NCBI GenBank assembly: GCA_013329055.1
Contig: DUKY01000015.1
Span: 2,339 to 66,338, forward strand
DNA length: 64,000 bases
DNA from: Nanobdellota archaeon
GTDB taxonomy: Archaea > Nanobdellota > Nanobdellia > Pacearchaeales > GW2011-AR1
Direction of reading: 5' to 3'
How positions within the stretch are numbered: the first letter of the stretch is position 1; the number at the start of each line of letters is the position of its first letter. Under the pieces are notes generated by a model. That model saw only the letters and a list, made by a program, of their open reading frames with translations, did no database searches and was not told the origin of the DNA. Below, piece by piece: positions 1-64,000 of the stretch. The position numbers and the translations under genes were made by a program.

Positions 1-1
1 T

Positions 2-391
2 GTTTATTATGAAGGGCAATTAATTGATTTCAAAGAAGGTTTAGACGCTGTTATTGATATAGTTCCGTCTTTTGAAGGTCAGGGAATAAATCCATTAGGT
101 GCAGCAATTTACCTTTCTCCAAAGGTTTCTAAAGGCTTATTTGCACAGTTATATTTATTAGATGATGCATTTAATAATTATCCAACTCTTAAAATTGCAC
201 ATGTTGAATCTGATATGGTAATAAATAGTCTAAGAAGCATGGGTTACCAAGGCGGTGAGTTTATCTTCTATCAGGGGCTTAGAGGACCATTAAAAATCTG
301 GGAAGTAAATTATCCTGAAGATACAAAAGTAATCCCAGAATTCAAAGAAGTTCTTAATGGATATGCAAGATTTGATGAGGTTTTTTATTAA
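2..391 (+). CDS. 3' end of a CDS truncated by the window edge. Function unknown; an oligosaccharyltransferase-like C-terminus is only a guess from context.
   Basis: Open frame from base 2 to TAA at 389-391 (VYYEGQLIDFKEG...GYARFDEVFY*), followed by a T-rich tract. No motif recognised. Confidence 0.4.
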   Translation, partial: VYYEGQLIDFKEGLDAVIDIVPSFEGQGINPLGAAIYLSPKVSKGLFAQLYLLDDAFNNYPTLKIAHVESDMVINSLRSMGYQGGEFIFYQGLRGPLKIWEVNYPEDTKVIPEFKEVLNGYARFDEVFY

Positions 392-457
392 AAAAGATTC
401 GCATCCTTTTTGAAATAAAAAAAGAAAAATAAAAAAATAAATTTTAGTTCTGTGGAA

Positions 458-1372
458 TTATTCTTCAAATGGATAACTTAAACCATTTCCTGAATTATAT
501 AATTCAGAAATTTCATCAGCAGTTAATGCTCTATTCCAGATGCCAAGTTCGTCTATCTTCCCATCAAATTCTCCATAATTGTCTGGTCTGTCTAATACTC
601 CAATTGCTAATTGTGTATAGGCAATATCATTTAACCATCCCCCTCCATTTCCTGTTGTTTCCATCAATGAGCCATCAATATATATTGCAGATCTTGAGAT
701 TCCGTCAGAAGTATAAACTACATGATGCCAGCTATTGGTCGTTATTGCACCATTATTTGTTGAAATTGTTCCGACTGCTTGAACCGTAAAAGCTAATGCT
801 CCACTTTCGCCAATGTGTAACATAATCCATGGTTCGTAGTTGATTCCTGCACATAAAATACCCTCTGTTTCTCCTGAAATGCTGTTCACATTAATCCATG
901 TAGAAATGGTCCCCTCTGAAGATGAGCCAACTATATTTGGGATTGATACATAATTGCTCATTCCATCAAACTCTTTAGCATCTCCAATTATTCCCTCAGT
1001 ATTTGTAGCCCCATAGTTCGTTCCATCATAAATTCCATGAGAATCCAAAACATCTCCGTCAAATTTGTAATAGCTCACTAAACCTTTGGTTAATCCTGGT
1101 TCTTTGATAGTGTAATTTACAAGTAAGCCTCTTTCATAATACCATGTATGAACTTTTCCCTCATCGTCAGTTTCACTCCAGTTTATTGTAATCCCTTTAT
1201 TCCCTAATCCATTATTGTTCTCTGCAGCATAGTTAAAATTCTCTGAAGAATTTTCACCTTTTGCTGTAATTGCAACAATAGTCATAATTGTCGTAAAACA
1301 TATAACAACAAAAATTGCAAAAGACATACAAATAAATTTTTTTCCTTCATTAATTTGATTCATTTTTATCAT
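458..1372 (-). CDS. Membrane-anchored or secreted LamG / concanavalin-A-like lectin domain protein
   Basis: N-terminal hydrophobic anchor (FICMSFAIFVVICFTTIMTIVAI). Laminin_G_3-type signature: GLVSYYKFDGD..D..G..DG, STWINVNS, WHHVVYTSDG, IYIDGSL, IDELGIWNRALTADEISELY. Confidence 0.75.
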   Translation of the reverse strand: MIKMNQINEGKKFICMSFAIFVVICFTTIMTIVAITAKGENSSENFNYAAENNNGLGNKGITINWSETDDEGKVHTWYYERGLLVNYTIKEPGLTKGLVSYYKFDGDVLDSHGIYDGTNYGATNTEGIIGDAKEFDGMSNYVSIPNIVGSSSEGTISTWINVNSISGETEGILCAGINYEPWIMLHIGESGALAFTVQAVGTISTNNGAITTNSWHHVVYTSDGISRSAIYIDGSLMETTGNGGGWLNDIAYTQLAIGVLDRPDNYGEFDGKIDELGIWNRALTADEISELYNSGNGLSYPFEE

Positions 1373-1493
1373 TTATCTCCTTTCATCTTTATAAAATAGG
1401 ATTCTAAGAATCCATGATTCTATGAGAAGAATTATTGCCTTTATGAATCTTATAGAATTTTTGGGATAAATTTTTTTAAAAAATGTCTTAAAT

Positions 1494-2609
1494 TTATTTC
1501 AACGCCTCTTCATAAATCTCTCTTAATTTCTTATTTCGTTTTTCAATTGAAAACATACCATTAATAACTTCCTTTCTTGCTTCTTTTCCCATTTTCTCTC
1601 TTAACTTTTTGTCTTTTATTAAAATTTCAGTTTTTTTAATAAATTCATTTAACATATCTTTATTCATACATTCGTAATAGTATTTTTTCCAATCTTTAGA
1701 CAAATCTACCAATAATCCATACTTTCCATTCTTTAAAAGTTCAGCCTTTGCAAAAGTGTTTGATGTAACAATTGGCAATTCATATGCCATTGCTTCAGGA
1801 ACAGTAAAACCATAAGAATCTCCAAAACCTGGATAAAAAAATATGTCTGCAGAAGGATAAATTTTTTCAAATAATTCTTCTTGTGGGACTAAATCCATAA
1901 TTTTAATTTGTTTATTTTGAGAATATTTTTTTTTGAATTCTTTTGGAGTAGGGCAAATAAAAATAAATTCAATATTTGGATATTTTTTTGATAATTCATT
2001 AAAGACATAAAGAGTTTGTCTTCCTCCTTTGGCATCAAACCATCTAGCAACAAAAAGAATTTTTAAATTTTTATGAAGAATTTTTTTAAAATTTTTAATT
2101 GGTAAACCAAAATGTAAAATCTCAATTTTATCTAAAACTTTTTTATTTTCTAGGAATGCTTTTTCAAAAGATTTTTTACAATCTTCTGACCAGCAAATAA
2201 TCTTTTTGCAATATTCACTTTCTAATCGATTTTTGATTATCCATTTGCCTAATTTAGATTCTGCAATTTTTCCTCCTGCACTAACCCTATCCCAAACTTC
2301 TGTATCCACAACCCATGGTTTTTTATTTAAACTTAAACAATGTGCACAGTGAATTAAATCACAATTGGGGTTTAATGTATATGTTAAATTTGGTAATTGT
2401 AAAATATTCAAAATTTTTCTTAAGAAATTCTTAAACCTTCTCATAGCTTCAAATCTCTTGGATGAACCAATAATCTGCATTTTTTGTTTATTTGATTTTT
2501 TATAATTAACATAAGCCACATTTTTTGGAGGATATTCTAAAATATTTTTATAATAAGAACTATCTGGGAATTTCCAAGGATATTGCAAATGTATTTTGAT
2601 TTGTTTCAT
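1494..2609 (-). CDS. Glycosyltransferase, GT-B fold (GT4/GT1-like)
   Basis: C-terminal GT1 signature: SYGFTVPEAMAYELPIVTSN...LVD. Confidence 0.7.
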   Translation of the reverse strand: MKQIKIHLQYPWKFPDSSYYKNILEYPPKNVAYVNYKKSNKQKMQIIGSSKRFEAMRRFKNFLRKILNILQLPNLTYTLNPNCDLIHCAHCLSLNKKPWVVDTEVWDRVSAGGKIAESKLGKWIIKNRLESEYCKKIICWSEDCKKSFEKAFLENKKVLDKIEILHFGLPIKNFKKILHKNLKILFVARWFDAKGGRQTLYVFNELSKKYPNIEFIFICPTPKEFKKKYSQNKQIKIMDLVPQEELFEKIYPSADIFFYPGFGDSYGFTVPEAMAYELPIVTSNTFAKAELLKNGKYGLLVDLSKDWKKYYYECMNKDMLNEFIKKTEILIKDKKLREKMGKEARKEVINGMFSIEKRNKKLREIYEEALK

Positions 2610-2642
2610 AATATTTATTAATGAAGTTAAGTTATAAATTTT

Positions 2643-3479
2643 ATGAAAAATAAAACAATGAGTCTAAAATTAACAACAGATAAATTAAAATATCAAAATT
2701 TAAATAAGCAGGAAAAAAACCAGCAGTGGTGGGAAGAATTGCCTATGACTTATGAAGATTGGGATTCAAAAAAAAGAATTCCCGAAACAAAAGAAGATTT
2801 TTTAGAAATTGAAAAAAGATTTTTAGAAGAAAGTCCTTTTATTAAAAATCAATTTAATTTTAAAAGATTCAAAAATAAAAAAGTTTTAGAAATCGGTTGT
2901 GGGTCTGGAGCTGTTAGTTGTTTATTCGCAAAAAATGATGCAAAGGTTACAGCAGTAGATATCACCAAACAAGCCATTAATCTCGTAAAAACAAATGCGA
3001 AATTACAATGCTTGAATATTAATGCTTTACAGCAAGATGCCGAAAAATTAACTTTTGCAAAAGAAAATTTTGATTATGTTTTTTCCTGGGGGGTATTGCA
3101 TCATTCTCAAAATACTTTAGATGCATTTAAACAAGTGGAGAGAGTTTTGAAAAAAGGTGGTTCTGGTTTAATAATGGTTTATAATAAAAATAGTGCTAGA
3201 TATTATATTAACGGATTAAATTGGTTAATTTTAAAGGGAAAAATTTTCAAAGGATATAATCTGAGAAATGTTCAAGATTTCTATACTGATGGGTATTATC
3301 ATAGACATTTTATTCCAAATGAATTAAAACAAGAATTGGAAAAACTTGGATTAAAATGTACTAAAGTATTTACAACGCACATGGGTCATAGGATGCTTCC
3401 GTTTGCCCCCCTATGGTTTGAAAAATGGATTAAGAATAATTATGGGTGGTTGTTAGTTATAGAATTTGAAAAAAGGTAA
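2643..3479 (+). CDS. Class I SAM-dependent methyltransferase
   Basis: Motif I VLEIGCGSGAVS, then the acidic loop AVDIT and FDYVFSWGVLHH. Confidence 0.75.
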   Translation: MKNKTMSLKLTTDKLKYQNLNKQEKNQQWWEELPMTYEDWDSKKRIPETKEDFLEIEKRFLEESPFIKNQFNFKRFKNKKVLEIGCGSGAVSCLFAKNDAKVTAVDITKQAINLVKTNAKLQCLNINALQQDAEKLTFAKENFDYVFSWGVLHHSQNTLDAFKQVERVLKKGGSGLIMVYNKNSARYYINGLNWLILKGKIFKGYNLRNVQDFYTDGYYHRHFIPNELKQELEKLGLKCTKVFTTHMGHRMLPFAPLWFEKWIKNNYGWLLVIEFEKR

Positions 3480-3499
3480 ATCTTTCATTTCTATTATTA

Positions 3500-4219
3500 C
3501 TATAATATTCTAACTGTAACTGCTCCACCATTTCTATGTAGATAACCAATATATTCATACTTTATTTTGTTTTTTTTCACAAATTCTTGAAAGGCTTTGA
3601 ACTCCCCTTGTTTCCAATTAGCATGGTTAAAATAATCATCAAATAAAATAATTGTACCTGATTTTATTTTATGACCTAATAAGTCCAGCACTGTTTTAGC
3701 AGAAGAATATAAATCTCCATCCATATGAATAAAAGAAATCTTTTCATTATTTGCTTTTTTTAAATATTCCTTTATACCTTCTTCGAACCATCCTTTTATT
3801 AATCGAACATTGGAGTTAACCTTGGGTAATTTACCTCCTAAATTAAAAACATCCTTTTCATAACCTGTTCTCCAATCTTCTGGAAATCCTACAAATGAAT
3901 CAAAACCTATAACTGTTTTATTTGTGAAACTTGAAATAAGATTAATTGTATCACCTTTATACACTCCAAATTCTAATATATCCCCCTCTTTATCAGCACT
4001 ATTGACCGCATGTTTGAAAAACTCCGGAATGGTTTTAAAACTTCTAACCTTTGGCATATTTTTTAAAATATATTCTGCTGTTTCTTTCGCAGCAATATTA
4101 CTTATTTGGCATTCCAAGTTAATTATATTATTTAGATATACTCTTTCAGTTATTTTGTAAACATATTTATGCAACATTCTGTCTATTCTTTGTTTTATAT
4201 TCATATTACTAATCATCAA
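3500..4219 (-). CDS. TylF / macrocin-O-methyltransferase-like sugar O-methyltransferase
   Basis: GDILEFGVYKGDT, IHMDGDLYSS and ILFDDY are typical of the TylF (Methyltransf_24) family. Confidence 0.7.
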   Translation of the reverse strand: MMISNMNIKQRIDRMLHKYVYKITERVYLNNIINLECQISNIAAKETAEYILKNMPKVRSFKTIPEFFKHAVNSADKEGDILEFGVYKGDTINLISSFTNKTVIGFDSFVGFPEDWRTGYEKDVFNLGGKLPKVNSNVRLIKGWFEEGIKEYLKKANNEKISFIHMDGDLYSSAKTVLDLLGHKIKSGTIILFDDYFNHANWKQGEFKAFQEFVKKNKIKYEYIGYLHRNGGAVTVRIL

Positions 4220-4345
4220 AATTAATTTAAAAATATTTGTGCATTTTAATCTCTTATTTAAATGATTTTTTTCTATTTCCTTATTAAATCTAAAATAAAT
4301 TTAATCTTTAGAAAATTTAATAAATCTTCTTTGTGCTTTAATAGT

Positions 4346-4726
4346 ATGAACAAAATAATTTCTGGGAATATTAACAATGATATAAAAAATAATCCCAAAA
4401 AAAATGGTTGGTTTATGGGTCATTTTATGAATGACAATTCTCCTTTCAAAAATAGTGATTTTGAAATAAAATGGGGAAATCATAAAAAAGGTATTATTAA
4501 ACCCATTTTAGGATTAAATAAAACTGCTAAAACCATGAGCATTTTAATTAGTGGGAAAGTTCTTATTAAATTTACAGAAGAAAAAGAAGTAATACTCTCA
4601 AAGCAAGGAGATTATGTCTTTTGGGGTGCTGGTATATATCATGGATCCGAAGCATTAACAGATGCAGTTACATTAACTATTAGATGGCCTTCTATTCCAA
4701 ATGATCAAGAACTTTTTAAAAAATAA
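4346..4726 (+). CDS. Cupin-fold protein. The start is moved to the internal ATG at 4346.
   Basis: The track ORF 4262-4726 begins in low-complexity sequence. From MNKIISG onward the beta-rich pattern (WGNHKKG...ISGKVLIKF...GDYVFWGAGIYHGSEA) looks like a cupin. Confidence 0.45.
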   Translation: MNKIISGNINNDIKNNPKKNGWFMGHFMNDNSPFKNSDFEIKWGNHKKGIIKPILGLNKTAKTMSILISGKVLIKFTEEKEVILSKQGDYVFWGAGIYHGSEALTDAVTLTIRWPSIPNDQELFKK

Positions 4727-4852
4727 ATTTATTTTGAAATCTTTCCTTAAAAATAACTTATCTCTAAATGTTGCACTTTACTAGTGATTTAAGATATTAT
4801 AATAACACTTCAGAGATTATATACTTATCATCTTATTTTATTTTCTATAAAC

Positions 4853-4922
4853 TATAAATGTGTAAAATTATAAATGTGTAAAATTATAAATGTGTAAAAT
4901 TATAAATGTGTAAAATTATAAT
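4853..4922. repeat. 16-bp tandem repeat (tataaatgtgtaaaat), 4 full copies plus a partial copy
   Basis: Exact copies at 4853, 4869, 4885 and 4901, with a partial copy from 4917. Lies about 35 nt upstream of the ATG at 4956. Each unit carries a TATA-like ttataaat. Confidence 0.95.
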
Positions 4923-4955
4923 AATATTAATAAACTTATATTTATTTATCAAATA

Positions 4956-6125
4956 ATGAGTAAAAAAAATGTTGATATTGTTTATGCTGTTGCATCTAAA
5001 CTAGGAAGTATTGGGATTGGAACAATTGCATATCATGCTATCAAAAAAGTTAATGATTCTCCGAATCTTTCTTATAATATTTTTTGTAGAGGTTATGATA
5101 ATAAATTAGATTTAAAATCAAAAAGCATTAAATCTTATGGATATTTAGAAACAATTTCATTGCCACTTAGATTTTTAGAAAAAAGTTTAGGATTAACATT
5201 AAATCCATTTAAATATATAAATTATTTTTTTGGTAAACTAATTAATAAAAATCTTCCTAATTGTAAGATTTATCATACCTGGGTTGGATTTGCTCCTGAA
5301 GCAATAATGAATGCTAAAAAAAATGGTGCTACATTAATCTTAGAAGGGGCCAATAGTCATCCCTTAAATTATTCAAAAATTTTAAATAAAGAATATAATA
5401 AATTAGGATTAAAAGAATTTTTAATAGATCCGAATTCATGGGAAAAACAATCTGAAATACTAAAAGAATTTGATTACGTGACCTGCACTTCTGATTTTGT
5501 TTATAATTCTTTTTTAGAAAGAGGTTTTAGTAAAAAACAATTAATCAAAATGCCTTATGGTGTTGAATTAAAAAATTTTAAAGTTAAGAATCATGTTAAC
5601 AAAAAATTAAAGTTTGTTTTTATTGGAAGTATACAAGTTAGAAAAGGGATTTACTACTTATTAAAAGCATGGGATGAGTTAAAATTGAAAGATGCTGAGT
5701 TAATTATTGTTGGAAGAGTTTGGGCTGATGCAAAAAAAATAGTTGATAAATATAAAGATAATAATACGATTAAATTTGTTGGCTTTGAGTCAAATCCTCA
5801 AAAATATTTAGAGAGTTCTGATGTTTTTGTTTTTCCTACTCTTGAAGAGGGGTCTGCCCTTGTCACATATGAGGCTATGGCCTCAGGTTTGCCATTAATA
5901 ACAACATTTAATTCTGGTACTATTGCAAGAGATAAAAAAGAAGCATTAATTGTTCCCGCAGGAAATGTTGAAGCGTTAAAAGAAAAAATAAAGTATCTTT
6001 ATGATAATCCCAAAATTATTTCTAAAATGGGAAAAGATGCAAGAAAAAGGGTTGAACAGTTTTCTTGGAAAGATTATGGGGAAAGAATTGCTAAATTTTA
6101 TGAAGAAATTTTAAATAAAAAATGA
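4956..6125 (+). CDS. Glycosyltransferase family 4 (GT-B)
   Basis: VFVFPTLEEGSALVTYEAMASGLPLITT... is the EX7E-type GT4 signature. Confidence 0.8.
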   Translation: MSKKNVDIVYAVASKLGSIGIGTIAYHAIKKVNDSPNLSYNIFCRGYDNKLDLKSKSIKSYGYLETISLPLRFLEKSLGLTLNPFKYINYFFGKLINKNLPNCKIYHTWVGFAPEAIMNAKKNGATLILEGANSHPLNYSKILNKEYNKLGLKEFLIDPNSWEKQSEILKEFDYVTCTSDFVYNSFLERGFSKKQLIKMPYGVELKNFKVKNHVNKKLKFVFIGSIQVRKGIYYLLKAWDELKLKDAELIIVGRVWADAKKIVDKYKDNNTIKFVGFESNPQKYLESSDVFVFPTLEEGSALVTYEAMASGLPLITTFNSGTIARDKKEALIVPAGNVEALKEKIKYLYDNPKIISKMGKDARKRVEQFSWKDYGERIAKFYEEILNKK

Positions 6126-7102
6126 TTAATGGCAAAATTTTAATTACAGGGGGGGCAGGATATATTGGTTCACACGTTGTTAGGCATTTAATAAATGAGG
6201 GGATAAGCCCAAGTGACATTGTTATTTTTGATAATTTAGAAAGAGGAAATATTGAAATGATTCCAAAAGAAGTAATATTTGAAAAAGGAGATTTGCAAAA
6301 TAAAGATGATATTAAAAAAATATTTTTGTTGAACAAAATTTCTTACGTAATTCATTTTGCAGCATATGCTTATGTGGGGGAAAGTATGGTTTTTCCGGAA
6401 AAATATTTTGAAAATAATGTTTGTGGGGGATTGAACTTATTGAATGCTATGATTGAAAATAATGTAAAAAAGATAGTTTTTTCTTCTAGTTGTGCAATTT
6501 ATGGGAATCCTAAGGTTCTTCCGATAATGGAAAACAATGATAAAATTCCTATTAACCCTTATGGTCTATCAAAATTAATGTTCGAAGAAATTTTGAAATG
6601 GTATGATAAAATTCATGGTATGAAAAGTATTTGTTTAAGATATTTTAATGTTGCTGGTGCGGGAGATGGGATTGGTGAGAAACATGAACCTGAAACTCAT
6701 GTAATCCCTCTTCTTATTCAAGCATCAATTTCAGAAAATGAATTTAAAATTTTTGGTGATGATTATAAAACTCCTGATGGGAGTTGCATTAGGGATTATG
6801 TGCATGTTTCAGATTTAGCTGATGCTCATTATAAAGCATTGAATTATTTAATCTCTAAAAATGAATCTAATCAATTTAACATTGGTAATGGTAATGGAGT
6901 AAGTATATTTACTCTTATCAAAAAAGTTGAAGAAATTACTAGGAAAAAAGTAAAATTTGTTCTTCAACAAAGAAGAGAAGGAGATCCCCCTATCTTAACC
7001 TCCAATTCAACAAAAGCAAATGAAATTTTAAACTGGAAAGCAACAAAAGATATTAATGACATTATTAAAGATGCTTATCTTTGGGAATCAAAAAAAATTT
7101 AA
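6122..7102 (+). CDS. galE: UDP-glucose 4-epimerase
   Basis: ILITGGAGYIGSHVV, SSSCAIYG, YGLSKLMFE (YxxxK), DGSCIRDYVHVSDLA. Length 326 aa. Overlaps the upstream GT by 4 nt. Confidence 0.8.
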   Translation: MINGKILITGGAGYIGSHVVRHLINEGISPSDIVIFDNLERGNIEMIPKEVIFEKGDLQNKDDIKKIFLLNKISYVIHFAAYAYVGESMVFPEKYFENNVCGGLNLLNAMIENNVKKIVFSSSCAIYGNPKVLPIMENNDKIPINPYGLSKLMFEEILKWYDKIHGMKSICLRYFNVAGAGDGIGEKHEPETHVIPLLIQASISENEFKIFGDDYKTPDGSCIRDYVHVSDLADAHYKALNYLISKNESNQFNIGNGNGVSIFTLIKKVEEITRKKVKFVLQQRREGDPPILTSNSTKANEILNWKATKDINDIIKDAYLWESKKI

Positions 7103-7162
7103 CCTTGAATCTTTTCTTTAAAGGACACATAAAATTTAAAAGTTGTTTTATTCTAAAATAAT

Positions 7163-8212
7163 ATGAAAAAAGAAATAAAAGTGAAATTAAATGGATTTTC
7201 TGGGCAATATGAAAACCCTTCGGATTACCTTAAAAAATATTTCCCTATAAAAGTTTTTAATGATAATTTTAATGTCAAATTTGTGAATAATCTCGATGAA
7301 GCAGAGATTATCTTTGAGTCTACTGTGCGTAGTAGTGATTATAAATTTTTAAATGAAAAGAAAAAAAAAGTAATTATTATTTCAGGGGAAGATTTATTTA
7401 AAGAAAGAGACGTTTTTAATCTAATTGAATCTGTTGTCCATAAACTAGGGTTTAAAGAAGAGAAATGGAAAATTATGGATAAAATAGACTCTGTTCTTCC
7501 AAAATTTGTATCAAGTATTCCAATAATTTATTTCTTTCCAAAATTTTTAAAATATGTTAAAAAAATTTCACGTGGAGAGATAAAAAATGCATATGCTCTT
7601 GTTCAAAATGATATGAATGGGGAGAATATTTTCATCCTTCCCTGCTTTTTTCATACTCTTTATTATGACCTGCCTAAATTAATTAAAAATAATAATAAAA
7701 AAATACAAGATAGAAAAAAATTTTGTGCTTTTATTGTTTCAAGTAATTCTTCAAGAGAAAGAGTTCATTTCTTCAAAAAATTGTCTAAATACAAAAGAGT
7801 AGACTCTTATGGGAAGGTTCAAAATAATATGGGCAATCAATTATTCAAATCAAATTGGAATACAAATAATGAGGTTTATAAAAATTATAAGTTTGTAATC
7901 GGTTTTGAAAATAATTTTGCAAAGGAGTATATCTCTGAAAAAGCACAAGTTCCTATGCTTTCAGGTGCAATTCCAATTTATCGTGGGGCTCCAAACATTC
8001 ATGAATATTTTAATACAAAATCTTTTATTAATTATGATGATTATGGAAGTGATGATAAGGTGATTAAAAAGATCATAGAATTAGATCAAGATGATGAAAA
8101 ATATCTTAAAATGGCAAATGAGCCTTGGTTTGTAGATAATAAAATCCCTAAGATTTTTAAAGAAAAAGAAATGGAATTAATTAAATTTTATAAAAAAATA
8201 CTAGAGTCATAA
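7163..8212 (+). CDS. GT10-family alpha-1,3/4-fucosyltransferase
   Basis: FCAFIVSSNSS.RERVHFFKKLSKYKRVDSYGK and YKFVIGFENNFAKEYISEK match the two conserved GT10 FucT motifs. Confidence 0.75.
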   Translation: MKKEIKVKLNGFSGQYENPSDYLKKYFPIKVFNDNFNVKFVNNLDEAEIIFESTVRSSDYKFLNEKKKKVIIISGEDLFKERDVFNLIESVVHKLGFKEEKWKIMDKIDSVLPKFVSSIPIIYFFPKFLKYVKKISRGEIKNAYALVQNDMNGENIFILPCFFHTLYYDLPKLIKNNNKKIQDRKKFCAFIVSSNSSRERVHFFKKLSKYKRVDSYGKVQNNMGNQLFKSNWNTNNEVYKNYKFVIGFENNFAKEYISEKAQVPMLSGAIPIYRGAPNIHEYFNTKSFINYDDYGSDDKVIKKIIELDQDDEKYLKMANEPWFVDNKIPKIFKEKEMELIKFYKKILES

Positions 8213-8328
8213 TACCTTTGATATTCTTTTAAAAACAAACTTTTTATTGATAACAATAAATTATAATAAAGTATATAAACCTTATTTTATGTTTTGTGCT
8301 ATGGAAAAAGGATTGGTTAAATTCTAAT

Positions 8329-9630
8329 ATGAAATCTAGTTTTATTGTTACTAGTAGCAAACAAAATTATAAACCTTTTAGAAATCAACCTTTAGGGGAG
8401 TTATATTTATCGACAATCCTAGAGCAACATTTTAAAGATCAATTGGATGTTTCTATGATTGATTTAAGGTCAATAAATCCTGATGATGCAATTTATCACG
8501 TTCCAGAAAGGGATGTTTATATGTATTCAGTTACAACACTTGATTATTTGGATACTAAAAGGATAGTTGGTGAAATTAGACAAATATATCCTAATGCAAA
8601 ACATATTGCTGGTGGACCACATATTGAGGCACTGCCAGAAGAATCTTCAAAGATTTTTGATGCTATCTCTCTTGGTAAAGGCGAAGAATCAATAAAAAGA
8701 ATGATTGAGGATATCTCCAATTCAAGGTTAAAAAATTTGTATAAGCAAGAGGGAAATATTGATTTTTCTTCATATCCTTATGCTTCAAGAAAATTTCTTC
8801 CAAAATCTGCAATAGCACAATCTGGAATTTTAAATGGGGAGAATCGCGATTTAAATGGGACTTCAGTTTTGTTTTCAAGAGGATGTCCTTTTCAATGTTA
8901 TTTTTGTGCAAATCAAAATAAGGGTAAAACAATTTTTACCCCATTTGAAGTTATGGCTGAAGAGATTGCATATTTAAAAAGAGAGTATGGGGTTGAGGCT
9001 TTAGCTATTAAAGATGATAATGGAATACCCGTAAATAAGAAAATTGCTAAACCTTATTTAGAAACCATTGCTAAAGCTGGAGTTAAATGGAGAGGTCAAA
9101 GTAGAGCTAATGGAATTAGTAGGGATTTTGTTAAACTTGCTAAAGAGTCTGGATGTGTCGAAATTGCAGTAGGAATTGAAAGTGTCTCTGAAAAAGTATT
9201 AAAAAATATAAATAAGAAAATAGAATTAGAGCCTGCAAAAAAATATTTAAAAATGCTTAAAGAAGAAGGAATAGATCGAAGATTATTACTTATCACTGGG
9301 CTCCCCGGAGAACCAAAAGATATTGCAGATAGAACAATAGAATTTATTAAAGAGACTGAACCTTCTTCTGTTTTGTTTTCAATACTTTGTCCTTTGCCTG
9401 GAACTGAGATGTATAGAAATCCTAAGAGATTCGGGATGAAAATTGATTATAATGTGCCTTTTGATTGTTATATCCCTTCAGTTGGAAGATTTGACGAGAA
9501 TGAAAAGCCCAGACAAATATTTGAATATGAAGAAGTAACCCCTTTTGGAAAAGGAATGTCTATGGAAGAGATTTTTAAGAACCATGCTAAAGTTCAAGAT
9601 TTTTTAAGGAAAAATAATTTAATTTTTTGA
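8329..9630 (+). CDS. B12-binding-domain radical SAM enzyme (rSAM-A). Start moved to the ATG at 8329.
   Basis: N-terminal cobalamin-binding-like region ending in HIAGGPH. SRGCPFQCYFCAN is the CxxxCxxC cluster motif. The track start at 8296 is GTG. Confidence 0.8.
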   Translation: MKSSFIVTSSKQNYKPFRNQPLGELYLSTILEQHFKDQLDVSMIDLRSINPDDAIYHVPERDVYMYSVTTLDYLDTKRIVGEIRQIYPNAKHIAGGPHIEALPEESSKIFDAISLGKGEESIKRMIEDISNSRLKNLYKQEGNIDFSSYPYASRKFLPKSAIAQSGILNGENRDLNGTSVLFSRGCPFQCYFCANQNKGKTIFTPFEVMAEEIAYLKREYGVEALAIKDDNGIPVNKKIAKPYLETIAKAGVKWRGQSRANGISRDFVKLAKESGCVEIAVGIESVSEKVLKNINKKIELEPAKKYLKMLKEEGIDRRLLLITGLPGEPKDIADRTIEFIKETEPSSVLFSILCPLPGTEMYRNPKRFGMKIDYNVPFDCYIPSVGRFDENEKPRQIFEYEEVTPFGKGMSMEEIFKNHAKVQDFLRKNNLIF

Positions 9631-9778
9631 GAGGTTATTTTTCTGATTTTATTAAAAAACAAATTAATTTTATATGATTAATATTCATTTTTTTAGATTA
9701 TTATTTATCTGTCAAAAATATTTAAAATGCATTTTTAAATATACATAATTTTAAAAATAAAAATTTCATATCCAAATT

Positions 9779-11167
9779 ATGGTTAGTGAAAAATGTAATC
9801 CTTTTGAAGAAGGACAATTAGATTTAATGCTGATTAATCCTAGTCTTGATTTTAAACAAGATAGGAAAATTATTGATTCTCTAAGAGTGAATCAAGAAAT
9901 CCCTAGACAAATGGCTGCACAAATTGGTATAGGGTATTTACTGGCAGCAGCAAAAAAAGAGAATTTGAAAGCAGAATTTATTGATATGGTTGCTTATGAA
10001 ACTTCTGTAAATAGTCTTTTGGATTATATCGATGAAAAAAAACCTTCTGTGGTTGGTTTAAGTGCTTTTACAGTACAAGTCAAATCTGCCGGAAATATTG
10101 CGGATAAAATAAAAGATAGATTCCCCGAGATTAAAATCGGTTTAGGTGGTCCCCATGCTACTGCTATGCCTAAAGAAACTTTAGATGAATTCAAAGGCTT
10201 TGATTTTGTCGTGTGTGGTGAAGGAGAAAAAATTATTCCTCAGTTATTAAATTCTAAATTATCTGAAATTAAGGGGGTTATTACCAGAGGAAAAAAAGAC
10301 CTTTCTTATGACCGAATTCAGAATCTTGATGAACTTGCTTTTCCCGCTTGGGAAAAATTTGACCTCTCAAGATATCCTGGTGCTGATCCTCATGGTACAA
10401 ATCAAGAATTGCTTTTAAGTACAAGCAGGGGTTGTGCAAATAATTGTGTTTTTTGTGCTCGTCCTTATGGAAAAAATAGAATCTATCGTTCAAATGAATC
10501 AATTCTTGGAGAATTAGAGAGAAATATAAAAGATTTTGGATGTGAAGCAGTTAATTTCTGTGACGAAACTTTTACTGCAAATATTGAATATAGTTCTGAA
10601 CTTTTTAATGAATTCATTAAAAGAGGATTAAATAAAAAAATTCGATGGAGTTGTGAAACAAGAGTTGATACCGCAACACCTGAACTTTTTAAATTAATGA
10701 AAACTGCTGGATGTTATTATATCTTTTTTGGTTTTGAAAGTGGAGATGATGACATGTTAAAAAAAGCAGGTAAGGGGTTTAATGTTGAAAGAATAAAAAA
10801 ATCTATTGGGTGGGCTAAAGATGCAGATATTGTTTGTGCCGGAAGTTTCATTTTAGGATTGCCTGGAGAAACAGAAGAAACAGCTAGAAAATCTATTGAA
10901 TTAGCAAAAGAATTAGATATTTATTCAACAACATTTCCAATTGCAGTTCCATTTCCTGGAACTGTTATGAGAAAGATGGCAGAGCGTGGACAATCTGGAC
11001 TTAAAATTTTAACTAACAATTGGGATGATTATGGCAAGCAATATCCTGGAGTAATGGAAAGTAATACATTGAGTATTAATCGTCTTAGAGAATTACAAAA
11101 TATTGCTTATACTTATAATCCTAAAAAAGAATTTCCAACGAGTCTTCTAACAAAATTAGGACAATAG
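9779..11167 (+). CDS. B12-binding-domain radical SAM enzyme (rSAM-B)
   Basis: VGLSAFT...GLGGPHAT (B12-like domain), STSRGCANNCVFCARP (CxxxCxxC), GFESGDD. Confidence 0.8.
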   Translation: MVSEKCNPFEEGQLDLMLINPSLDFKQDRKIIDSLRVNQEIPRQMAAQIGIGYLLAAAKKENLKAEFIDMVAYETSVNSLLDYIDEKKPSVVGLSAFTVQVKSAGNIADKIKDRFPEIKIGLGGPHATAMPKETLDEFKGFDFVVCGEGEKIIPQLLNSKLSEIKGVITRGKKDLSYDRIQNLDELAFPAWEKFDLSRYPGADPHGTNQELLLSTSRGCANNCVFCARPYGKNRIYRSNESILGELERNIKDFGCEAVNFCDETFTANIEYSSELFNEFIKRGLNKKIRWSCETRVDTATPELFKLMKTAGCYYIFFGFESGDDDMLKKAGKGFNVERIKKSIGWAKDADIVCAGSFILGLPGETEETARKSIELAKELDIYSTTFPIAVPFPGTVMRKMAERGQSGLKILTNNWDDYGKQYPGVMESNTLSINRLRELQNIAYTYNPKKEFPTSLLTKLGQ

Positions 11168-11186
11168 ATTAAAAATTTTAATTAAA

Positions 11187-12137
11187 TTAACTTTTTATAT
11201 TCTCCTTATACCAATAAATTGTTTTTTGAATCCCCTCCTCCAAAGAAACTTGTGGTTCCCATCCAAAATTTTCTTTTGCTTTAGAACAATCAAGAGCTAA
11301 TTTTGTTTTAATTGTAGGTTTTGTGGAGTCATATTCTATCCCTAAATTTTTCCCGGAAATATCAATAATTTTTTTAACAAGATCACTTACTGAAATAGAT
11401 TTACCTAAACCAACATTAACCAATTCATACGGTGTTTGTTGTTTATCAATAGCTTTAGAGATAAAATCTACCATATCCAATACATATAATAAATCTCTTT
11501 CTTCTTCTCCGGTTCCCCAGACATTAATTTTATTTCCTTCCTTTGCCTGCATAACTTTTGTAATTGTAGCTCCAAAAACATGAGATTTTTCTAAATCAAA
11601 TCTATCATATGGTCCGTAAAGATTTGAATGTCTCATTGCAGTAAATTTAGTCTCTCCAAAATTTGAAAATAATTTGCACATATCTTCTAAATAAACTTTC
11701 ATTTTTCCGCAAGCAAGATATTTTTCGGGGATTTTTTCATGAGAAAATGAATCTTCTTTTACAGGGATATCACTTGAACCATACATTGTTGTACAGCTAG
11801 GGAAAATAACATGCGAAACTCCTTGTTCAAAAGCTTCTCTAAATATCAATGTATTCATAATAACATTTTCAGTTGTATGCACGTAAGGTCTATCAATTAT
11901 ATCTTTGGAACCAGTACAATAAGCAGCTGCCTGAATAATTATATCTTTTCCTTTAATAATTCTATTAACATCTTCTTTTTTTGTTAAATCTGCTTCAAGA
12001 AAATTTATTTTTGAATTGTTATAAGGCATTGATTTAAAATAAGTTCCAAAAACTTCATAACTCTCTTTATCGGAAAAATATTCTGCAACATTTCTCCCAA
12101 TAAATCCTGTTGCTCCACAAATTAAAATTTTTTTCAT
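11187..12137 (-). CDS. NAD-dependent sugar epimerase/dehydratase (extended SDR), paralog 1
   Basis: ILICGATGFIGRNVA Rossmann motif. 316 aa. Close paralog of 12825-13778. Confidence 0.75.
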   Translation of the reverse strand: MKKILICGATGFIGRNVAEYFSDKESYEVFGTYFKSMPYNNSKINFLEADLTKKEDVNRIIKGKDIIIQAAAYCTGSKDIIDRPYVHTTENVIMNTLIFREAFEQGVSHVIFPSCTTMYGSSDIPVKEDSFSHEKIPEKYLACGKMKVYLEDMCKLFSNFGETKFTAMRHSNLYGPYDRFDLEKSHVFGATITKVMQAKEGNKINVWGTGEEERDLLYVLDMVDFISKAIDKQQTPYELVNVGLGKSISVSDLVKKIIDISGKNLGIEYDSTKPTIKTKLALDCSKAKENFGWEPQVSLEEGIQKTIYWYKENIKS

Positions 12138-12150
12138 TTTTTAAATCTCA

Positions 12151-12828
12151 TTATTTTTTAAATTCTTTTGGTCGACCATCAATAATTATGTCCTCAATAT
12201 TTTTTGTATTATAATGTGTATAAATTTTTTTTGCTAATTCTTTTGGGTCTAAACCATATGTGAATTCTGGTCTTGTTTTTATTCTGGTAGGATATACTCC
12301 AATAACATATATTCCATTCTCTTTTGCTTCTAACTTAAGTGTATCTGTAAAACCTTTTAATCCCCATTTATTAGCACAATGAATTGTTCTAAATTTTTGA
12401 TTAGTAATTCCAGAAAAAGAATTAATATTTATAATCGTCCCTTCATTTTTTTTTAAAAAATGTTCATAAATCCTTTGAGTAATTTGAATGGGTGAAATAA
12501 GATTAATTATAATTGATTCATAAGTTTGTTCAGGAGTTCTTTGATTTAATGGTAAACCAGGGCATGGGGTTCCAGCATTATTAATAAGCACAGAAATATC
12601 TTTTCTTTTGGCTTCGCTATATAATGCCTTTATTGTTTCAGGATATTTTAAATCCCCTCGAACAACAATTCCTTCAACTCCATATTTAGAAACTTCTTCT
12701 TGGACTCTTTGCAAATCTTTTTCATCCCTTCCATGAAGAATAATGTTGTATCCATTTTCCGCAAAGACTAATGCTAGTTCTTTTCCTAATCCTTTACTTG
12801 AGCCAGTTATTAATGCTGTTTCATTCAT
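12151..12828 (-). CDS. Classical short-chain dehydrogenase/reductase, atypical at the active-site Tyr position
   Basis: ALITGSSKGLGKELA (TGxxxGxG), NNAG, NINSFSG. The expected YxxxK position reads HCANK. Confidence 0.7.
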   Translation of the reverse strand: MNETALITGSSKGLGKELALVFAENGYNIILHGRDEKDLQRVQEEVSKYGVEGIVVRGDLKYPETIKALYSEAKRKDISVLINNAGTPCPGLPLNQRTPEQTYESIIINLISPIQITQRIYEHFLKKNEGTIININSFSGITNQKFRTIHCANKWGLKGFTDTLKLEAKENGIYVIGVYPTRIKTRPEFTYGLDPKELAKKIYTHYNTKNIEDIIIDGRPKEFKK

Positions 12829-13778
12829 TTTATATTTTCCTTATACCAATCAATTGTTTTTTGAATCCCCTCATCCAAAGAAACTTTTGATTCCCATCCA
12901 AAAACTTCTTTTGCTTTAGAACAATCAAGGGCCAATTTTGTTTTTATTGTCGGTTTTGTTGTATCGTATTCTATTTCTAAATTTTTTCCTGAAATATCAA
13001 TAATCTTTTTAACAAGATCACTTACTGAAGTAGATTTACCTAAACCAACATTAACTAATTCATACGCTGTTTGTTGTTTTTCAATTGCAGTTTCAATAAA
13101 TTTTACAAGGTCATCGATATAAAGTAAATCCCTTTCTTCTTCTCCTGTTCCCCAAACTTTAATCTTGCTTCCGTCTGGTGCTTGCATAACTTTAGTAATT
13201 GTAGCTCCAAAAACATGTGATTTTTCTAAATCATATTTGTCATATGGACCATAGATATTGGAATGTCTGAATACTGTATGTTTTGTTTTTCCCAATCTTG
13301 AAAAAAATTCACAAGCCTTTTCTAAACTAACTTTCATCCATGCAGCACCAAAATATTTATCTTCAACTTCTCCTGTAAAATCTGTCTCTTTTAATGGTGC
13401 ATCGTTCCATGGAGGATACATAACTGTACAACTTGGAAATATAAAGTTTTCAACAGAATTTTCAAATGCAGACCTCAATAATAAATGATTTGTGATAGCA
13501 TTATCTGTGACATGTATGTAAGGTTTACTAATTATATCTTTTGCTCCTGATGTTGTTGCGGACATTTGAATAACTATGTCTTTTCCTTTAACAACTCTAT
13601 CAACATCTTCTTTTTTTGTTAAATCGGCTTTAAGAAAATTTATCTTTGAATTGTCATAAGGTATTGATTTAAAATAAGTTCCAAAAACTTCATAATTCTT
13701 TTTATCCGAAAAATATTCTGCAACATTTCTTCCGATAAATCCTGTTGCTCCGCAAACTAATATCTTTTTTTTATTCAT
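12825..13778 (-). CDS. NAD-dependent sugar epimerase/dehydratase (extended SDR), paralog 2
   Basis: ILVCGATGFIGRNVA. The N- and C-terminal thirds are nearly identical to 11187-12137, while the middle is diverged. Confidence 0.75.
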   Translation of the reverse strand: MNKKKILVCGATGFIGRNVAEYFSDKKNYEVFGTYFKSIPYDNSKINFLKADLTKKEDVDRVVKGKDIVIQMSATTSGAKDIISKPYIHVTDNAITNHLLLRSAFENSVENFIFPSCTVMYPPWNDAPLKETDFTGEVEDKYFGAAWMKVSLEKACEFFSRLGKTKHTVFRHSNIYGPYDKYDLEKSHVFGATITKVMQAPDGSKIKVWGTGEEERDLLYIDDLVKFIETAIEKQQTAYELVNVGLGKSTSVSDLVKKIIDISGKNLEIEYDTTKPTIKTKLALDCSKAKEVFGWESKVSLDEGIQKTIDWYKENIK

Positions 13779-14770
13779 TTTGTTTTAAATACATCATACC
13801 TTTTATTAATAATCTCTTTGTTCTCTTTATACCACTCCATAGTTTCTTTTATCCCTTCTTCTAAAGAAATTTTGGGTTTCCATCCAATTAATTCTTCTGC
13901 TCTGGAAATATCAAAAATTCTTTTTTTGTCTCCAGACGGTTTATCTATTAACCATTTAATTTCTGGTTTTTGATCAAGATTGCTAACTATTGTTTCTACT
14001 AAATGTTTAATAGTATATCCACTTCCACTTCCAAGATTCATTGGTTTAAATGGTCCTGGGCAATTTTCAACTGCCATAAGCATCCCTCTTGCAACATCTT
14101 TTGCATGAATAAAATCTCTAAGTGGACTTCCATCTCCCCAAACTTCAAAAGGATTGTGCCCTTGCATTGCTCTATGAATCAATGAAGGAACAACCATTGA
14201 ACTTTCTGGATCAAAATTATCATAAGCCCCATAAACATTTGCTGGTCTTACAATTGCAATTTTATCCCATCCATACTCTTTTGCATATGTTTCAGCTTGA
14301 AGTTCACCAACTCTTTTTGCCCATCCGCCATACCAATCATTTTTCGATGGAAATGTATCCCAAACATCATCTTCTTTAAAAACTTCTGCAGGAGAATATA
14401 CACCGATTGTACTTGTATAAAGAAATCTTTCAACACCTTCTTTGTGTGCTGCTTCCATCATATTAGTATTAAATCTTAAAAAATTAACCATTATTGTCGA
14501 CGGTCTTTCTTGAACTGTTTTTGGAGAACATTTTATACCAATTAAACTAAAAACAAAATCCATACCTTTACAAGCTTTTGCACAATTTTCATATTCTCTT
14601 AAATCATATTGCATAAATTCTGTATTTGGGTGAACTCTTGATTTATCACATAAATCTGCAACCCTAACATTTGATCCCCTATTAACTAAATCTTCAACAA
14701 CACATTTTCCAATCATTCCTGCTCCCCCTGTAACTAAGACATTTTTATTTTTGTAAAAATTATTATCCAT
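13775..14770 (-). CDS. NAD-dependent sugar epimerase/dehydratase/reductase. Start moved to MDNNFYK.
   Basis: VLVTGGAGMIGKCVV. The ATG at 14770 lies 1 nt after the stop of the upstream aminotransferase, so the longer track ORF would overlap it by 41 nt. Confidence 0.7.
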   Translation of the reverse strand: MDNNFYKNKNVLVTGGAGMIGKCVVEDLVNRGSNVRVADLCDKSRVHPNTEFMQYDLREYENCAKACKGMDFVFSLIGIKCSPKTVQERPSTIMVNFLRFNTNMMEAAHKEGVERFLYTSTIGVYSPAEVFKEDDVWDTFPSKNDWYGGWAKRVGELQAETYAKEYGWDKIAIVRPANVYGAYDNFDPESSMVVPSLIHRAMQGHNPFEVWGDGSPLRDFIHAKDVARGMLMAVENCPGPFKPMNLGSGSGYTIKHLVETIVSNLDQKPEIKWLIDKPSGDKKRIFDISRAEELIGWKPKISLEEGIKETMEWYKENKEIINKRYDVFKTK

Positions 14771-14771
14771 T

Positions 14772-15917
14772 TTATTCTCCCCCAAAATATTCATGCAACT
14801 TTTTAGAAGCATAATCTAAATCTTTTTTTGTTAAAAATTGATGAATACCAAAATGAAGTCCATTATCTCCGATATATTCTGCTTCGGGAAATTCACCTTT
14901 TTTATACCCTAAATATTCAAAAGCTCCATGTTGTGTTGGCATGCTTCCAAAATTTCTTTTGCATTGTATCCCTTTTGATTCTAAAAACTCATATAATTTT
15001 GCATAGTTGTGTTTTGGATCTTTAAGGGTGATGCTAAAAGCATGAGGAGAAACAACTTCATGAGGTTCTTCTTGAACAAAATATGCAACATCTTCTAAAT
15101 CTTTTGTTGCTTGAGTTAAATAAATTAAATTATCTTTTCTTTTTTCAAAAATTTCCCAAAAGTTTTGAATTTCCGGAATACCTATTGAAGCAGTTAAATC
15201 ATTCATTCTGAAATTAAGACCATACCTTAAATGATCAAAATAAAGTGAACCTGGTTTTCTTCCGTGATGTTTTACTGAATCTGTGATATCTCGAATTTGT
15301 TTTGAATTTGTAGAAAGCATTCCCCCGTCCCCACATGAAACAATATGTGCAACATAATAACTAAATGCAGCAGCATCTCCAAATGTCCCTAAAAATTTAT
15401 CTTTATATTTTCCCCCATGAGATTCACAGCAATCTTCAATAATTCTTAAACCATATTGCTGTGCGATATTAGTAATTTTATCCATCTCACAAGGTTTTCC
15501 CATGGTATGAACTGCCATTATTGCTCTTGTCTTTGGAGTTATTTTTTCTTCGATCAAATCAGTATTAATATTCATAGTATCTCTTTTAACATCTACAAAT
15601 TTTGGTGTAAACCCTGCAGCTCTAATACTATTTCCAACTGCTGCAAATGCAAGTGCCGGAGCAATAACTTCATCTCCTGGAAGTACTTTATCATAATTCC
15701 CCTTTGAAGCAGTGTCATATAATGTCATTAATGCCGCCATATCTGCCGCAGTTCCGGAACTCATTGCAATATTATATTTGTAACCAAATAATTTACCCCA
15801 TGATTCTTCTAATAATTTAACTTTTTCCCCCCCGGAAACTTTACTAGTCTTAACACAATCCTCCAAATATTTTTTTGCTTCTTTACTTACTTTTAAATTT
15901 CCAAATGCAATTCTCAT
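14772..15917 (-). CDS. DegT/DnrJ/EryC1/StrS-family PLP-dependent sugar aminotransferase
   Basis: Fold-type I pattern (SSGTAADMAALM, IEDCCESHG, FSYYVAHIVSCGDGGM). About 380 aa. Confidence 0.75.
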   Translation of the reverse strand: MRIAFGNLKVSKEAKKYLEDCVKTSKVSGGEKVKLLEESWGKLFGYKYNIAMSSGTAADMAALMTLYDTASKGNYDKVLPGDEVIAPALAFAAVGNSIRAAGFTPKFVDVKRDTMNINTDLIEEKITPKTRAIMAVHTMGKPCEMDKITNIAQQYGLRIIEDCCESHGGKYKDKFLGTFGDAAAFSYYVAHIVSCGDGGMLSTNSKQIRDITDSVKHHGRKPGSLYFDHLRYGLNFRMNDLTASIGIPEIQNFWEIFEKRKDNLIYLTQATKDLEDVAYFVQEEPHEVVSPHAFSITLKDPKHNYAKLYEFLESKGIQCKRNFGSMPTQHGAFEYLGYKKGEFPEAEYIGDNGLHFGIHQFLTKKDLDYASKKLHEYFGGE

Positions 15918-16025
15918 GTGAATGAATATTATAAATCATTTATAAATTTAATTATAATTAAATTGTTTATTATTTAGTAACTACAGAATCTAAAATTATT
16001 TAAATAAATATTTCATTTTTTTAAA

Positions 16026-16907
16026 ATGGAAGAATATAATTTATTAAAAAAAGATTTTTTTGGAAAAGAACAAAAAATTAATATTTATAAAAAAATTTAT
16101 GAAATAAGAGAATTTGAAAAACAAGCTAAAAAATCTTTTGATGTAGATTCAATTAAATGCCCCATTTATCTTTCAATAGGTCAGGAATCAATCTCAGCAA
16201 CTATTTCAGAATTCTTTAAACCAGATTATATCTTTACTCAACATAGGGGGCATTCAGTATATATTGCCTTTGGAGGTAACAAAGATAAATTAATTGATGA
16301 ACTTCTTGGAAAGGATATTGGGTGCAATAAAGGTAAAGGAGGTTCCCCCGGAATACAGGATTTAAATATTGGAATGATTGGACATCATGGGCTTATTGGA
16401 GAAAATGTCCCTCTTGCAGTCGGTGCAGCATTAGGGGCACCAGAAAAAAAAATTCTATGTGTATTTGGAGATGGTGCTGTAGAAGAAGATTATATCTTTT
16501 CTTCAATTACTTTTGCATTTACTCATAAATTACCAATATTATTTATCTGTGAAGATAATAATTTATCAATACTAACAAAAAAAGCAGAAAGAAGAAGTTG
16601 GGAAATAACTGATGCATTAAAAGGTATTGGTATGCCTGTAGCAGATATTCTTGATGATCCAAAATTAATCGCTCAAAAGGTAAATGAATTTAAAAATAAT
16701 TTGCCTGCATTTATCAATTGCAGGACTTGCAGACATTTATGGCATGTTGGAACCGGACAAGATGAAATACCTTCAATAGATCGGTTAAAAGAATTTAAAA
16801 ATTCATTATTAAATGAGGGAATTGATTTAAATGAATTAACTAAAATTGAAGAAAAAATTAAATTGGAGAATGAAGAATTATGGAAAAAACACTTGCCGAA
16901 ACAATAA
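16026..16907 (+). CDS. TPP-dependent 2-oxoacid dehydrogenase E1 alpha-like subunit
   Basis: TPP-binding motif VFGDGAVEEDY...ICEDNNLSI (GDG-x24-NN). E1-alpha-like length. Confidence 0.7.
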   Translation: MEEYNLLKKDFFGKEQKINIYKKIYEIREFEKQAKKSFDVDSIKCPIYLSIGQESISATISEFFKPDYIFTQHRGHSVYIAFGGNKDKLIDELLGKDIGCNKGKGGSPGIQDLNIGMIGHHGLIGENVPLAVGAALGAPEKKILCVFGDGAVEEDYIFSSITFAFTHKLPILFICEDNNLSILTKKAERRSWEITDALKGIGMPVADILDDPKLIAQKVNEFKNNLPAFINCRTCRHLWHVGTGQDEIPSIDRLKEFKNSLLNEGIDLNELTKIEEKIKLENEELWKKHLPKQ

Positions 16908-17788
16908 AAGAAATAACTAAGAATCATCTTGAATTGAATAATGGATTGATTTTAGGGCAATGTTTGAGTGCAGTTGGATGGGTAAATAATACTGTGCCGG
17001 ATACAAAAAATCTCGTTGAACTTCCAATGACCGATGTTGCAGGGGGAGGAATTGCTGCAGGAGCTGCAATTGTTGGAAGAAGACCAATTTTCGTAGTTCG
17101 GTTTCAAGATTTTATGTATTTAAATTCAAGCATGCTCATTAATTATGCTGCTAAAGCAAAAGAATTATTTGGTATTTCTGCACCGGTTTTTATTAGAGCT
17201 TTAGCTACAGAAAAAAAGGGTACAGGTCCAACACATTCCGGGATAATTCATAGCATGTTTATGTATGCTCCTGGTTTTAGAGTTTGTGCACCAATGACTC
17301 CGGGGGAATATAGAGAGATTTGGAAGGATTTTATGGAACATGATAGTCCAATGTTTGTAAGTGAACATCGGCATAGTTTTAATCAAATAGATGAAATTAA
17401 AGATATAATTTTACCCGATTCTCAAATAACTATTTATGGTATTGGTTATGCCAGATTTAATGTTTTAAAAGCCTTAGAAATTTTAACTCGACAAGGAATA
17501 AAATGCAATTTTATAAATCTTCTTTGGTTAAAACCATTAAAATTAACTCATGAAAAAATTGAATCTTTAACAAAAACCAAAATTGGTTTAGTAGTAGATT
17601 CTGGTTTTGAAATTGCCGGTGCTTCTCAATCCATTGCTTATGAATTGATGAAAAAAACAAAAATTTATGTGGAAGCATTAGGTGCAGAAGATAAACCTGT
17701 TGGAACTGCAGAAAGATATGAGAATGGTACCCCAAGTGTAGAAAAAATTGTAAATAAAGTAAAAGAATTAATTAAACTTAAAGATTAA
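16880..17788 (+). CDS. TPP-dependent E1 beta-like subunit (transketolase pyrimidine-binding plus C-terminal domains)
   Basis: PMTDVAGGGIAAGAAIVGRRPIFVVRFQDFMY and the C-terminal transketolase_C-like region. Overlaps the alpha gene by 28 nt. Confidence 0.7.
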   Translation: MEKTLAETIKEITKNHLELNNGLILGQCLSAVGWVNNTVPDTKNLVELPMTDVAGGGIAAGAAIVGRRPIFVVRFQDFMYLNSSMLINYAAKAKELFGISAPVFIRALATEKKGTGPTHSGIIHSMFMYAPGFRVCAPMTPGEYREIWKDFMEHDSPMFVSEHRHSFNQIDEIKDIILPDSQITIYGIGYARFNVLKALEILTRQGIKCNFINLLWLKPLKLTHEKIESLTKTKIGLVVDSGFEIAGASQSIAYELMKKTKIYVEALGAEDKPVGTAERYENGTPSVEKIVNKVKELIKLKD

Positions 17789-18276
17789 TTTTCTTTTAAT
17801 TCAAAATAATCTTTAAGTATTTTCCAAGTTTCAATAAAAAATTTTTCTTCGATTAATTCTTCTTTTAGAAATATCTTTCCTCGTTTTCCTTCTTTAATCG
17901 GAAATTTAATTACTTCTTCAAATTCTTTTTCTGAAAGAATAGCTTCAAAAATAAAATGTTTGCATTTTTTCCCAAAAATATTAATAAATTCATTAAGGAA
18001 TACCTCTTTACTCTTCTCTAAGATAATCTTTGCAACAGGGGGTTCTAATTCTTCATCCAATTCTCTTTTTAATGTATCATAAGCATTTTCTTCTTTTTCT
18101 CTTCCCCCTCCAAAAAAACAGTATTTAAGATGATATTCTGGAATCCAGTAAGTTTCATCTTTTTGTTGAAAATAAAACTTACTTCTTTCTTTGTTTGCAA
18201 TGACCAATCCAACTCCTGTAAACATTTTTTCTCCTTTGGTATTGAAAATATAACAATCTTTAAAAAAGTAATTCAA
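17785..18276 (-). CDS. NUDIX hydrolase
   Basis: Nudix box GGGREKEENAYDTLKRELDEELE. The true start may be the internal Met at 18225. Confidence 0.7.
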   Translation of the reverse strand: MNYFFKDCYIFNTKGEKMFTGVGLVIANKERSKFYFQQKDETYWIPEYHLKYCFFGGGREKEENAYDTLKRELDEELEPPVAKIILEKSKEVFLNEFINIFGKKCKHFIFEAILSEKEFEEVIKFPIKEGKRGKIFLKEELIEEKFFIETWKILKDYFELKEN

Positions 18277-18287
18277 TATTTAAATAG

Positions 18288-19265
18288 ATGACAAAATCTT
18301 TAATTACAGGAACAACAGGGATGGTCGGTTCTCATTTAGCAGAATTTTTATTAAAAAAAGGTGAAGAAGTTTATGGTACTCGTAGATGGAGAAGCAGAAT
18401 GGATAACTGCAGGGGTTTTGAAGATAAAATTATTTGGGTCAACATGGAATTAATTGATGCACATTCTGTAAGAAATGCCATTGAAAAAATAAAACCGGAT
18501 GTAATTTATCATTTAGCTGCACAAAGTTATGTTGTTGATTCTTTGGATGAACCTACAGCAACAATTGAAATAAACACTTTAGGAACATTACATATTTTAG
18601 AGACAGTTAAAGAAATGAAAAAGCGAGAAGGATACAACCCAATAATTCATGTTTGCAGTAGCAGTGAAGTTTATGGTCAAGTAAAAGAAAACGAAGTTCC
18701 AATTAATGAAAATAATCAATATCGTCCAGCTTCACCTTATGCTATTGGAAAATTAGGTGCAGATATGCTGGCAAGATGGTATTTTGAAGAGTATGGTCTT
18801 AAAACAATTAGAACACGTATGTTTACGCATACTGGTCCACGAAGAGGAGACGTTTTTGTTGTTTCTGCATTTTCAAAACAAATTGCAAAAATTGAAAAAG
18901 GCTTACAAAAACCAATTTTAAAAGTAGGAAATTTAGAATCAGTTAGAACTTTTGCCGATGTAAGAGATACTGTTCAGGCTTATTATTTATTAACAAAACA
19001 TTGTAAACCCGGTGAAGTTTATAATATTGGCGGAAGTCGTACAATGAAAATTGGTGAAATGTTAAAAATTCTTTTAAGTTTTTCACCTTTAAAAGATAAA
19101 ATAAAAATTGAAGTTGACCCTAAATTATTAAGAAAAACTGATGTAACTTATCAAATTCCAGATACAACAAAATTCAAAAAAGAAACTGGATGGGATAGTC
19201 CAATACCTTTAGAAAAAACTTTAGAAGATACTCTTAATTATTGGAGAGAAGAAATTAAAAGATAA
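18288..19265 (+). CDS. NDP-sugar dehydratase/reductase of the GDP-mannose 4,6-dehydratase / Rmd branch
   Basis: LITGTTGMVGSHLAEFLL, SSSEVYG, YAIGKLGAD (YxxxK), HTGPRRG. Confidence 0.65.
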   Translation: MTKSLITGTTGMVGSHLAEFLLKKGEEVYGTRRWRSRMDNCRGFEDKIIWVNMELIDAHSVRNAIEKIKPDVIYHLAAQSYVVDSLDEPTATIEINTLGTLHILETVKEMKKREGYNPIIHVCSSSEVYGQVKENEVPINENNQYRPASPYAIGKLGADMLARWYFEEYGLKTIRTRMFTHTGPRRGDVFVVSAFSKQIAKIEKGLQKPILKVGNLESVRTFADVRDTVQAYYLLTKHCKPGEVYNIGGSRTMKIGEMLKILLSFSPLKDKIKIEVDPKLLRKTDVTYQIPDTTKFKKETGWDSPIPLEKTLEDTLNYWREEIKR

Positions 19266-19326
19266 TTTTAGAGTTTTAAAATCGAATTATAATTAAATTT
19301 ATAAATCAATTCTTCATAAACCTTTT

Positions 19327-19890
19327 ATGATGAAAAAAGCACTTATTATAACAGGTAATCTTGTTCAGGATCATGAATTTATTTATCCTTATTATCGATT
19401 AAAAGAAGAGGGTTTTCAAGTTGTTACAGCATTAAAAGATGCAAAATTCTGTGTAGGAAGTTTAGGAACAAATATCCCCTCAGACAAAGATGCAAAAGTT
19501 ATATCTTATGAAGAAATGAAAATCGGAGATTTTGATTTAATCGTTATTCCTGGAGGAGCTAAATGCATGGAATATCTAAGACAAAATCAATTAGTTTTAG
19601 ATTTCATAAATAAATGGAATCAAGAAGGAAAAATTATTTCTAGTATTTGTCATGGTGCACAAATGCTTATTTCTTCGAAAATTGTTAAGGGAAGAAAAAT
19701 TTCTGGATATTATAGTATAAAAGATGATATAAATAATGCTGGAGCAATATATGTTGATGCTCCTTTTGTGACTGATAAAAATATTGTTAGTTGCCCACAT
19801 TACAAATATTTAGGGGATTGGATGAAAGAAACTATTAGGCTTTACAAAGAAAAAAATGGTTCAAAAGATTCTTCAAACGGACTTAGATAA
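19327..19890 (+). CDS. DJ-1/PfpI family (class I glutamine-amidotransferase-like) protein
   Basis: LVIPGG...SICHGAQMLI nucleophile-elbow Cys-His. Confidence 0.7.
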   Translation: MMKKALIITGNLVQDHEFIYPYYRLKEEGFQVVTALKDAKFCVGSLGTNIPSDKDAKVISYEEMKIGDFDLIVIPGGAKCMEYLRQNQLVLDFINKWNQEGKIISSICHGAQMLISSKIVKGRKISGYYSIKDDINNAGAIYVDAPFVTDKNIVSCPHYKYLGDWMKETIRLYKEKNGSKDSSNGLR

Positions 19891-20617
19891 AGAAACTCTT
19901 TCGAAAATCCCTAGAATTGTTAACAAGGCTTTAGATAATTTTGATTTTTCGAATGTAATTGTAATTAAACCTTGGGGGAAAGAATATTTATCTTATCGTG
20001 GGATTGATACAGATATTTGGACATTGCACATAAAAAAAGATTGTGGGACATCAATGCACTGTCATCCTAAAAAAAGGACGAGTTTAATAGTACTGGAAGG
20101 AGAAGTTATTTCTTCAACTTTAAAAAATGAATATCATTTAAAAGAAGGAGAAATGGTTCTTTATGAAAAAGGAGTTTTTCACTCGACAAAAGCTATTTCT
20201 AAAAAAGAAGCATTAATTATGGAACTTGAAAGTCCTCCTGAAAAAACAGATTTGGTAAGATTAAAAGATGAATATGGTAGAGAAAAAAAGGGTTATGAGG
20301 CTCAAGAAGAAATGTGTTTTGATTTATCCAAACATGAGAGGATTTTTTTAAATGGAGATGATAAACATAGAAAAGTTGGAAAAATGTGTATCTCTATAAG
20401 GAAATTTGAGAATTATGAAAAGTTTATGGATTATATAAAACATAATAAAAAACTGATAAATATTCTAATTGAAGGAGAAATTGTAAATATTGAAGGCAAA
20501 AAAATTTATTTGCCTGGAGAGCTTGTGGATTTTAATTTAATTGAAAATGAAAAATTAAAAATTTTAAAATTAATTAAAATAATGACTATTCAAAAAAATA
20601 TTTTTGATCATGATTAA
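19856..20617 (+). CDS. Cupin-domain protein, phosphomannose-isomerase type II C-terminal-like
   Basis: KPWGKEYL...HIKKDCGTSMHCHPKKRTSLIVLEGEV is a cupin motif. The only available start overlaps the upstream gene by 35 nt. Confidence 0.5.
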   Translation: MVQKILQTDLDKETLSKIPRIVNKALDNFDFSNVIVIKPWGKEYLSYRGIDTDIWTLHIKKDCGTSMHCHPKKRTSLIVLEGEVISSTLKNEYHLKEGEMVLYEKGVFHSTKAISKKEALIMELESPPEKTDLVRLKDEYGREKKGYEAQEEMCFDLSKHERIFLNGDDKHRKVGKMCISIRKFENYEKFMDYIKHNKKLINILIEGEIVNIEGKKIYLPGELVDFNLIENEKLKILKLIKIMTIQKNIFDHD

Positions 20618-21255
20618 TGGAATTTAAAGGCATATTATTTGATCTTGATGGAACATTAATTGATAGTATGAGGGATAATTTTCTAGCTTGGAAAACTGCA
20701 TTAAAAAATGAAAATATCTCAATAACTGAAGAAGAATATTATCCTTTAGAAGGTCTGCCTGTTCTTGAAATTGCGAAATTCTTCCTTAAAGAAAAAAATT
20801 ATCCCCTGGAAAAAATCCAAAAAATCGTTGAACTTAAACATAAATTTTATAAGGAGAACCATAAAATTAATTTTTATGTAGGAGTTAAAGAATTAATTGA
20901 CTATGTTAAATCTAAAAATATCCTCATTGCTATTGTCACTGCAAGCTCTTATGAAAAATTATACCAAACTGTTCCAAAAGATTTTTTAGATAAATTTGAT
21001 TGTTTAATTTCCGGGGATTGCACAAAAAAGGGAAAACCCTTTCCTGATCCTTATCTTACTGCGACAAAGAAATTAGGTTTAAATCCTAAAGATTGTATTG
21101 TAATTGAAAATGCTCCTATTGGTGTTCAATCTGCGAAAAATGCAAAGATATATTGCATTGCAATAGGTTCAACAGTTTCAAAAGAAAGATTAAATAATGC
21201 AGATTTTTTTGTAAATAAATTCGAAGATTTAATTAATCTAAAACAATTTCAATAA
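20617..21255 (+). CDS. HAD-superfamily hydrolase/phosphatase (beta-phosphoglucomutase-like subfamily)
   Basis: FDLDGTLIDS (motif I), VTASS (motif II), KGKPFPDPY, IENAPIGVQSA. Confidence 0.75.
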   Translation: MEFKGILFDLDGTLIDSMRDNFLAWKTALKNENISITEEEYYPLEGLPVLEIAKFFLKEKNYPLEKIQKIVELKHKFYKENHKINFYVGVKELIDYVKSKNILIAIVTASSYEKLYQTVPKDFLDKFDCLISGDCTKKGKPFPDPYLTATKKLGLNPKDCIVIENAPIGVQSAKNAKIYCIAIGSTVSKERLNNADFFVNKFEDLINLKQFQ

Positions 21256-21322
21256 TTTTAATGCCTAATCTTCCATTATATAAAAATTTATAAAGAAATT
21301 TGTCAATTGAAATTTATTAAAA

Positions 21323-23371
21323 ATGTCAAATTATAAAGCACTAATTTTAGCAGGTGGATTTGGAACAAGACTTCAGGAAGTTGTAAAAAATGTCCCAAAA
21401 CCAATGGCTTCAATTGCAGGAAAACCTTTTTTAGAGCATCAAATAAGATTTTTAAAAAAACATGGAATTGAAGATATAATCCTTGGTGTGCATTATAAAT
21501 CTGGAATTATAAAATCTTATTTTGGAAATGGAATGAGGCAAGATGTGAAATTAACTTATTCTGAAGAAGAGACACCCTTGGATACAGGTGGAGCAGTAAA
21601 ATTAGCACAAAAATATATTGATGGACCTTTCTTAGTTTTAAATGGTGATTCTTATTCCGACGTTAATTTAAATGAATTTATTAAATTTCATGAGATTCAA
21701 AAGACTCCTGGAAGTATGGTTTTACAAAGTTTAGACTCAATAGAACATTATGGGAATGTAGAATTGCAAGGAAACCTCGTTACAGAATTTAAAGAAAAAG
21801 CATCACAAGGCAAAGGCTTAATCAATGCTGGAATTTATTTATTTAAACCTGAAATTTTAGATCAAATTCCAGAATCAACAAAAATCTCTTTGGAAAAAAG
21901 TGTTTTTCCAAATTTAGTAAAAGATAAAAAAATATCCGGATTTGTTCATGATGGTTATTTTATGGATATAGGTAGACCTGAAACTTATTTTCAATTCAAA
22001 AAAGATTTTTTAGAAAGGTTGCAATCTTCAACAGATCTCGAATTAAGAGAAGCCTTAAGAAGAATGTATGATCAAGGTTCTGATATATTATTTATGGTTG
22101 ATTCAGATAAAAAATTTCTGGGTTTATTAACTGACGGAGTAATAAAAAGATATTTGATTAACGGCGGAGATTTTAATGTTAAAGTGACAGATGCAATGAT
22201 TAAAGAACCGGATAATTTAGCAATAATTACTGATAGTGAAGAAAAAATAAAAAAACATCTTCAAGAAGGGGTAAAACAACTTCCTGTGCTTGATGAAAAT
22301 GGAAGGATTCATGACATCCGTTTTAGAACAGAAGAGCTAAAAGAAGAAGAATATCCAACTATCCGTGGAAAAACTCCTTTAAGAATAAGTTTTGCCGGAG
22401 GTGGTACAGATATGCCCTATTTTTTTGAAGAATATGGTGGAGCAGTAATAAGTACTACAATTGATAAATATTGCAGAATTACTGCAAAAAAAAGAGGAGA
22501 TTCAAAGTTAGTTATTGATTCAGATATGGTTGATAAAGAAGCTGTTTTTGATACTGAAAAATTAATTTATGATGGGGGAACATTTGATTTAGTAAAATCA
22601 GTATATAATTTAGTTAATCCTGGTTGTGGAATAGATTTATTTTTAAATAATGATATTCCTCCTGGAAGAGGATTAGGTTCTTCAGCAACCTTCGCAGTTT
22701 TATTAACTAAGATTTTAGGAAAATTAAAAGGAACGGAATTTGGAGATGAAGATCTTGCGGAAATAGCATATAAGGCTGAGACGCAGGAATTAGCAATTAA
22801 GGGAGGAAAACAAGATCAATATGCAGCGATTTTTGGGGGATTCAAATGGATTGAATTTGGAAATGGTGATAAAAAAATCATGCACCCTTTAAGAATAAAA
22901 GAAGATACTTTAAATGAACTTCACAATCATCTTACACTTTGTTATACCGGAAAAGGACATCAATCAACTCATCAACAAAAATCATTAGCAAAAAGTTATA
23001 ATGAAGATCGTTCAAAAACAATTGAAAGATTAAAAAGAATAAAAGAAGGTGCAATATTAACTAGAGATTATTTGCTTTCTCCAACACCAAATTTTAAAGG
23101 GATAGGAGAAATTTTACATCAATCTTGGTTAGCTAAAAAAGAAGTTTCATCAGCTGTAACTAATGAAAGAATTGATAGTCTTTATCAAATTGGAAGAGAC
23201 AATGGTTGTTATGGGGGAAAACTTCTGGGGTCTGGCGGAGGGGGGTATATATTATTCTTTCATTCTCCTGAAAAAAGAAATAAGTTAGAAAAATCTCTTA
23301 TTAATGAAGGTGGGGAAATCCTCGATTTTAATTTTGCAAATGACTGTGCTACAATTTGGAATGGAAAATAA
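21323..23371 (+). CDS. Trifunctional-architecture protein: sugar-1-phosphate nucleotidyltransferase + CBS pair + GHMP sugar kinase (HddC-CBS-HddA-like)
   Basis: N-terminus ALILAGGFGTRLQEVVKNVPKPM. Middle CBS-like segment (FLGLLTDGVIKRYL...LPVLDENGRIHDIRF). C-terminus RISFAGGGTDMPYF and PPGRGLGSSATFAV (GHMP motif). Confidence 0.75.
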   Translation: MSNYKALILAGGFGTRLQEVVKNVPKPMASIAGKPFLEHQIRFLKKHGIEDIILGVHYKSGIIKSYFGNGMRQDVKLTYSEEETPLDTGGAVKLAQKYIDGPFLVLNGDSYSDVNLNEFIKFHEIQKTPGSMVLQSLDSIEHYGNVELQGNLVTEFKEKASQGKGLINAGIYLFKPEILDQIPESTKISLEKSVFPNLVKDKKISGFVHDGYFMDIGRPETYFQFKKDFLERLQSSTDLELREALRRMYDQGSDILFMVDSDKKFLGLLTDGVIKRYLINGGDFNVKVTDAMIKEPDNLAIITDSEEKIKKHLQEGVKQLPVLDENGRIHDIRFRTEELKEEEYPTIRGKTPLRISFAGGGTDMPYFFEEYGGAVISTTIDKYCRITAKKRGDSKLVIDSDMVDKEAVFDTEKLIYDGGTFDLVKSVYNLVNPGCGIDLFLNNDIPPGRGLGSSATFAVLLTKILGKLKGTEFGDEDLAEIAYKAETQELAIKGGKQDQYAAIFGGFKWIEFGNGDKKIMHPLRIKEDTLNELHNHLTLCYTGKGHQSTHQQKSLAKSYNEDRSKTIERLKRIKEGAILTRDYLLSPTPNFKGIGEILHQSWLAKKEVSSAVTNERIDSLYQIGRDNGCYGGKLLGSGGGGYILFFHSPEKRNKLEKSLINEGGEILDFNFANDCATIWNGK

Positions 23372-23397
23372 TATTACTACTTTAATTTATTAAAATT

Positions 23398-24693
23398 TTA
23401 TCTTAATTCTTTATCCATCTCTTCTCGAATTCTAATTAAATCATTAGATGTCAACTCATCTGTTCTGACTTCACAAGAATATTCTCCTGGTTTTCCCTTG
23501 GCAACTGATCTTTGAGAGGAAAAATTGATATTATTGAAATATAACCCATTCCATTCCCTTGTATATCCGTCATATTTTGTGGAAGGTTGAGAATGATTGT
23601 ATATCGTTGATCCTGGATAGGGGGTCATAATTGTAACATCAAAATTATTAGGTTTGTTTTCTTTTAGCCAATCTATTGTTTTTTCAATATCTTTATATGT
23701 TTCAGATGGATGCCCAATTATTGTAAACGCTTTATATGTCAAACCTGCATCCATAATCATCTTAGCCGCTTGAGAATTTATTTCCGGTGTTGTGCCCTTG
23801 TTTGTCATTTTTAATATTCTTTCAGATCCACTTTCAACACCTGAACATAACTCGACAAAACCAGCTTTTACTAATGCCTCAAGAGTTTCTGGATGCTTTA
23901 CTAATAAATCTGAACGAATAAATCCTCTATGCTGATAATTCCTATCTTTCAACAATTCTGAAATTTTCATAAGTCTTTTTGGATTTACATTTACTTCATC
24001 ATCATACCACATAAAAGATTCAAACCCAAAATTTTTATTCAAATAATCTAATTCTTCCAAAATTTTTTCTGGGCTTTTGCTTCTAGGTATTTTATACATC
24101 TCTATATCTCTTCCACAGCAAAAAGTACATTTAAATGGGCAACCTCTTTGAGTAACAATTGTTGTTGTTGACTTGCCTTTTAATGAATATTCGTATGAAA
24201 GTATGTCTATTAATTTTCTATCTGGTATGGGTTTTTCATTTATATCTTTAATTAATTTTTGGACATTCCAACCCTTTTGTAAATTAAAAGGATCAATTTC
24301 ATCACCTTCCCCTACTACTATGTGATCAAATTCCATTAATGGCTTGATGTTCACATCTTCTGTTCTTCCATTTTTCATTAAAGAATAAATTGCTGAAGGA
24401 TGAGCTCCACCAATAATTGTTTTAATTTTTGGTATCTTTTTCTTTAGTTCTTTGTGTAATTTATATGTATCAACAAATTGTGGTGTTGTTGATGAAAAAC
24501 CTATATGTGTTTCATCTTGAATCTCATTGAACATTTTTTTCAAAGGATTTTCATTGCCACATAAGTCTATAATTCTCGCATTATATCCTTTTTCTTTCAA
24601 TGAAGTTGTTAATTGTAGCAAACCTGAATTTGGAAAAACTTTATCATTTATTAAAAAAGGTGAAGGGGGATTAATTAAAGCAATTTTTTTCAT
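23398..24693 (-). CDS. B12-binding-domain radical SAM enzyme (rSAM-C)
   Basis: MKKIALINPP..., IIGGAHPS, TQRGCPFKCTFCCG (CxxxCxxC), GVESGSE. Confidence 0.8.
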   Translation of the reverse strand: MKKIALINPPSPFLINDKVFPNSGLLQLTTSLKEKGYNARIIDLCGNENPLKKMFNEIQDETHIGFSSTTPQFVDTYKLHKELKKKIPKIKTIIGGAHPSAIYSLMKNGRTEDVNIKPLMEFDHIVVGEGDEIDPFNLQKGWNVQKLIKDINEKPIPDRKLIDILSYEYSLKGKSTTTIVTQRGCPFKCTFCCGRDIEMYKIPRSKSPEKILEELDYLNKNFGFESFMWYDDEVNVNPKRLMKISELLKDRNYQHRGFIRSDLLVKHPETLEALVKAGFVELCSGVESGSERILKMTNKGTTPEINSQAAKMIMDAGLTYKAFTIIGHPSETYKDIEKTIDWLKENKPNNFDVTIMTPYPGSTIYNHSQPSTKYDGYTREWNGLYFNNINFSSQRSVAKGKPGEYSCEVRTDELTSNDLIRIREEMDKELR

Positions 24694-24763
24694 AGAAAAA
24701 AGAGATAAATTTTATTTAAAAATATATTGGTAATCTATTATCTTTTAAAATAAAATTATGACT

Positions 24764-25678
24764 CTAGAATTTGTTTCTAATGAAAGGATTAAATTTTTTT
24801 AAAATTCGATTAAAACTTTTTTTAATAAAAAATCTAGAATAAACTTTGCTATACTTTTTGTTTATTTTAATCTTTTGTTTTTGGAAGTTGCCTATTGGTG
24901 AGTATCTTCGTATTGGTATTGAAGGATCAACTTCAGTTGTATGTGTGGCATCTTTGCCAAATCCGATATTTGTAACAAGATTATGCTTTGGTATAATGCA
25001 AACTCCATTGAGAAGTCCACAAATAACTGTCCATTGATAATCTGAGGTTTGTATTTTTCCTTCATAAAATGCTTGAATTATTTGTTGAGATTTTATAGCA
25101 ATTAATAATCCTTCTTTTCTTAATTGTCGAAAAAAGAATTTAATTCTAACTTTGGGCCATATTTTTAAATTTACATCTTGATGTTTCCATGCTCTTTTCC
25201 ATGTTGCCCAACCCCAAAAATTAAATGCTGTATCTGAAAAGAAATAATCTTCTTTAATTTTTGTTATTTCTCCTACATTTGTACCAGAAATATGCATTAC
25301 TCTTTCATCATCTTTATACATCTTTAACATTTGGCTACAAAAATCAAAAAAGGCCTCACTTGTTAGAACATCATCTTCAATAATAATCCCATATTCTTCC
25401 TCTTTAAACATCATTTTCATAGCATTATCAAATGATTCTTCAATACCTTTATTTTTTTTATTAAATACTTTCTGAACTTTGCAATTCCAATCTACTTGTG
25501 AGACAATACTTCTTACTTTTTCTACTTTTTCTCTTTCTTCCTCATTTCGTGGGCCGTCTACAGATATATAAAGTTTCTTTGGTTTTACTTTTCTAATCTC
25601 TGCAAATGTTTTTTCAGCTGCCCAAGGTCTATTAAATGCTACAAATAATATTGGCACATCTAATTGTTTTTTTTTCAT
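24764..25678 (-). CDS. GT-A-fold nucleotide-diphospho-sugar transferase, paralog 1
   Basis: PILFVAFNRP...LYISVDGPRN...IIIEDDV (DxD-like). Paralog of 28836-29768. Confidence 0.55.
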   Translation of the reverse strand: MKKKQLDVPILFVAFNRPWAAEKTFAEIRKVKPKKLYISVDGPRNEEEREKVEKVRSIVSQVDWNCKVQKVFNKKNKGIEESFDNAMKMMFKEEEYGIIIEDDVLTSEAFFDFCSQMLKMYKDDERVMHISGTNVGEITKIKEDYFFSDTAFNFWGWATWKRAWKHQDVNLKIWPKVRIKFFFRQLRKEGLLIAIKSQQIIQAFYEGKIQTSDYQWTVICGLLNGVCIIPKHNLVTNIGFGKDATHTTEVDPSIPIRRYSPIGNFQKQKIKINKKYSKVYSRFFIKKSFNRILKKFNPFIRNKF

Positions 25679-25763
25679 ATTTTCAAATCTAATATTTTTT
25701 AATTATATAAAACATCTAAAAAACTTTATATACTTATCCTTAGTTTTTTTGATTAAGAATAAA

Positions 25764-26399
25764 ATGAAAATTGTTATCTATGGTGCAGGTGGGCATGGCA
25801 AGGTAATTTATGATGCCGTAATTAGTGAAGGAAAGAATGAAGTGATTGGATTTATTGACGATGGAAAAAATAAGGGGGAAAATATTCTAGATTGTGAAAT
25901 TTTAGGTGGAAAAAAAGATTTAGAAAAATTAATTAAAGAAGGTAAAATTGAAGGGATTATTGTTGCTTTTGCAGATGTTACAGGGGCTAATAAGTTAAGA
26001 GAAAAATTTAATCATGAATTTAAAAGTATTGGATTAAAAGTAGTTGGGGTTATTCATCCAATGGCTATTATTTCAAATTATGCTTCCATTCATCCAACAG
26101 CACAAATCTTGGCTGGAGCGATGATTTCTGTTGGAAGCAAAATTGGTGAAGGGACAATTGTCAATCATTATGCTAAAGTAGATCATGATTGTAATATTGG
26201 AAATTATGTGCATTTGGCTCCAAATGCTACTTTGTGTGGAAATGTTTCTGTAAATAATTATTCCTATATTGGGGCATCTTCTTCGATAAAAGAAAAAATA
26301 AAAATTGGAAAAAGTGTTATTGTTGGTATGGGTTCAGCAGTAATAAATGATGTTTTGGATTTTAGAAGAGTAATTGGTGTCCCAGCTAAAGAAAAATAA
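25764..26399 (+). CDS. NeuD/PglD-type sugar N-acetyltransferase (left-handed beta-helix). Start moved to the ATG at 25764.
   Basis: KIVIYGAGGHGKVIYDAV N-terminal domain followed by hexapeptide repeats (IHPTAQI..GAMISVGSKIGEGTIVNH...). Confidence 0.75.
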   Translation: MKIVIYGAGGHGKVIYDAVISEGKNEVIGFIDDGKNKGENILDCEILGGKKDLEKLIKEGKIEGIIVAFADVTGANKLREKFNHEFKSIGLKVVGVIHPMAIISNYASIHPTAQILAGAMISVGSKIGEGTIVNHYAKVDHDCNIGNYVHLAPNATLCGNVSVNNYSYIGASSSIKEKIKIGKSVIVGMGSAVINDVLDFRRVIGVPAKEK

Positions 26400-26402
26400 T
26401 AA

Positions 26403-27530
26403 TTAATTTTGATTTAAAATTGTAAGCCCTTCTTTTAAATTTTCTACTATATAATCTATCTCTTCTTCTTTTAAATTACTGTAAAACGGAAGAGCAATAG
26501 TTCTTTTTGAAAATTTTTCTGCATTTGGGAATTCCCCCCCGGTAAATCCAAATTTTTCTTTAAAAACTGGTTGTGTATGAATGCATGGAAAATATGCTCT
26601 GGATGAAATACCTTTTCCTTCGAGATATTTTATCAAATTATCTCTAATTTTTTGATCTACTTGAATAAAAAAGATATACCAACTGATTTTTATATCTGGA
26701 AATTTTGGTGGAAGTCTAATTCCTTTTATCCCTTTTAATTTTTGAATATATTCATTAGCAATTTTTTCTCTTTTTGAAAGGATTTCATCAATTCTTTGCA
26801 TTTGAGCACAACCAAGTGCACAACTCAGTTCATTGATCCAATAATTATATCCTATCCTTTCATGTATTGCCCATCCATAATCTGCACTTCCATGATGTCT
26901 TAAACTCTTGCATAGTTTTGCAATTTTTTCGTCTGATGTTACAATCATTCCCCCTTCACCTGTTGTTATTTGTTTATTTGGAAAAAATGCAAATGTAGCA
27001 ATATTTGCTTTTTTACCCACTCTTTCACCTTTGTATTCTGAACCAATTGCTTCACAAGAATCTTCTATAACATAAAGATTATGTTTTTTTGCAATCTCCA
27101 TGATTTTATCCATGTCACATGGATATCCAAAATAATCAACAGTAAGAATTGCTTTAGTTTTTGGGGTAATCTTTGCTTCTATTTTTGTAGGATCAAGATT
27201 TCCTGTTTCTGAATCAACATCTGAAAAAACAGGGGTTACTCTTTCCATCATTAAACAACTTGTAGATGCAATAAAGCTAAGTGGTGTAGTTATAACTTCA
27301 TCCCCTTCTGTTAATCCCAATGCCTTAACTGCTAAATGAAGTGCACTAGTCCCACTATTTACTGCTATTGCATAAGGAACATTAATATAATTAGCTATTC
27401 TTTCTTCAAATTCTTTTAATTCTGGTCCCCTACTAATTATTGGGCTTTTTAATACTCCCACGACTCTTTCAATTTCTAAATCAGTTATATCTTGAGATGA
27501 AAGGGGTATGTTCCTCTTAATTTTTTCCAT
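26403..27530 (-). CDS. DegT/PglE/PseC-type PLP-dependent sugar aminotransferase
   Basis: NSGTSALHLAVKALG, IEDSCEAIGSEY, FAFFPNKQITTGEGGM (PLP-Lys region). Confidence 0.8.
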   Translation of the reverse strand: MEKIKRNIPLSSQDITDLEIERVVGVLKSPIISRGPELKEFEERIANYINVPYAIAVNSGTSALHLAVKALGLTEGDEVITTPLSFIASTSCLMMERVTPVFSDVDSETGNLDPTKIEAKITPKTKAILTVDYFGYPCDMDKIMEIAKKHNLYVIEDSCEAIGSEYKGERVGKKANIATFAFFPNKQITTGEGGMIVTSDEKIAKLCKSLRHHGSADYGWAIHERIGYNYWINELSCALGCAQMQRIDEILSKREKIANEYIQKLKGIKGIRLPPKFPDIKISWYIFFIQVDQKIRDNLIKYLEGKGISSRAYFPCIHTQPVFKEKFGFTGGEFPNAEKFSKRTIALPFYSNLKEEEIDYIVENLKEGLTILNQN

Positions 27531-27619
27531 ATCTTATTAAATAGGATTATCTTTTTTAAAACTTTATATTGATATTTTTACAGCAAAATCTTTAAAAATG
27601 AATTTCTTCTCGTTTTCTT

Positions 27620-28717
27620 ATGAGAAATAATCATGTTATTCAAGAAGATTTAAAGAATATTTCTGAGGAACTTCATGACCTCTCATATAATCTTCAAGGA
27701 AAAACAGTATTAATTACTGGGGGTGCAGGATTTTTAGGAAAATATATTGTTTACTCTTTACAATATCTTAACGAAAACAAATTTACGAATCCATGTAAAA
27801 TTATTGTTTTAGATAACTATATTGTTGGAACAAAGGGAATTTTTGATAAAGACCCAAATTTGCAAATTATTGAGCAAGATATTATAAAACCATTTGATAT
27901 AGAAGGGAATGTTGATTATATTTTTCATGCTGCAAGTATTGCTTCTCCTGTTTTTTATCATAAATATCCTATTGAAACTATTGATGTTGGTTTTTTTGGG
28001 ACAAAAAATATGCTTGAATTAGCAAGAGAAAAAAAAGTAAAAAGTTTTATGTTTTTTAGTTCAAGTGAAGTATATGGAAATCCTCCTGCTGATATGATTC
28101 CAACCCTTGAATCTTATAATGGAAATGTTTCCTTTACCGGTCCTAGGGCTCATTATGATGAACCAAAAAGACTTGGAGAAACTCTTTGTATGACTTATGA
28201 AAAAGTACATAAGGTCCCAGTAAAGGTCGTAAGGCCATTTAATATTTATGGTCCTGGAATGAGGTTAGATGATGGAAGAGGAATTACTAATTTTGTAGTT
28301 CAAGGATATAAAAAATCTAAAATTTTTGTATATGGCAACGGAAGAAATACTCGTACATGGTGCTATATAAGTGATGCAATAATTGGGCTTTTTAAAATAC
28401 TTCTTTCAGAGAATCAGGGACAAGCTTACAATCTTGGAACAGATAGGGGGGAAATTGAGATGGTCGACCTTGCTGAATTGACTTCAAGTTTGATGGAAAA
28501 TAATCCTGAAGTAATCTTTGTTGATGGACCGATTAATGTTTATAAAGACGCAGATGTAAATCGAAGATGTGCAAATATCAATAAAATTAGGTCAGAACTA
28601 AAATTCGAACCCAAGGTTAGTTTAGTTCGTGGATTAAGGAGGTTTATTCTTTGGACTGGGGAAGAATTAAAAAGACAATCTTTAATTGAAAAAACTTCTT
28701 ATTTTAAAAAAGAATAA
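27620..28717 (+). CDS. UDP-glucuronate decarboxylase (UXS)/ArnA-C-like extended SDR
   Basis: VLITGGAGFLGKYIV, ASPVFYHKYPIETIDVGFFGTKNMLELA, SSSEVYGNP, YDEPKRLGE. Confidence 0.6.
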   Translation: MRNNHVIQEDLKNISEELHDLSYNLQGKTVLITGGAGFLGKYIVYSLQYLNENKFTNPCKIIVLDNYIVGTKGIFDKDPNLQIIEQDIIKPFDIEGNVDYIFHAASIASPVFYHKYPIETIDVGFFGTKNMLELAREKKVKSFMFFSSSEVYGNPPADMIPTLESYNGNVSFTGPRAHYDEPKRLGETLCMTYEKVHKVPVKVVRPFNIYGPGMRLDDGRGITNFVVQGYKKSKIFVYGNGRNTRTWCYISDAIIGLFKILLSENQGQAYNLGTDRGEIEMVDLAELTSSLMENNPEVIFVDGPINVYKDADVNRRCANINKIRSELKFEPKVSLVRGLRRFILWTGEELKRQSLIEKTSYFKKE

Positions 28718-28835
28718 ATTTTTAGTGCTAGCAAGGTTATATTTACTCAAAAAAAGATGAGAGTAGATTAATTAAGATTGTTTTTCATAAAATCTATTAA
28801 TGATATTTTTAAAAATATTGTTATGATATAACTTT

Positions 28836-29768
28836 ATGCAAAAATTCAAATTAACAACTCCAGTATTATTTATGGTTTTTAATAGGTTAGATACTACTAA
28901 ACAGGTTTTTGGAGAAATCAAAAAAGCAAAACCCCAAAAACTTTTTATTGCTTGTGATGGTCCAAGAAATACAGAAGAGAAGAAAAAAACAGATGCTGTT
29001 CGAAGTTATATCCTTAAAAATATTAGTTGGAAATGTGAAGTAAAAACCTTATTTAGAGAAAAAAATTTAGGATGCAAATATGCTGTTGCTGGAGCAATTG
29101 ATTGGTTTTTTGAAAATGTTGAACAAGGGATAATTTTAGAAGATGATTGTTTACCATCACAATCTTTTTTTAGATTTTGCCAAGAGATGCTTGAAAAATA
29201 TAGTGATAATCCAGAAATTATGCACATTTCTGGAACAAATATTGAAATTAAATCCAAAATAAAAGAAGATTATTTTTTTTCAAATGTCTTTAATGTTTGG
29301 GGTTGGGCAACATGGAAAAGGGTATGGAAAAAATATGATGTTGGCATGAAAGGTTGGCCACAGTATAGATGGACTTTTTTTAAATTTTTAAGAAAATATC
29401 CTCTTTTTAATAAAATTAATACTTTAAGGATTTATGAATTAACTTATAGTAATAAAATTAATACATGGGATTATCAATGGGGATTTGCGTGTAAAATTAA
29501 TAATGGGTTAGCAATTATCCCAAAAGTAAATTTAATAACTAATTTAGGGTTTGACGAAGGAACTCATACAACTAATTACAAAAAAAATGAAAAAACTTTA
29601 GAAAGATTTAAACTGGACTTTCCTTTGAATGAAAATAAAATCGTTGAGCCTCGAGTAAATTATCTTAAAAGTTATTTAAGTTTTTTTTCAAATTTTAGTC
29701 TATTTTCATTTTATGATTTTTTCAGTTATTTGTTGAAAAAAATATTTAAAAAATTAGGTAAATTTTAA
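28836..29768 (+). CDS. GT-A-fold nucleotide-diphospho-sugar transferase, paralog 2
   Basis: PVLFMVFNRL...LFIACDGPRN...IILEDDC...MHISGTNI...WGWATWKR. Colinear with 24764-25678. Confidence 0.55.
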   Translation: MQKFKLTTPVLFMVFNRLDTTKQVFGEIKKAKPQKLFIACDGPRNTEEKKKTDAVRSYILKNISWKCEVKTLFREKNLGCKYAVAGAIDWFFENVEQGIILEDDCLPSQSFFRFCQEMLEKYSDNPEIMHISGTNIEIKSKIKEDYFFSNVFNVWGWATWKRVWKKYDVGMKGWPQYRWTFFKFLRKYPLFNKINTLRIYELTYSNKINTWDYQWGFACKINNGLAIIPKVNLITNLGFDEGTHTTNYKKNEKTLERFKLDFPLNENKIVEPRVNYLKSYLSFFSNFSLFSFYDFFSYLLKKIFKKLGKF

Positions 29769-29830
29769 TCAAAGTTATATATATAAATAGTTATGGAAAA
29801 GGTTTTAAACATCTAACTTAAATAAGTTTT

Positions 29831-31129
29831 ATGAAAAAAAGAATTTTATTAATTGATCCCCCTTTTCAAAAGTTTATGAATTTTTCTAAAAATGGCATTC
29901 CAATAGGATTACTTTCTTTAGCAGGAGAGTTAAAATCTAAAGGTAATATTGTGAATGTATTTGATGCCGATTATAATCCAAAAGGCAATCCTTATCCTTT
30001 TATTGCAAAATTAAATCATTATGATGAATATTTAAGTGGGATTAATAATTTAGATCACGTTATTTGGAAAGATATAGAATCACAAATAAAATCCTATAAT
30101 CCGGAGGTAGTTGGAATTTCTCTTATTTCAACAAAATTAAAAAGTGGATTAATTGTTGCTAAAATTGCTAAAGATTTAGGTGTACAAAGAATAATCGCTG
30201 GCGGTCCGCATGTAACAATTTATCCCGAAGATGCCTTTGGAGAAGATAGTTGTATTGACAGTGTTATTCAAGGTGAAGGAGAAAATGTTTTTGAAAAAGC
30301 TTTAACTGAAAAAATTGTTAAGGCAGAAAGAATAAAAGATATTAAAAAATTGGCTTGGCCTGCCAGAGAATCTCTTATTAATTTAAAAGATTATTTACCC
30401 AATGATTTGGGGTTTGTAATGAGCTCCCGTGGTTGCCCTGGTTCTTGCAATTTTTGTTGTTCAGAAAGTTTATGGGGCAGGTCTATACGTTTTAGAGAGA
30501 TTGATGATGTTTTAAATGAAATGGATTCTATTCATAAAAATTATGGGACTCAAAAGTTTTATTTGGTTGATGATACTTTCACACTAAATCGTAAAAGAGT
30601 AGAAAATTTTTGTGAAGGCATACAAAAAAGAAATTATAAATGGAGTTGTTTGACAAGGGTTGATAGGTTGAACGAGAATATGCTTGAAAAGATGTCTCAA
30701 TCTGGTTGTTCTATGGTAAAAGTTGGTATTGAAAGTGGAAGTCAAAAAGTTTTGGATTTAATGAATAAAGAAATTAATCTTACCCAAATAAAAAGAGCAG
30801 CAAATTTATTAAATAAGTTTTCTATGCCTTGGTTGGCTTATATCATGGTTGGTGTTCCTGATGAAACTTCTGAGGATGTGGATAAAACGATTCAATTAAT
30901 TGATGAGATTCGACCTTCATATGTTAGTGCCGCAATCTATACCCCTTATCCTGGGACTAAATTTTCCAAAAAGAACAAAGTAATTGATTTTGCAAGAGAA
31001 GAGGCAAATCACCATAGTTTAAAAGTTTTAGCTGGAAATGTCCCAAGAGAAAAAATAATTGAATTTATGGAGTTTGCGGATAAATATAATTCAAATTCTA
31101 AACCTGCTAAAATAATCTATAAATGTTAA
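29831..31129 (+). CDS. B12-binding-domain radical SAM enzyme (rSAM-D)
   Basis: MKKRILLIDPP..., IAGGPHVT, SSRGCPGSCNFCCSE (CxxxCxxC), GIESGSQ. Confidence 0.8.
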   Translation: MKKRILLIDPPFQKFMNFSKNGIPIGLLSLAGELKSKGNIVNVFDADYNPKGNPYPFIAKLNHYDEYLSGINNLDHVIWKDIESQIKSYNPEVVGISLISTKLKSGLIVAKIAKDLGVQRIIAGGPHVTIYPEDAFGEDSCIDSVIQGEGENVFEKALTEKIVKAERIKDIKKLAWPARESLINLKDYLPNDLGFVMSSRGCPGSCNFCCSESLWGRSIRFREIDDVLNEMDSIHKNYGTQKFYLVDDTFTLNRKRVENFCEGIQKRNYKWSCLTRVDRLNENMLEKMSQSGCSMVKVGIESGSQKVLDLMNKEINLTQIKRAANLLNKFSMPWLAYIMVGVPDETSEDVDKTIQLIDEIRPSYVSAAIYTPYPGTKFSKKNKVIDFAREEANHHSLKVLAGNVPREKIIEFMEFADKYNSNSKPAKIIYKC

Positions 31130-31210
31130 TTTATTTATTCAATAAATTTAAAAATTTTAAAAATAATTATAATCTATTATAAAAAAGAATGAAGGAAATT
31201 TTCAATTAAA

Positions 31211-32095
31211 ATGATCCTTAAAAATTTTGAGATACATATTGTGCACTATGAATTATTAAAAGAAAGAAGAAGTTATTTAGAAAAACGGTTAAAATATTTT
31301 GGTTTAGAAAAATTTTGTTTTTGGCATATCCAAAAAATAAATCAGGATTTTTCAAATCTTAAAAAAAAATATTATAAATTTGATAAAGATATTTGGACGG
31401 AAAGAATTAAATTTTCTCATGATAAAATTACTCCTTCTATTATGCCTCGTGAATTATCGCATGGTGATATGAAACTCGGAATTAATGAACTAAAGCTTTT
31501 TGATTTTCTTGCAGAAAGAAAAGGGAATAATATCTATCTTATTTTAGAAGATGATGTAATTTTGGAAGAAAATTTTTTAGACAAACTAAAAAAAATATTA
31601 AGAATTTTACCCAAAGATTTTGATATTGCTTATACTGATTTTGGTGTAAATGATGCAAAAAAATATTTATCTGTAGATAATCTTCAATTTAAAAAATTAG
31701 ATAAAAATCATAAAAAAACAAGAACTACTGCATCATTTTTTATAAATTCGAAATCTGCGAAAAAATTTTCCAGGGATATAAAACCTTTTACACTCCCTTT
31801 AGACCATGAATTAAGATACTGGGAAGTAAAAAAGAATTACAATACTTATTGGTTAAATGGTTATTTAACTTATCAAGGGACTATTTATGGAGATATTTAT
31901 CCCAGTTCATTATTTCCAACAAGAGTTAAAGAATATTATCAGAGAATTCCTTTTTATAAAAAAATTATTTTAGATTTTATTAAAAATACTGAAGCAAAAA
32001 GGTTTAATAAATCAATTTTCAGTAAAATTCAAGTTAATTTGTTAGATTTATTGATATTTTTAAAGAATTCTATCCATGTATTGGATAAGAGATAA
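31211..32095 (+). CDS. Putative glycosyltransferase, GT25-like
   Basis: The N-terminal IHIVHYELLKERRSYLEKRL, the ELSHGDMKLGINE segment and LILEDDVILEENF resemble GT25 (LPS glycosyltransferase) motifs. Confidence 0.45.
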   Translation: MILKNFEIHIVHYELLKERRSYLEKRLKYFGLEKFCFWHIQKINQDFSNLKKKYYKFDKDIWTERIKFSHDKITPSIMPRELSHGDMKLGINELKLFDFLAERKGNNIYLILEDDVILEENFLDKLKKILRILPKDFDIAYTDFGVNDAKKYLSVDNLQFKKLDKNHKKTRTTASFFINSKSAKKFSRDIKPFTLPLDHELRYWEVKKNYNTYWLNGYLTYQGTIYGDIYPSSLFPTRVKEYYQRIPFYKKIILDFIKNTEAKRFNKSIFSKIQVNLLDLLIFLKNSIHVLDKR

Positions 32096-32126
32096 AATTA
32101 AAAAGTAATTTTTATAAAGTTTATTT

Positions 32127-33068
32127 ATGGAATTTAAAGTGAAAAAGATTATCTTAAAAACAGATAAGGATTTTTTTATTGTTTTATCTAAAAAAAAATT
32201 AGAAAAATTTCTCTTTTTGACTTCTATTGATTTTAAAAAGAAGGCTTTTTCATCAATTTTTTTAAATCCTTTTTATTTTTTTGATATTTTAATTATTTTT
32301 ACTAAGAGCGTTATTAGAAAAGTATTTGGGGTAAAACCGGCTCTTTCTGAATATTCTTTAATGAAAAGAATAAGCAGTACACCTTATTTTGATAAAATTA
32401 TTGAATTAAATTTAATTTTTAATGATAGTCAAAAAGTTAACTTCAATATGAATAATTTTCATTTATTTAATCTCACGGGGGATATAATTGGAATTTTTGT
32501 AAAAAATCAGTATAACATTAATTCTGAGAAGATTAAAGGAAAGATTATCTTAGATTGTGGTGCACATCATGGGGCATTTTCATTTTTATGCATTTTACTT
32601 GGAGCTAAGAAAGTTTATTCTTTTGAACCCCTCTCTAAAACTTTTGAAATTTTAAATGAGAATATTAAATTGAATAAATTTGAAAAAAATATTTTATCTT
32701 TCAAAAATGCTATTGGAAATGAAAGCTCTTCTGAAAAAATTTTTTTTGACAATATTGCCGATGGTTCTGCTTCCTTAAATAAAGTTCATGGTAAATTTGA
32801 ATTAGTTAAAGTTATTGGACTGGATGATTTTATTAAAAAAAATAATCTAAAGGATGTTGGTTTGATTAAGATGGATATAGAAGGAAATGAAGAAAAAGCT
32901 CTTTTAGGGGCAAAAAATTTAATTCATAAAGATAAACCGATATTAACATTGTCTGCATATCATAAAGCTGATGATAAAATTGTTTTACCTCGTGTTATCA
33001 AATCTCTCAATAAAAATTATAAAATTAAACTCCTTAATCGTTTTGAAGAAGATTTTTATTGTGAATAA
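32127..33068 (+). CDS. FkbM-family methyltransferase
   Basis: ILDCGAHHGAFS ... IKMDIEGNEEKAL. An N-terminal hydrophobic stretch suggests membrane association. Confidence 0.7.
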   Translation: MEFKVKKIILKTDKDFFIVLSKKKLEKFLFLTSIDFKKKAFSSIFLNPFYFFDILIIFTKSVIRKVFGVKPALSEYSLMKRISSTPYFDKIIELNLIFNDSQKVNFNMNNFHLFNLTGDIIGIFVKNQYNINSEKIKGKIILDCGAHHGAFSFLCILLGAKKVYSFEPLSKTFEILNENIKLNKFEKNILSFKNAIGNESSSEKIFFDNIADGSASLNKVHGKFELVKVIGLDDFIKKNNLKDVGLIKMDIEGNEEKALLGAKNLIHKDKPILTLSAYHKADDKIVLPRVIKSLNKNYKIKLLNRFEEDFYCE

Positions 33069-33123
33069 ATTCTCCGAAATTTATTCTAAAAACCCTTAAA
33101 AATCCCTTTCTCTTCTCTTATTC

Positions 33124-34911
33124 ATGTGCGGAATAAATGGTTTTAATTTTATCAATAAGCCTCTCTTAAAGCAAATGAATTATTCAATCGCTCATAGGGG
33201 TCCTGATGCAGAAGGTTCTTTTTTTGATAAAAATATTTCTTTAGGGCATAGGCGTTTAGCAATTATTGATTTATCTCAAAATGGGGCACAACCAATGACT
33301 TATATTCATAAAAAAAATAAAGTCACAATAACATTTAATGGAGAGATTTATAATTTTCAAGAGATAAAGGAAGAATTGGTAAAATTAGGATATAAATTTA
33401 AATCTAATTCTGATACTGAAATAATATTGGCTTCATATCTTGAATGGGGAAAAGATTGTGTTAAAAAATTCAATGGAATGTGGGCATTTTGTATTTATGA
33501 TCCTCAAAAACAAATTTTATTCTTATCTCGTGATAGAGTAGGAAAAAAACCCCTATATTATTATTTTGATAAAAATAAATTTATTTTTTCTTCAGAAATA
33601 AAAGGAATATTAAAACACAAAATAAAATTTGAATTAAATAAAGATGCAATTGATTTATATTTTTCATTAGGATTTATTCCAGCACCTTATTCGATTTATA
33701 AAAATATAAATAAATTAGAACAACGACAATCTTTAATCTATAATCTTAAAACAAATAATTTAGAAAAAGAATATTATTATGAATGGCCAAATTATAACCC
33801 CCAAAAAAAGAATTTTAAACAAGAATTTTATAACTTAATTAAAGACTCAACTAAATTGAGAATGATCTCTGATGTTCCTTTAGGGGCATTTCTTTCAGGA
33901 GGACTCGATTCTTCAACAATAGTAAATTTTGCACAAATGTTTAATAAAAATATTAATACTTATTCAATTGGTTTTGAAGGAAAATATGATGAAACTCCTT
34001 ATATAAATATCACAAAAAATCATTTTAAAACAAATCATCATCATAAATATTATACTGAAAAAGATTTTAAAAATCAATTAAAAGAAATCTTTTATTATTT
34101 TGATGAGCCTTTTTCGGATTCTTCAATGTTTCCGACGGAATTTCTAACAAAATTCGCAAGGGAAGAATTAACTGTATCTTTAAGTGGAGATGGTGGTGAT
34201 GAAGTTTTTGGTGGTTATCCGAGATATAAATATGCACTACAATTAACAATTTTAAGAAAAATGCCTAAATCAATTAGAAAATTATTAATGTTTATACCCT
34301 ATTCAAAATTAAAAGAAGGTTTAAAATTAAGTTTACTCTCAAAAGAATCATTTTATTCCGAAGCTAGAACAGATTTTTTTAAGCCTCAAATTACAAGGGA
34401 AATTTTAGAAAAAAGATTAAAAAAATGTTTAGAAAAGACAAATAATGATTTAATTCAAGCAGTAAGATTAATGGATATTGAATTTTATACCCTGCCAGAT
34501 AATTTTTTAACAAAAGTTGACAGAGCTTCAATGGCAAATGCTATGGAAATAAGATGCCCTTTCCTAGATTATCGATTAATTGAACTTTCAATGCAATCCC
34601 CCTCAAAAAATATTGTCTCAATGTTTAATGAAAAAAATTTATTTCGTGAAATAATAAAAGATTTTTTACCGTCAAGAATAATAAATAAGAAAAAACAAGG
34701 ATTCACTCCACCGATAAATGATTGGATAACAAAACCAGAATATAAAAAAGAACTTGAAAAAAGCTTAGAAGAATTAAAAGAAATATTGCCAAAAGAATGG
34801 ATTCAATTTTATCCCGCTAAAATTTTTCCGACAAACTCTTTAGTGCATAATAATTATAAAATTAGATTATATCTGTTTTATAGATGGTATAAATACTGGA
34901 ATAAAAATTAA
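33124..34911 (+). CDS. asnB: Asparagine synthase (glutamine-hydrolysing)-family amidotransferase
   Basis: MCGI N-terminal nucleophile Cys2, HRGPD, and FLSGGLDSS (PP-loop). Confidence 0.8.
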   Translation: MCGINGFNFINKPLLKQMNYSIAHRGPDAEGSFFDKNISLGHRRLAIIDLSQNGAQPMTYIHKKNKVTITFNGEIYNFQEIKEELVKLGYKFKSNSDTEIILASYLEWGKDCVKKFNGMWAFCIYDPQKQILFLSRDRVGKKPLYYYFDKNKFIFSSEIKGILKHKIKFELNKDAIDLYFSLGFIPAPYSIYKNINKLEQRQSLIYNLKTNNLEKEYYYEWPNYNPQKKNFKQEFYNLIKDSTKLRMISDVPLGAFLSGGLDSSTIVNFAQMFNKNINTYSIGFEGKYDETPYINITKNHFKTNHHHKYYTEKDFKNQLKEIFYYFDEPFSDSSMFPTEFLTKFAREELTVSLSGDGGDEVFGGYPRYKYALQLTILRKMPKSIRKLLMFIPYSKLKEGLKLSLLSKESFYSEARTDFFKPQITREILEKRLKKCLEKTNNDLIQAVRLMDIEFYTLPDNFLTKVDRASMANAMEIRCPFLDYRLIELSMQSPSKNIVSMFNEKNLFREIIKDFLPSRIINKKKQGFTPPINDWITKPEYKKELEKSLEELKEILPKEWIQFYPAKIFPTNSLVHNNYKIRLYLFYRWYKYWNKN

Positions 34912-35039
34912 AATAATTATTAGTATTGCATAATCAAAGAAATCTTAGTTAATTAAAATCCCCCTAAGAGCGAAATAAACTAATTAAGATAAACTTTTCT
35001 TTACATATATAAACAAAAGTTTACAAACTTTAATTATTA

Positions 35040-36146
35040 TTAAACTTTCTCAATAATCTTCAAAAATTCTGTTTTATATTTTTGAATTTCATATTCTTGT
35101 AAAAATCTTTCTCGTCCTTCATAACCCATTTTTTCTCTTAGTTTTGTATCCTGTAACTTTTCTAAATAATCTGCAATCTCTTGAACAGTATTTTTTTTAA
35201 GTATAAAACCCGTTTTATTATGTTGAATTATTGTTGGTATTGCTGCAATTCCATTAGCAATAACAGGTAAACCAAACATCATTGCTTCAATGATTACTCT
35301 CCCGAAAGTTTCTAATTTATATTCTGTAGGAAAAACTAAAACATTTGAATTTTCAAGGAATTTTTCTTTTTCTTTTCCAACTTTTTTACCTAAATATTTA
35401 ACTTCTTTTTTTAAATCATGTTCTTTTATAATAGAATTAAATTTTTTTTCGTCTTCTTTTCTTGTCCAAGCCCCAATAAAATTCCCTTTAAATTTAATCT
35501 TTTTATTTTTTAGAATTCTACAAGCTAAAAGTAATTTTAACCAACCCTTACTTTCATCCATGTTTGATAAGAACAAAATCTCTAAAGATTCTTTTTCTTT
35601 TCTTTTCTTTAATATCTTATCAATTTCTTTTTGAGTCAATTCGTTTTTAATTGCATTCGGTAAAACATAAATGTTTTTTTTATCAATTAAATTATGTAAA
35701 TCTTCAACTAATGATTTATCTAAAACAATTGCTTTTTTTCCTTTAAGCATTTCAATAAGTATCTTTTTATTTTTATCCCAAGATTCTTCAGTAATTCTGC
35801 TTCGAATATGAAATATAACTTTTTTACCTGAGAATTTTTTTATTTGTTTTACAAAATAAGAATCTCTAATTAATCCTAAACCAGATGTGGCAGGAACAAA
35901 ATAAATAATATCTGGTTGAAATTCTCCAATTAACTTTTTAATCTGTTTTTTAACGATAAAGAATCCTTTAATTTTATCTAAATTAAAATGTCCAACATCT
36001 TTGACATTTTTAGAATAATTTAATTTAATATTTTTAACTTCAAATTTATTTGATTTTTGCAATATTTCTAAACACATTTGACTTGACATTGCACTTCCAT
36101 AATGTGGGGGTGGAAGCGGACTTAAAAATAATATTTTTTCATTCAT
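35040..36146 (-). CDS. Glycosyltransferase family 4 (GT-B)
   Basis: VLVFPTEYKLETFGRVIIEAMMFGLPVIAN. Confidence 0.75.
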   Translation of the reverse strand: MNEKILFLSPLPPPHYGSAMSSQMCLEILQKSNKFEVKNIKLNYSKNVKDVGHFNLDKIKGFFIVKKQIKKLIGEFQPDIIYFVPATSGLGLIRDSYFVKQIKKFSGKKVIFHIRSRITEESWDKNKKILIEMLKGKKAIVLDKSLVEDLHNLIDKKNIYVLPNAIKNELTQKEIDKILKKRKEKESLEILFLSNMDESKGWLKLLLACRILKNKKIKFKGNFIGAWTRKEDEKKFNSIIKEHDLKKEVKYLGKKVGKEKEKFLENSNVLVFPTEYKLETFGRVIIEAMMFGLPVIANGIAAIPTIIQHNKTGFILKKNTVQEIADYLEKLQDTKLREKMGYEGRERFLQEYEIQKYKTEFLKIIEKV

Positions 36147-36832
36147 TCTAATTTTATCCCTTTAAGGTATTTTAATCCAATAAAACTTTTTTTAATTTTC
36201 TTAAAAGCTCTTTTTGGATTAGTAATCCCTAAATAAACTGATTCTACTCCCATATTTTGCAAAATATTAGGGCATTCTTTTTTTCTTTTAAGTAAAAAAT
36301 CCAATGCTGCACCAACATTAAAAATTTTATTAACTTTAATAGAATTAAAAATTTGATTTGCAAGAATTTCCTGTTTAGGGTTCCCAACACAAATCCATAA
36401 ATAATCTGTTTTAAAATTATTTATCTTTTGAATCATTTTTATTTTTTCTTTATTTGAAAATTCCATTTCTTTAATGAAAGGGGGATTATATGCCCAAATC
36501 TTTTTCTTTGGAATTTTTGTTACTTTTGATAATCGTTCAATTTCTGAAATTTCAAGTCCAATAAAAAAATGTTTTTTATCTCTTGCGAAATCATCTTGTA
36601 AAAAATTTCTTGTAAAACTTGGACCCCTTTCTTGTAAAATTTTAAGTTTTTTAGCAACAGGTTTGCCATCTGGAAAATTTAAATTATTTTTAGAATTTAT
36701 GCTTTTTTGAAAAAGTTTATTATTATTAAAAAGCCAAAGACTATACAGATTTAAAAAATTAAAAATTTTCTTTTTTCCAAATTTTGCTTCTATTAAAGGA
36801 TTTTTTTTTGTAAAAACTAATTTATTTAACAT
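36143..36832 (-). CDS. WecB/TagA/CpsF-family glycosyltransferase (GT26)
   Basis: NFPDGKPV..., YLWICVGNPKQEILANQI. 4-nt overlap with the downstream GT4. Confidence 0.7.
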   Translation of the reverse strand: MLNKLVFTKKNPLIEAKFGKKKIFNFLNLYSLWLFNNNKLFQKSINSKNNLNFPDGKPVAKKLKILQERGPSFTRNFLQDDFARDKKHFFIGLEISEIERLSKVTKIPKKKIWAYNPPFIKEMEFSNKEKIKMIQKINNFKTDYLWICVGNPKQEILANQIFNSIKVNKIFNVGAALDFLLKRKKECPNILQNMGVESVYLGITNPKRAFKKIKKSFIGLKYLKGIKLE

Positions 36833-36882
36833 CTCTTTTTTAATGTAAATAATTATAAAAATCTATTTGTTTTAATATTTAA

Positions 36883-37938
36883 ATGAAAAAAGCATTAATT
36901 ACCGGTATTACCGGGCAAGATGGCTCTTACCTCGCAGAATTGCTTTTAGAAAAGGGATATGAAGTTCATGGACTTATTAGAAGATCTGCATCTATTAACA
37001 CATGGAGAATTGAGCATTTATATAATGATAAAAATATATTAGATAAAAAACTTTTTTTACATTACGGAGATTTAACTGATGCAATCTCTTTAACAAATTT
37101 ATTGCAAAAAATTCAACCTGATGAAATTTATAATTTAGCCGCTCAAAGCCATGTAAAAATTTCTTTTGAAATCCCTGAAATTACTGCTAACATTGATGCT
37201 TTAGGAACATTAAAATTATTAGAAGCAATAAAAATTTTAGGCTTAGAAAAAAAGACTAAATTATATCAAGCTTCTACTTCAGAATTATATGGAAAAGTTT
37301 TAGAAATCCCTCAATCTGAAAAAACTCCTTTTTATCCTCGAAGTCCTTATGGTGTAGCAAAATTATATGGATTTTGGATAATAAAAAATTATAGAGAAGC
37401 ATACAATTTATTTGCTTGTAATGGAATCTTATTTAATCATGAAAGTGAAAGAAGAGGATTTAATTTTGTAACAAGAAAAATAACTTTAGGGTTGTCAAAA
37501 ATTAAATTAGGTAAGCAGGATTTTTTAGAATTAGGTAATTTAGATTCAAAAAGAGATTGGGGGCATGCAAAAGAATATGTAAAAGCAATGTGGCTAATGT
37601 TACAGCAAGAAAAACCACAAGATTTTGTGATTGCGACAGGAGAAACTCATAGTGTTAGAGAATTTATTGAAGTTTGCTGCAAAGAGCTTAAAATCGATTT
37701 AGAATGGTCTGGAAAAGAGATAAATGAGGTTGGTATAGACAAGAATACTAAAAAAATAATTATAAAAATAAATCCTAAATATTTTAGACCTACAGAAGTA
37801 GACATATTAATCGGGAATCCAACAAAAGCAAAAGAAGAATTAGGTTGGGTTGCTAAAACCAAATTTGAAGAATTAGCAAGATTAATGATAAAGCATGATT
37901 ATAATTTAATTAAAGAAAATAAGGGGATTTTATATTAA
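36883..37938 (+). CDS. gmd: GDP-mannose 4,6-dehydratase
   Basis: [54 protein letters not shown]. Confidence 0.9.
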
Positions 37939-37939
37939 A

Positions 37940-38881
37940 ATGGAAAAAGATTCAAAAATTTTAATCTTAGGAGGAAATGGTCTTTTAGGAAGTGCAATTA
38001 ATCGGGAATTAAAAAAACACAATTATCAAAATATTTTATCTCCCAGAAGCAAAGAAGTTAATCTTTTGAATAAAAATTCTATTGATAATTTATTGAAATC
38101 TGAAAAACCTGATAATCTTTTTATGGTTGCAGGATTAGTTGGTGGGATAATGGGCAATAAAAAAAGACAAGCAGATTTTTTATATCAAAATTCAATTATG
38201 ATACTTAATTTGCTTGAATCAGCAAAAGAAAATTCTTTAGGGTCTAAAATCCTTTATACCGGTTCATCATGCATTTATCCTAAAATTAATCCTCAGCCAA
38301 TAAAAGAAGAACGATTTATGAAAGGAGAACTTGAAGAAACTAATAAAGGCTATGCTGTCGCAAAAGGCATGGGAATTGTTGCATGCCAATTATATCGTGA
38401 GCAATATGGTATTGATGCAAATTGTGCAATGCCAACAAATCTTTATGGTTTAAAAGACACTTATGATTTAGAAAATGGGCATATGATTCCAGGATTAATT
38501 AAAAAATTTTTACTTGCAAAAAGAGATGGAACTGATATAACCCTCTGGGGTACAGGAAATCCTCGAAGAGAAGCACTTTACTCAGAAGATTGTGCAGATG
38601 CATTAATTTATTTAATGAAAAATTATTCCTCTCCGGAAATTGTGAATATTGGAACAGGATTTGACTATTCTATTAAAGAATTTGCTGAAATATTAAAAAA
38701 AGAATTGAAGATTAATATTAATCTTAAATGGGATTTATCAAAACCAGATGGCACTTTTGAAAAAAGAACAGATATTTCAAGATTAAAAAATATTTATCCG
38801 GAATTTTCCCCCAGAAGTTTTGAAAAGGGTTTAAGTGAAATAATAAATAACAAAGATGAATTAAAAAGAATTTTAGGTTAA
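37940..38881 (+). CDS. fcl: GDP-L-fucose synthase (GDP-4-keto-6-deoxymannose 3,5-epimerase/4-reductase)
   Basis: ILILGGNGLLGSAI, GSSCIYPK, YAVAKGMG. Lies immediately downstream of gmd. 313 aa. Confidence 0.8.
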   Translation: MEKDSKILILGGNGLLGSAINRELKKHNYQNILSPRSKEVNLLNKNSIDNLLKSEKPDNLFMVAGLVGGIMGNKKRQADFLYQNSIMILNLLESAKENSLGSKILYTGSSCIYPKINPQPIKEERFMKGELEETNKGYAVAKGMGIVACQLYREQYGIDANCAMPTNLYGLKDTYDLENGHMIPGLIKKFLLAKRDGTDITLWGTGNPRREALYSEDCADALIYLMKNYSSPEIVNIGTGFDYSIKEFAEILKKELKININLKWDLSKPDGTFEKRTDISRLKNIYPEFSPRSFEKGLSEIINNKDELKRILG

Positions 38882-39459
38882 TTTTTAATCCTTTTTTCAA
38901 ATAATTCTTTTTCGAATAATTCGCAGATTACATGAATTACAAAAATATGCATCTCCTGTATTCTTGGGGTATTTTTTGAGGGGATGATAATGTTATAATC
39001 ACATAATTTTCCCATTTTACCCCCATTATTGCCTAATAATCCAATTGTGATTATTTTGTTTTTTTTAGCTTCTTCTAATGCGGTAATCAAATTTTCAGAA
39101 TTTCCGGATGTTGAAATAGCAATAAATATATCCCCTGGTTCTCCCTGAGCTTCAATTTGTCTCCTAAAAACATGTTCATATCCATAATCATTTCCAATAG
39201 CAGTAAGAATAGATGTATTCGTTGTTAATGCAATTCCCGGCAATCCTTTTCTTTCCATTTTGTATTTACCTACAATTTCTGCGATAAAGTGTTGAGCATC
39301 TGCCGCAGAACCCCCGTTTCCAGCAACTAAAAGTTTATTTCCTCTTTTATATGCATTAATGAGTAACTGACTAACTTGGTGTATTGAATCTATCTCCTGA
39401 AATAATTCTTTTTTAACCTTTAAAGACTCTTGAATCGACTTATTAATTATGTCATCCAT
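38878..39459 (-). CDS. gmhA: D-sedoheptulose-7-phosphate isomerase (SIS domain)
   Basis: GNGGSAADAQHFIAEIVGKY, ISTSGNSENL. 193 aa. Confidence 0.85.
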   Translation of the reverse strand: MDDIINKSIQESLKVKKELFQEIDSIHQVSQLLINAYKRGNKLLVAGNGGSAADAQHFIAEIVGKYKMERKGLPGIALTTNTSILTAIGNDYGYEHVFRRQIEAQGEPGDIFIAISTSGNSENLITALEEAKKNKIITIGLLGNNGGKMGKLCDYNIIIPSKNTPRIQEMHIFVIHVICELFEKELFEKRIKN

Positions 39460-39569
39460 AAAAAATAATATATTTTTTCAATTAATAAAGTTTGTCCAAA
39501 AATTTTTACTCCTCGACATCAATGAAAATTATTAGAAAATCTTTTAAAATTGATATTTCTTATCACTTT

Positions 39570-40103
39570 ATGAAAAAAGCAATTTTTTTGGATAGAGATG
39601 GAGTAATAAATAAAAAAGCAATTGAAGGAGAATATATCTCTTCATTTAATGAATTTGAATTTTTACCCGGGGTTTTGGAAAGTTTGAAAAAAGTTCCTAA
39701 AACAGATTATTTATTAATTATTGTTACAAATCAAAGAGGTATTGCAAGAAAAAAGATTTCTATAAATGATTTAGAATTAATTCATAATAAAATGTTAAAT
39801 GAAATGGATAAATATGGAATAAATATTGATAAGATTTATTTTTGTCCACATAATTATGGTGAATGTAAATGTAGAAAACCTGATGTTGGAATGATTGAGA
39901 TGGCAGAAAAAGATTTTAAGATTGATATGGAAAATAGTTGGATGATAGGGGATTCTTTATCTGATATTGAATTAGGAATAAAAAAAAGATTACAAACTGT
40001 TTATCTGGGAAATAATTTGGAAACAAAGATGATATCTAATTATAGTTTTGATAATTTATCTAACGCAATTGATTTAATATTATCTCTTTCTAAAAAATAT
40101 TAA
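39570..40103 (+). CDS. gmhB: D,D-heptose 1,7-bisphosphate phosphatase (HAD IIIA). Start moved to MKKAIFLDRDG.
   Basis: FLDRDGVIN, VTNQ.GI, the Zn-finger-like CPHNYGECKCRKP, and GDSLSD. Confidence 0.8.
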   Translation: MKKAIFLDRDGVINKKAIEGEYISSFNEFEFLPGVLESLKKVPKTDYLLIIVTNQRGIARKKISINDLELIHNKMLNEMDKYGINIDKIYFCPHNYGECKCRKPDVGMIEMAEKDFKIDMENSWMIGDSLSDIELGIKKRLQTVYLGNNLETKMISNYSFDNLSNAIDLILSLSKKY

Positions 40104-41432
40104 TCCAAATAAAAACATATATCTGCTTATAATTGTAGCAACACATGAGCCAATTACTGCCTGCATCATTCCTTGAGGAAGTAATGCTATTATAAATAAA
40201 TAATTTAATATAATATTAATTAATGTTGAAATTATCAAAAGAACTGAATACATTTTTGTCTTTTTTTGAATAAAGTAATATGACCCATAAAGACCACAAA
40301 GTGGTATATTAATTAATAAAAGAGAAAGTAATTGCAATAATAAAACTGCATTTATATATTCTTTCCCGTAAATAATTAATATAATCCATTTAGCAAAAGT
40401 AAATGTAAAAATTGTTGCAGAAATTGCTATTAAACCTGTAATTATCATTCCTTTATTAAATCCTTTTTCAAATTGCTCTCCTTTTAATTTACTTAAAATC
40501 GGAAATAATGCTGTGCCCGAAAATGCAACAATTGCTGTGGCTGAACCAATTAAATTAAATGCCGCTTGAAAATAACCCAAAAATATAGACTCAACAAAAT
40601 GTCCTAATATAAGTAAATCAATGCTTCCAAAAAATAATCCTGACAGAGCAGTAATTGATAAAGGCAAAATAAATTTATTTAATTCTTTTTTTTCGTCTTT
40701 CGTTAATTGTTCTTCTTTTATCTCAATAAATTTTTGTTTGTGAATTGAAAAATATAAAAATAACATTCCGACAAAATATGCAAAAGTTATAACTAAAAAG
40801 ATTATTAATAATAAAATTTCATTATTTACTTTTCCTAAAAATAATATAATTGCCAAAGGAACAAAAATTAACCTAAGAAATTGAACAATTGTTTCATTAA
40901 TTAGCCCGATTTTTAAATTATTTTGTGCAACAAAAAAGTAAATAAAATAAGTCATTAGTTGATAAGTTGGAATATATAATGCTCCTGCAAGAAGTGCATA
41001 AAAAATTGGTTTATTGTAATAAATATTTGAGATATAATAACTTGTTACAATCAAAATAAAGGAAATTATAACTATTAAAATTAATTTATATTTAAAAAGA
41101 AAATTATAATATCCCTTTGCCTTTTTCTTATCTATATCAATGTTTTTTGCAATAAATGTTAATAATGCTGTCCCAATTCCAAAGTCTGAAAAAGCCATGA
41201 ATAAGACTATTGTTGAAAGTGCTAAACCATAAAGTCCGTAAAGTTCTGGCATTAATAATCTTGCAACAACTATTGTAAAAATTATTGAACTAATTTTATA
41301 AACTAAACTTGTAGCGATTTGGTAAGTTGAATTTTTAATCGCCTGCCCGGTATTTCCTGAAAAATCTCTTTTTTTTAATCTTTGAAAAATATTCAAAAAA
41401 TCTTTTTCTTCTTCTTTAATAAAATTTTCCAT
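40080..41432 (-). CDS. Wzx-like oligosaccharide/polysaccharide flippase (MOP superfamily)
   Basis: 450 aa with about 12 hydrophobic segments. The N-terminus has the GNTGQAIKNSTYQ pattern typical of polysaccharide biosynthesis (Polysacc_synt) proteins. Confidence 0.7.
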   Translation of the reverse strand: MENFIKEEEKDFLNIFQRLKKRDFSGNTGQAIKNSTYQIATSLVYKISSIIFTIVVARLLMPELYGLYGLALSTIVLFMAFSDFGIGTALLTFIAKNIDIDKKKAKGYYNFLFKYKLILIVIISFILIVTSYYISNIYYNKPIFYALLAGALYIPTYQLMTYFIYFFVAQNNLKIGLINETIVQFLRLIFVPLAIILFLGKVNNEILLLIIFLVITFAYFVGMLFLYFSIHKQKFIEIKEEQLTKDEKKELNKFILPLSITALSGLFFGSIDLLILGHFVESIFLGYFQAAFNLIGSATAIVAFSGTALFPILSKLKGEQFEKGFNKGMIITGLIAISATIFTFTFAKWIILIIYGKEYINAVLLLQLLSLLLINIPLCGLYGSYYFIQKKTKMYSVLLIISTLINIILNYLFIIALLPQGMMQAVIGSCVATIISRYMFLFGLIFFRKR

Positions 41433-41520
41433 ATTATAATTAAATTATCTTTCCTTTTAATTATTATCTTTAAATGGCATAATTTATCAAATTATTGATT
41501 CAAGATTTTGCACTAAAAAG

Positions 41521-41574
41521 GTTTCCATTTGTAATGGAAACTTTTATCGATTTGTTTCCATTACAAATGGAAAG
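41521..41574. promoter_or_regulatory. Twin 21-bp palindromes in a divergent promoter region
   Basis: gtttccatt-tgt-aatggaaac (41521-41541) and its near-exact reverse complement gtttccatt-aca-aatggaaag (41554-41574), 12 nt apart, between the flippase (-) and an epimerase (+). Confidence 0.6.
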
Positions 41575-41690
41575 GCAAATTCACAATAAGAATAATCCCT
41601 GCATGGAAATGGTTTCTCAATTAGTTTTAGATTTTAATTTAGCTTTTTAATTGGCATAATCTTTTTAAGTCCATAATTCTCTTGAAATTT

Positions 41691-42527
41691 ATGAAAATTG
41701 GAATAACAGGAGAAAAAGGTTTAATTGGATCTTTCTTAAAACAAAGATTAGAAAAAGAAGGAAATGAAATTGTTTTAACTTGTGATTTAAGAGATGGAAA
41801 AAATATCCTTGATCTAAAGAATTATACTTCTACTGAAAAAATTGATGCAATGTATCATTTGGCAGCACATTGTAAAATCAATCAATCAATTTCAAATCCT
41901 GAGTACACTCATTTAGTAAATTCAGAGGGAACTTTTGCAGTAATTGAATTTTGCAGAAAAAATAATATTCCCAAAGTAGTAAATTTTTCGTCTTCAAGAG
42001 TTTTATCTTCTGAAAGAAATCCTTATACTGCTTCAAAACTTTACGGAGAAGAACTTTGTAAAGGTTATAGAGATTCATATGGCTTAGAATATTTAATAAT
42101 CAGACCTTCAACAGTTTATGGTCCAATGTGGGATGAAACAAAAAGATTAATGCATCTTTTCTGTGTAAATGCATTAGAAGATAAACCTTTGGAAATTTAT
42201 GGAAATCCTAAAACTAAAACATTAGACTTTACTTATGTTGATGATTTTGTTGATGCAATAATCTTAGCAACAAATAATGAATGGAATAAGGAATATAATA
42301 TTAGTGGAGGAAAAGAATATAATATTTATTCTCTTGCAGAACAAATTATAAGAAAAACTGAAAGTAAAAGTAAAATAATTGTAAAACAACCTGAAATTGC
42401 ACAACCTCAGGAAGTTTCTGTAGATATTTCTGCAATTGAAAAATTAGGTTTTATTCCAAAAATATCTTTAGAGGAAGGTGTAGACAGAACTTTAGATTTT
42501 TATAAAAAGTATTTGGGGAAAAATTAA
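41691..42527 (+). CDS. NAD-dependent epimerase/dehydratase (extended SDR). Start moved to the ATG at 41691.
   Basis: MKIGITGEKGLIGS, SSSRVL, YTASKLYGE (YxxxK). Confidence 0.7.
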   Translation: MKIGITGEKGLIGSFLKQRLEKEGNEIVLTCDLRDGKNILDLKNYTSTEKIDAMYHLAAHCKINQSISNPEYTHLVNSEGTFAVIEFCRKNNIPKVVNFSSSRVLSSERNPYTASKLYGEELCKGYRDSYGLEYLIIRPSTVYGPMWDETKRLMHLFCVNALEDKPLEIYGNPKTKTLDFTYVDDFVDAIILATNNEWNKEYNISGGKEYNIYSLAEQIIRKTESKSKIIVKQPEIAQPQEVSVDISAIEKLGFIPKISLEEGVDRTLDFYKKYLGKN

Positions 42528-42536
42528 CTCCTCGTA

Positions 42537-43010
42537 TTAAATCCCATCCGCCTCTTCAATAAACTTCAATTTTTTATATTTGAAATAATCATAAATTATT
42601 GAAAATTTATCTAATCTCGTATGACCATAAAAAAAGTTATGAAAAATATCAAGCATTAAATGAAATGCAAAACCAAATAAGACAAACAAAAAATAAGGTG
42701 AAACAAAATCTCCCAGTAAAAATAAAACAAACAGTACTTCAATACCATGCAAAAAACAAAATCCCATATAAATCTTTTTTCTTTCTTTTTGGTCTAATTG
42801 TTTTAATTTTTTGCCGTGTTCTATAAACCAACTATAAGAATTTTTTAAACTCCAATTATTTTTTTTGTGAACATAATAAAAATAATGATCAATATCAATT
42901 AATACACTCGACAAAAGAACAATTGCCCCGGCAATTAATGAAAAATCAAAAAAATAAACTAACCCTCCTGAAAGTATTAAACCTAAAATAAAATGAGTTA
43001 TGGGTAGCAT
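42537..43010 (-). CDS. YdjM-like membrane-bound metal-dependent hydrolase
   Basis: MLPITHFILG...DIDH... with 4 hydrophobic segments. Confidence 0.5.
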   Translation of the reverse strand: MLPITHFILGLILSGGLVYFFDFSLIAGAIVLLSSVLIDIDHYFYYVHKKNNWSLKNSYSWFIEHGKKLKQLDQKERKKIYMGFCFLHGIEVLFVLFLLGDFVSPYFLFVLFGFAFHLMLDIFHNFFYGHTRLDKFSIIYDYFKYKKLKFIEEADGI

Positions 43011-43011
43011 T

Positions 43012-43461
43012 TTAATCTAGAATTTTTGAATCTTTAATAACTTTTTGAACCGCAATAGCAATATTTTTTTCAATTTTGTTAAACCATTTATATTCTGAAC
43101 TTGTAGAATCAACTTTGATTTCCTCTTTTGGATTTTTTAATCGAGCCAAATAAGTCATATTTATCGTATGAATTCCAGTCTTTAAATCCTCAAATGACCC
43201 TTTATCAAAAACCGTTTCATAAACCCCTAAAAATTTTTCAATTTCAATTTCACAACCAATTTCTTCAAATGCCTTTCTTTTAACAGCATTAATAAGTGAT
43301 TCTTTTTTATGAATCCTCCCCCCAATTAAAGCCCATTTATTCTTTTCCGGTTCTTCATTTCTTTTTATAAGAAGAATTTTTTTCCCCTCGTGAATCAATA
43401 AATCAACACAACAAATCGGAATTTCTTCAAGAATATCTTTATATTTTTCACTAGAAATCAT
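43012..43461 (-). CDS. NUDIX hydrolase, possibly GDP-mannose mannosyl hydrolase-like
   Basis: Nudix box GGRIHKKESLINAVKRKAFEEIGCE. The N-terminal PICCVDLLI...LLIKR pattern resembles NudD/WcaH. Confidence 0.6.
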   Translation of the reverse strand: MISSEKYKDILEEIPICCVDLLIHEGKKILLIKRNEEPEKNKWALIGGRIHKKESLINAVKRKAFEEIGCEIEIEKFLGVYETVFDKGSFEDLKTGIHTINMTYLARLKNPKEEIKVDSTSSEYKWFNKIEKNIAIAVQKVIKDSKILD

Positions 43462-44309
43462 TTTTTAAAATCGCAATTTTCTGAAATTGCTCCTTTAATT
43501 TCAAGCCAATCTTTATTTTTCCTCAATCGTTCATTAAGTCTCCATGCTTCTTCTAAAAAATAAGGACGATAATTGTTTTCTCTTGCCAGATAAATTAAAG
43601 CATTCAAATCTTTTGGGAAACATTTTCCTCCAAAACCTAAATCCCCATCATGTCCAGGAACATTTAGATTTCTCCCAATTCTCTCATCCAAAAGAACAGC
43701 ATTTTTTATTGTATTGTAATCAATATTCATTGATTTGCAAATCTGATAAAACTCATTAGCAGCTGCTATTTGTAATGTCAACATAACATTTGCCATATAT
43801 TTTACCATTTCAGCTTCTTTTGTAGTCAAATGAATATAATTAGCGTTTGGAAAAATTGGTTTGTAAATATCTTCAACTTTTTTTCCACACTCCTCTTTAT
43901 TTGCTCCAATTATTATTCGGTTAGTATTCTTCATATCCTCTAATGCAAATTTTTCTCTTAAAAACTCAGGATTAAATGCAAAATCAAAAGGATATTTTTG
44001 TTCTAAACTGTCAGTGGTTCCTGAAACAGCTGTCGAACGAATTATTACTAGGGGTTTGTTATTCATCTCTTGTGTAACCTCGGTTAATGTTTCCAATGAA
44101 TTTTTTATTGGAGAATAATCTATTTTTCCACTAGGCATCATTGGAGTTGGAACTGACAAAAAAATTGCTTCTGCGTCTTTTAATTTCAATAAATTTTCCA
44201 AATAACCTTTTTTTGGATCAATGTCATAAGGTATAATTTCATGTACTGATTCTAATACCTTTGCTGTTGTTCCCCCCACAAAACCCATGCCCATAAATCC
44301 GATTTTCAT
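43458..44309 (-). CDS. Short UDP-glucose/GDP-mannose dehydrogenase-family protein
   Basis: MKIGFMGMGFVGG NAD-binding motif and the catalytic-Cys motif GGKCFPKD. At 283 aa the C-terminal nucleotide-sugar domain appears to be absent. Confidence 0.6.
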   Translation of the reverse strand: MKIGFMGMGFVGGTTAKVLESVHEIIPYDIDPKKGYLENLLKLKDAEAIFLSVPTPMMPSGKIDYSPIKNSLETLTEVTQEMNNKPLVIIRSTAVSGTTDSLEQKYPFDFAFNPEFLREKFALEDMKNTNRIIIGANKEECGKKVEDIYKPIFPNANYIHLTTKEAEMVKYMANVMLTLQIAAANEFYQICKSMNIDYNTIKNAVLLDERIGRNLNVPGHDGDLGFGGKCFPKDLNALIYLARENNYRPYFLEEAWRLNERLRKNKDWLEIKGAISENCDFKK

Positions 44310-44311
44310 TT

Positions 44312-45838
44312 TTACTCATTAATCCCTTTAATCATATCTGAAAATGCAGGTCTGGTAATTAAAACTCCAACAGTAACACCAATCATAGTAGTAATTGCAA
44401 AACCTTTCAATAATCCTGCTCCAGCCCATAATAAAGGTAGCAATGCCACAACTGCAGTAAAATATGCTCCTAAAATAATCGAAAATGCCCTCTTAAGCTT
44501 TTGTTTAAGACTCAATGATTCCTTCTGTTTAGACTCATCCAAAATAATTATTTGACTATCAATACCCGTACCAATTGTAGCTAAAATACCTGCAATACTA
44601 AGTAGATCAAGATTCCATTCAATAAAAGAAGCAATACCCAAAATAATTATAATCTCCGAAAAAACTGTCATTAATAATGCCATTGAAGATTTAAAATTTT
44701 TATATCTAATGAAAATAACTAATGCAACAGCAAGTATTGCAGCTAAACCGGCAAATAAAATAGACCGAATAAATTCTTTTCCTAGTAATGGTGAAATTGT
44801 ATCTAATTTAATAATTTCTAATTCATAAGGTAAACTACCTGTAATTAAAATTGTCTGAAGCTTATGCATATTTACATTTGCAGCATCATATGCTTCTGAT
44901 TGGTCTGCCCCTGTTCCTGAACCGGAAATTGAAATCTGAGTAGTAACAGTTCCTTTCAACCCCTCGCTAATTAATAATGTATCAACTAAGTTATTATCTA
45001 AATATAAATCTAAAGGTTTTTCTAAATAATTCCCTTGAGTAGAACTATTAACTTTTAATTTATCAGTAATTTCGGCATGTTTTGTTGCAGCATTTTCACT
45101 CAAATAAATTGTAAATCTAAAATTACAAAAATATCCCTCGTTAGATTGCTGGCATGTTTCAATTCCTGCACATCTTGCATCATTTCTGCAAACAGAAGAA
45201 ATATCTTTATCCCCTCCGACAAATACAGTCTCATTTCCAATCTTTGCTTCAAATTTACCCTGCTTTGAAATCAACTCCTCTAAATCTTTTGGAGTCGCCC
45301 CGGCAATTTCAATAAGCATATAATTCTTTCCGCTTAAATCTGTAATTGCCTTAATATTCATATCAGCGATACCATAAACATTTAATCTATTTCTAATAAC
45401 ATCAACTAAATCCCTCAATTCTTCAGTTGAAAGGTCTTTATCTTTTGCTTGAATAAGTGCTCGTGAACCCCCTGCTAAATCTAAACCTGTTTTAATATTT
45501 GTTTTAGGAATATCCGTAACAATAATCTCCGGAGCAGAATTTGTAAATAAAATAATCTCTGAATCTTTAGTATTAATTATCGTTTTAACATTTTCATCTG
45601 TTAAATATTTCCCTTGAATGATTCTTGTATAATCTTCTAAATTATTGATATCTTCCCCATCAACCCCTGTAATAACTTGTCCTTGTTTTAATCCTTGAAT
45701 AAATGCAGTAGAATTTGAATCAATGCTTGTAATAATCACTCCTTTTTGCATAAATGTTGGAGGAATGCCAAATATTGAAATTAATGACATAACTAAAATA
45801 ATTATTAATATCCAAATTCTCCATGTTAATTTCATCAT
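44312..45838 (-). CDS. secD: Protein-export membrane protein SecD
   Basis: TGLDLAGGSRALIQ and the C-terminal 6-TM block (IAGILATIGTGIDSQIIILDE). Confidence 0.85.
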   Translation of the reverse strand: MMKLTWRIWILIIILVMSLISIFGIPPTFMQKGVIITSIDSNSTAFIQGLKQGQVITGVDGEDINNLEDYTRIIQGKYLTDENVKTIINTKDSEIILFTNSAPEIIVTDIPKTNIKTGLDLAGGSRALIQAKDKDLSTEELRDLVDVIRNRLNVYGIADMNIKAITDLSGKNYMLIEIAGATPKDLEELISKQGKFEAKIGNETVFVGGDKDISSVCRNDARCAGIETCQQSNEGYFCNFRFTIYLSENAATKHAEITDKLKVNSSTQGNYLEKPLDLYLDNNLVDTLLISEGLKGTVTTQISISGSGTGADQSEAYDAANVNMHKLQTILITGSLPYELEIIKLDTISPLLGKEFIRSILFAGLAAILAVALVIFIRYKNFKSSMALLMTVFSEIIIILGIASFIEWNLDLLSIAGILATIGTGIDSQIIILDESKQKESLSLKQKLKRAFSIILGAYFTAVVALLPLLWAGAGLLKGFAITTMIGVTVGVLITRPAFSDMIKGINE

Positions 45839-46707
45839 TTTTTAGTCTCCATATACCATTTTAGAATTGAAACATTAGTAATCCACGTATTAAACATATC
45901 AAAAATTAAACCAATTGAAAGAATAGTAAAAATTTGTGTCAAAACAATTGAAAAAGATTGAACAATTAATAATGCAACAAGTACTGCCATTAGTGAAGTC
46001 AATGTCATAGTCATTCCTGTTTTAAATGCACCATGAATCCTTTGATTTAATGACCCCTCACTTCTTTTCAGAAGTCTGGTTGTAAGTAAAATATCTGTAT
46101 CAACAGAATAACCAATAAGCATTAAGAAAGCAACAATACCCGCACTTGACATCTTTATTCCAAATAAATCTACAACAACTAAAGTCATAATAATATCCGC
46201 AAATGCTGAAATAATAACTGCTACTGAAGGAACAAAAGTTCTGAATAAAATAAAAACAATTATCCCCATAAAAACAAACGCAAATAAAATTGCAATTAAT
46301 AATTGTTTATAAAAATTTTCACTTAAAGTTGAACCGGTAAATTCAAAACTTGAGTTTTCACTTGTTAATTCATATCCAAGATATTCTTCTAAAATTAATT
46401 TAGCTGTCTCTCCATCTGTTTTTGTTTCAATAATTAATGCCTTTTGTTCTTTAGTAATTAAATCATAAATTTCTCTTGTGTTCATCTCTTCAAGCTTATT
46501 ATTAAGATCTTCTTTTAACTTCACTGCATCAATATTATCCGTAATTGTAACTGTTGTACCACCGGTTAAAGAAATATCTTTGTAAATAAAATCATTATTT
46601 TGTGAATAAAAAAATCCAAGATATACAAATGATGACACTAAAAGTAAAACTGAAAACAATAATAAATGCTTATAATATTTATTATGTAATTTTGATAAGC
46701 TTTCCAT
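45835..46707 (-). CDS. secF: Protein-export membrane protein SecF
   Basis: 290 aa with a C-terminal TM block (AFLMLIGYSVDTDILLTTR). 4-nt overlap with secD. Confidence 0.85.
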   Translation of the reverse strand: MESLSKLHNKYYKHLLLFSVLLLVSSFVYLGFFYSQNNDFIYKDISLTGGTTVTITDNIDAVKLKEDLNNKLEEMNTREIYDLITKEQKALIIETKTDGETAKLILEEYLGYELTSENSSFEFTGSTLSENFYKQLLIAILFAFVFMGIIVFILFRTFVPSVAVIISAFADIIMTLVVVDLFGIKMSSAGIVAFLMLIGYSVDTDILLTTRLLKRSEGSLNQRIHGAFKTGMTMTLTSLMAVLVALLIVQSFSIVLTQIFTILSIGLIFDMFNTWITNVSILKWYMETKK

Positions 46708-46776
46708 GTTATATTGTTTAATTGAAAGTTTAAAAAGATTCTGATAAAGGAAACATTGATTTTAAATTAAAAAAAT

Positions 46777-47211
46777 TTATTCTTCTGGGTATATTTGTAT
46801 TTCTTCAAATTTAAAATCTCCTTTATTTTTGAAGATTGTCAAATAATTTTTCCCTTTAACAACAAGGTCATTGAAACCATCTAAATCCATGTCCATAATC
46901 TCATATTCATAAAAACTTCCCATAGGGTGGTAAGGGATATTTAAGTTTAATAATTTTTTTTCAAATGTATTATTTTTTAGATTTTTTAATAGCATTAATC
47001 TATGTGTATTTTCTTCTCCATCTTGATTTTTTTTCATAACCCCTGTATCATATATAATTTCTGGAAAATTGTCTCCATTTAAATCTCCGACTACCATTTG
47101 GTATCCTTCTCTTGGTTTATATATTGACAAATCGTTTGCTTTAACGTTATGTGCATAATTTCCAATGATTGAAGCTCCTAACAAAAATATTCCTAATATT
47201 GGCTTTTTCAT
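46777..47211 (-). CDS. Small secreted FG-GAP/VCBS-repeat-like protein
   Basis: Signal peptide MKKPILGIFLLGASIIG. Ca-binding-like GDLNGDNFPEIIYD and DMDLDGFNDLVV. Confidence 0.5.
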   Translation of the reverse strand: MKKPILGIFLLGASIIGNYAHNVKANDLSIYKPREGYQMVVGDLNGDNFPEIIYDTGVMKKNQDGEENTHRLMLLKNLKNNTFEKKLLNLNIPYHPMGSFYEYEIMDMDLDGFNDLVVKGKNYLTIFKNKGDFKFEEIQIYPEE

Positions 47212-47303
47212 TCTTCCAACAAATTTTTATTGTTTAAAAGAATTATTGTTTTATAATATTCTTTAACCAAAATTAATAAAAGTCTTCTATTCTATCTTTT
47301 TAA

Positions 47304-49715
47304 ATGATTCAACTCACTCCTGGAATGCAACAATATATGAAAATTAAAAATGCAAATCCGGATTGCATAATTCTTTTTAGAATGGGCGATTTTTATGAAA
47401 CTTTCTTTGAAGATGCAAAAACTGTTGCCAGAGAATTAGAAATCACACTAACTTCAAGAGGAAAAGGTGAATTTAAAGCCCCTTTAGCAGGTCTTCCGTA
47501 TCATGCACTTGACCCTTATTTAGCAAAATTAGTGAAAAAAGGGTACAAGGTAGGAATAGTTGAACAAATCGAAGACCCAAAAAAAGCAAAAGGGTTAGTA
47601 AAAAGAGATTTAGTAAGAATCATCACCCCCGGAACAGTCGTCGAATCTTTAATCCTTGAACAAGGGTCAAATAATTATATTTTAAGTTTTGTAAAAGACA
47701 ACGATGAATTTAGCATAAGTTTTTGTGACCTCTCTACCGGAGAATTTTTAACAACAAGACTAAACTTGGACCAATTTTTAAATGAGTTAAAAAGAATCAA
47801 CCCCGCAGAAATTATTTTTCCAATGTCTTTAGAAGAATCAGAATTTATTTTAAATTTAAAAAAAGATCATTTAATTAATTCTTACGATGATAGATTTTTT
47901 TATCATGAAAAAGCAATGGAAGTTTTAAATAATCATTTTAAAACATTAAATTTAGATGGTTTTGGAATACAAGATAAATTAATGCAAAGTTCTTCAGGAG
48001 CATTATTATCCTATTTAAAAAATACACAGCAAAATGCTCTAACTCATATAAATAAAATTCAAAAATACGAATTAAATAATTACATGTATTTAGATAATGC
48101 AACCATTAGAAATTTAGAATTATTAAATAACATAATCTTGCAAAGTGAAAATTCTACATTGTTAGGAGTGCTTGATAAAACAAAAACTCCGATGGGAAAA
48201 CGTTTAATTAAAAGATGGATTATTTCGCCTTTAATAGACAAAGATGCAATTCAAAATCGTTTAGATTCTGTTGAAGAATTAAAAGAAAATATTTTTTTGC
48301 GTTCTGATTTAAATAATTCTTTGCAAAATGTTTACGACATTGAAAGATTAATTGCAAGAGTAGCATATGGTAACGCAAATCCTAAAGATTTGGTTGCATT
48401 AAAACAATCATTAACATTCTTGCCTAAAATTAAAGAACTTTTAGAAAAAACTAAAAGTTTTGAATTGCAAAAAATTTCTAAAATTCCTGACTTGGAAATG
48501 GCAAGAAAAAAAATTCAGGATGCAATAAAAGATGAGCCAAATACAATTATCCGTGAAGGAAATATTATTCGTAATGGCTATAACTCTGAATTAGATGAAT
48601 TGCGGGAATTAACCCATAACACAAAAAAATATTTAACAGAATTAGAAGAAAGAGAAAGACAACGTTCAGGAATAAAATCCTTAAAAATTAATTATAATCG
48701 TGTTTTTGGATATTACATTGAAATTACAAAATCAAATCTTCACTTAGTCCCAGAGGATTATATCCGTAAGCAAACTCAGGTTAATTCAGAACGTTTTATC
48801 ACCGAAGAATTAAAAGAAAAAGAATCTAAAATATTGGGTGCAGAAGAAAGAATCTTTGAACTTGAACAGGAATTATTCTTTAAATTATTAGAAGATTTAA
48901 AACAATATGTCCCTCAAATTCAATTAGCTTCAAAAATAATTGCAAAACTTGATTGTTTTATTTCTTTTGCAATTGTCTCAGAAGTCAATAATTATTGTAA
49001 ACCCTCTTTTAATTCATACGGAATTTTAGAAATAAATTCTTCAAGGCATCCTGTAATAGAAGCATTTTCAAATATTGATTTTATAACAAACTCTTGCAAT
49101 CTTAATAATGACAAAAGGACAATGATTATTACCGGACCAAATTTAGCAGGAAAATCTACATATCTAAGGCAAATAGCATTAATTTGTTTAATGGCACAAA
49201 TAGGTTGTTTTGTCCCTGCAAAAAGTGTAAATCTTCCAACCATTGATAGAATTTTTAGTAGGATCGGAGCATACGATGATCTTGTTCACGGGCAATCAAC
49301 TTTTATGGTAGAGATGAGCGAAACAGCAAATATTTTAAATAATGCCACAAAAAATTCTTTAGTAATTTTAGATGAAATTGGGCGTGGAACTTCAACTTAT
49401 GACGGTGTATCGCTGGCATGGGCAATTGCCGAATATTTGAATAACAAAATACAGGCAAAAACTTTGTTTGCAACACATTATCATCACTTAAATAAAATGG
49501 AACAAATGTTTAAAGGAATAAAAAATTATAACATTGCAATAGAAGAAACAAATGACAGGATAATCTTTTTAAGAAAAATTATCGAAGGCGGAACAGACAA
49601 AAGTTATGGAATTCAGGTTGCAAAACTTGCAGGAGTGCCGGAAGCTGTTGTAAATTCTGCAAAAAGAATTATGAACTTAATTGAAGAAGGAAAGTGGGAT
49701 AAATTTGAGAATTAA
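47304..49715 (+). CDS. mutS: DNA mismatch repair protein MutS (bacterial MutS1 type)
   Basis: TPGMQQYMKIK...FRMGDFYETFFEDA (mismatch-binding FxE), Walker A GPNLAGKST, STFMVEM, DEIGRGTSTYDG. Confidence 0.9.
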   Translation: MIQLTPGMQQYMKIKNANPDCIILFRMGDFYETFFEDAKTVARELEITLTSRGKGEFKAPLAGLPYHALDPYLAKLVKKGYKVGIVEQIEDPKKAKGLVKRDLVRIITPGTVVESLILEQGSNNYILSFVKDNDEFSISFCDLSTGEFLTTRLNLDQFLNELKRINPAEIIFPMSLEESEFILNLKKDHLINSYDDRFFYHEKAMEVLNNHFKTLNLDGFGIQDKLMQSSSGALLSYLKNTQQNALTHINKIQKYELNNYMYLDNATIRNLELLNNIILQSENSTLLGVLDKTKTPMGKRLIKRWIISPLIDKDAIQNRLDSVEELKENIFLRSDLNNSLQNVYDIERLIARVAYGNANPKDLVALKQSLTFLPKIKELLEKTKSFELQKISKIPDLEMARKKIQDAIKDEPNTIIREGNIIRNGYNSELDELRELTHNTKKYLTELEERERQRSGIKSLKINYNRVFGYYIEITKSNLHLVPEDYIRKQTQVNSERFITEELKEKESKILGAEERIFELEQELFFKLLEDLKQYVPQIQLASKIIAKLDCFISFAIVSEVNNYCKPSFNSYGILEINSSRHPVIEAFSNIDFITNSCNLNNDKRTMIITGPNLAGKSTYLRQIALICLMAQIGCFVPAKSVNLPTIDRIFSRIGAYDDLVHGQSTFMVEMSETANILNNATKNSLVILDEIGRGTSTYDGVSLAWAIAEYLNNKIQAKTLFATHYHHLNKMEQMFKGIKNYNIAIEETNDRIIFLRKIIEGGTDKSYGIQVAKLAGVPEAVVNSAKRIMNLIEEGKWDKFEN

Positions 49716-50152
49716 GAAATCCTTATATTCTCTTCTTTAATTGTATTTAAAATTAAACTTGTCTCAGTTTTTTTAATAAAATCATATTCCTGAATTTTTT
49801 TCAAAAAAGTATTTAATGATTTTCTGTTTTTGAATTTTGCAATCATCATTGCATCAAAATCTCCGGTTATATCATAAATCGCAAAAACATTTGGTTCTTT
49901 ACTTAATTTTTTTTCAGCTTCTTTGAACATTCCGTGTGTTATTCGCATGTTTATTATTGCACTAACATCATAGCCTAACTTTTCATAATCTAAATTGATT
50001 GTATGATTCTTAATCACTTTTTCTTTTTCCAGCTCCTTCATCCTCTTTAGCACAGTAACGCCTGACACACCGACAAAACTTGCAATTTTTCTATATGAAC
50101 GATTAGAGTTTTCCAGTAAAACATTTAATATCTTTGTGTCAATTTGGTCCAT
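49712..50152 (-). CDS. Lrp/AsnC-family transcriptional regulator
   Basis: DQIDTKILNVLLENSNRSYRKIASFVGVSGVTVLKRMKELE HTH plus a C-terminal RAM/AsnC_trans_reg domain. Confidence 0.85.
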   Translation of the reverse strand: MDQIDTKILNVLLENSNRSYRKIASFVGVSGVTVLKRMKELEKEKVIKNHTINLDYEKLGYDVSAIINMRITHGMFKEAEKKLSKEPNVFAIYDITGDFDAMMIAKFKNRKSLNTFLKKIQEYDFIKKTETSLILNTIKEENIRIS

Positions 50153-50289
50153 TTTTACTTAGCAAATGATTAATTTATTTGTCAATATTTTTAATACACT
50201 TAACAAATATATAAACTTTTTCAATAAAATTAACAAATGTTAATTAATTTTGCCAAACTGTTAATAAACATTTAATTCTTAACTTAAAA

Positions 50290-50472
50290 ATGGAATATAA
50301 AATAAAATCAGCAAAAGAACAAAGAACCTGCAAATATCAAGGAAGTTGTAAAGTTGGTGAGTGCAATGGAAGAAGCCAGCAAAGTGGTGTTTATCATAAT
50401 TGTTACCAGCCACTTCCGAAAATTATTCGTGGAGACTTATTCTTGAAAAAAGGTCTATTAAAAAAACTGTAA
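50290..50472 (+). CDS. Small Cys-rich hypothetical protein (weak call)
   Basis: 60-aa ORF upstream of mutL with 5 Cys (CKYQGSCKVGECNG...NCYQ). No recognised motif. Confidence 0.25.
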   Translation: MEYKIKSAKEQRTCKYQGSCKVGECNGRSQQSGVYHNCYQPLPKIIRGDLFLKKGLLKKL

Positions 50473-50518
50473 TTTTTTAAACATAAATTAATAAAAATAG
50501 TTTGTTTTTATTTCTTTA

Positions 50519-52249
50519 ATGGTAATTAAACTTCTTGATAATTCGATAATAAACAAAATCGCCGCAGGAGAAGTCATTGAAAGGCCTGCTTCAGTCGTTA
50601 AAGAATTATTAGAAAATTCTTTTGATTCAGGAGCAGACGAAATAAAAATAGAAATCTATGACGCAGGAATAAAAAAAATTAAAATTTCAGATAATGGTTC
50701 AGGGATGACTAAAGAAGATGCCTTGATTTCATATAAGCGTCATACAACTTCAAAAATAGCTAATGAAGAAGATTTATTTTCAATTAATTCTTTAGGTTTT
50801 CGTGGTGAAGCTTTAGCCTCAATTGCCGAAATTTCAAATTTAAAAATAATCACCAAAACTTTTGATTCTTCTTTAGGAACATTTATTGAAGTTGAAGGAG
50901 GTAAATTAATAAAAGAAGAACAGATTGGATGTTCAAACGGAACAATAATCGAAGTAAATGATTTATTTTTTAACGTTCCCGCAAGAAAAAATTTTCTTAA
51001 AAGTAATGAAATTGAACTTTCAAAAATAATTAATATCATTACAAAATATGCTTTAATAAAAAATGATGTTTCAATTAAATTAATTCATAATAATAAAGAA
51101 ATTTTAAACTCCCATAAAACTAATTTCTTAATTAATAATATTATCTTTGTTTATGGTCCTGAAATTGCAAAAGATTTAATCAATGTAAATTATGAAGAAA
51201 ATGGAGTTATCGTTAAAGGTTATATCTCAAAACCTGTATTAACACGGGCAGATAAATCTGACCAGTCTTTATATGTAAATAAAAGATATGTAAAAAATAA
51301 TATTATTTCGCAAGCAATTTATGAAGCGTATAAAACTTTACTTTTTATAAATCGTCATCCTGTTTTTATCTTGGAAATATTAATCGATCCAAAAGAAATT
51401 GATGTAAATGTTCATCCCGCAAAAACTGAAATTCGTATTAAAAAAGAAGAATTAATTTCAGGAATTATTTTTAATTCAATAAAAAATGCTTTTCAAAATA
51501 GCAATTTAATTGTTTCTGCTTCGCTGGAAAATGAAACAAATCATAAATCGATAAAAAAATATGAATTTGCAAAAGATAAGCAATCTGTCTTAATGGTTAA
51601 AGATGATTCAAATTATCTTTCAACAAATCTTTATTCGGAAAAATCCAATTTTACTAAGAAAAAAAATATTTTTGAAAATTTTTATCTGCTTGGGCAAATT
51701 AATAAGACTTATATTATTGGAGAAAATCCTGAAGGATTAATTGTTCTTGATCAGCATGCTGCAGAAGAAAGAGTTAATTATGAAAAATTTATGAATGAAA
51801 AAAAATCCGGAGCGATCAAAAAACAAAATCTATTAACCCCAAGAATAATCGAATTAACACCTGTTCAATATCGTGCGGCATTAAATAATAAAACTTTCTT
51901 TGAATCTTTAGGTTTTAATTTTGATGATTTTGGAAATAATTCAATAAAATTAACAACTATCCCAGAAATTTTTGGAAGGTTAAAATCAACTTTATTATTA
52001 GATGTTATTAATGAGCTTGTAAATTTAAAAGGAAAAATTGTCGACAAAGAAATTGAAGAAAGAATAATTCGTTTTGCATGCCGTGCATCAGTAAAAGCAG
52101 GAGAAGAATTAACAAGTGTAGAAATGCGACAGTTAATAGAAAATTTAGGAAAAACTGATAATCCTTATTCATGTCCACACGGAAGACCAACTTTGATAAG
52201 TTTCAGTATTGCAGATTTAGAAAAAAAATTTAAGAGGACTGGTTGGTAA
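50519..52249 (+). CDS. mutL: DNA mismatch repair protein MutL (endonuclease-type)
   Basis: GHKL ATPase motifs (AAGEVIERPASVVKELLENSFDSGA, DNGSGM, GFRGEAL). C-terminal DQHAAEERVNYE and CPHGRPT endonuclease motifs. Confidence 0.9.
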   Translation: MVIKLLDNSIINKIAAGEVIERPASVVKELLENSFDSGADEIKIEIYDAGIKKIKISDNGSGMTKEDALISYKRHTTSKIANEEDLFSINSLGFRGEALASIAEISNLKIITKTFDSSLGTFIEVEGGKLIKEEQIGCSNGTIIEVNDLFFNVPARKNFLKSNEIELSKIINIITKYALIKNDVSIKLIHNNKEILNSHKTNFLINNIIFVYGPEIAKDLINVNYEENGVIVKGYISKPVLTRADKSDQSLYVNKRYVKNNIISQAIYEAYKTLLFINRHPVFILEILIDPKEIDVNVHPAKTEIRIKKEELISGIIFNSIKNAFQNSNLIVSASLENETNHKSIKKYEFAKDKQSVLMVKDDSNYLSTNLYSEKSNFTKKKNIFENFYLLGQINKTYIIGENPEGLIVLDQHAAEERVNYEKFMNEKKSGAIKKQNLLTPRIIELTPVQYRAALNNKTFFESLGFNFDDFGNNSIKLTTIPEIFGRLKSTLLLDVINELVNLKGKIVDKEIEERIIRFACRASVKAGEELTSVEMRQLIENLGKTDNPYSCPHGRPTLISFSIADLEKKFKRTGW

Positions 52250-53203
52250 TTATCCCAAACTCAAAATTAATTTAGCAATTATCTCTTCATTATGTCGAAC
52301 TAATGAAGTTTCTGAAATTAAATTCTCTCCAATAAATTTCGCCTTAAATTTTTTAAAATTTTCAGAATCAATTTTTACCGTCTGAGATTCTTCGCCCTTA
52401 TATTTATCCAATCTTTCTTGCGAAGGCATTTTTGAGTTATAAATTACATAATCAAGACAATCTTTTCCTAAGTACTTAATTAATTCATTCAAATGTTGAG
52501 TAATAGTAAAATTATTTGTTTCACCCTTTTTTGTCATAAGATTGCAAACGTAAACTTTTTTTGCTTTTGATTCATTTATTGCATTTGAAATATTTTCAAC
52601 AACCAAATTCGCAATTGTACTTGTATAAAGATCCCCCGGACCCAAAACAATTATATCTGCTTCTTTAATTGCTTTAATTGCCTTTTCATGTGCAAAAGCA
52701 TATGGCTCTAAAAATAATCTTTTAATTTTTAAATTTGAATTATGTTTGGGTATATCAATATTGGTTTCCCCCTTAACAATTTCACCGTTTTCTAACTCTG
52801 CACAAAGATTGCTTTTCTCAAGTGTTACAGGTAAAACATTTCCTTTAACATTTAGAATTTTGCATGCCGAATTAATCCCTTCTTCTTCTGTTCCTGTTAT
52901 TTTTGTTAAAGCAGTTAAAATTAAATTACCCATTGAATGATTCTTTAAACCTGCTCCTTCTTTAAATCTATATTCAAAAAGTGTTCTCATAATCTCTCGA
53001 TTTTCTGAAAGAGCAATAATGCTTCTTCTTATATCCCCTACAGGAAGAGTTCCAAATTCATCAATAAGCCGACCAGTTGAACCCCCTGAATCCATCATGG
53101 AAACAATTGAAGTTAAAATACAGTCATGTTTTTTCAATCCACTAAGAAGCGTATAAATTCCTGTTCCTCCGCCAATTAAAACTATTCTTTTCGGGTTTTT
53201 CAT
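52250..53203 (-). CDS. YvcK / CofD-like (UPF0052, gluconeogenesis-factor family) protein
   Basis: IVLIGGGTGIYTLLSGLK...SMMDSGGSTGRL...GDIRR. Confidence 0.75.
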   Translation of the reverse strand: MKNPKRIVLIGGGTGIYTLLSGLKKHDCILTSIVSMMDSGGSTGRLIDEFGTLPVGDIRRSIIALSENREIMRTLFEYRFKEGAGLKNHSMGNLILTALTKITGTEEEGINSACKILNVKGNVLPVTLEKSNLCAELENGEIVKGETNIDIPKHNSNLKIKRLFLEPYAFAHEKAIKAIKEADIIVLGPGDLYTSTIANLVVENISNAINESKAKKVYVCNLMTKKGETNNFTITQHLNELIKYLGKDCLDYVIYNSKMPSQERLDKYKGEESQTVKIDSENFKKFKAKFIGENLISETSLVRHNEEIIAKLILSLG

Positions 53204-53223
53204 AAATTTTCAAAGAATTAATG

Positions 53224-53763
53224 TTATTTATAATTTATGAATTTATCACGAATTAATCCATTTTCTTCGCAATATTTCCAAAAATCATCTGAAGTATCAA
53301 AATTGGGGCAAACGGTTATAATCTCTTTTCTTTTTTGATGAAGTTTTGCTTCACGACCTAATTTTGAAAGGTAAGTTCCAACAAGATAATCTTCTGGTGT
53401 AAGTATTTTATTCAATTCTTGATATAGCCCTGTAGCGATTTTTTGTTTCTGTTTATCTTCCCTGACCTCAATAAAATTTATTGCCCAATAATTTGGAAGT
53501 TCACCCAAGTCATTATAGACTCCTGTTTTTAAAACACCAACAATTGATCTTGGATCTTCTTTTATTTCTTTAGCCAAAATAAATCTTGTAATATCCGGAG
53601 AAATCATTTTTGCCGGAGAAAAAAAATTAAATCCTTTAAAAACTTCTTGGCCTTCCTGATTTATTCTTAATGGGATTTTCCAATTTGTTCCTTCCAGTAG
53701 TTCTTCTTTCAATTTTTCTTTGCTCTTGCATTCAAAATATAAATTTTTCATAAAATTATCCAA
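53224..53763 (-). CDS. Hypothetical protein (possible acetyltransferase-like fold; weak)
   Basis: 179-aa ORF. KQKQKIATGLYQELNK faintly resembles GNAT motif A. Confidence 0.45.
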   Translation of the reverse strand: MDNFMKNLYFECKSKEKLKEELLEGTNWKIPLRINQEGQEVFKGFNFFSPAKMISPDITRFILAKEIKEDPRSIVGVLKTGVYNDLGELPNYWAINFIEVREDKQKQKIATGLYQELNKILTPEDYLVGTYLSKLGREAKLHQKRKEIITVCPNFDTSDDFWKYCEENGLIRDKFINYK

Positions 53764-53793
53764 CTTATATGGTTTATAAATTTTTTTAAAATA

Positions 53794-53988
53794 TGCCCGG
53801 ACCTGTTCTCCTGCCTTCGCACGAAACTTTATGGATTATTATTTCTACCACGAAGTTACTCGTCGAACCCTTGGGTTCTTCATCCCAGAAATGCGCGGAC
53901 CTGTTCTCCTAACTTCGCTCGAAATCATTTGGATTATTATTTCTACCACGAAGTTACTCGTCGAACCCTCGGGTTCTTCATCCCGAAA
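53794..53988 (-). repeat. Two tandem units of about 97 bp directly 3' of tRNA-Gly, each a T-arm/acceptor copy split by an insert
   Basis: Units at 53794-53891 and 53892-53988. On the minus strand each reads ..CCGAGGGTTCGA-[about 66 nt]-GGTCCG(C/G)GCA, versus tRNA CCGGGTTCGAATCCCGGTCCGCGCA. Confidence 0.9.
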
Positions 53989-54060
53989 TGCGCGGACCGG
54001 GATTCGAACCCGGATATTCTGCTTGGAGGGCAGAAAGTCTAGCCATTGACCTATCCACGC
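53989..54060 (-). tRNA. tRNA-Gly (anticodon UCC by manual fold)
   Basis: GCGTGGA-TA-GGTC-AATGGCTA-GACT-T-TCTGC-CCTCCAA-GCAGA-ATAT-CCGGG-TTCGAAT-CCCGG-TCCGCGC-A. G1:C72, C2:G71, G3:C70 and A73 fit archaeal Gly. Loop position 33 reads C. Confidence 0.8.
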
Positions 54061-54143
54061 ATAATATTATTTATTAAACTTTTAGTTTTAAATTTTATTG
54101 TTTTTTATAATTGGTTTTTTAATTAATTTAAAACCTAAAAAAA

Positions 54144-54269
54144 CGCCCGAGACAGGATTTTGCTTTCAATCACTCTCTAAATTTTTGGATTATTTTTCTC
54201 GTGTAATTGTTCGACCTGCGATTTCAAACTTATTTGAATTTAAGCAGGATTCAAATCCTTTTTAAAAAC
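54144..54269 (-). repeat. Partial copy of the tRNA-Arg 3' portion with a T-loop insertion
   Basis: Minus strand: ATCGCAGGTCGAA-[about 52 nt]-AAATCCTGTCTCGGGCG, versus tRNA GTCGCAGGTTCAAATCCTGTCTCGGGCG. A 17-nt exact copy of the tRNA 3' end lies at 54144-54160. Confidence 0.85.
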
Positions 54270-54344
54270 CGCCCGAGACAGGATTTGAACCTGCGACCTA
54301 AGCATTAGGAGTGCTTCGCTCTATCCAGGCTGAGCTACTCGAGC
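54270..54344 (-). tRNA. tRNA-Arg (anticodon CCU)
   Basis: GCTCGAG-TA-GCTC-AGCCTGGATA-GAGC-G-AAGCA-CTCCTAA-TGCTT-AGGTC-GCAGG-TTCAAAT-CCTGT-CTCGGGC-G. A clean 75-nt cloverleaf. Confidence 0.9.
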
Positions 54345-54351
54345 AAATGGA

Positions 54352-54632
54352 TTTGGAAGAAAACTCAGAAAATTGAAAAAATTCTCTGGGACTTCAACAG
54401 ACAGTGCAGTTGAAGTGATTCGAACTCTTCCCATTCGAATCTTAATGCGGAAGAAAACTCAGAGAATTCTTTTCATTCTCTGGGACTTCAACAGACAGTG
54501 CAGTTGAAGTGATTCGAACTCTTCCCATTCGAATCTTTATGTGGAAGAAAACTCAAAGAATTTTTTCAATTCTTTGGGACTTCAACAGACAGTACAGTTG
54601 AAGTGATTCGAACTCTTCCTATTCAATCTTTA
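54352..54632 (-). repeat. Three tandem units of about 93-94 bp directly 3' of tRNA-Leu (acceptor/T-arm minihelix-like copies with a two-hairpin insert)
   Basis: Units at 54352-54445, 54446-54539 and 54540-54632. Each reads (minus strand) ..TGGGAAG-AG-TTCGAATC-[insert]-TTTCTTCC(A/G/A)(C/C/A)A. Confidence 0.9.
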
Positions 54633-54716
54633 TGTGGAAGAAAGGATTCGAACCCTCGCAGGCACTAAGCCACTGGAGCCTTAATCCAGCCCGTTTGACC
54701 GCTCCGGCACTTCCAC
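54633..54716 (-). tRNA. tRNA-Leu (class II, long variable arm; the anticodon loop UUAAGGC gives a formal anticodon of AAG)
   Basis: GTGGAAG-TG-CCGG-AGCGGTCAA-ACGG-G-CTGGA-TTAAGGC-TCCAG-TGGCTTAGTGCCTGC-GAGGG-TTCGAAT-CCTTT-CTTCCAC-A. 84 nt. Confidence 0.8.
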
Positions 54717-54750
54717 ATATAGTTTTTTAGAAGATTTAGTTTTTAATAAT

Positions 54751-55078
54751 TGTGGAGCGGGAAAACGTTTGACCCGAGCGATTTCATATGCTCTAAATCT
54801 GTTTACGTAACTTACGCATATGGGATTGCGAGTTGAGCAATTACGATTGCAATAAATTCTGAAAAGTAAATTTGAAAAATCGCAAGCGTGGTTGTGAGTA
54901 ACGTAGGCACTTCCACATTTTTGAGGAGTGGGAAAACTCGTTTGACCCGAACGATTTCATAAGCAATAAATTGCTTGCGTATCTTTAACGCGAGTGAGAT
55001 CGTGAGTTGAAAGTTTTTGTCCAACTTCCGATAACCCCTGATTTTGGACAAGGGCTTGAGTTTCTCCGGCACTTCCGC
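54751..55078 (-). ncRNA. Two head-to-tail tRNA-Leu 5'-fragment units (acceptor 5' strand plus D-arm split by structured inserts of 105-135 nt). Function unknown.
   Basis: U2 (55078->54919): GCGGAAGTGCCGGAG-[insert]-CGGGTCAAACGAGTTTTCCCACTCCTCA. U3 (54916->54751): GTGGAAGTGCC-[insert]-GGGTCAAACGTTTTCCCGCTCCACA. Neither has an anticodon arm or a T-arm. Confidence 0.6.
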
Positions 55079-55112
55079 ATTATTCTATTTAAAGCAATAA
55101 AAGAAATCTTTT
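55079..55112 (-). promoter_or_regulatory. Putative archaeal promoter of unit U2 (copy 1 of a duplicated 34-nt segment)
   Basis: Minus strand AAAAGATTTCTTTTATTGCTTTAAATAGAATAAT abuts GCGGAAG. About 30 of 34 nt match 55264-55297. AT-rich TATA-like elements are present. Confidence 0.5.
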
Positions 55113-55137
55113 AATCCTTTTGGATTTGAATTTTATT

Positions 55138-55263
55138 TTCGAACCCTCGCAGGCACTAAGCCACTGGAGCATTAATCCAGCCTAGTTTGATCCGAAGGTT
55201 TTCGCGAACTTTCCCAATTGCCCTTGATGTGAGCAAGGTTGTGAGTAGCGTAAGCACTTCCGC
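55138..55263 (-). pseudogene. tRNA-Leu-like gene body, either incomplete or requiring non-standard processing
   Basis: GCGGAAGTGC-[59-nt insert, 55195-55253]-CGGATCAAACTAGG-CTGGA-TTAATGC-TCCAG-...GAGGGTTCGAA, then unrelated sequence. No T-stem 3' strand or acceptor 3' strand follows. 45 nt match tRNA-Leu with 1 mismatch, at anticodon position 36. Confidence 0.6.
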
Positions 55264-55297
55264 ATTATTATGATTAAAGCAATAAAAGAAATCTTTC
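55264..55297 (-). promoter_or_regulatory. Putative promoter of unit U1 (copy 2 of the duplicated 34-nt segment)
   Basis: Minus strand GAAAGATTTCTTTTATTGCTTTAATCATAATAAT abuts GCGGAAG. Confidence 0.5.
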
Positions 55298-55301
55298 TGA
55301 T

Positions 55302-57440
55302 TTAATTAGGGAATCTTAAAAAGTTCATATTTCGAGTCGAAAGGGCTAATAATTCATTTTGACTATAAAGTTTGTTGTATATTGCTGCTTCTGTTGCAGG
55401 ATCACTACCCGAAAAAATTTCATAATAAGTAGCCCCTTTAATCTTTTTAATACTTTTAATACCTACTAAATGACCATATCCTGTTTTAGGATCCAACTTC
55501 TGAACAATCATATCCCCTGGTCTAAGATCATTAACATTATTGATTGGAATTAAAGTTTTAACTAATGAGCCTGTATTTGTATTAGCTTGTACACTTTCGA
55601 CATATTCTTTAAATTGTTGATTTTTAAGATTTTCATCGTATGTTTTAACAATAACTTTTCCAGAACTAAAAATGGAATATTCATCCTTAGAAAATCTTAA
55701 AGTTTCTCCATTAGCTATTTTATATCCGAAATCTTCAATGTTCCCTTTTTCAAGTTCATTATAGTGATATAAAGCATCAAGTTCAATTTGTGTATCTGAA
55801 CATTTTTGTTCTTTAGAATCAACAATTAAATTTAAAACATCTTTGTTTTGTTTTTTAAGTACTGGAGTTTTAAATCTATTCCCAAATGCATCATAATAAT
55901 AATACGTGTTAGTATTTTTTATTACCGGAAATCCTTCTATAAATTCAGAATAGCCAACTTGGGCATTTCCATTCTTTATACCTAATGTTTCTGCAAAATA
56001 TCCTCTTTGCTTTTCTGAATCAATTTTATAAGCAGAAGATGTATCCAAATTCAAATCATACACTTGGATTTTTTCAGGAGTATCATAATGAATTACCATA
56101 TCTGATTGTGTAGTAAAAACACTATCATCTTTAATATTTGTATAAACTTTTCCATTGTCTGCTTTTAAATTCCATGCTCCATTTTGAATTTCAAATTTTC
56201 CATCTGCATTTATATCTAATGAAATAGGTTTGTTATCCGGAGAAATTTTAGAAATCTCTAAATTTCCTCCATTTACCGTAAATTCTAATTTTCCTTTTCG
56301 TGGTGTAAAAGAATCTGAATATTTTTCTTCAATAAATTCCGGAAATATTTTGTTATCTTTTGTTAAACTCGAAGTAAAACCTTCTCCTCCTAACCAGATT
56401 TTTTTATTTCCATAATTAAAATAATTCTCGCCTTTATGTGACAAAGCATTAAACTCCTCGTCATAGTAAACATTTAAATCTGCATTCTGAGTTTTATGAT
56501 TTATTCCGTCAATTGTCGCATCAGTTCCTTCCAAAACCTTTACAATTTTTCCATTTTCAACTGTAACTCTTCCCATCTTTCCATCTAAACCTTTAATTTC
56601 ATTCCCATCAAATTTAAAATCACTTTTACTTTGATATATTGCTTCTCCTTTAGGAATATCTTCGCCCTTTAGAATTGTTCCAAAATCTTCTGAACCTTCA
56701 GGAATTTCAATTTTTGGCGGTTCATTATTATTAACATTATAAATAACCCTTGAATTAGGTGGTGCTTTAAAATCTCCTTTTCCAAAATCATAAACTCCTC
56801 CACTTTCATTTGTTGTAAAACTTGCATTAATGATCTTTCCTGTCGAATCAATCTCTATAAATGATGGAAGCTTAGCTTCACTTTGCGATTTAATATTTTC
56901 AAATTTTTTACCTGAGATTTCCAAACTTGCATTCTCTCCGAATGTTAACCTGCTAATTCCTTCTTTTTTTTCAAATGTAACCCCTTTTACACTAATCTCT
57001 TCTTTGTTCAAATTTTCACCAATTAAATCTCCGATTTGTACGTTTTCTCCACCTCCAAATTTCATTGCCCCTTCAATAATTTGTCCTTCTCCATCTATTT
57101 TTAAGGGTTCAATAATCTCTGCTCCATTTTGTTCCAAATTGTCCACCTTTTCGAGGGTATTAATAATTGGTCCTGCTTCAGGTGCAACTTCACTTGCAAC
57201 ACCCCTTGTTTCTTCATAAACCTTTGGCATAAGCCCTTGTGCATTTACATAAGTCATACATGTATTTACTTCTGAATTTGGGTCACAGTGTGTTAAAGCT
57301 TGGCTCTGTATTATTTGAACTACTAAAACTATAAGTGCTGCAACTACTGCCGTTGCTCCAATAATTCCTTCGCCGGAACTTGCTGGAATAGTCCCAATCA
57401 TTAACATCATTGCAAAAATAATAACCAATAGTTTTTTCAT
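55302..57440 (-). CDS. Large (712 aa) secreted or membrane-anchored surface protein, function unknown
   Basis: N-terminal signal plus a second hydrophobic segment (MKKLLVIIFAMMLMIGTIPA...IIGATAVVAALIVLVVQII). Gly/Asn/Lys-rich and beta-rich body. 4-nt overlap with the upstream gene. Confidence 0.6.
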   Translation of the reverse strand: MKKLLVIIFAMMLMIGTIPASSGEGIIGATAVVAALIVLVVQIIQSQALTHCDPNSEVNTCMTYVNAQGLMPKVYEETRGVASEVAPEAGPIINTLEKVDNLEQNGAEIIEPLKIDGEGQIIEGAMKFGGGENVQIGDLIGENLNKEEISVKGVTFEKKEGISRLTFGENASLEISGKKFENIKSQSEAKLPSFIEIDSTGKIINASFTTNESGGVYDFGKGDFKAPPNSRVIYNVNNNEPPKIEIPEGSEDFGTILKGEDIPKGEAIYQSKSDFKFDGNEIKGLDGKMGRVTVENGKIVKVLEGTDATIDGINHKTQNADLNVYYDEEFNALSHKGENYFNYGNKKIWLGGEGFTSSLTKDNKIFPEFIEEKYSDSFTPRKGKLEFTVNGGNLEISKISPDNKPISLDINADGKFEIQNGAWNLKADNGKVYTNIKDDSVFTTQSDMVIHYDTPEKIQVYDLNLDTSSAYKIDSEKQRGYFAETLGIKNGNAQVGYSEFIEGFPVIKNTNTYYYYDAFGNRFKTPVLKKQNKDVLNLIVDSKEQKCSDTQIELDALYHYNELEKGNIEDFGYKIANGETLRFSKDEYSIFSSGKVIVKTYDENLKNQQFKEYVESVQANTNTGSLVKTLIPINNVNDLRPGDMIVQKLDPKTGYGHLVGIKSIKKIKGATYYEIFSGSDPATEAAIYNKLYSQNELLALSTRNMNFLRFPN

Positions 57441-58186
57441 TGTTCAACAATAAATATCCAATTTAATTTCTTTTCGGAAGTATCTTCTTTGTCATTTATT
57501 AAAAACCAAATAATATCATCTTCATATATTGATGGGTCTTCATGAGGGACTGCCAAAATATTAACATTGTTCTTTTCAGAGATTTCTTCTAAACATGTTA
57601 AACAAATAGTTCCCGGATTTTCAATGTACGATTTGATGATTTCTACTGATGCTTCATGGAACTTTTTAAGGTCATAATCTAAATTTGTTTCTGTATTAAA
57701 TCGTGATTTATCTTCTCCTTTAATAACTGTTATTTTATTAAGCATTTTAATCTCAATGTTCTCTTCATTTATCTTTGCTAAAATTGAATAATTTTCATTC
57801 TCTATCTCAAACCCCCGTGTTTTATAACTCTCTAAATCAAAACAGGAATTTAGATTCTCTGAAATATATTTTGCTAATTCTTCTTTAATAATTTCTATTG
57901 TAGGCGTATAATTTTTTGATTCTAAAAAATAATAAGGAATATCTTCAGTAAAATAGACTATTGAAGTTTCAAAAGGGACATCATAATAACCCCCATGTGA
58001 TGCAATGTAATGAACTCCTTCTTCGCTAGTTGTTTCAAAACAAGATTGAAATTCATTATAAACTGGGTCTATACTTTCAGGGATTCCTCCAATTTTAAAA
58101 GAATCTCTTGAAAGAAATATAATCGCTGTAAGAGCAATAACTACAACTGCTATTATTATGAATATTGTAACCTGTCCTCTTTTCAT
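57437..58186 (-). CDS. Protein with an archaeal class III (type IV pilin-like) signal peptide. Start moved to MKRGQ.
   Basis: MKRGQVTIFIIIAVVVIALTAIIFL is a KRG/Q cleavage-type motif followed by a hydrophobic helix. The track ORF extends to 58231. Confidence 0.6.
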   Translation of the reverse strand: MKRGQVTIFIIIAVVVIALTAIIFLSRDSFKIGGIPESIDPVYNEFQSCFETTSEEGVHYIASHGGYYDVPFETSIVYFTEDIPYYFLESKNYTPTIEIIKEELAKYISENLNSCFDLESYKTRGFEIENENYSILAKINEENIEIKMLNKITVIKGEDKSRFNTETNLDYDLKKFHEASVEIIKSYIENPGTICLTCLEEISEKNNVNILAVPHEDPSIYEDDIIWFLINDKEDTSEKKLNWIFIVEQ

Positions 58187-58271
58187 AAATATCTTAAATA
58201 AACACGCGTTATAAAATTTGTGATTTTTCAAGATAAAAAGCTTTATAAAGTAGGAAAATTAGATAATTTTG

Positions 58272-58384
58272 AAGACGGCCATAATAGGTTGGAAATACCT
58301 GTTCCCATCCCGAACACAGAAGTTAAGCTTCCTATGTTAATGACTGTAGTGCCCGACAAGGTGCAAACTCATTAAGCTGTCTTT
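58272..58384 (+). rRNA. 5S ribosomal RNA (stand-alone)
   Basis: CCCATCCCGAACACAGAAGTTAAGC hallmark. The terminal helix AAGACGGC/GCTGTCTT closes the molecule. Confidence 0.85.
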
Positions 58385-58444
58385 CATTTTCTTTTAAAAT
58401 GCATTTAATGTAAGTTCTGCATCAATAACTTCTCTAGGCATTAT

Positions 58445-58651
58445 TTAAGAATATCCATAATATTTTTTTTCCATTAAAGTATATTTTCTTAATATCTTTT
58501 GAGCATCTACTTTCTCAAATGGATTTAATCCTTCAAATGGATTTTTCATAAATCTTGTTCTCAATTCTAACGGGCTGATATCTTTCATCTCTTCTAGTGT
58601 CATTCCAATTTTCTTTTCTATATTCTCAAAATATTTTTGTAGATTATTCAT
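58445..58651 (-). CDS. Small hypothetical protein (68 aa)
   Basis: ORF only; no motif recognised. Confidence 0.35.
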   Translation of the reverse strand: MNNLQKYFENIEKKIGMTLEEMKDISPLELRTRFMKNPFEGLNPFEKVDAQKILRKYTLMEKKYYGYS

Positions 58652-58699
58652 CCTCTCAATAACCCAAAGGTCTTTTAAATATTTAATCTATATAAAAAT

Positions 58700-58957
58700 A
58701 TGAAAAAAATCTCTAAGTCTCAAATTCAAAAAGATATTCATGAATTCTTTATAAATATTAAAGAAAAAACTCCAAAAGAAATTAAAAAAATAAAACGTCT
58801 GGCAATGAAAGATAATATAGCATTAAAAGAATTAAGAAAAACTTTTTGTAAAAAATGTTTAAACCCTTATAATAATCCTAAAATAAGAATTAAAAATAAA
58901 ATTAAAATTATAGTTTGTAATAATTGTAATTATATTTCAAGATATAAATTAAAATAA
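58700..58957 (+). CDS. rnp4: RNase P protein component 4 (Rpp21/Rpr2-like zinc ribbon)
   Basis: LRKTFCKKCLNPY...IRIKN...VCNNCNYISRY matches the Rpr2 CxxC...CxxC pattern, with a basic N-terminal helix. Confidence 0.6.
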   Translation: MKKISKSQIQKDIHEFFINIKEKTPKEIKKIKRLAMKDNIALKELRKTFCKKCLNPYNNPKIRIKNKIKIIVCNNCNYISRYKLK

Positions 58958-58960
58958 AAT

Positions 58961-59161
58961 TTATGATTTCTTAAACTTACTAATAAGTTTAATCAAATCT
59001 TGTTGCCCTAAGAAAACTGATCTGCAACACATTCTATTTAATCCCATTTCATCTAGAACTTTCTTTGAATCTTCGCCGTCTTCCTTAACTCTTCTCTTGT
59101 ATTCTTCCCAAAGTTGAGCAATCGGTTTTCCACATGCAAAACATCTAATTGGAATTATCAT
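58961..59161 (-). CDS. rpoN: DNA-directed RNA polymerase subunit N (Rpo10)
   Basis: MIIPIRCFACGKPIAQLWEEY...GLNRMCCRSVFLG. 66 aa. Confidence 0.9.
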   Translation of the reverse strand: MIIPIRCFACGKPIAQLWEEYKRRVKEDGEDSKKVLDEMGLNRMCCRSVFLGQQDLIKLISKFKKS

Positions 59162-59241
59162 AATATTATTCTTCTATCTTAGTTTTTAAAGCTTACGATA
59201 TTGGATTTTTAGAATCGCCCCTCAAAATTTTTCTGGGTTAA

Positions 59242-59285
59242 AAAAATTTATAAATAAACAGATCTTCAATTATTTATAAATTTTT
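59242..59285. promoter_or_regulatory. Perfect 15-bp inverted repeat of TATA-box-like sequence with a 14-nt spacer
   Basis: aaaaatttataaata (59242-59256) / tatttataaattttt (59271-59285), between rpoN (-) and a small + ORF. Confidence 0.55.
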
Positions 59286-59340
59286 GAATTTTATTTTGAT
59301 AATATTTAAAAATAAATTATAATACATAAAATTAAGAAAA

Positions 59341-59499
59341 ATGGCAAAACCAATCAAATCTGTTCAAACATTAACTGGAAGTGAAGCTGATTTATTTTTA
59401 AAAAAAATGATCTTTGTAGAAAGAAGTAAAGTTACTTTAGAACAAAAAAAGATGGCAGAAGATATTAAAAAAAATATTGGTTTATTATCTGTCTGCTAA
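59341..59499 (+). CDS. Small ORF (52 aa) absent from the supplied track; hypothetical
   Basis: ATG at 59341 to TAA at 59497-59499: MAKPIKSVQTLTGSEADLFLKKMIFVERSKVTLEQKKMAEDIKKNIGLLSVC. Its 3' end overlaps the convergent GNAT gene by 15 nt. Confidence 0.35.
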   Translation: MAKPIKSVQTLTGSEADLFLKKMIFVERSKVTLEQKKMAEDIKKNIGLLSVC

Positions 59500-60075
59500 A
59501 GTTTTAATAAATGGAAGTATATCCATATACATCGGGGTTTCTCTATCATTTCTATTTTTATAAATCTCAAATCCCATTTTTTTATAAAAATGTAATGCAT
59601 CTTTTTTTGGGTCTGAATTTCTTTTTGCATCAAGATAAATAAAACGGCATCCAACATCTAAACTTAATATAAACGCTTTATTTATTGAAAACTGTATTAA
59701 TAAAGTTCCTAAACCTTTTTTTAGATATTTATTCTTTACACATAATCTGCATATTTTTAACGCAGGTAAAGATTTGAAATTTATCCCTTTGTCTTTAAAT
59801 TTTTGTGATAATTCAGAATTTATATTATTTAATTTAACGCAATCTGGTGTTAAAGTTATATATGCAATTAATTCGTTTGTTTGTCTTAAAAACCAAAGAT
59901 AAGTTGCGGAGATTCTCCTATCTTGCTGGTTGAATGCATCTTCAATTAAGAAGTCTACCAAATCTTGTTCATCAGAATTAAAATCTTTTAAAATTTCTGC
60001 ATGGACTTTTGATAATTTTTCAATTCTCAATTCTTCAGGTTTTATCTTATCCTCCCCTTTTCTGAATAAATTCAT
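59485..60075 (-). CDS. GNAT-family N-acetyltransferase, resembling the TacT/AtaT/KacT toxin-type branch
   Basis: DFNSDEQDLVDFLIEDA... and LPALKICRLCVKNKYLKKGLGTLLI...RFIYLDA...ALHFYKKMGF match the F-x-[SC]-x4-L-[DV]-x-[FW]-L and P-A-x-L-[LI]-G-R-L-A-V...KGLG pattern. Confidence 0.6.
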   Translation of the reverse strand: MNLFRKGEDKIKPEELRIEKLSKVHAEILKDFNSDEQDLVDFLIEDAFNQQDRRISATYLWFLRQTNELIAYITLTPDCVKLNNINSELSQKFKDKGINFKSLPALKICRLCVKNKYLKKGLGTLLIQFSINKAFILSLDVGCRFIYLDAKRNSDPKKDALHFYKKMGFEIYKNRNDRETPMYMDILPFIKTLADR

Positions 60076-60446
60076 TAAAAAATAAAAGATTAAATAATTT
60101 TAAACTTTTAGTTTACATTGGCTTTGTAGAAAGTTTATTTTTTGTTTTTTAAATTTTATAAATCCCCTCTATAAATTTTTGCTAAAGCAAAAAGACCCGC
60201 CCTTAAAAATATTTGAATTTCCAAGAAATTAGTATAAAATTCAAAAATTATTTTTTGCTTTCTACAGAGCAGTTTACATTATTTGGTCTTCAATTAAAAA
60301 ATCCAAAAATAAAAAATATTTTTAATTTTTTACAATTTTTATTCGTCCAAAACTTAAAATATAGAAACCCTTATAAACCCACATTTTCTACTTTATTCAT
60401 TCCAGGGTAAGAAACTAAAAAATGTTTTCCGCTAATATATTAAGAA

Positions 60447-61394
60447 ATGGTAACAAGAAAATCACCGAGAAAAGGAAGCTTGCAATTTTGGCCGAGAAAA
60501 AGAGCCAATAAATTCTTACCTAGAGTAAACTGGGATGTAGTCAATTCTGTCGGAAAAAGTTTAAAGGGTTTTATTGGATATAAAGTTGGAATGGTTTCTC
60601 TTTATGTAAAAGATAATACTAATGATTCAATGACAAAAGGAAAAAATATTGCTGTACCCTCAACAATTTTGGAATGCCCTGGCATGAAAATTTATTCTGT
60701 TCGATTCTATAAAGATAATAAATTAGTTACAGAGGTTTTATCTGAAAATTTTGATAAAGAATTAAAAAGAGCAGTAAAATTACCTGGGAAGAAAGATGGT
60801 AAAAAAATTGATGATGTTAAATCGCAAGAATATAATGACGTAAAAGTTATTTGTTATTCACTTGTAAAAAAGATTGGTTTAAAGAAAAAACCTGACTTAA
60901 GTGAAATTGGTCTTAAAGGAAGTCTTGAAGAAAAAATGCACTTTATTAAAGAAAAAATTGGAAAAGAAATATCAATTATCGATGTTTTTGGAAAAGGAGA
61001 ATTAGTTGATTTACGAGGACTAACAAAAGGTAAAGGTTTATCTGGTCCGGTAAGAAGATTTGGAATTCAATTAAAAAATCAAAAATCTGAAAAAGGTAGA
61101 AGAAGGCCGGGAAGTTTAGGTCCATGGCATCCGGCAAGAGTTATTTTCAGAGTTCCAATGGCAGGACAATTAGGAATGTTCACAAGAGTTGTTTATAATA
61201 ATAAAATTCTTGATTTAGGAAAATCAGAAGGCAAGTTTAAAAATATAAAAAATTATGGTGACGTAAAGACTGATTATATTATTGTTAAAGGATCTGTTCA
61301 AGGACCTGCAAAAAGACAATTATTAATTACAACTCCCTTAAGAGAGACAAAAAAAACTAAAAAGAAAAATTATGAATTAATAGAAATAAGATGA
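60447..61394 (+). CDS. rpl3: 50S ribosomal protein uL3 (archaeal type)
   Basis: PRKGSLQFWPRKRA..., GYKVGM, and RGLTKGKGLSGPVRRFG; synteny. Confidence 0.9.
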   Translation: MVTRKSPRKGSLQFWPRKRANKFLPRVNWDVVNSVGKSLKGFIGYKVGMVSLYVKDNTNDSMTKGKNIAVPSTILECPGMKIYSVRFYKDNKLVTEVLSENFDKELKRAVKLPGKKDGKKIDDVKSQEYNDVKVICYSLVKKIGLKKKPDLSEIGLKGSLEEKMHFIKEKIGKEISIIDVFGKGELVDLRGLTKGKGLSGPVRRFGIQLKNQKSEKGRRRPGSLGPWHPARVIFRVPMAGQLGMFTRVVYNNKILDLGKSEGKFKNIKNYGDVKTDYIIVKGSVQGPAKRQLLITTPLRETKKTKKKNYELIEIR

Positions 61395-62185
61395 AATCAA
61401 ATATTTTAGACATAGAAGGAAAGAAAAAAGGAACAATCGATTTACCAGTATGTTTTAATCAAACTGTTAGAGAAGATTTAATCGCTAAAGTTCTTGAATC
61501 AAAAAAAATCAAGCAACCTTATTCTCCAAGTCCTGTTGCAGGTCAGCAAGCTTCAGCAAGTGGTATTATCCAGCATCGAAGAAAAGTTTGGAAAACTGCA
61601 TACGGAAAAGGTATTTCAAGAATCCCAAGAAAAATTATGTCAAGAAGAGGTTCTCAATTTAATTGGGTTGGAGCAACTGTTCCAAATACACGAGGCGGTC
61701 GAAGAGCTCATCCTCCAAAAGTTGTTTCAATGATAAACACTTTAAAAATAAATAAAAAAGAAATGAAAGTGGCATTAATGTCTGCATTAAGTGCAACAAT
61801 CAATGCAAAAAATGTCATCAAAAGATATTTAAGTTTAAAAGATAAAAAAGTTGAAGGATTACCTTTCATCGTAGAATCAAGATTTGTCTCATTAAAAACA
61901 AAAGAATCATTATCTTCTTTAAAGAAAATTTTAGGAGAGTTATATCCTTTAGCAATACAGAAAAAAACAATTAGAAGCGGAAAAGGAACAAGAAGAGGAA
62001 GAAAATACAAGAACAACGCCGGATTATTATTGGTCCTTGGAAATGACGAAAAATACAAAACAACTGCTTTTGATGTAATTAATGTAAAAACATTAAGTGT
62101 TAATAATTTAGCAGAAGGTGTTCCGGGAAGATTAACTCTTTACACTGAAAATGCAATTAAAGATTTAGGAGAAAAATTCAAATGA
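61391..62185 (+). CDS. rpl4: 50S ribosomal protein uL4
   Basis: Position after uL3. RRGSQFNWVGATVPNTRGGRRAHPPK. Confidence 0.85.
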   Translation: MKSNILDIEGKKKGTIDLPVCFNQTVREDLIAKVLESKKIKQPYSPSPVAGQQASASGIIQHRRKVWKTAYGKGISRIPRKIMSRRGSQFNWVGATVPNTRGGRRAHPPKVVSMINTLKINKKEMKVALMSALSATINAKNVIKRYLSLKDKKVEGLPFIVESRFVSLKTKESLSSLKKILGELYPLAIQKKTIRSGKGTRRGRKYKNNAGLLLVLGNDEKYKTTAFDVINVKTLSVNNLAEGVPGRLTLYTENAIKDLGEKFK

Positions 62186-62418
62186 AACCAATTGTAACTG
62201 AAAAAGCTGTAATGATGATTGAAACTCAAAATATTTTAACATTTGTATTCGACCAGCGAAAAGGCAAAGAAGAAATAAAAAAAGAAATGGAAGATTTATT
62301 TGATATTAAAATAGAAAAAATAAGAACATTGATTCGTGGCAATAAAAAATATGCATATATTAAATTAAAAAAGGATTTCCTTGCAATTGACGTTGCAACA
62401 AAATTAGGACTAATGTAA
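62182..62418 (+). CDS. rpl23: 50S ribosomal protein uL23
   Basis: 78 aa. KPIVTEKAVMMIE..NILTFVFD. Synteny between uL4 and uL2. Confidence 0.85.
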   Translation: MKPIVTEKAVMMIETQNILTFVFDQRKGKEEIKKEMEDLFDIKIEKIRTLIRGNKKYAYIKLKKDFLAIDVATKLGLM

Positions 62419-62419
62419 A

Positions 62420-63121
62420 ATGGGTAAAAGAATTATTTCACGAGCAAGAGGAAAGGGAAGTCATACTTACAGAGTAAAAAGAAGAGCATTCAAATATAAA
62501 TTGCAATACCCGGCAAATTTAGAAGGAGAAGGAACTGTTGTAAAATTATTTGGTTCCCCTGCTCATACAACACCACTTGCAAAAATTATTGACGATAAAA
62601 AAGTAAATTTTTATATCCCTGCATTTAAAGGAATGATTGAAGGGCAAAAAATTAATTTTAGCGGATCAGAAATTAAAGACGGTAATATCTTCAAATTAAA
62701 TGATATCCCTGTAAAAACCAAGGTTTATAATATCGAATCTCGTCCCGGTGATGGTGGGAAATTCGTTAAAACTGCCGGAACTTGTGCGATAGTAAATCGT
62801 GTTATCGGGGATTTCGTGTATATTGTTATGCCCTCAAAGAAAGAAAAAAAATTCAATAAAAATTGTCGGGCAATAATTGGAACTGCTGCAGGTGCAGGAA
62901 GATTAGATAAGCCAATTATTAAAGCTGGTAAAAATTATCATATTAAAAAAGCAAGAAATAAATTATATCCAAGAACATCCGCTCTTAAGATGAACGCAAT
63001 TGATCATCCGTTTGGTTCTGGTAGAGGAAAGAACATCAAATCAAAGGTTGCAAAAAGAAATGCACCGAAAGGAAGAAGAGTTGGATTATTAAGGCCAAGA
63101 AGAACAGGTAAACAAAAATAA
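62420..63121 (+). CDS. rpl2: 50S ribosomal protein uL2
   Basis: MGKRIISRARGKGS...IESRPGDGGKFVKTAGT...MNAIDHPFGSGRG. Confidence 0.9.
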   Translation: MGKRIISRARGKGSHTYRVKRRAFKYKLQYPANLEGEGTVVKLFGSPAHTTPLAKIIDDKKVNFYIPAFKGMIEGQKINFSGSEIKDGNIFKLNDIPVKTKVYNIESRPGDGGKFVKTAGTCAIVNRVIGDFVYIVMPSKKEKKFNKNCRAIIGTAAGAGRLDKPIIKAGKNYHIKKARNKLYPRTSALKMNAIDHPFGSGRGKNIKSKVAKRNAPKGRRVGLLRPRRTGKQK

Positions 63122-63122
63122 A

Positions 63123-63434
63123 ATGACAGAAAGAATGATATATAATACTGAAACTAAAAAAGAACTATTAAACTTAATAGGTATTTTAAGAGAAGGAGAC
63201 ATTATTCAAACAGGTAAATATTTGTCAAATAATTCTGGTTTTATGGTAGATCATAAAGCATTATTGGCAGAGATTGATAATGGTAAAATTTTCATCTTAA
63301 GACATCAAACTGCTTATAATGATATAAGAGAAACAATCTTTAGTGAGGATGGAAATTTTTTATATTTACCTGTAAATTCAGTGGATTCAAATGAATATAA
63401 ACAACAATTAAAACAAGCAGGTATTTGGAAATAA
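63123..63434 (+). CDS. Unknown 103-aa protein inserted between uL2 and uS19
   Basis: ORF packed 1 nt after the uL2 stop, with its own stop 1 nt before the uS19 ATG. No recognisable motif. Confidence 0.5.
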   Translation: MTERMIYNTETKKELLNLIGILREGDIIQTGKYLSNNSGFMVDHKALLAEIDNGKIFILRHQTAYNDIRETIFSEDGNFLYLPVNSVDSNEYKQQLKQAGIWK

Positions 63435-63435
63435 A

Positions 63436-63843
63436 ATGGAAGAAAAAATAGAAATGAAGAAGAAGGAATTTAAATTCCAAGGAAAAGAATTAGCAGAATT
63501 AAAGTCTCTGGATGTTAGAGAGTTTGCTAAACTTTTAAGAGCAAGACCAAGAAGAACTATACTTAGAAATTTCCAAAAACTTGAATCTTTCATTAATCGG
63601 TCTAAGATAAAAATTCAGAAAAATAAAAACATTAAAACTCATAGCAGAGATTTAATTGTTGTACCGGAAATGATTGGTTGGAAAATTTCAATTCATAGTG
63701 GAAATAAATTTAATCCTGTTGAAATAACCGGAGAAATGTTAGGTCATGTATTCGGTGAATTTGCCCCAACAAGAGCAAAGATACAGCATTCTAAATCAGG
63801 TGTTGGAGCAACAAAAGGAACTAAACATAAGAGTAAAAAATAA
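63436..63843 (+). CDS. rps19: 30S ribosomal protein uS19
   Basis: SRDLIVVPEMIGWKISIHSGNKFNPVEITGEMLGHVFGEFAPTR. Confidence 0.9.
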   Translation: MEEKIEMKKKEFKFQGKELAELKSLDVREFAKLLRARPRRTILRNFQKLESFINRSKIKIQKNKNIKTHSRDLIVVPEMIGWKISIHSGNKFNPVEITGEMLGHVFGEFAPTRAKIQHSKSGVGATKGTKHKSKK

Positions 63844-63844
63844 A

Positions 63845-64000
63845 ATGACAGAAAAACAATATGCACCAACAAAAACTGAGAAAAAAACTCAGGCAGATGG
63901 AATGAATAAAAAACAAAAAACAAATGCTCCAATCGTTGATAAGTCAATTGCTGAAAAGAAAACAGACGAAAAAACTAGCAAAGCTGTTGAAGAAGTAAAA
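63845..64000 (+). CDS. 5' part of the next ribosomal operon gene, probably uL22 with a Lys-rich N-terminal extension. Truncated by the window edge.
   Basis: ATG at 63845 directly after the uS19 stop, with the frame open to the window end (MTEKQYAPTKTEKKTQADG...). Assigned by synteny only. Confidence 0.45.
   Translation, partial: MTEKQYAPTKTEKKTQADGMNKKQKTNAPIVDKSIAEKKTDEKTSKAVEEVK

Follow-up and report, generated by a model that had tools for sequence, protein, structure and literature searches.

The tRNA-Leu fragments that lie upstream of an intact tRNA-Leu gene in this archaeal contig are best read, with a probability of a little over one half (about 0.55), as non-functional partial copies of the 5' end of that gene that were made at the DNA level, rather than as pieces to be joined as RNA. 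More specifically, and with the same probability, they are recombination scars that carry a small family of shared inserts, of the sort that integration of the pTN3 type at tRNA-Leu leaves behind, and that were amplified locally.

The window, by which we mean the whole 64-kb stretch of DNA that was analysed, comes from GW2011_AR13, a small groundwater DPANN archaeon. All array coordinates refer to the minus strand, along which the features are:

58231 to 58250, minus strand: ancestral tRNA-Leu promoter, CTTTATAAAGCTTTTTATCT, still adjoining the 5S rRNA gene
55302 to 58231, minus strand: block of two ORFs (264 aa, no family; 712 aa, DUF4846) between the ancestral promoter and the tRNA-Leu array
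55264 to 55297, minus strand: promoter-like copy 1, GAAAGATTTCTTTTATTGCTTTAATCATAATAAT, resembling the Leu promoter type of L154, L037 and L035
55113 to 55263, minus strand: U1, made up of tRNA-Leu nt 1–10, an insert, a degenerate D-loop, CGGATCAAACTAGG, and a Leu body
55233 to 55213, minus strand: conserved insert core of U1, CTCACATCAAGGGCAATTGGG
55079 to 55112, minus strand: promoter-like copy 2
54917 to 55078, minus strand: U2, with tRNA-Leu nt 1–15, a hairpin-rich insert of 117 nt and the D-loop copy GGGTCAAACG
54751 to 54916, minus strand: U3, with tRNA-Leu nt 1–11, an insert, the D-loop copy GGGTCAAACG and the tail TTTTCCCGCTCCACA
54717 to 54750, minus strand: AT-rich leader or promoter directly 5' of the intact tRNA-Leu gene, copied along with U3 in L001
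54633 to 54716, minus strand: intact tRNA-Leu(AAG), matching the Rfam tRNA model with 50.4 bits
54352 to 54632, minus strand: trailer units T1–T3, 93–94 nt each
54144 to 54345, minus strand: tRNA-Arg(CCT) and one 125-nt trailer, whose last 17 nt copy the tRNA 3' end
53794 to 54060, minus strand: tRNA-Gly(TCC) and two trailers of 97–98 nt, which end in copies of the tRNA 3' end

Three units open with the 5' end of tRNA-Leu, and we confirmed, almost to the base, the starts that the preliminary description had given for them: 55263 (GCGGAAGTGC, nt 1–10, in U1), 55078 (GCGGAAGTGCCGGAG, nt 1–15, in U2) and 54916 (GTGGAAGTGCC, nt 1–11, in U3). Each runs directly into its insert, in agreement with the positions reported there (after nt 10, 15 and 11). 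The promoter-like 34-mers noted upstream of U1 and U2 are identical at 30 of 34 positions (55297–55264 versus 55112–55079), and to call them a duplicated promoter was right, the segment being a copy of the promoter type TTCTAAAGNTTTTTATAT that serves tRNA-Leu in this lineage. U3 follows U2 directly, head-to-tail, with no 34-nt segment between them, as had also been described, and all of the stems quoted earlier are found in the sequence. The anatomy of a unit has five parts: tRNA-Leu from nt 1 to nt 10–15; a short non-coding insert; the D-loop copy; a tail of 13 nt that is a near-inverted copy of the D-arm; and a short, A-rich spacer. In U2, for example, the tail AGTTTTCCCACTCC is followed by the spacer TCAAAAAT. 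The ends of U2 and U3 (GAGTTTTCCCACTCC and GTTTTCCCGCTCC) had been likened to those of the trailer units (GAGTTTTCTTCCRCA); the likeness holds, but the same bases are described equally well as an inverted copy of the tRNA D-arm, GGAGYGGTCAAAC, with two mismatches. TACGYTACTCACAACC occurs exactly twice, in U1 and U3 (0.2 chance matches expected at up to three mismatches).

Only U1 goes on into a Leu-like body, which had been recognised from the outset: 45 nt are 98% identical to the body of the tRNA, with the loop TTAATGC. This 3' part corresponds to the anticodon, variable and 5' T-arm parts of tRNA-Leu, with the anticodon AAT, and is broken in the T-loop. As reported before, it lacks an acceptor 3' strand, its last bases being GGGTTCGAA (55138), and the single matching 3' end, CTTCCGCA, is found on the minus strand only at 54446–54453. 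U1 is a hybrid pseudogene; a U module may have recombined with the tRNA gene within their common D-loop sequence to give rise to it.

One explanation put forward in the preliminary description was trans or alternative joining of tRNA pieces. In the form considered here, the 5' units and the 3' units of the trailers would be joined as RNA through a bulge-helix-bulge (BHB) structure to give extra tRNA-Leu species. The layout has features that fit: 5' ends and 3' ends number four each, their acceptor strands are nested (GTGGAAG/CTTCCAC twice, and GCGGAAG/CTTCCGC), U1 and U2 have promoter copies of their own, and the wider lineage includes Nanoarchaeum, which is known for split tRNAs. However, the pair U1–T3 breaks the nested match, and the presence of a further unit, U3b, in another assembly shifts it. 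Each of T1–T3 closes with a copied tRNA-Leu 3' end (CTTCCACA, CTTCCGCA and CTTCCAAA), but ARAGORN recognised no tRNA in 66 joins of U1, with its insert removed, to the 3' ends of T1–T3; nor did it call the same U1 joined to a real or perfect tRNA 3' end, whereas the real gene was called. The D-arm of U1 is degenerate, and the 3' strand of the T-stem in the trailers (GTTTT) is unable to pair with GAGGG. Complementarity between the 3' flank of U1 and the T units is marginal (RNAduplex, −15 to −17 kcal/mol versus −11 ± 3 for shuffles, p ~0.04–0.07), the pairing being AT-rich and interrupted. By inspection alone, no BHB was found around the inserts. This includes a model in which splicing would proceed via the CCGG palindrome (nt 10–13) of two 5' copies; a central helix with AG/N bulges can be drawn for it by eye, but the flanking helices are unpaired in every species, and the model was rejected. 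In addition, tRNA-Gly and tRNA-Arg have trailers yet no upstream 5' units, and relatives have ordinary genes for Leu(UAG), Leu(CAA) and Leu(CAG). With an intact tRNA-Leu(AAG) gene adjacent, joins that give no tRNA and weak complementarity, the split-tRNA reading of the units is not supported, and we regard RNA joining as highly improbable.

Comparison with related genomes favours a DNA-level origin. At least five other species carry, upstream of tRNA-Leu genes, homologous U modules with the same boundaries (L039, L186 and L154, where the gene is Leu-CAA, with short forms in L023 and L035). In L186, L023 and L154 the 5' fragment begins 22 nt after a TATA box, a spacing equal to that of the normal tRNA in L017; the fragment thus stands in the exact normal position of the tRNA, and the intact gene has been pushed downstream. 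This is the arrangement produced by att-type integration at a 5' target, in which the fragment keeps the promoter and the rebuilt gene is displaced, and the window has its counterpart in the promoter stranded at 58250–58231. That promoter is now ~3.5 kb from tRNA-Leu, whereas in relatives 22 nt separate this motif, beside 5S, from the tRNA-Leu gene downstream; the two-ORF block is missing from the corresponding position there, and 5S and tRNA-Leu are separated by ~70–100 nt. The block carries no hallmark of a mobile element. The other explanation in the preliminary description, a recombination graveyard, comes near to this evidence but is incomplete, since the U module, with the same boundaries in all of these species, is not random debris.

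The U module is part of a wider pattern of tRNA-end duplication across the lineage. Among 84 tRNA genes from AT-rich related loci, 16 are followed within 350 nt by an exact copy, at least 9 nt long, of their own 3' terminus; in these Pacearchaeota/Woesearchaeota relatives the copy comprises the last 9–25 nt of the gene and mostly lies 88–102 nt away. A 5' copy upstream was found for four of the 84, all of them Leu genes, with about 0.1 expected by chance. The 3' repeats run from the T-loop or T-stem through the end of the gene or beyond, and the 5' repeats from nt 1 to the D-loop. As in att-type partial duplication, these are direct repeats identical to a tRNA terminus (10–17 nt at the 5' side, 9–25 nt at the 3' side) with an intact gene at one border. 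The enclosed DNA measures 43–190 nt and clusters near 75–85 nt, which gives a period of ~88–102 nt.

This period, close to the length of a tRNA plus a short spacer, and the evident tandem arrays would also be expected if the whole tRNA gene had simply been duplicated in tandem and had then decayed, without any foreign DNA and with the units of ~95–100 nt as drifted old copies. The T units do hold an acceptor-5'-like GGGAAG and the T-loop-like GTTCGAATC, and the Gly trailers hold CGTGGTAG, which is similar to the 5' end of tRNA-Gly. We nevertheless think this origin rather unlikely, because it does not account for a perfect distal terminus next to an unrecognisable remainder, for the same insert families beside different tRNAs in both orientations, or for the retention of the ancestral promoter position by the 5' fragment instead of the intact gene.

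Under the preferred reading of recombination scars, an insertion in the 5' portion of tRNA-Leu would leave a layout of this kind, and the trailers of tRNA-Leu, tRNA-Arg and tRNA-Gly, which copy the T-loop to the 3' end, would be the mirror-image equivalent on the 3' side. The inserted DNA would belong to a few short sequence families, common to different tRNAs and species and used in either orientation. The locus may have been struck repeatedly: a two-gene block of ~3 kb would have come between the ancestral promoter and tRNA-Leu, and unequal recombination between repeats of 11–15 nt could then have multiplied the units. At the RNA level, U2, U3 and the tRNA would be co-transcribed, and the units would be removed by cleavage as a 5' leader. 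The locus is a rearrangement hotspot, as indicated by the promoter stranded at 5S, by the inversion of the Leu gene in L189, where a GCGGAAG remnant sits at the promoter, and by the replacement of Leu(AAG) with a Leu(CAA) gene in L154.

Unit copy number is not fixed and differs between assemblies. L001, from another assembly of the same organism, contains a second copy of U3 (U3b), 200 nt long and 95% identical, in tandem with a period of 201 nt; when read by eye, the differences between U3 and U3b are scattered and one of them disrupts a stem. Such disagreement between assemblies, together with two contigs (L002 and L003) that end inside the repeats, could mean that the array was built from strain variants or by collapse or expansion of repeats during metagenome assembly. 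We judge this very improbable, however: independent ENA, JGI and NCBI assemblies show the same arrangement, many substitutions and indels separate the units from each other, and other species, in unrelated assemblies, have homologous modules too.

Parts of the units are strongly conserved. The U core CTCACATCAAGGGC (also given as CTCACATCAAGGGCGA..., the Gly-trailer core being GAACCCGAGGGTTCGACGAGTRACTTCGTGGTAGAA) is identical in three species, those of the window, L186 and L154, for which 5S rRNA is ~87% identical between the window and L186 (the locus in L154 has no 5S). The tRNA-Gly trailer family is likewise conserved in other species, with a stretch of 37 nt that is 95–97% identical. Conservation of both elements across species argues for constraint or recent spread rather than neutral scars. 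It equals or exceeds that of 5S rRNA, and is consistent with the alternative that both kinds of unit, the U modules and the trailers, mimic tRNA ends and have a function, either as small RNAs or as cis-acting elements in the leader and trailer. Such an RNA would have an acceptor-like closing stem and a D- or T-loop, would be co-transcribed with the tRNA and freed by tRNA-processing enzymes, and might act as a regulator, a decoy or a guide-like RNA; dicistronic tRNA–sRNA precursors are reportedly made in Nanoarchaeum equitans. The predicted folds of U2 (minimum free energy −46.9 kcal/mol, z −4.0) and U3 (z −2.4) pair their 5' and 3' ends, three hairpins form in the T units (z −2.3 to −3.2), the units have a stereotyped length of ~95–100 nt, and the tail tracks tRNA position 16 (G/C16 in the window, A/U16 in L039, L154 and L186). 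When the sequences were read, a few pairs were seen to be altered in both strands of the stem: in U, from UCGC/GCGA to UUGC/GCAA; between T1 and T2, from CAAAG/CTTTG to CAGAG/CTCTG; and in the Gly trailer, from UAAC/GUUA to UGAC/GUCG.

Two-sided changes in hairpins can also come from template switching, however, as the T3 hairpin shows: its loop and that of T1 are exact inverse complements, a signature of that process. Consensus folds are weak, both for U (RNAalifold, −6.9 kcal/mol, with an unfavourable covariation term) and for five Gly trailers (−4.8 kcal/mol). There was no match to an Rfam RNA family at E up to 10, and the large inserts of U2 and U3 and the T units have no relatives among the other species searched. 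Moreover, the U core also occurs opposite in orientation to tRNA transcription: it lies inverted inside a tRNA-Gly trailer of L186, colinear over ~58–90 nt, with an alignment score of 35–37 versus a maximum of 24 in 200 shuffles. Presence of the module is patchy among relatives, even at the same locus. The inverted core, the patchiness, the difference in copy number and the weak consensus fold indicate that U is a DNA-level rather than an RNA-level entity, and we consider a function as RNA or as a cis-acting element unlikely.

Two more specific RNA candidates were considered. A self-cleaving ribozyme or other known RNA family in the leader was rejected, tRNAs being the only Rfam matches at E up to 10. 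C/D box sRNAs are a poor fit to the trailers, in which the motifs are partial and the Gly-trailer consensus fold is weak: trailers start with the C-like sequences GGGATGA or GTGATGA, and T2 and T3 have CTGA close to their ends, but no consistent D box, spacing or terminal stem was found in comparison with RUGAUGA/CUGA and a 12-nt guide spacing. The sole Rfam match of the trailers was to sR45 (16 bits, E 2.5), and in L154 and L186 the C-like motif belongs to a duplicated native flank.

Scans of the neighbouring ORFs with Pfam and NCBIfam detected no integrase or recombinase gene, or remnant of one, in or beside the array, and the DNA between the repeats encloses no kb-scale mobile element. Translated U has no protein relatives; its frame 1 is open in L154, L039 and L186, but copies differ by indels whose lengths are not multiples of three, and a coding remnant of a split integrase was rejected. 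A MITE or other transposon was likewise dismissed, as the ends, when read, lack terminal inverted repeats, repeat length varies from 9 to 40 nt, and there are no dispersed copies in the rest of the 64-kb window. We also rejected a viral or proviral origin, because scans of IMG/VR viral contigs gave nothing beyond chance matches: none for the Gly-trailer motif or the U tail, and 21 for the family-B motif, none of them near a tRNA. The pattern used to scan metagenomes, GGTCAAACGN{0,2}TTTTCCC, is unspecific; it gave 120 matches, mostly high-GC chance occurrences, with only L154 real.

Several observations run against scars. Insert length is clustered, an unexpected outcome if kb-scale elements had decayed at random; the repeats are short (9–25 nt) relative to the 41–44 nt of characterised archaeal systems; stem pairs have changed on both sides; and copies are absent from viral contigs and from elsewhere in the window. 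The inserts of ~85 nt are not accounted for by scars. We suggest tentatively, as an outside chance worth keeping in view, that these inserts and the flanking copies of tRNA termini form a previously undescribed class. They may be miniature non-autonomous elements that insert at tRNA ends in either orientation and duplicate the end, or they may be small RNAs that mimic tRNA ends and are processed by tRNA maturation enzymes. Such a class would be widespread in Pacearchaeota/Woesearchaeota, and could supply promoter-bearing tRNA fragments of the kind that gave rise to the split tRNA genes of Nanoarchaeota.

Element integration is known to leave partial tRNA genes beside intact ones, and these often mislead tRNA annotation. 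Unusual here are units of ~100 nt with a stereotyped length and no recombinase, and insert families that recur beside different tRNAs, in different orientations and in different species within a lineage of ultrasmall archaea that is related to one with split tRNA genes. If the inserts are mobile or expressed, the promoter-bearing 5' fragments, the 3' fragments and the inverted genes would be natural intermediates of tRNA gene fragmentation. If they are neither, the locus serves as a warning: tRNA fragment is the proper annotation for these units, and at this site assemblies break or disagree in copy number.

The array resembles the split and tri-split tRNA genes of Nanoarchaeum equitans and Caldivirga maquilingensis in having separately promoted 5' tRNA pieces in a Nanoarchaeota-related lineage. 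It differs in that its pieces make no full cloverleaf, an intact gene exists, and the breaks fall in the D-arm and T-loop rather than at positions 37/38; no complementary leader/trailer helix or BHB was found, and pairing is AT-rich and interrupted where split genes have long GC-rich helices. Bacterial CIMEs, which are cis-mobilisable elements that form accretion arrays at tRNA genes, also consist of tandem, non-autonomous units without a recombinase between repeated att copies at a tRNA end, but they are kb-scale, and no integrase-bearing partner element is known here.

Partial tRNA genes at element borders arise from integration of mobile elements (PMC9897764), and in Caldiarchaeum subterraneum a tRNA-Thr 5' fragment accompanies an insertion sequence with a recombinase (Sugahara et al., 2012, PMC3293823); a connection with how disrupted tRNA genes originated was proposed by the authors. 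Those elements span 1.8–23 kb and encode recombinases or viral genes, whereas the DNA enclosed here is tiny, non-coding and tandemly amplified; shared with them are the 5' fragment as a direct repeat upstream of an intact or reconstituted tRNA and a locus that is heterogeneous in the population.

The integrase of pTN3 from Thermococcus nautili uses tRNA-Leu nt 2–44 as attB, rebuilds the gene away from its promoter and also catalyses inversions (PMC5495485). There the common segment is 41 bp and a plasmid lies between the repeats; here the segment is 10–17 nt, no integrase gene or split integrase remnant is detectable, and the short insert is conserved across several species, in which it keeps its boundaries. 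The likeness to pTN3/SSV-type integration nonetheless extends to the target, tRNA-Leu, to a repeat that is the 5' part of the gene, and to recombinase-driven inversions between tRNA genes, with which the inverted Leu gene of L189 and the inverted U core of L186 may be compared; in both systems, a full gene is rebuilt downstream of a 5' fragment that has remained at the original promoter.

We examined the minus-strand units that open with a tRNA-Leu 5' fragment (U1, U2 and U3) and the three trailer units (T1-T3) that follow the intact tRNA-Leu(AAG) gene. The window has a G+C content of ~28% and a high coding density, and carries archaeal ribosomal proteins and RpoN. Identical protein matches assign it to archaeon GW2011_AR13, known from Rifle groundwater metagenomes.

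Features of the locus, in window coordinates
58271-58385, strand opposite to the tRNA cluster: 5S rRNA
58250-58231, minus: stranded promoter
58231-55302, minus: two ORFs
55297-55264, minus: promoter copy 1
55263-55113, minus: U1
55112-55079, minus: promoter copy 2
55078-54917, minus: U2
54916-54751, minus: U3
54750-54717, minus: AT-rich leader
54716-54633, minus: tRNA-Leu(AAG)
54632-54352, minus: three Leu trailer units, 93-94 nt each
54345-54144, minus: tRNA-Arg(CCT) and one trailer (54144-54268)
54060-53794, minus: tRNA-Gly(TCC) and two trailers (53794-53988)

Trailers of ~94-125 nt lie behind all three tRNAs of the cluster (three for Leu, one for Arg, two for Gly), each terminating in a copy of its own tRNA's 3' end. 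MutS and MutL homologues are encoded near each other (47304-52249) in this ultrasmall archaeal genome. An 85-aa zinc-ribbon protein (58700-58957, plus strand) shows weak similarity to RNase P Rpp21/Rpr2 (Pfam E 0.007, below cut-off; PDB 1x0t E 0.34), and an ORF resembling it sits after tRNA-Gly in a relative (L039).

Every specific statement in the preliminary description of the units was borne out by the sequence. The 5' ends, the inserts after nucleotides 10, 15 and 11, the TACGYTACTCACAACC shared by two of them and the quoted stems are all present, and the two promoter copies match at 30 of 34 nt. U1 contains 45 nt with 98% identity to the tRNA body, has the loop TTAATGC and breaks directly after GGGTTCGAA; CTTCCGCA occurs once on the minus strand, at 54446. 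A different assembly of this organism contains an additional U3 copy (200 nt, 95% identical), and contigs L002 and L003 terminate within the repeats, indicating that unit copy number is polymorphic or uncertain. At the ends of U2 and U3, the GAGTTTTC-like sequence matches the reverse-complemented tRNA D-arm (GGAGYGGTCAAAC) with at most two mismatches; each unit thus folds with its tRNA-like 5' end paired to its 3' tail.

By contrast, the proposal that these pieces are joined, in trans or alternatively, into a tRNA is not supported. ARAGORN called no tRNA in any construct in which U1 without its insert was fused to the 3'-terminal 8-29 nt of T1-T3 or to a perfect tRNA-Leu 3' end; it did call the genuine tRNA-Leu gene. 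The U1 D-arm lacks the D-loop GG, the trailer T-stem strand GTTTT is unable to pair with GAGGG, and the U1 3' flank pairs with the trailer units only marginally better than shuffled sequences do. Acceptor strands match in nested order (GTGGAAG/CTTCCAC twice, GCGGAAG/CTTCCGC); this order breaks for the outermost pair, and moves by one if the extra U3 is counted. There are no upstream fragments at tRNA-Gly or tRNA-Arg, although both have trailers. We conclude that the U units are genuine, yet are not tRNA parts awaiting ligation.

Scanning one genome per species with a tRNA-Leu anticodon-arm pattern yielded 35 loci, almost all from Pacearchaeota, Woesearchaeota or 'Nanoarchaeota' MAGs, and further loci were retrieved via the adjoining 90-aa membrane protein. 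The cluster of 5S (opposite strand), tRNA-Leu(AAG), tRNA-Arg(CCT) and tRNA-Gly(TCC) is conserved, and relatives have conventional genes for Leu(UAG), Leu(CAA) and Leu(CAG) outside it, indicating that the AAG isoacceptor is normal for the lineage. A34 tRNAs are unusual in Archaea; the A34 tRNA-Leu (54633-54716 in the window), kept across this lineage, may reflect AT pressure on CUU codons. Short anticodon-loop introns occur in tRNA-Gly(TCC) genes of L017 (1294-1381), L018 (656-747; mislabelled tRNA-Glu by ARAGORN) and L181 (2539-2625). In AT-rich loci of relatives, 16 of 84 tRNA genes are followed within 350 nt by an exact copy of at least 9 nt of their own 3' end, mostly 88-102 nt away. A 5' copy lies upstream of four of the 84, all tRNA-Leu (chance expectation ~0.1). 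In other loci, for example L036, L031 and L027, tRNAs are closely packed, with neither trailers nor 5'-fragment units.

U homologues with matching boundaries lie upstream of tRNA-Leu in L039 (with a 100-nt period), L154 (preceding tRNA-Leu(CAA)), L186, L023 and L035, those of L023 and of a second Leu gene of L035 being short forms. The 5' fragment starts 22 nt past the TATA element in L186, L023 and L154, the same distance as for the normal tRNA in L017; the fragment thus occupies the ancestral start, with the intact gene displaced downstream. The window retains the ancestral promoter CTTTATAAAGCTTTTTATCT next to the 5S gene, now upstream of two ORFs, and its promoter copies at U1 and U2 represent the other Leu type (TTCTAAAGNTTTTTATAT), found at Leu genes of L154, L037 and L035. 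Within 55302-58250, these ORFs encode a 264-aa protein with no family match and a secreted-looking 712-aa DUF4846 protein; the ~3-kb block is absent from the 5S-tRNA-Leu interval of every relative examined.

Other rearrangements also involve tRNA-Leu. In L189 (3270-3520; also L190 and L191), tRNA-Leu(AAG) is inverted with respect to 5S and its promoter, with a 7-nt GCGGAAG remnant at the place behind the promoter where the gene normally starts; ARAGORN overlooked this gene because of a canonical intron of ~50 nt at position 37/38. L154 has a Leu(CAA) gene at the site normally occupied by Leu(AAG). In L186, the conserved U core CTCACATCAAGGGCGA occurs twice with its flanks, in opposite orientations (~2700-2800, plus; ~3380-3475, minus), one copy ahead of tRNA-Leu and the other within the tRNA-Gly trailer, enclosing the entire Leu, membrane-protein, Arg and Gly cluster. 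Given this inversion, replacement and bracketing, tRNA-Leu genes are recombination hotspots in the lineage. Separately, L185 has a trailer-type module between promoter and tRNA-Leu, and a free-standing LAGLIDADG homing-endonuclease-like ORF and a Fic-domain ORF (1842-2684) beside its tRNA-Arg/tRNA-Leu cluster.

Conservation of the inserts raises the alternative that U units and trailers are constrained as functional RNA. Window U1, L154 and L186 share the U core CTCACATCAAGGGC without a single difference, and the 5S rRNAs of the species sharing it are 73-91% identical to the window's. Similarly, the tRNA-Gly trailer (window 53892-53988, L011 7397-7492) contains a 37-nt stretch, AAGAACCCGAGGGTTCGACGAGTAACTTCGTGGTAGAA, that is 95-97% identical in L011, L154 and L018, exceeding the conservation of 5S rRNA; L186 also has this trailer. 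A C-box-like GGGATGA or GTGATGA lies at its start, with no convincing box C/D architecture found. A few stem pairs are altered on both sides, as constraint would predict. However, the U core inside the L186 tRNA-Gly trailer runs in the opposite orientation, aligning colinearly with the U family along most of its extent, far above shuffled controls. U presence is patchy in close relatives, consensus folds are weak, and neither the long U2/U3 inserts nor the Leu trailer units have relatives elsewhere. The two U3 copies, compared by eye, differ at scattered positions, and one difference disrupts a stem. Moreover, the T1 and T3 terminal hairpins (54558-54583 and 54370-54395) differ on both sides of the stem (CAAAG/CTTTG versus CAGAG/CTCTG), and their loops, TTTTC in T3 and GAAAA in T1, are exact inverse complements of each other. 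This is a signature of quasi-palindrome template switching, which also generates apparent compensatory changes without selection.

Insert families beyond U are also common to different tRNAs. Members of the GGTTCGACGAG family lie behind Gly in four species and behind Leu in L187; those of the AAATCGGTTTAAACGAA family lie behind Leu in L016 and L010, behind Arg in L038 and ahead of Leu in L185. The duplicated segment reaches past the tRNA into native downstream flank in L154 and L186, and is 40 nt long in L187. In the most likely account, with a probability of about 0.55, the tRNA-Leu 5' part would first have undergone insertion or recombination, mirrored at the T-loop-to-3'-end of several tRNAs; units would then have been amplified locally through unequal recombination, and recombination would also have produced the pseudo-tRNA U1. 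At the RNA level, the U units would form a 5' leader. The weak Rpp21-like match and the abutting tRNA genes of relatives, such as L036, suggest that removal of leaders is possible. Most of the remaining interest lies in the nature of the ~85-nt inserts, which may be relics, miniature mobile modules or small RNAs.

The topology of the U locus matches that of known integration systems. The pTN3 integrase of Thermococcus nautili uses nucleotides 2-44 of tRNA-Leu as attB (41 bp common with attP), reconstitutes tRNA-Leu at a distance from the promoter it originally had and also inverts stretches of DNA lying between tRNA genes (PMC5495485). In Caldiarchaeum, a tRNA-Thr 5' fragment precedes the intact gene, with a recombinase-encoding insertion between them, an arrangement put forward as a path to disrupted tRNA genes (PMC3293823), and integrated elements are commonly bordered by partial tRNA genes (PMC9897764). 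Unlike these cases, no recombinase was found at the U locus, the repeats are short, the enclosed DNA is tiny and stereotyped in size, and the inserts are conserved across species.
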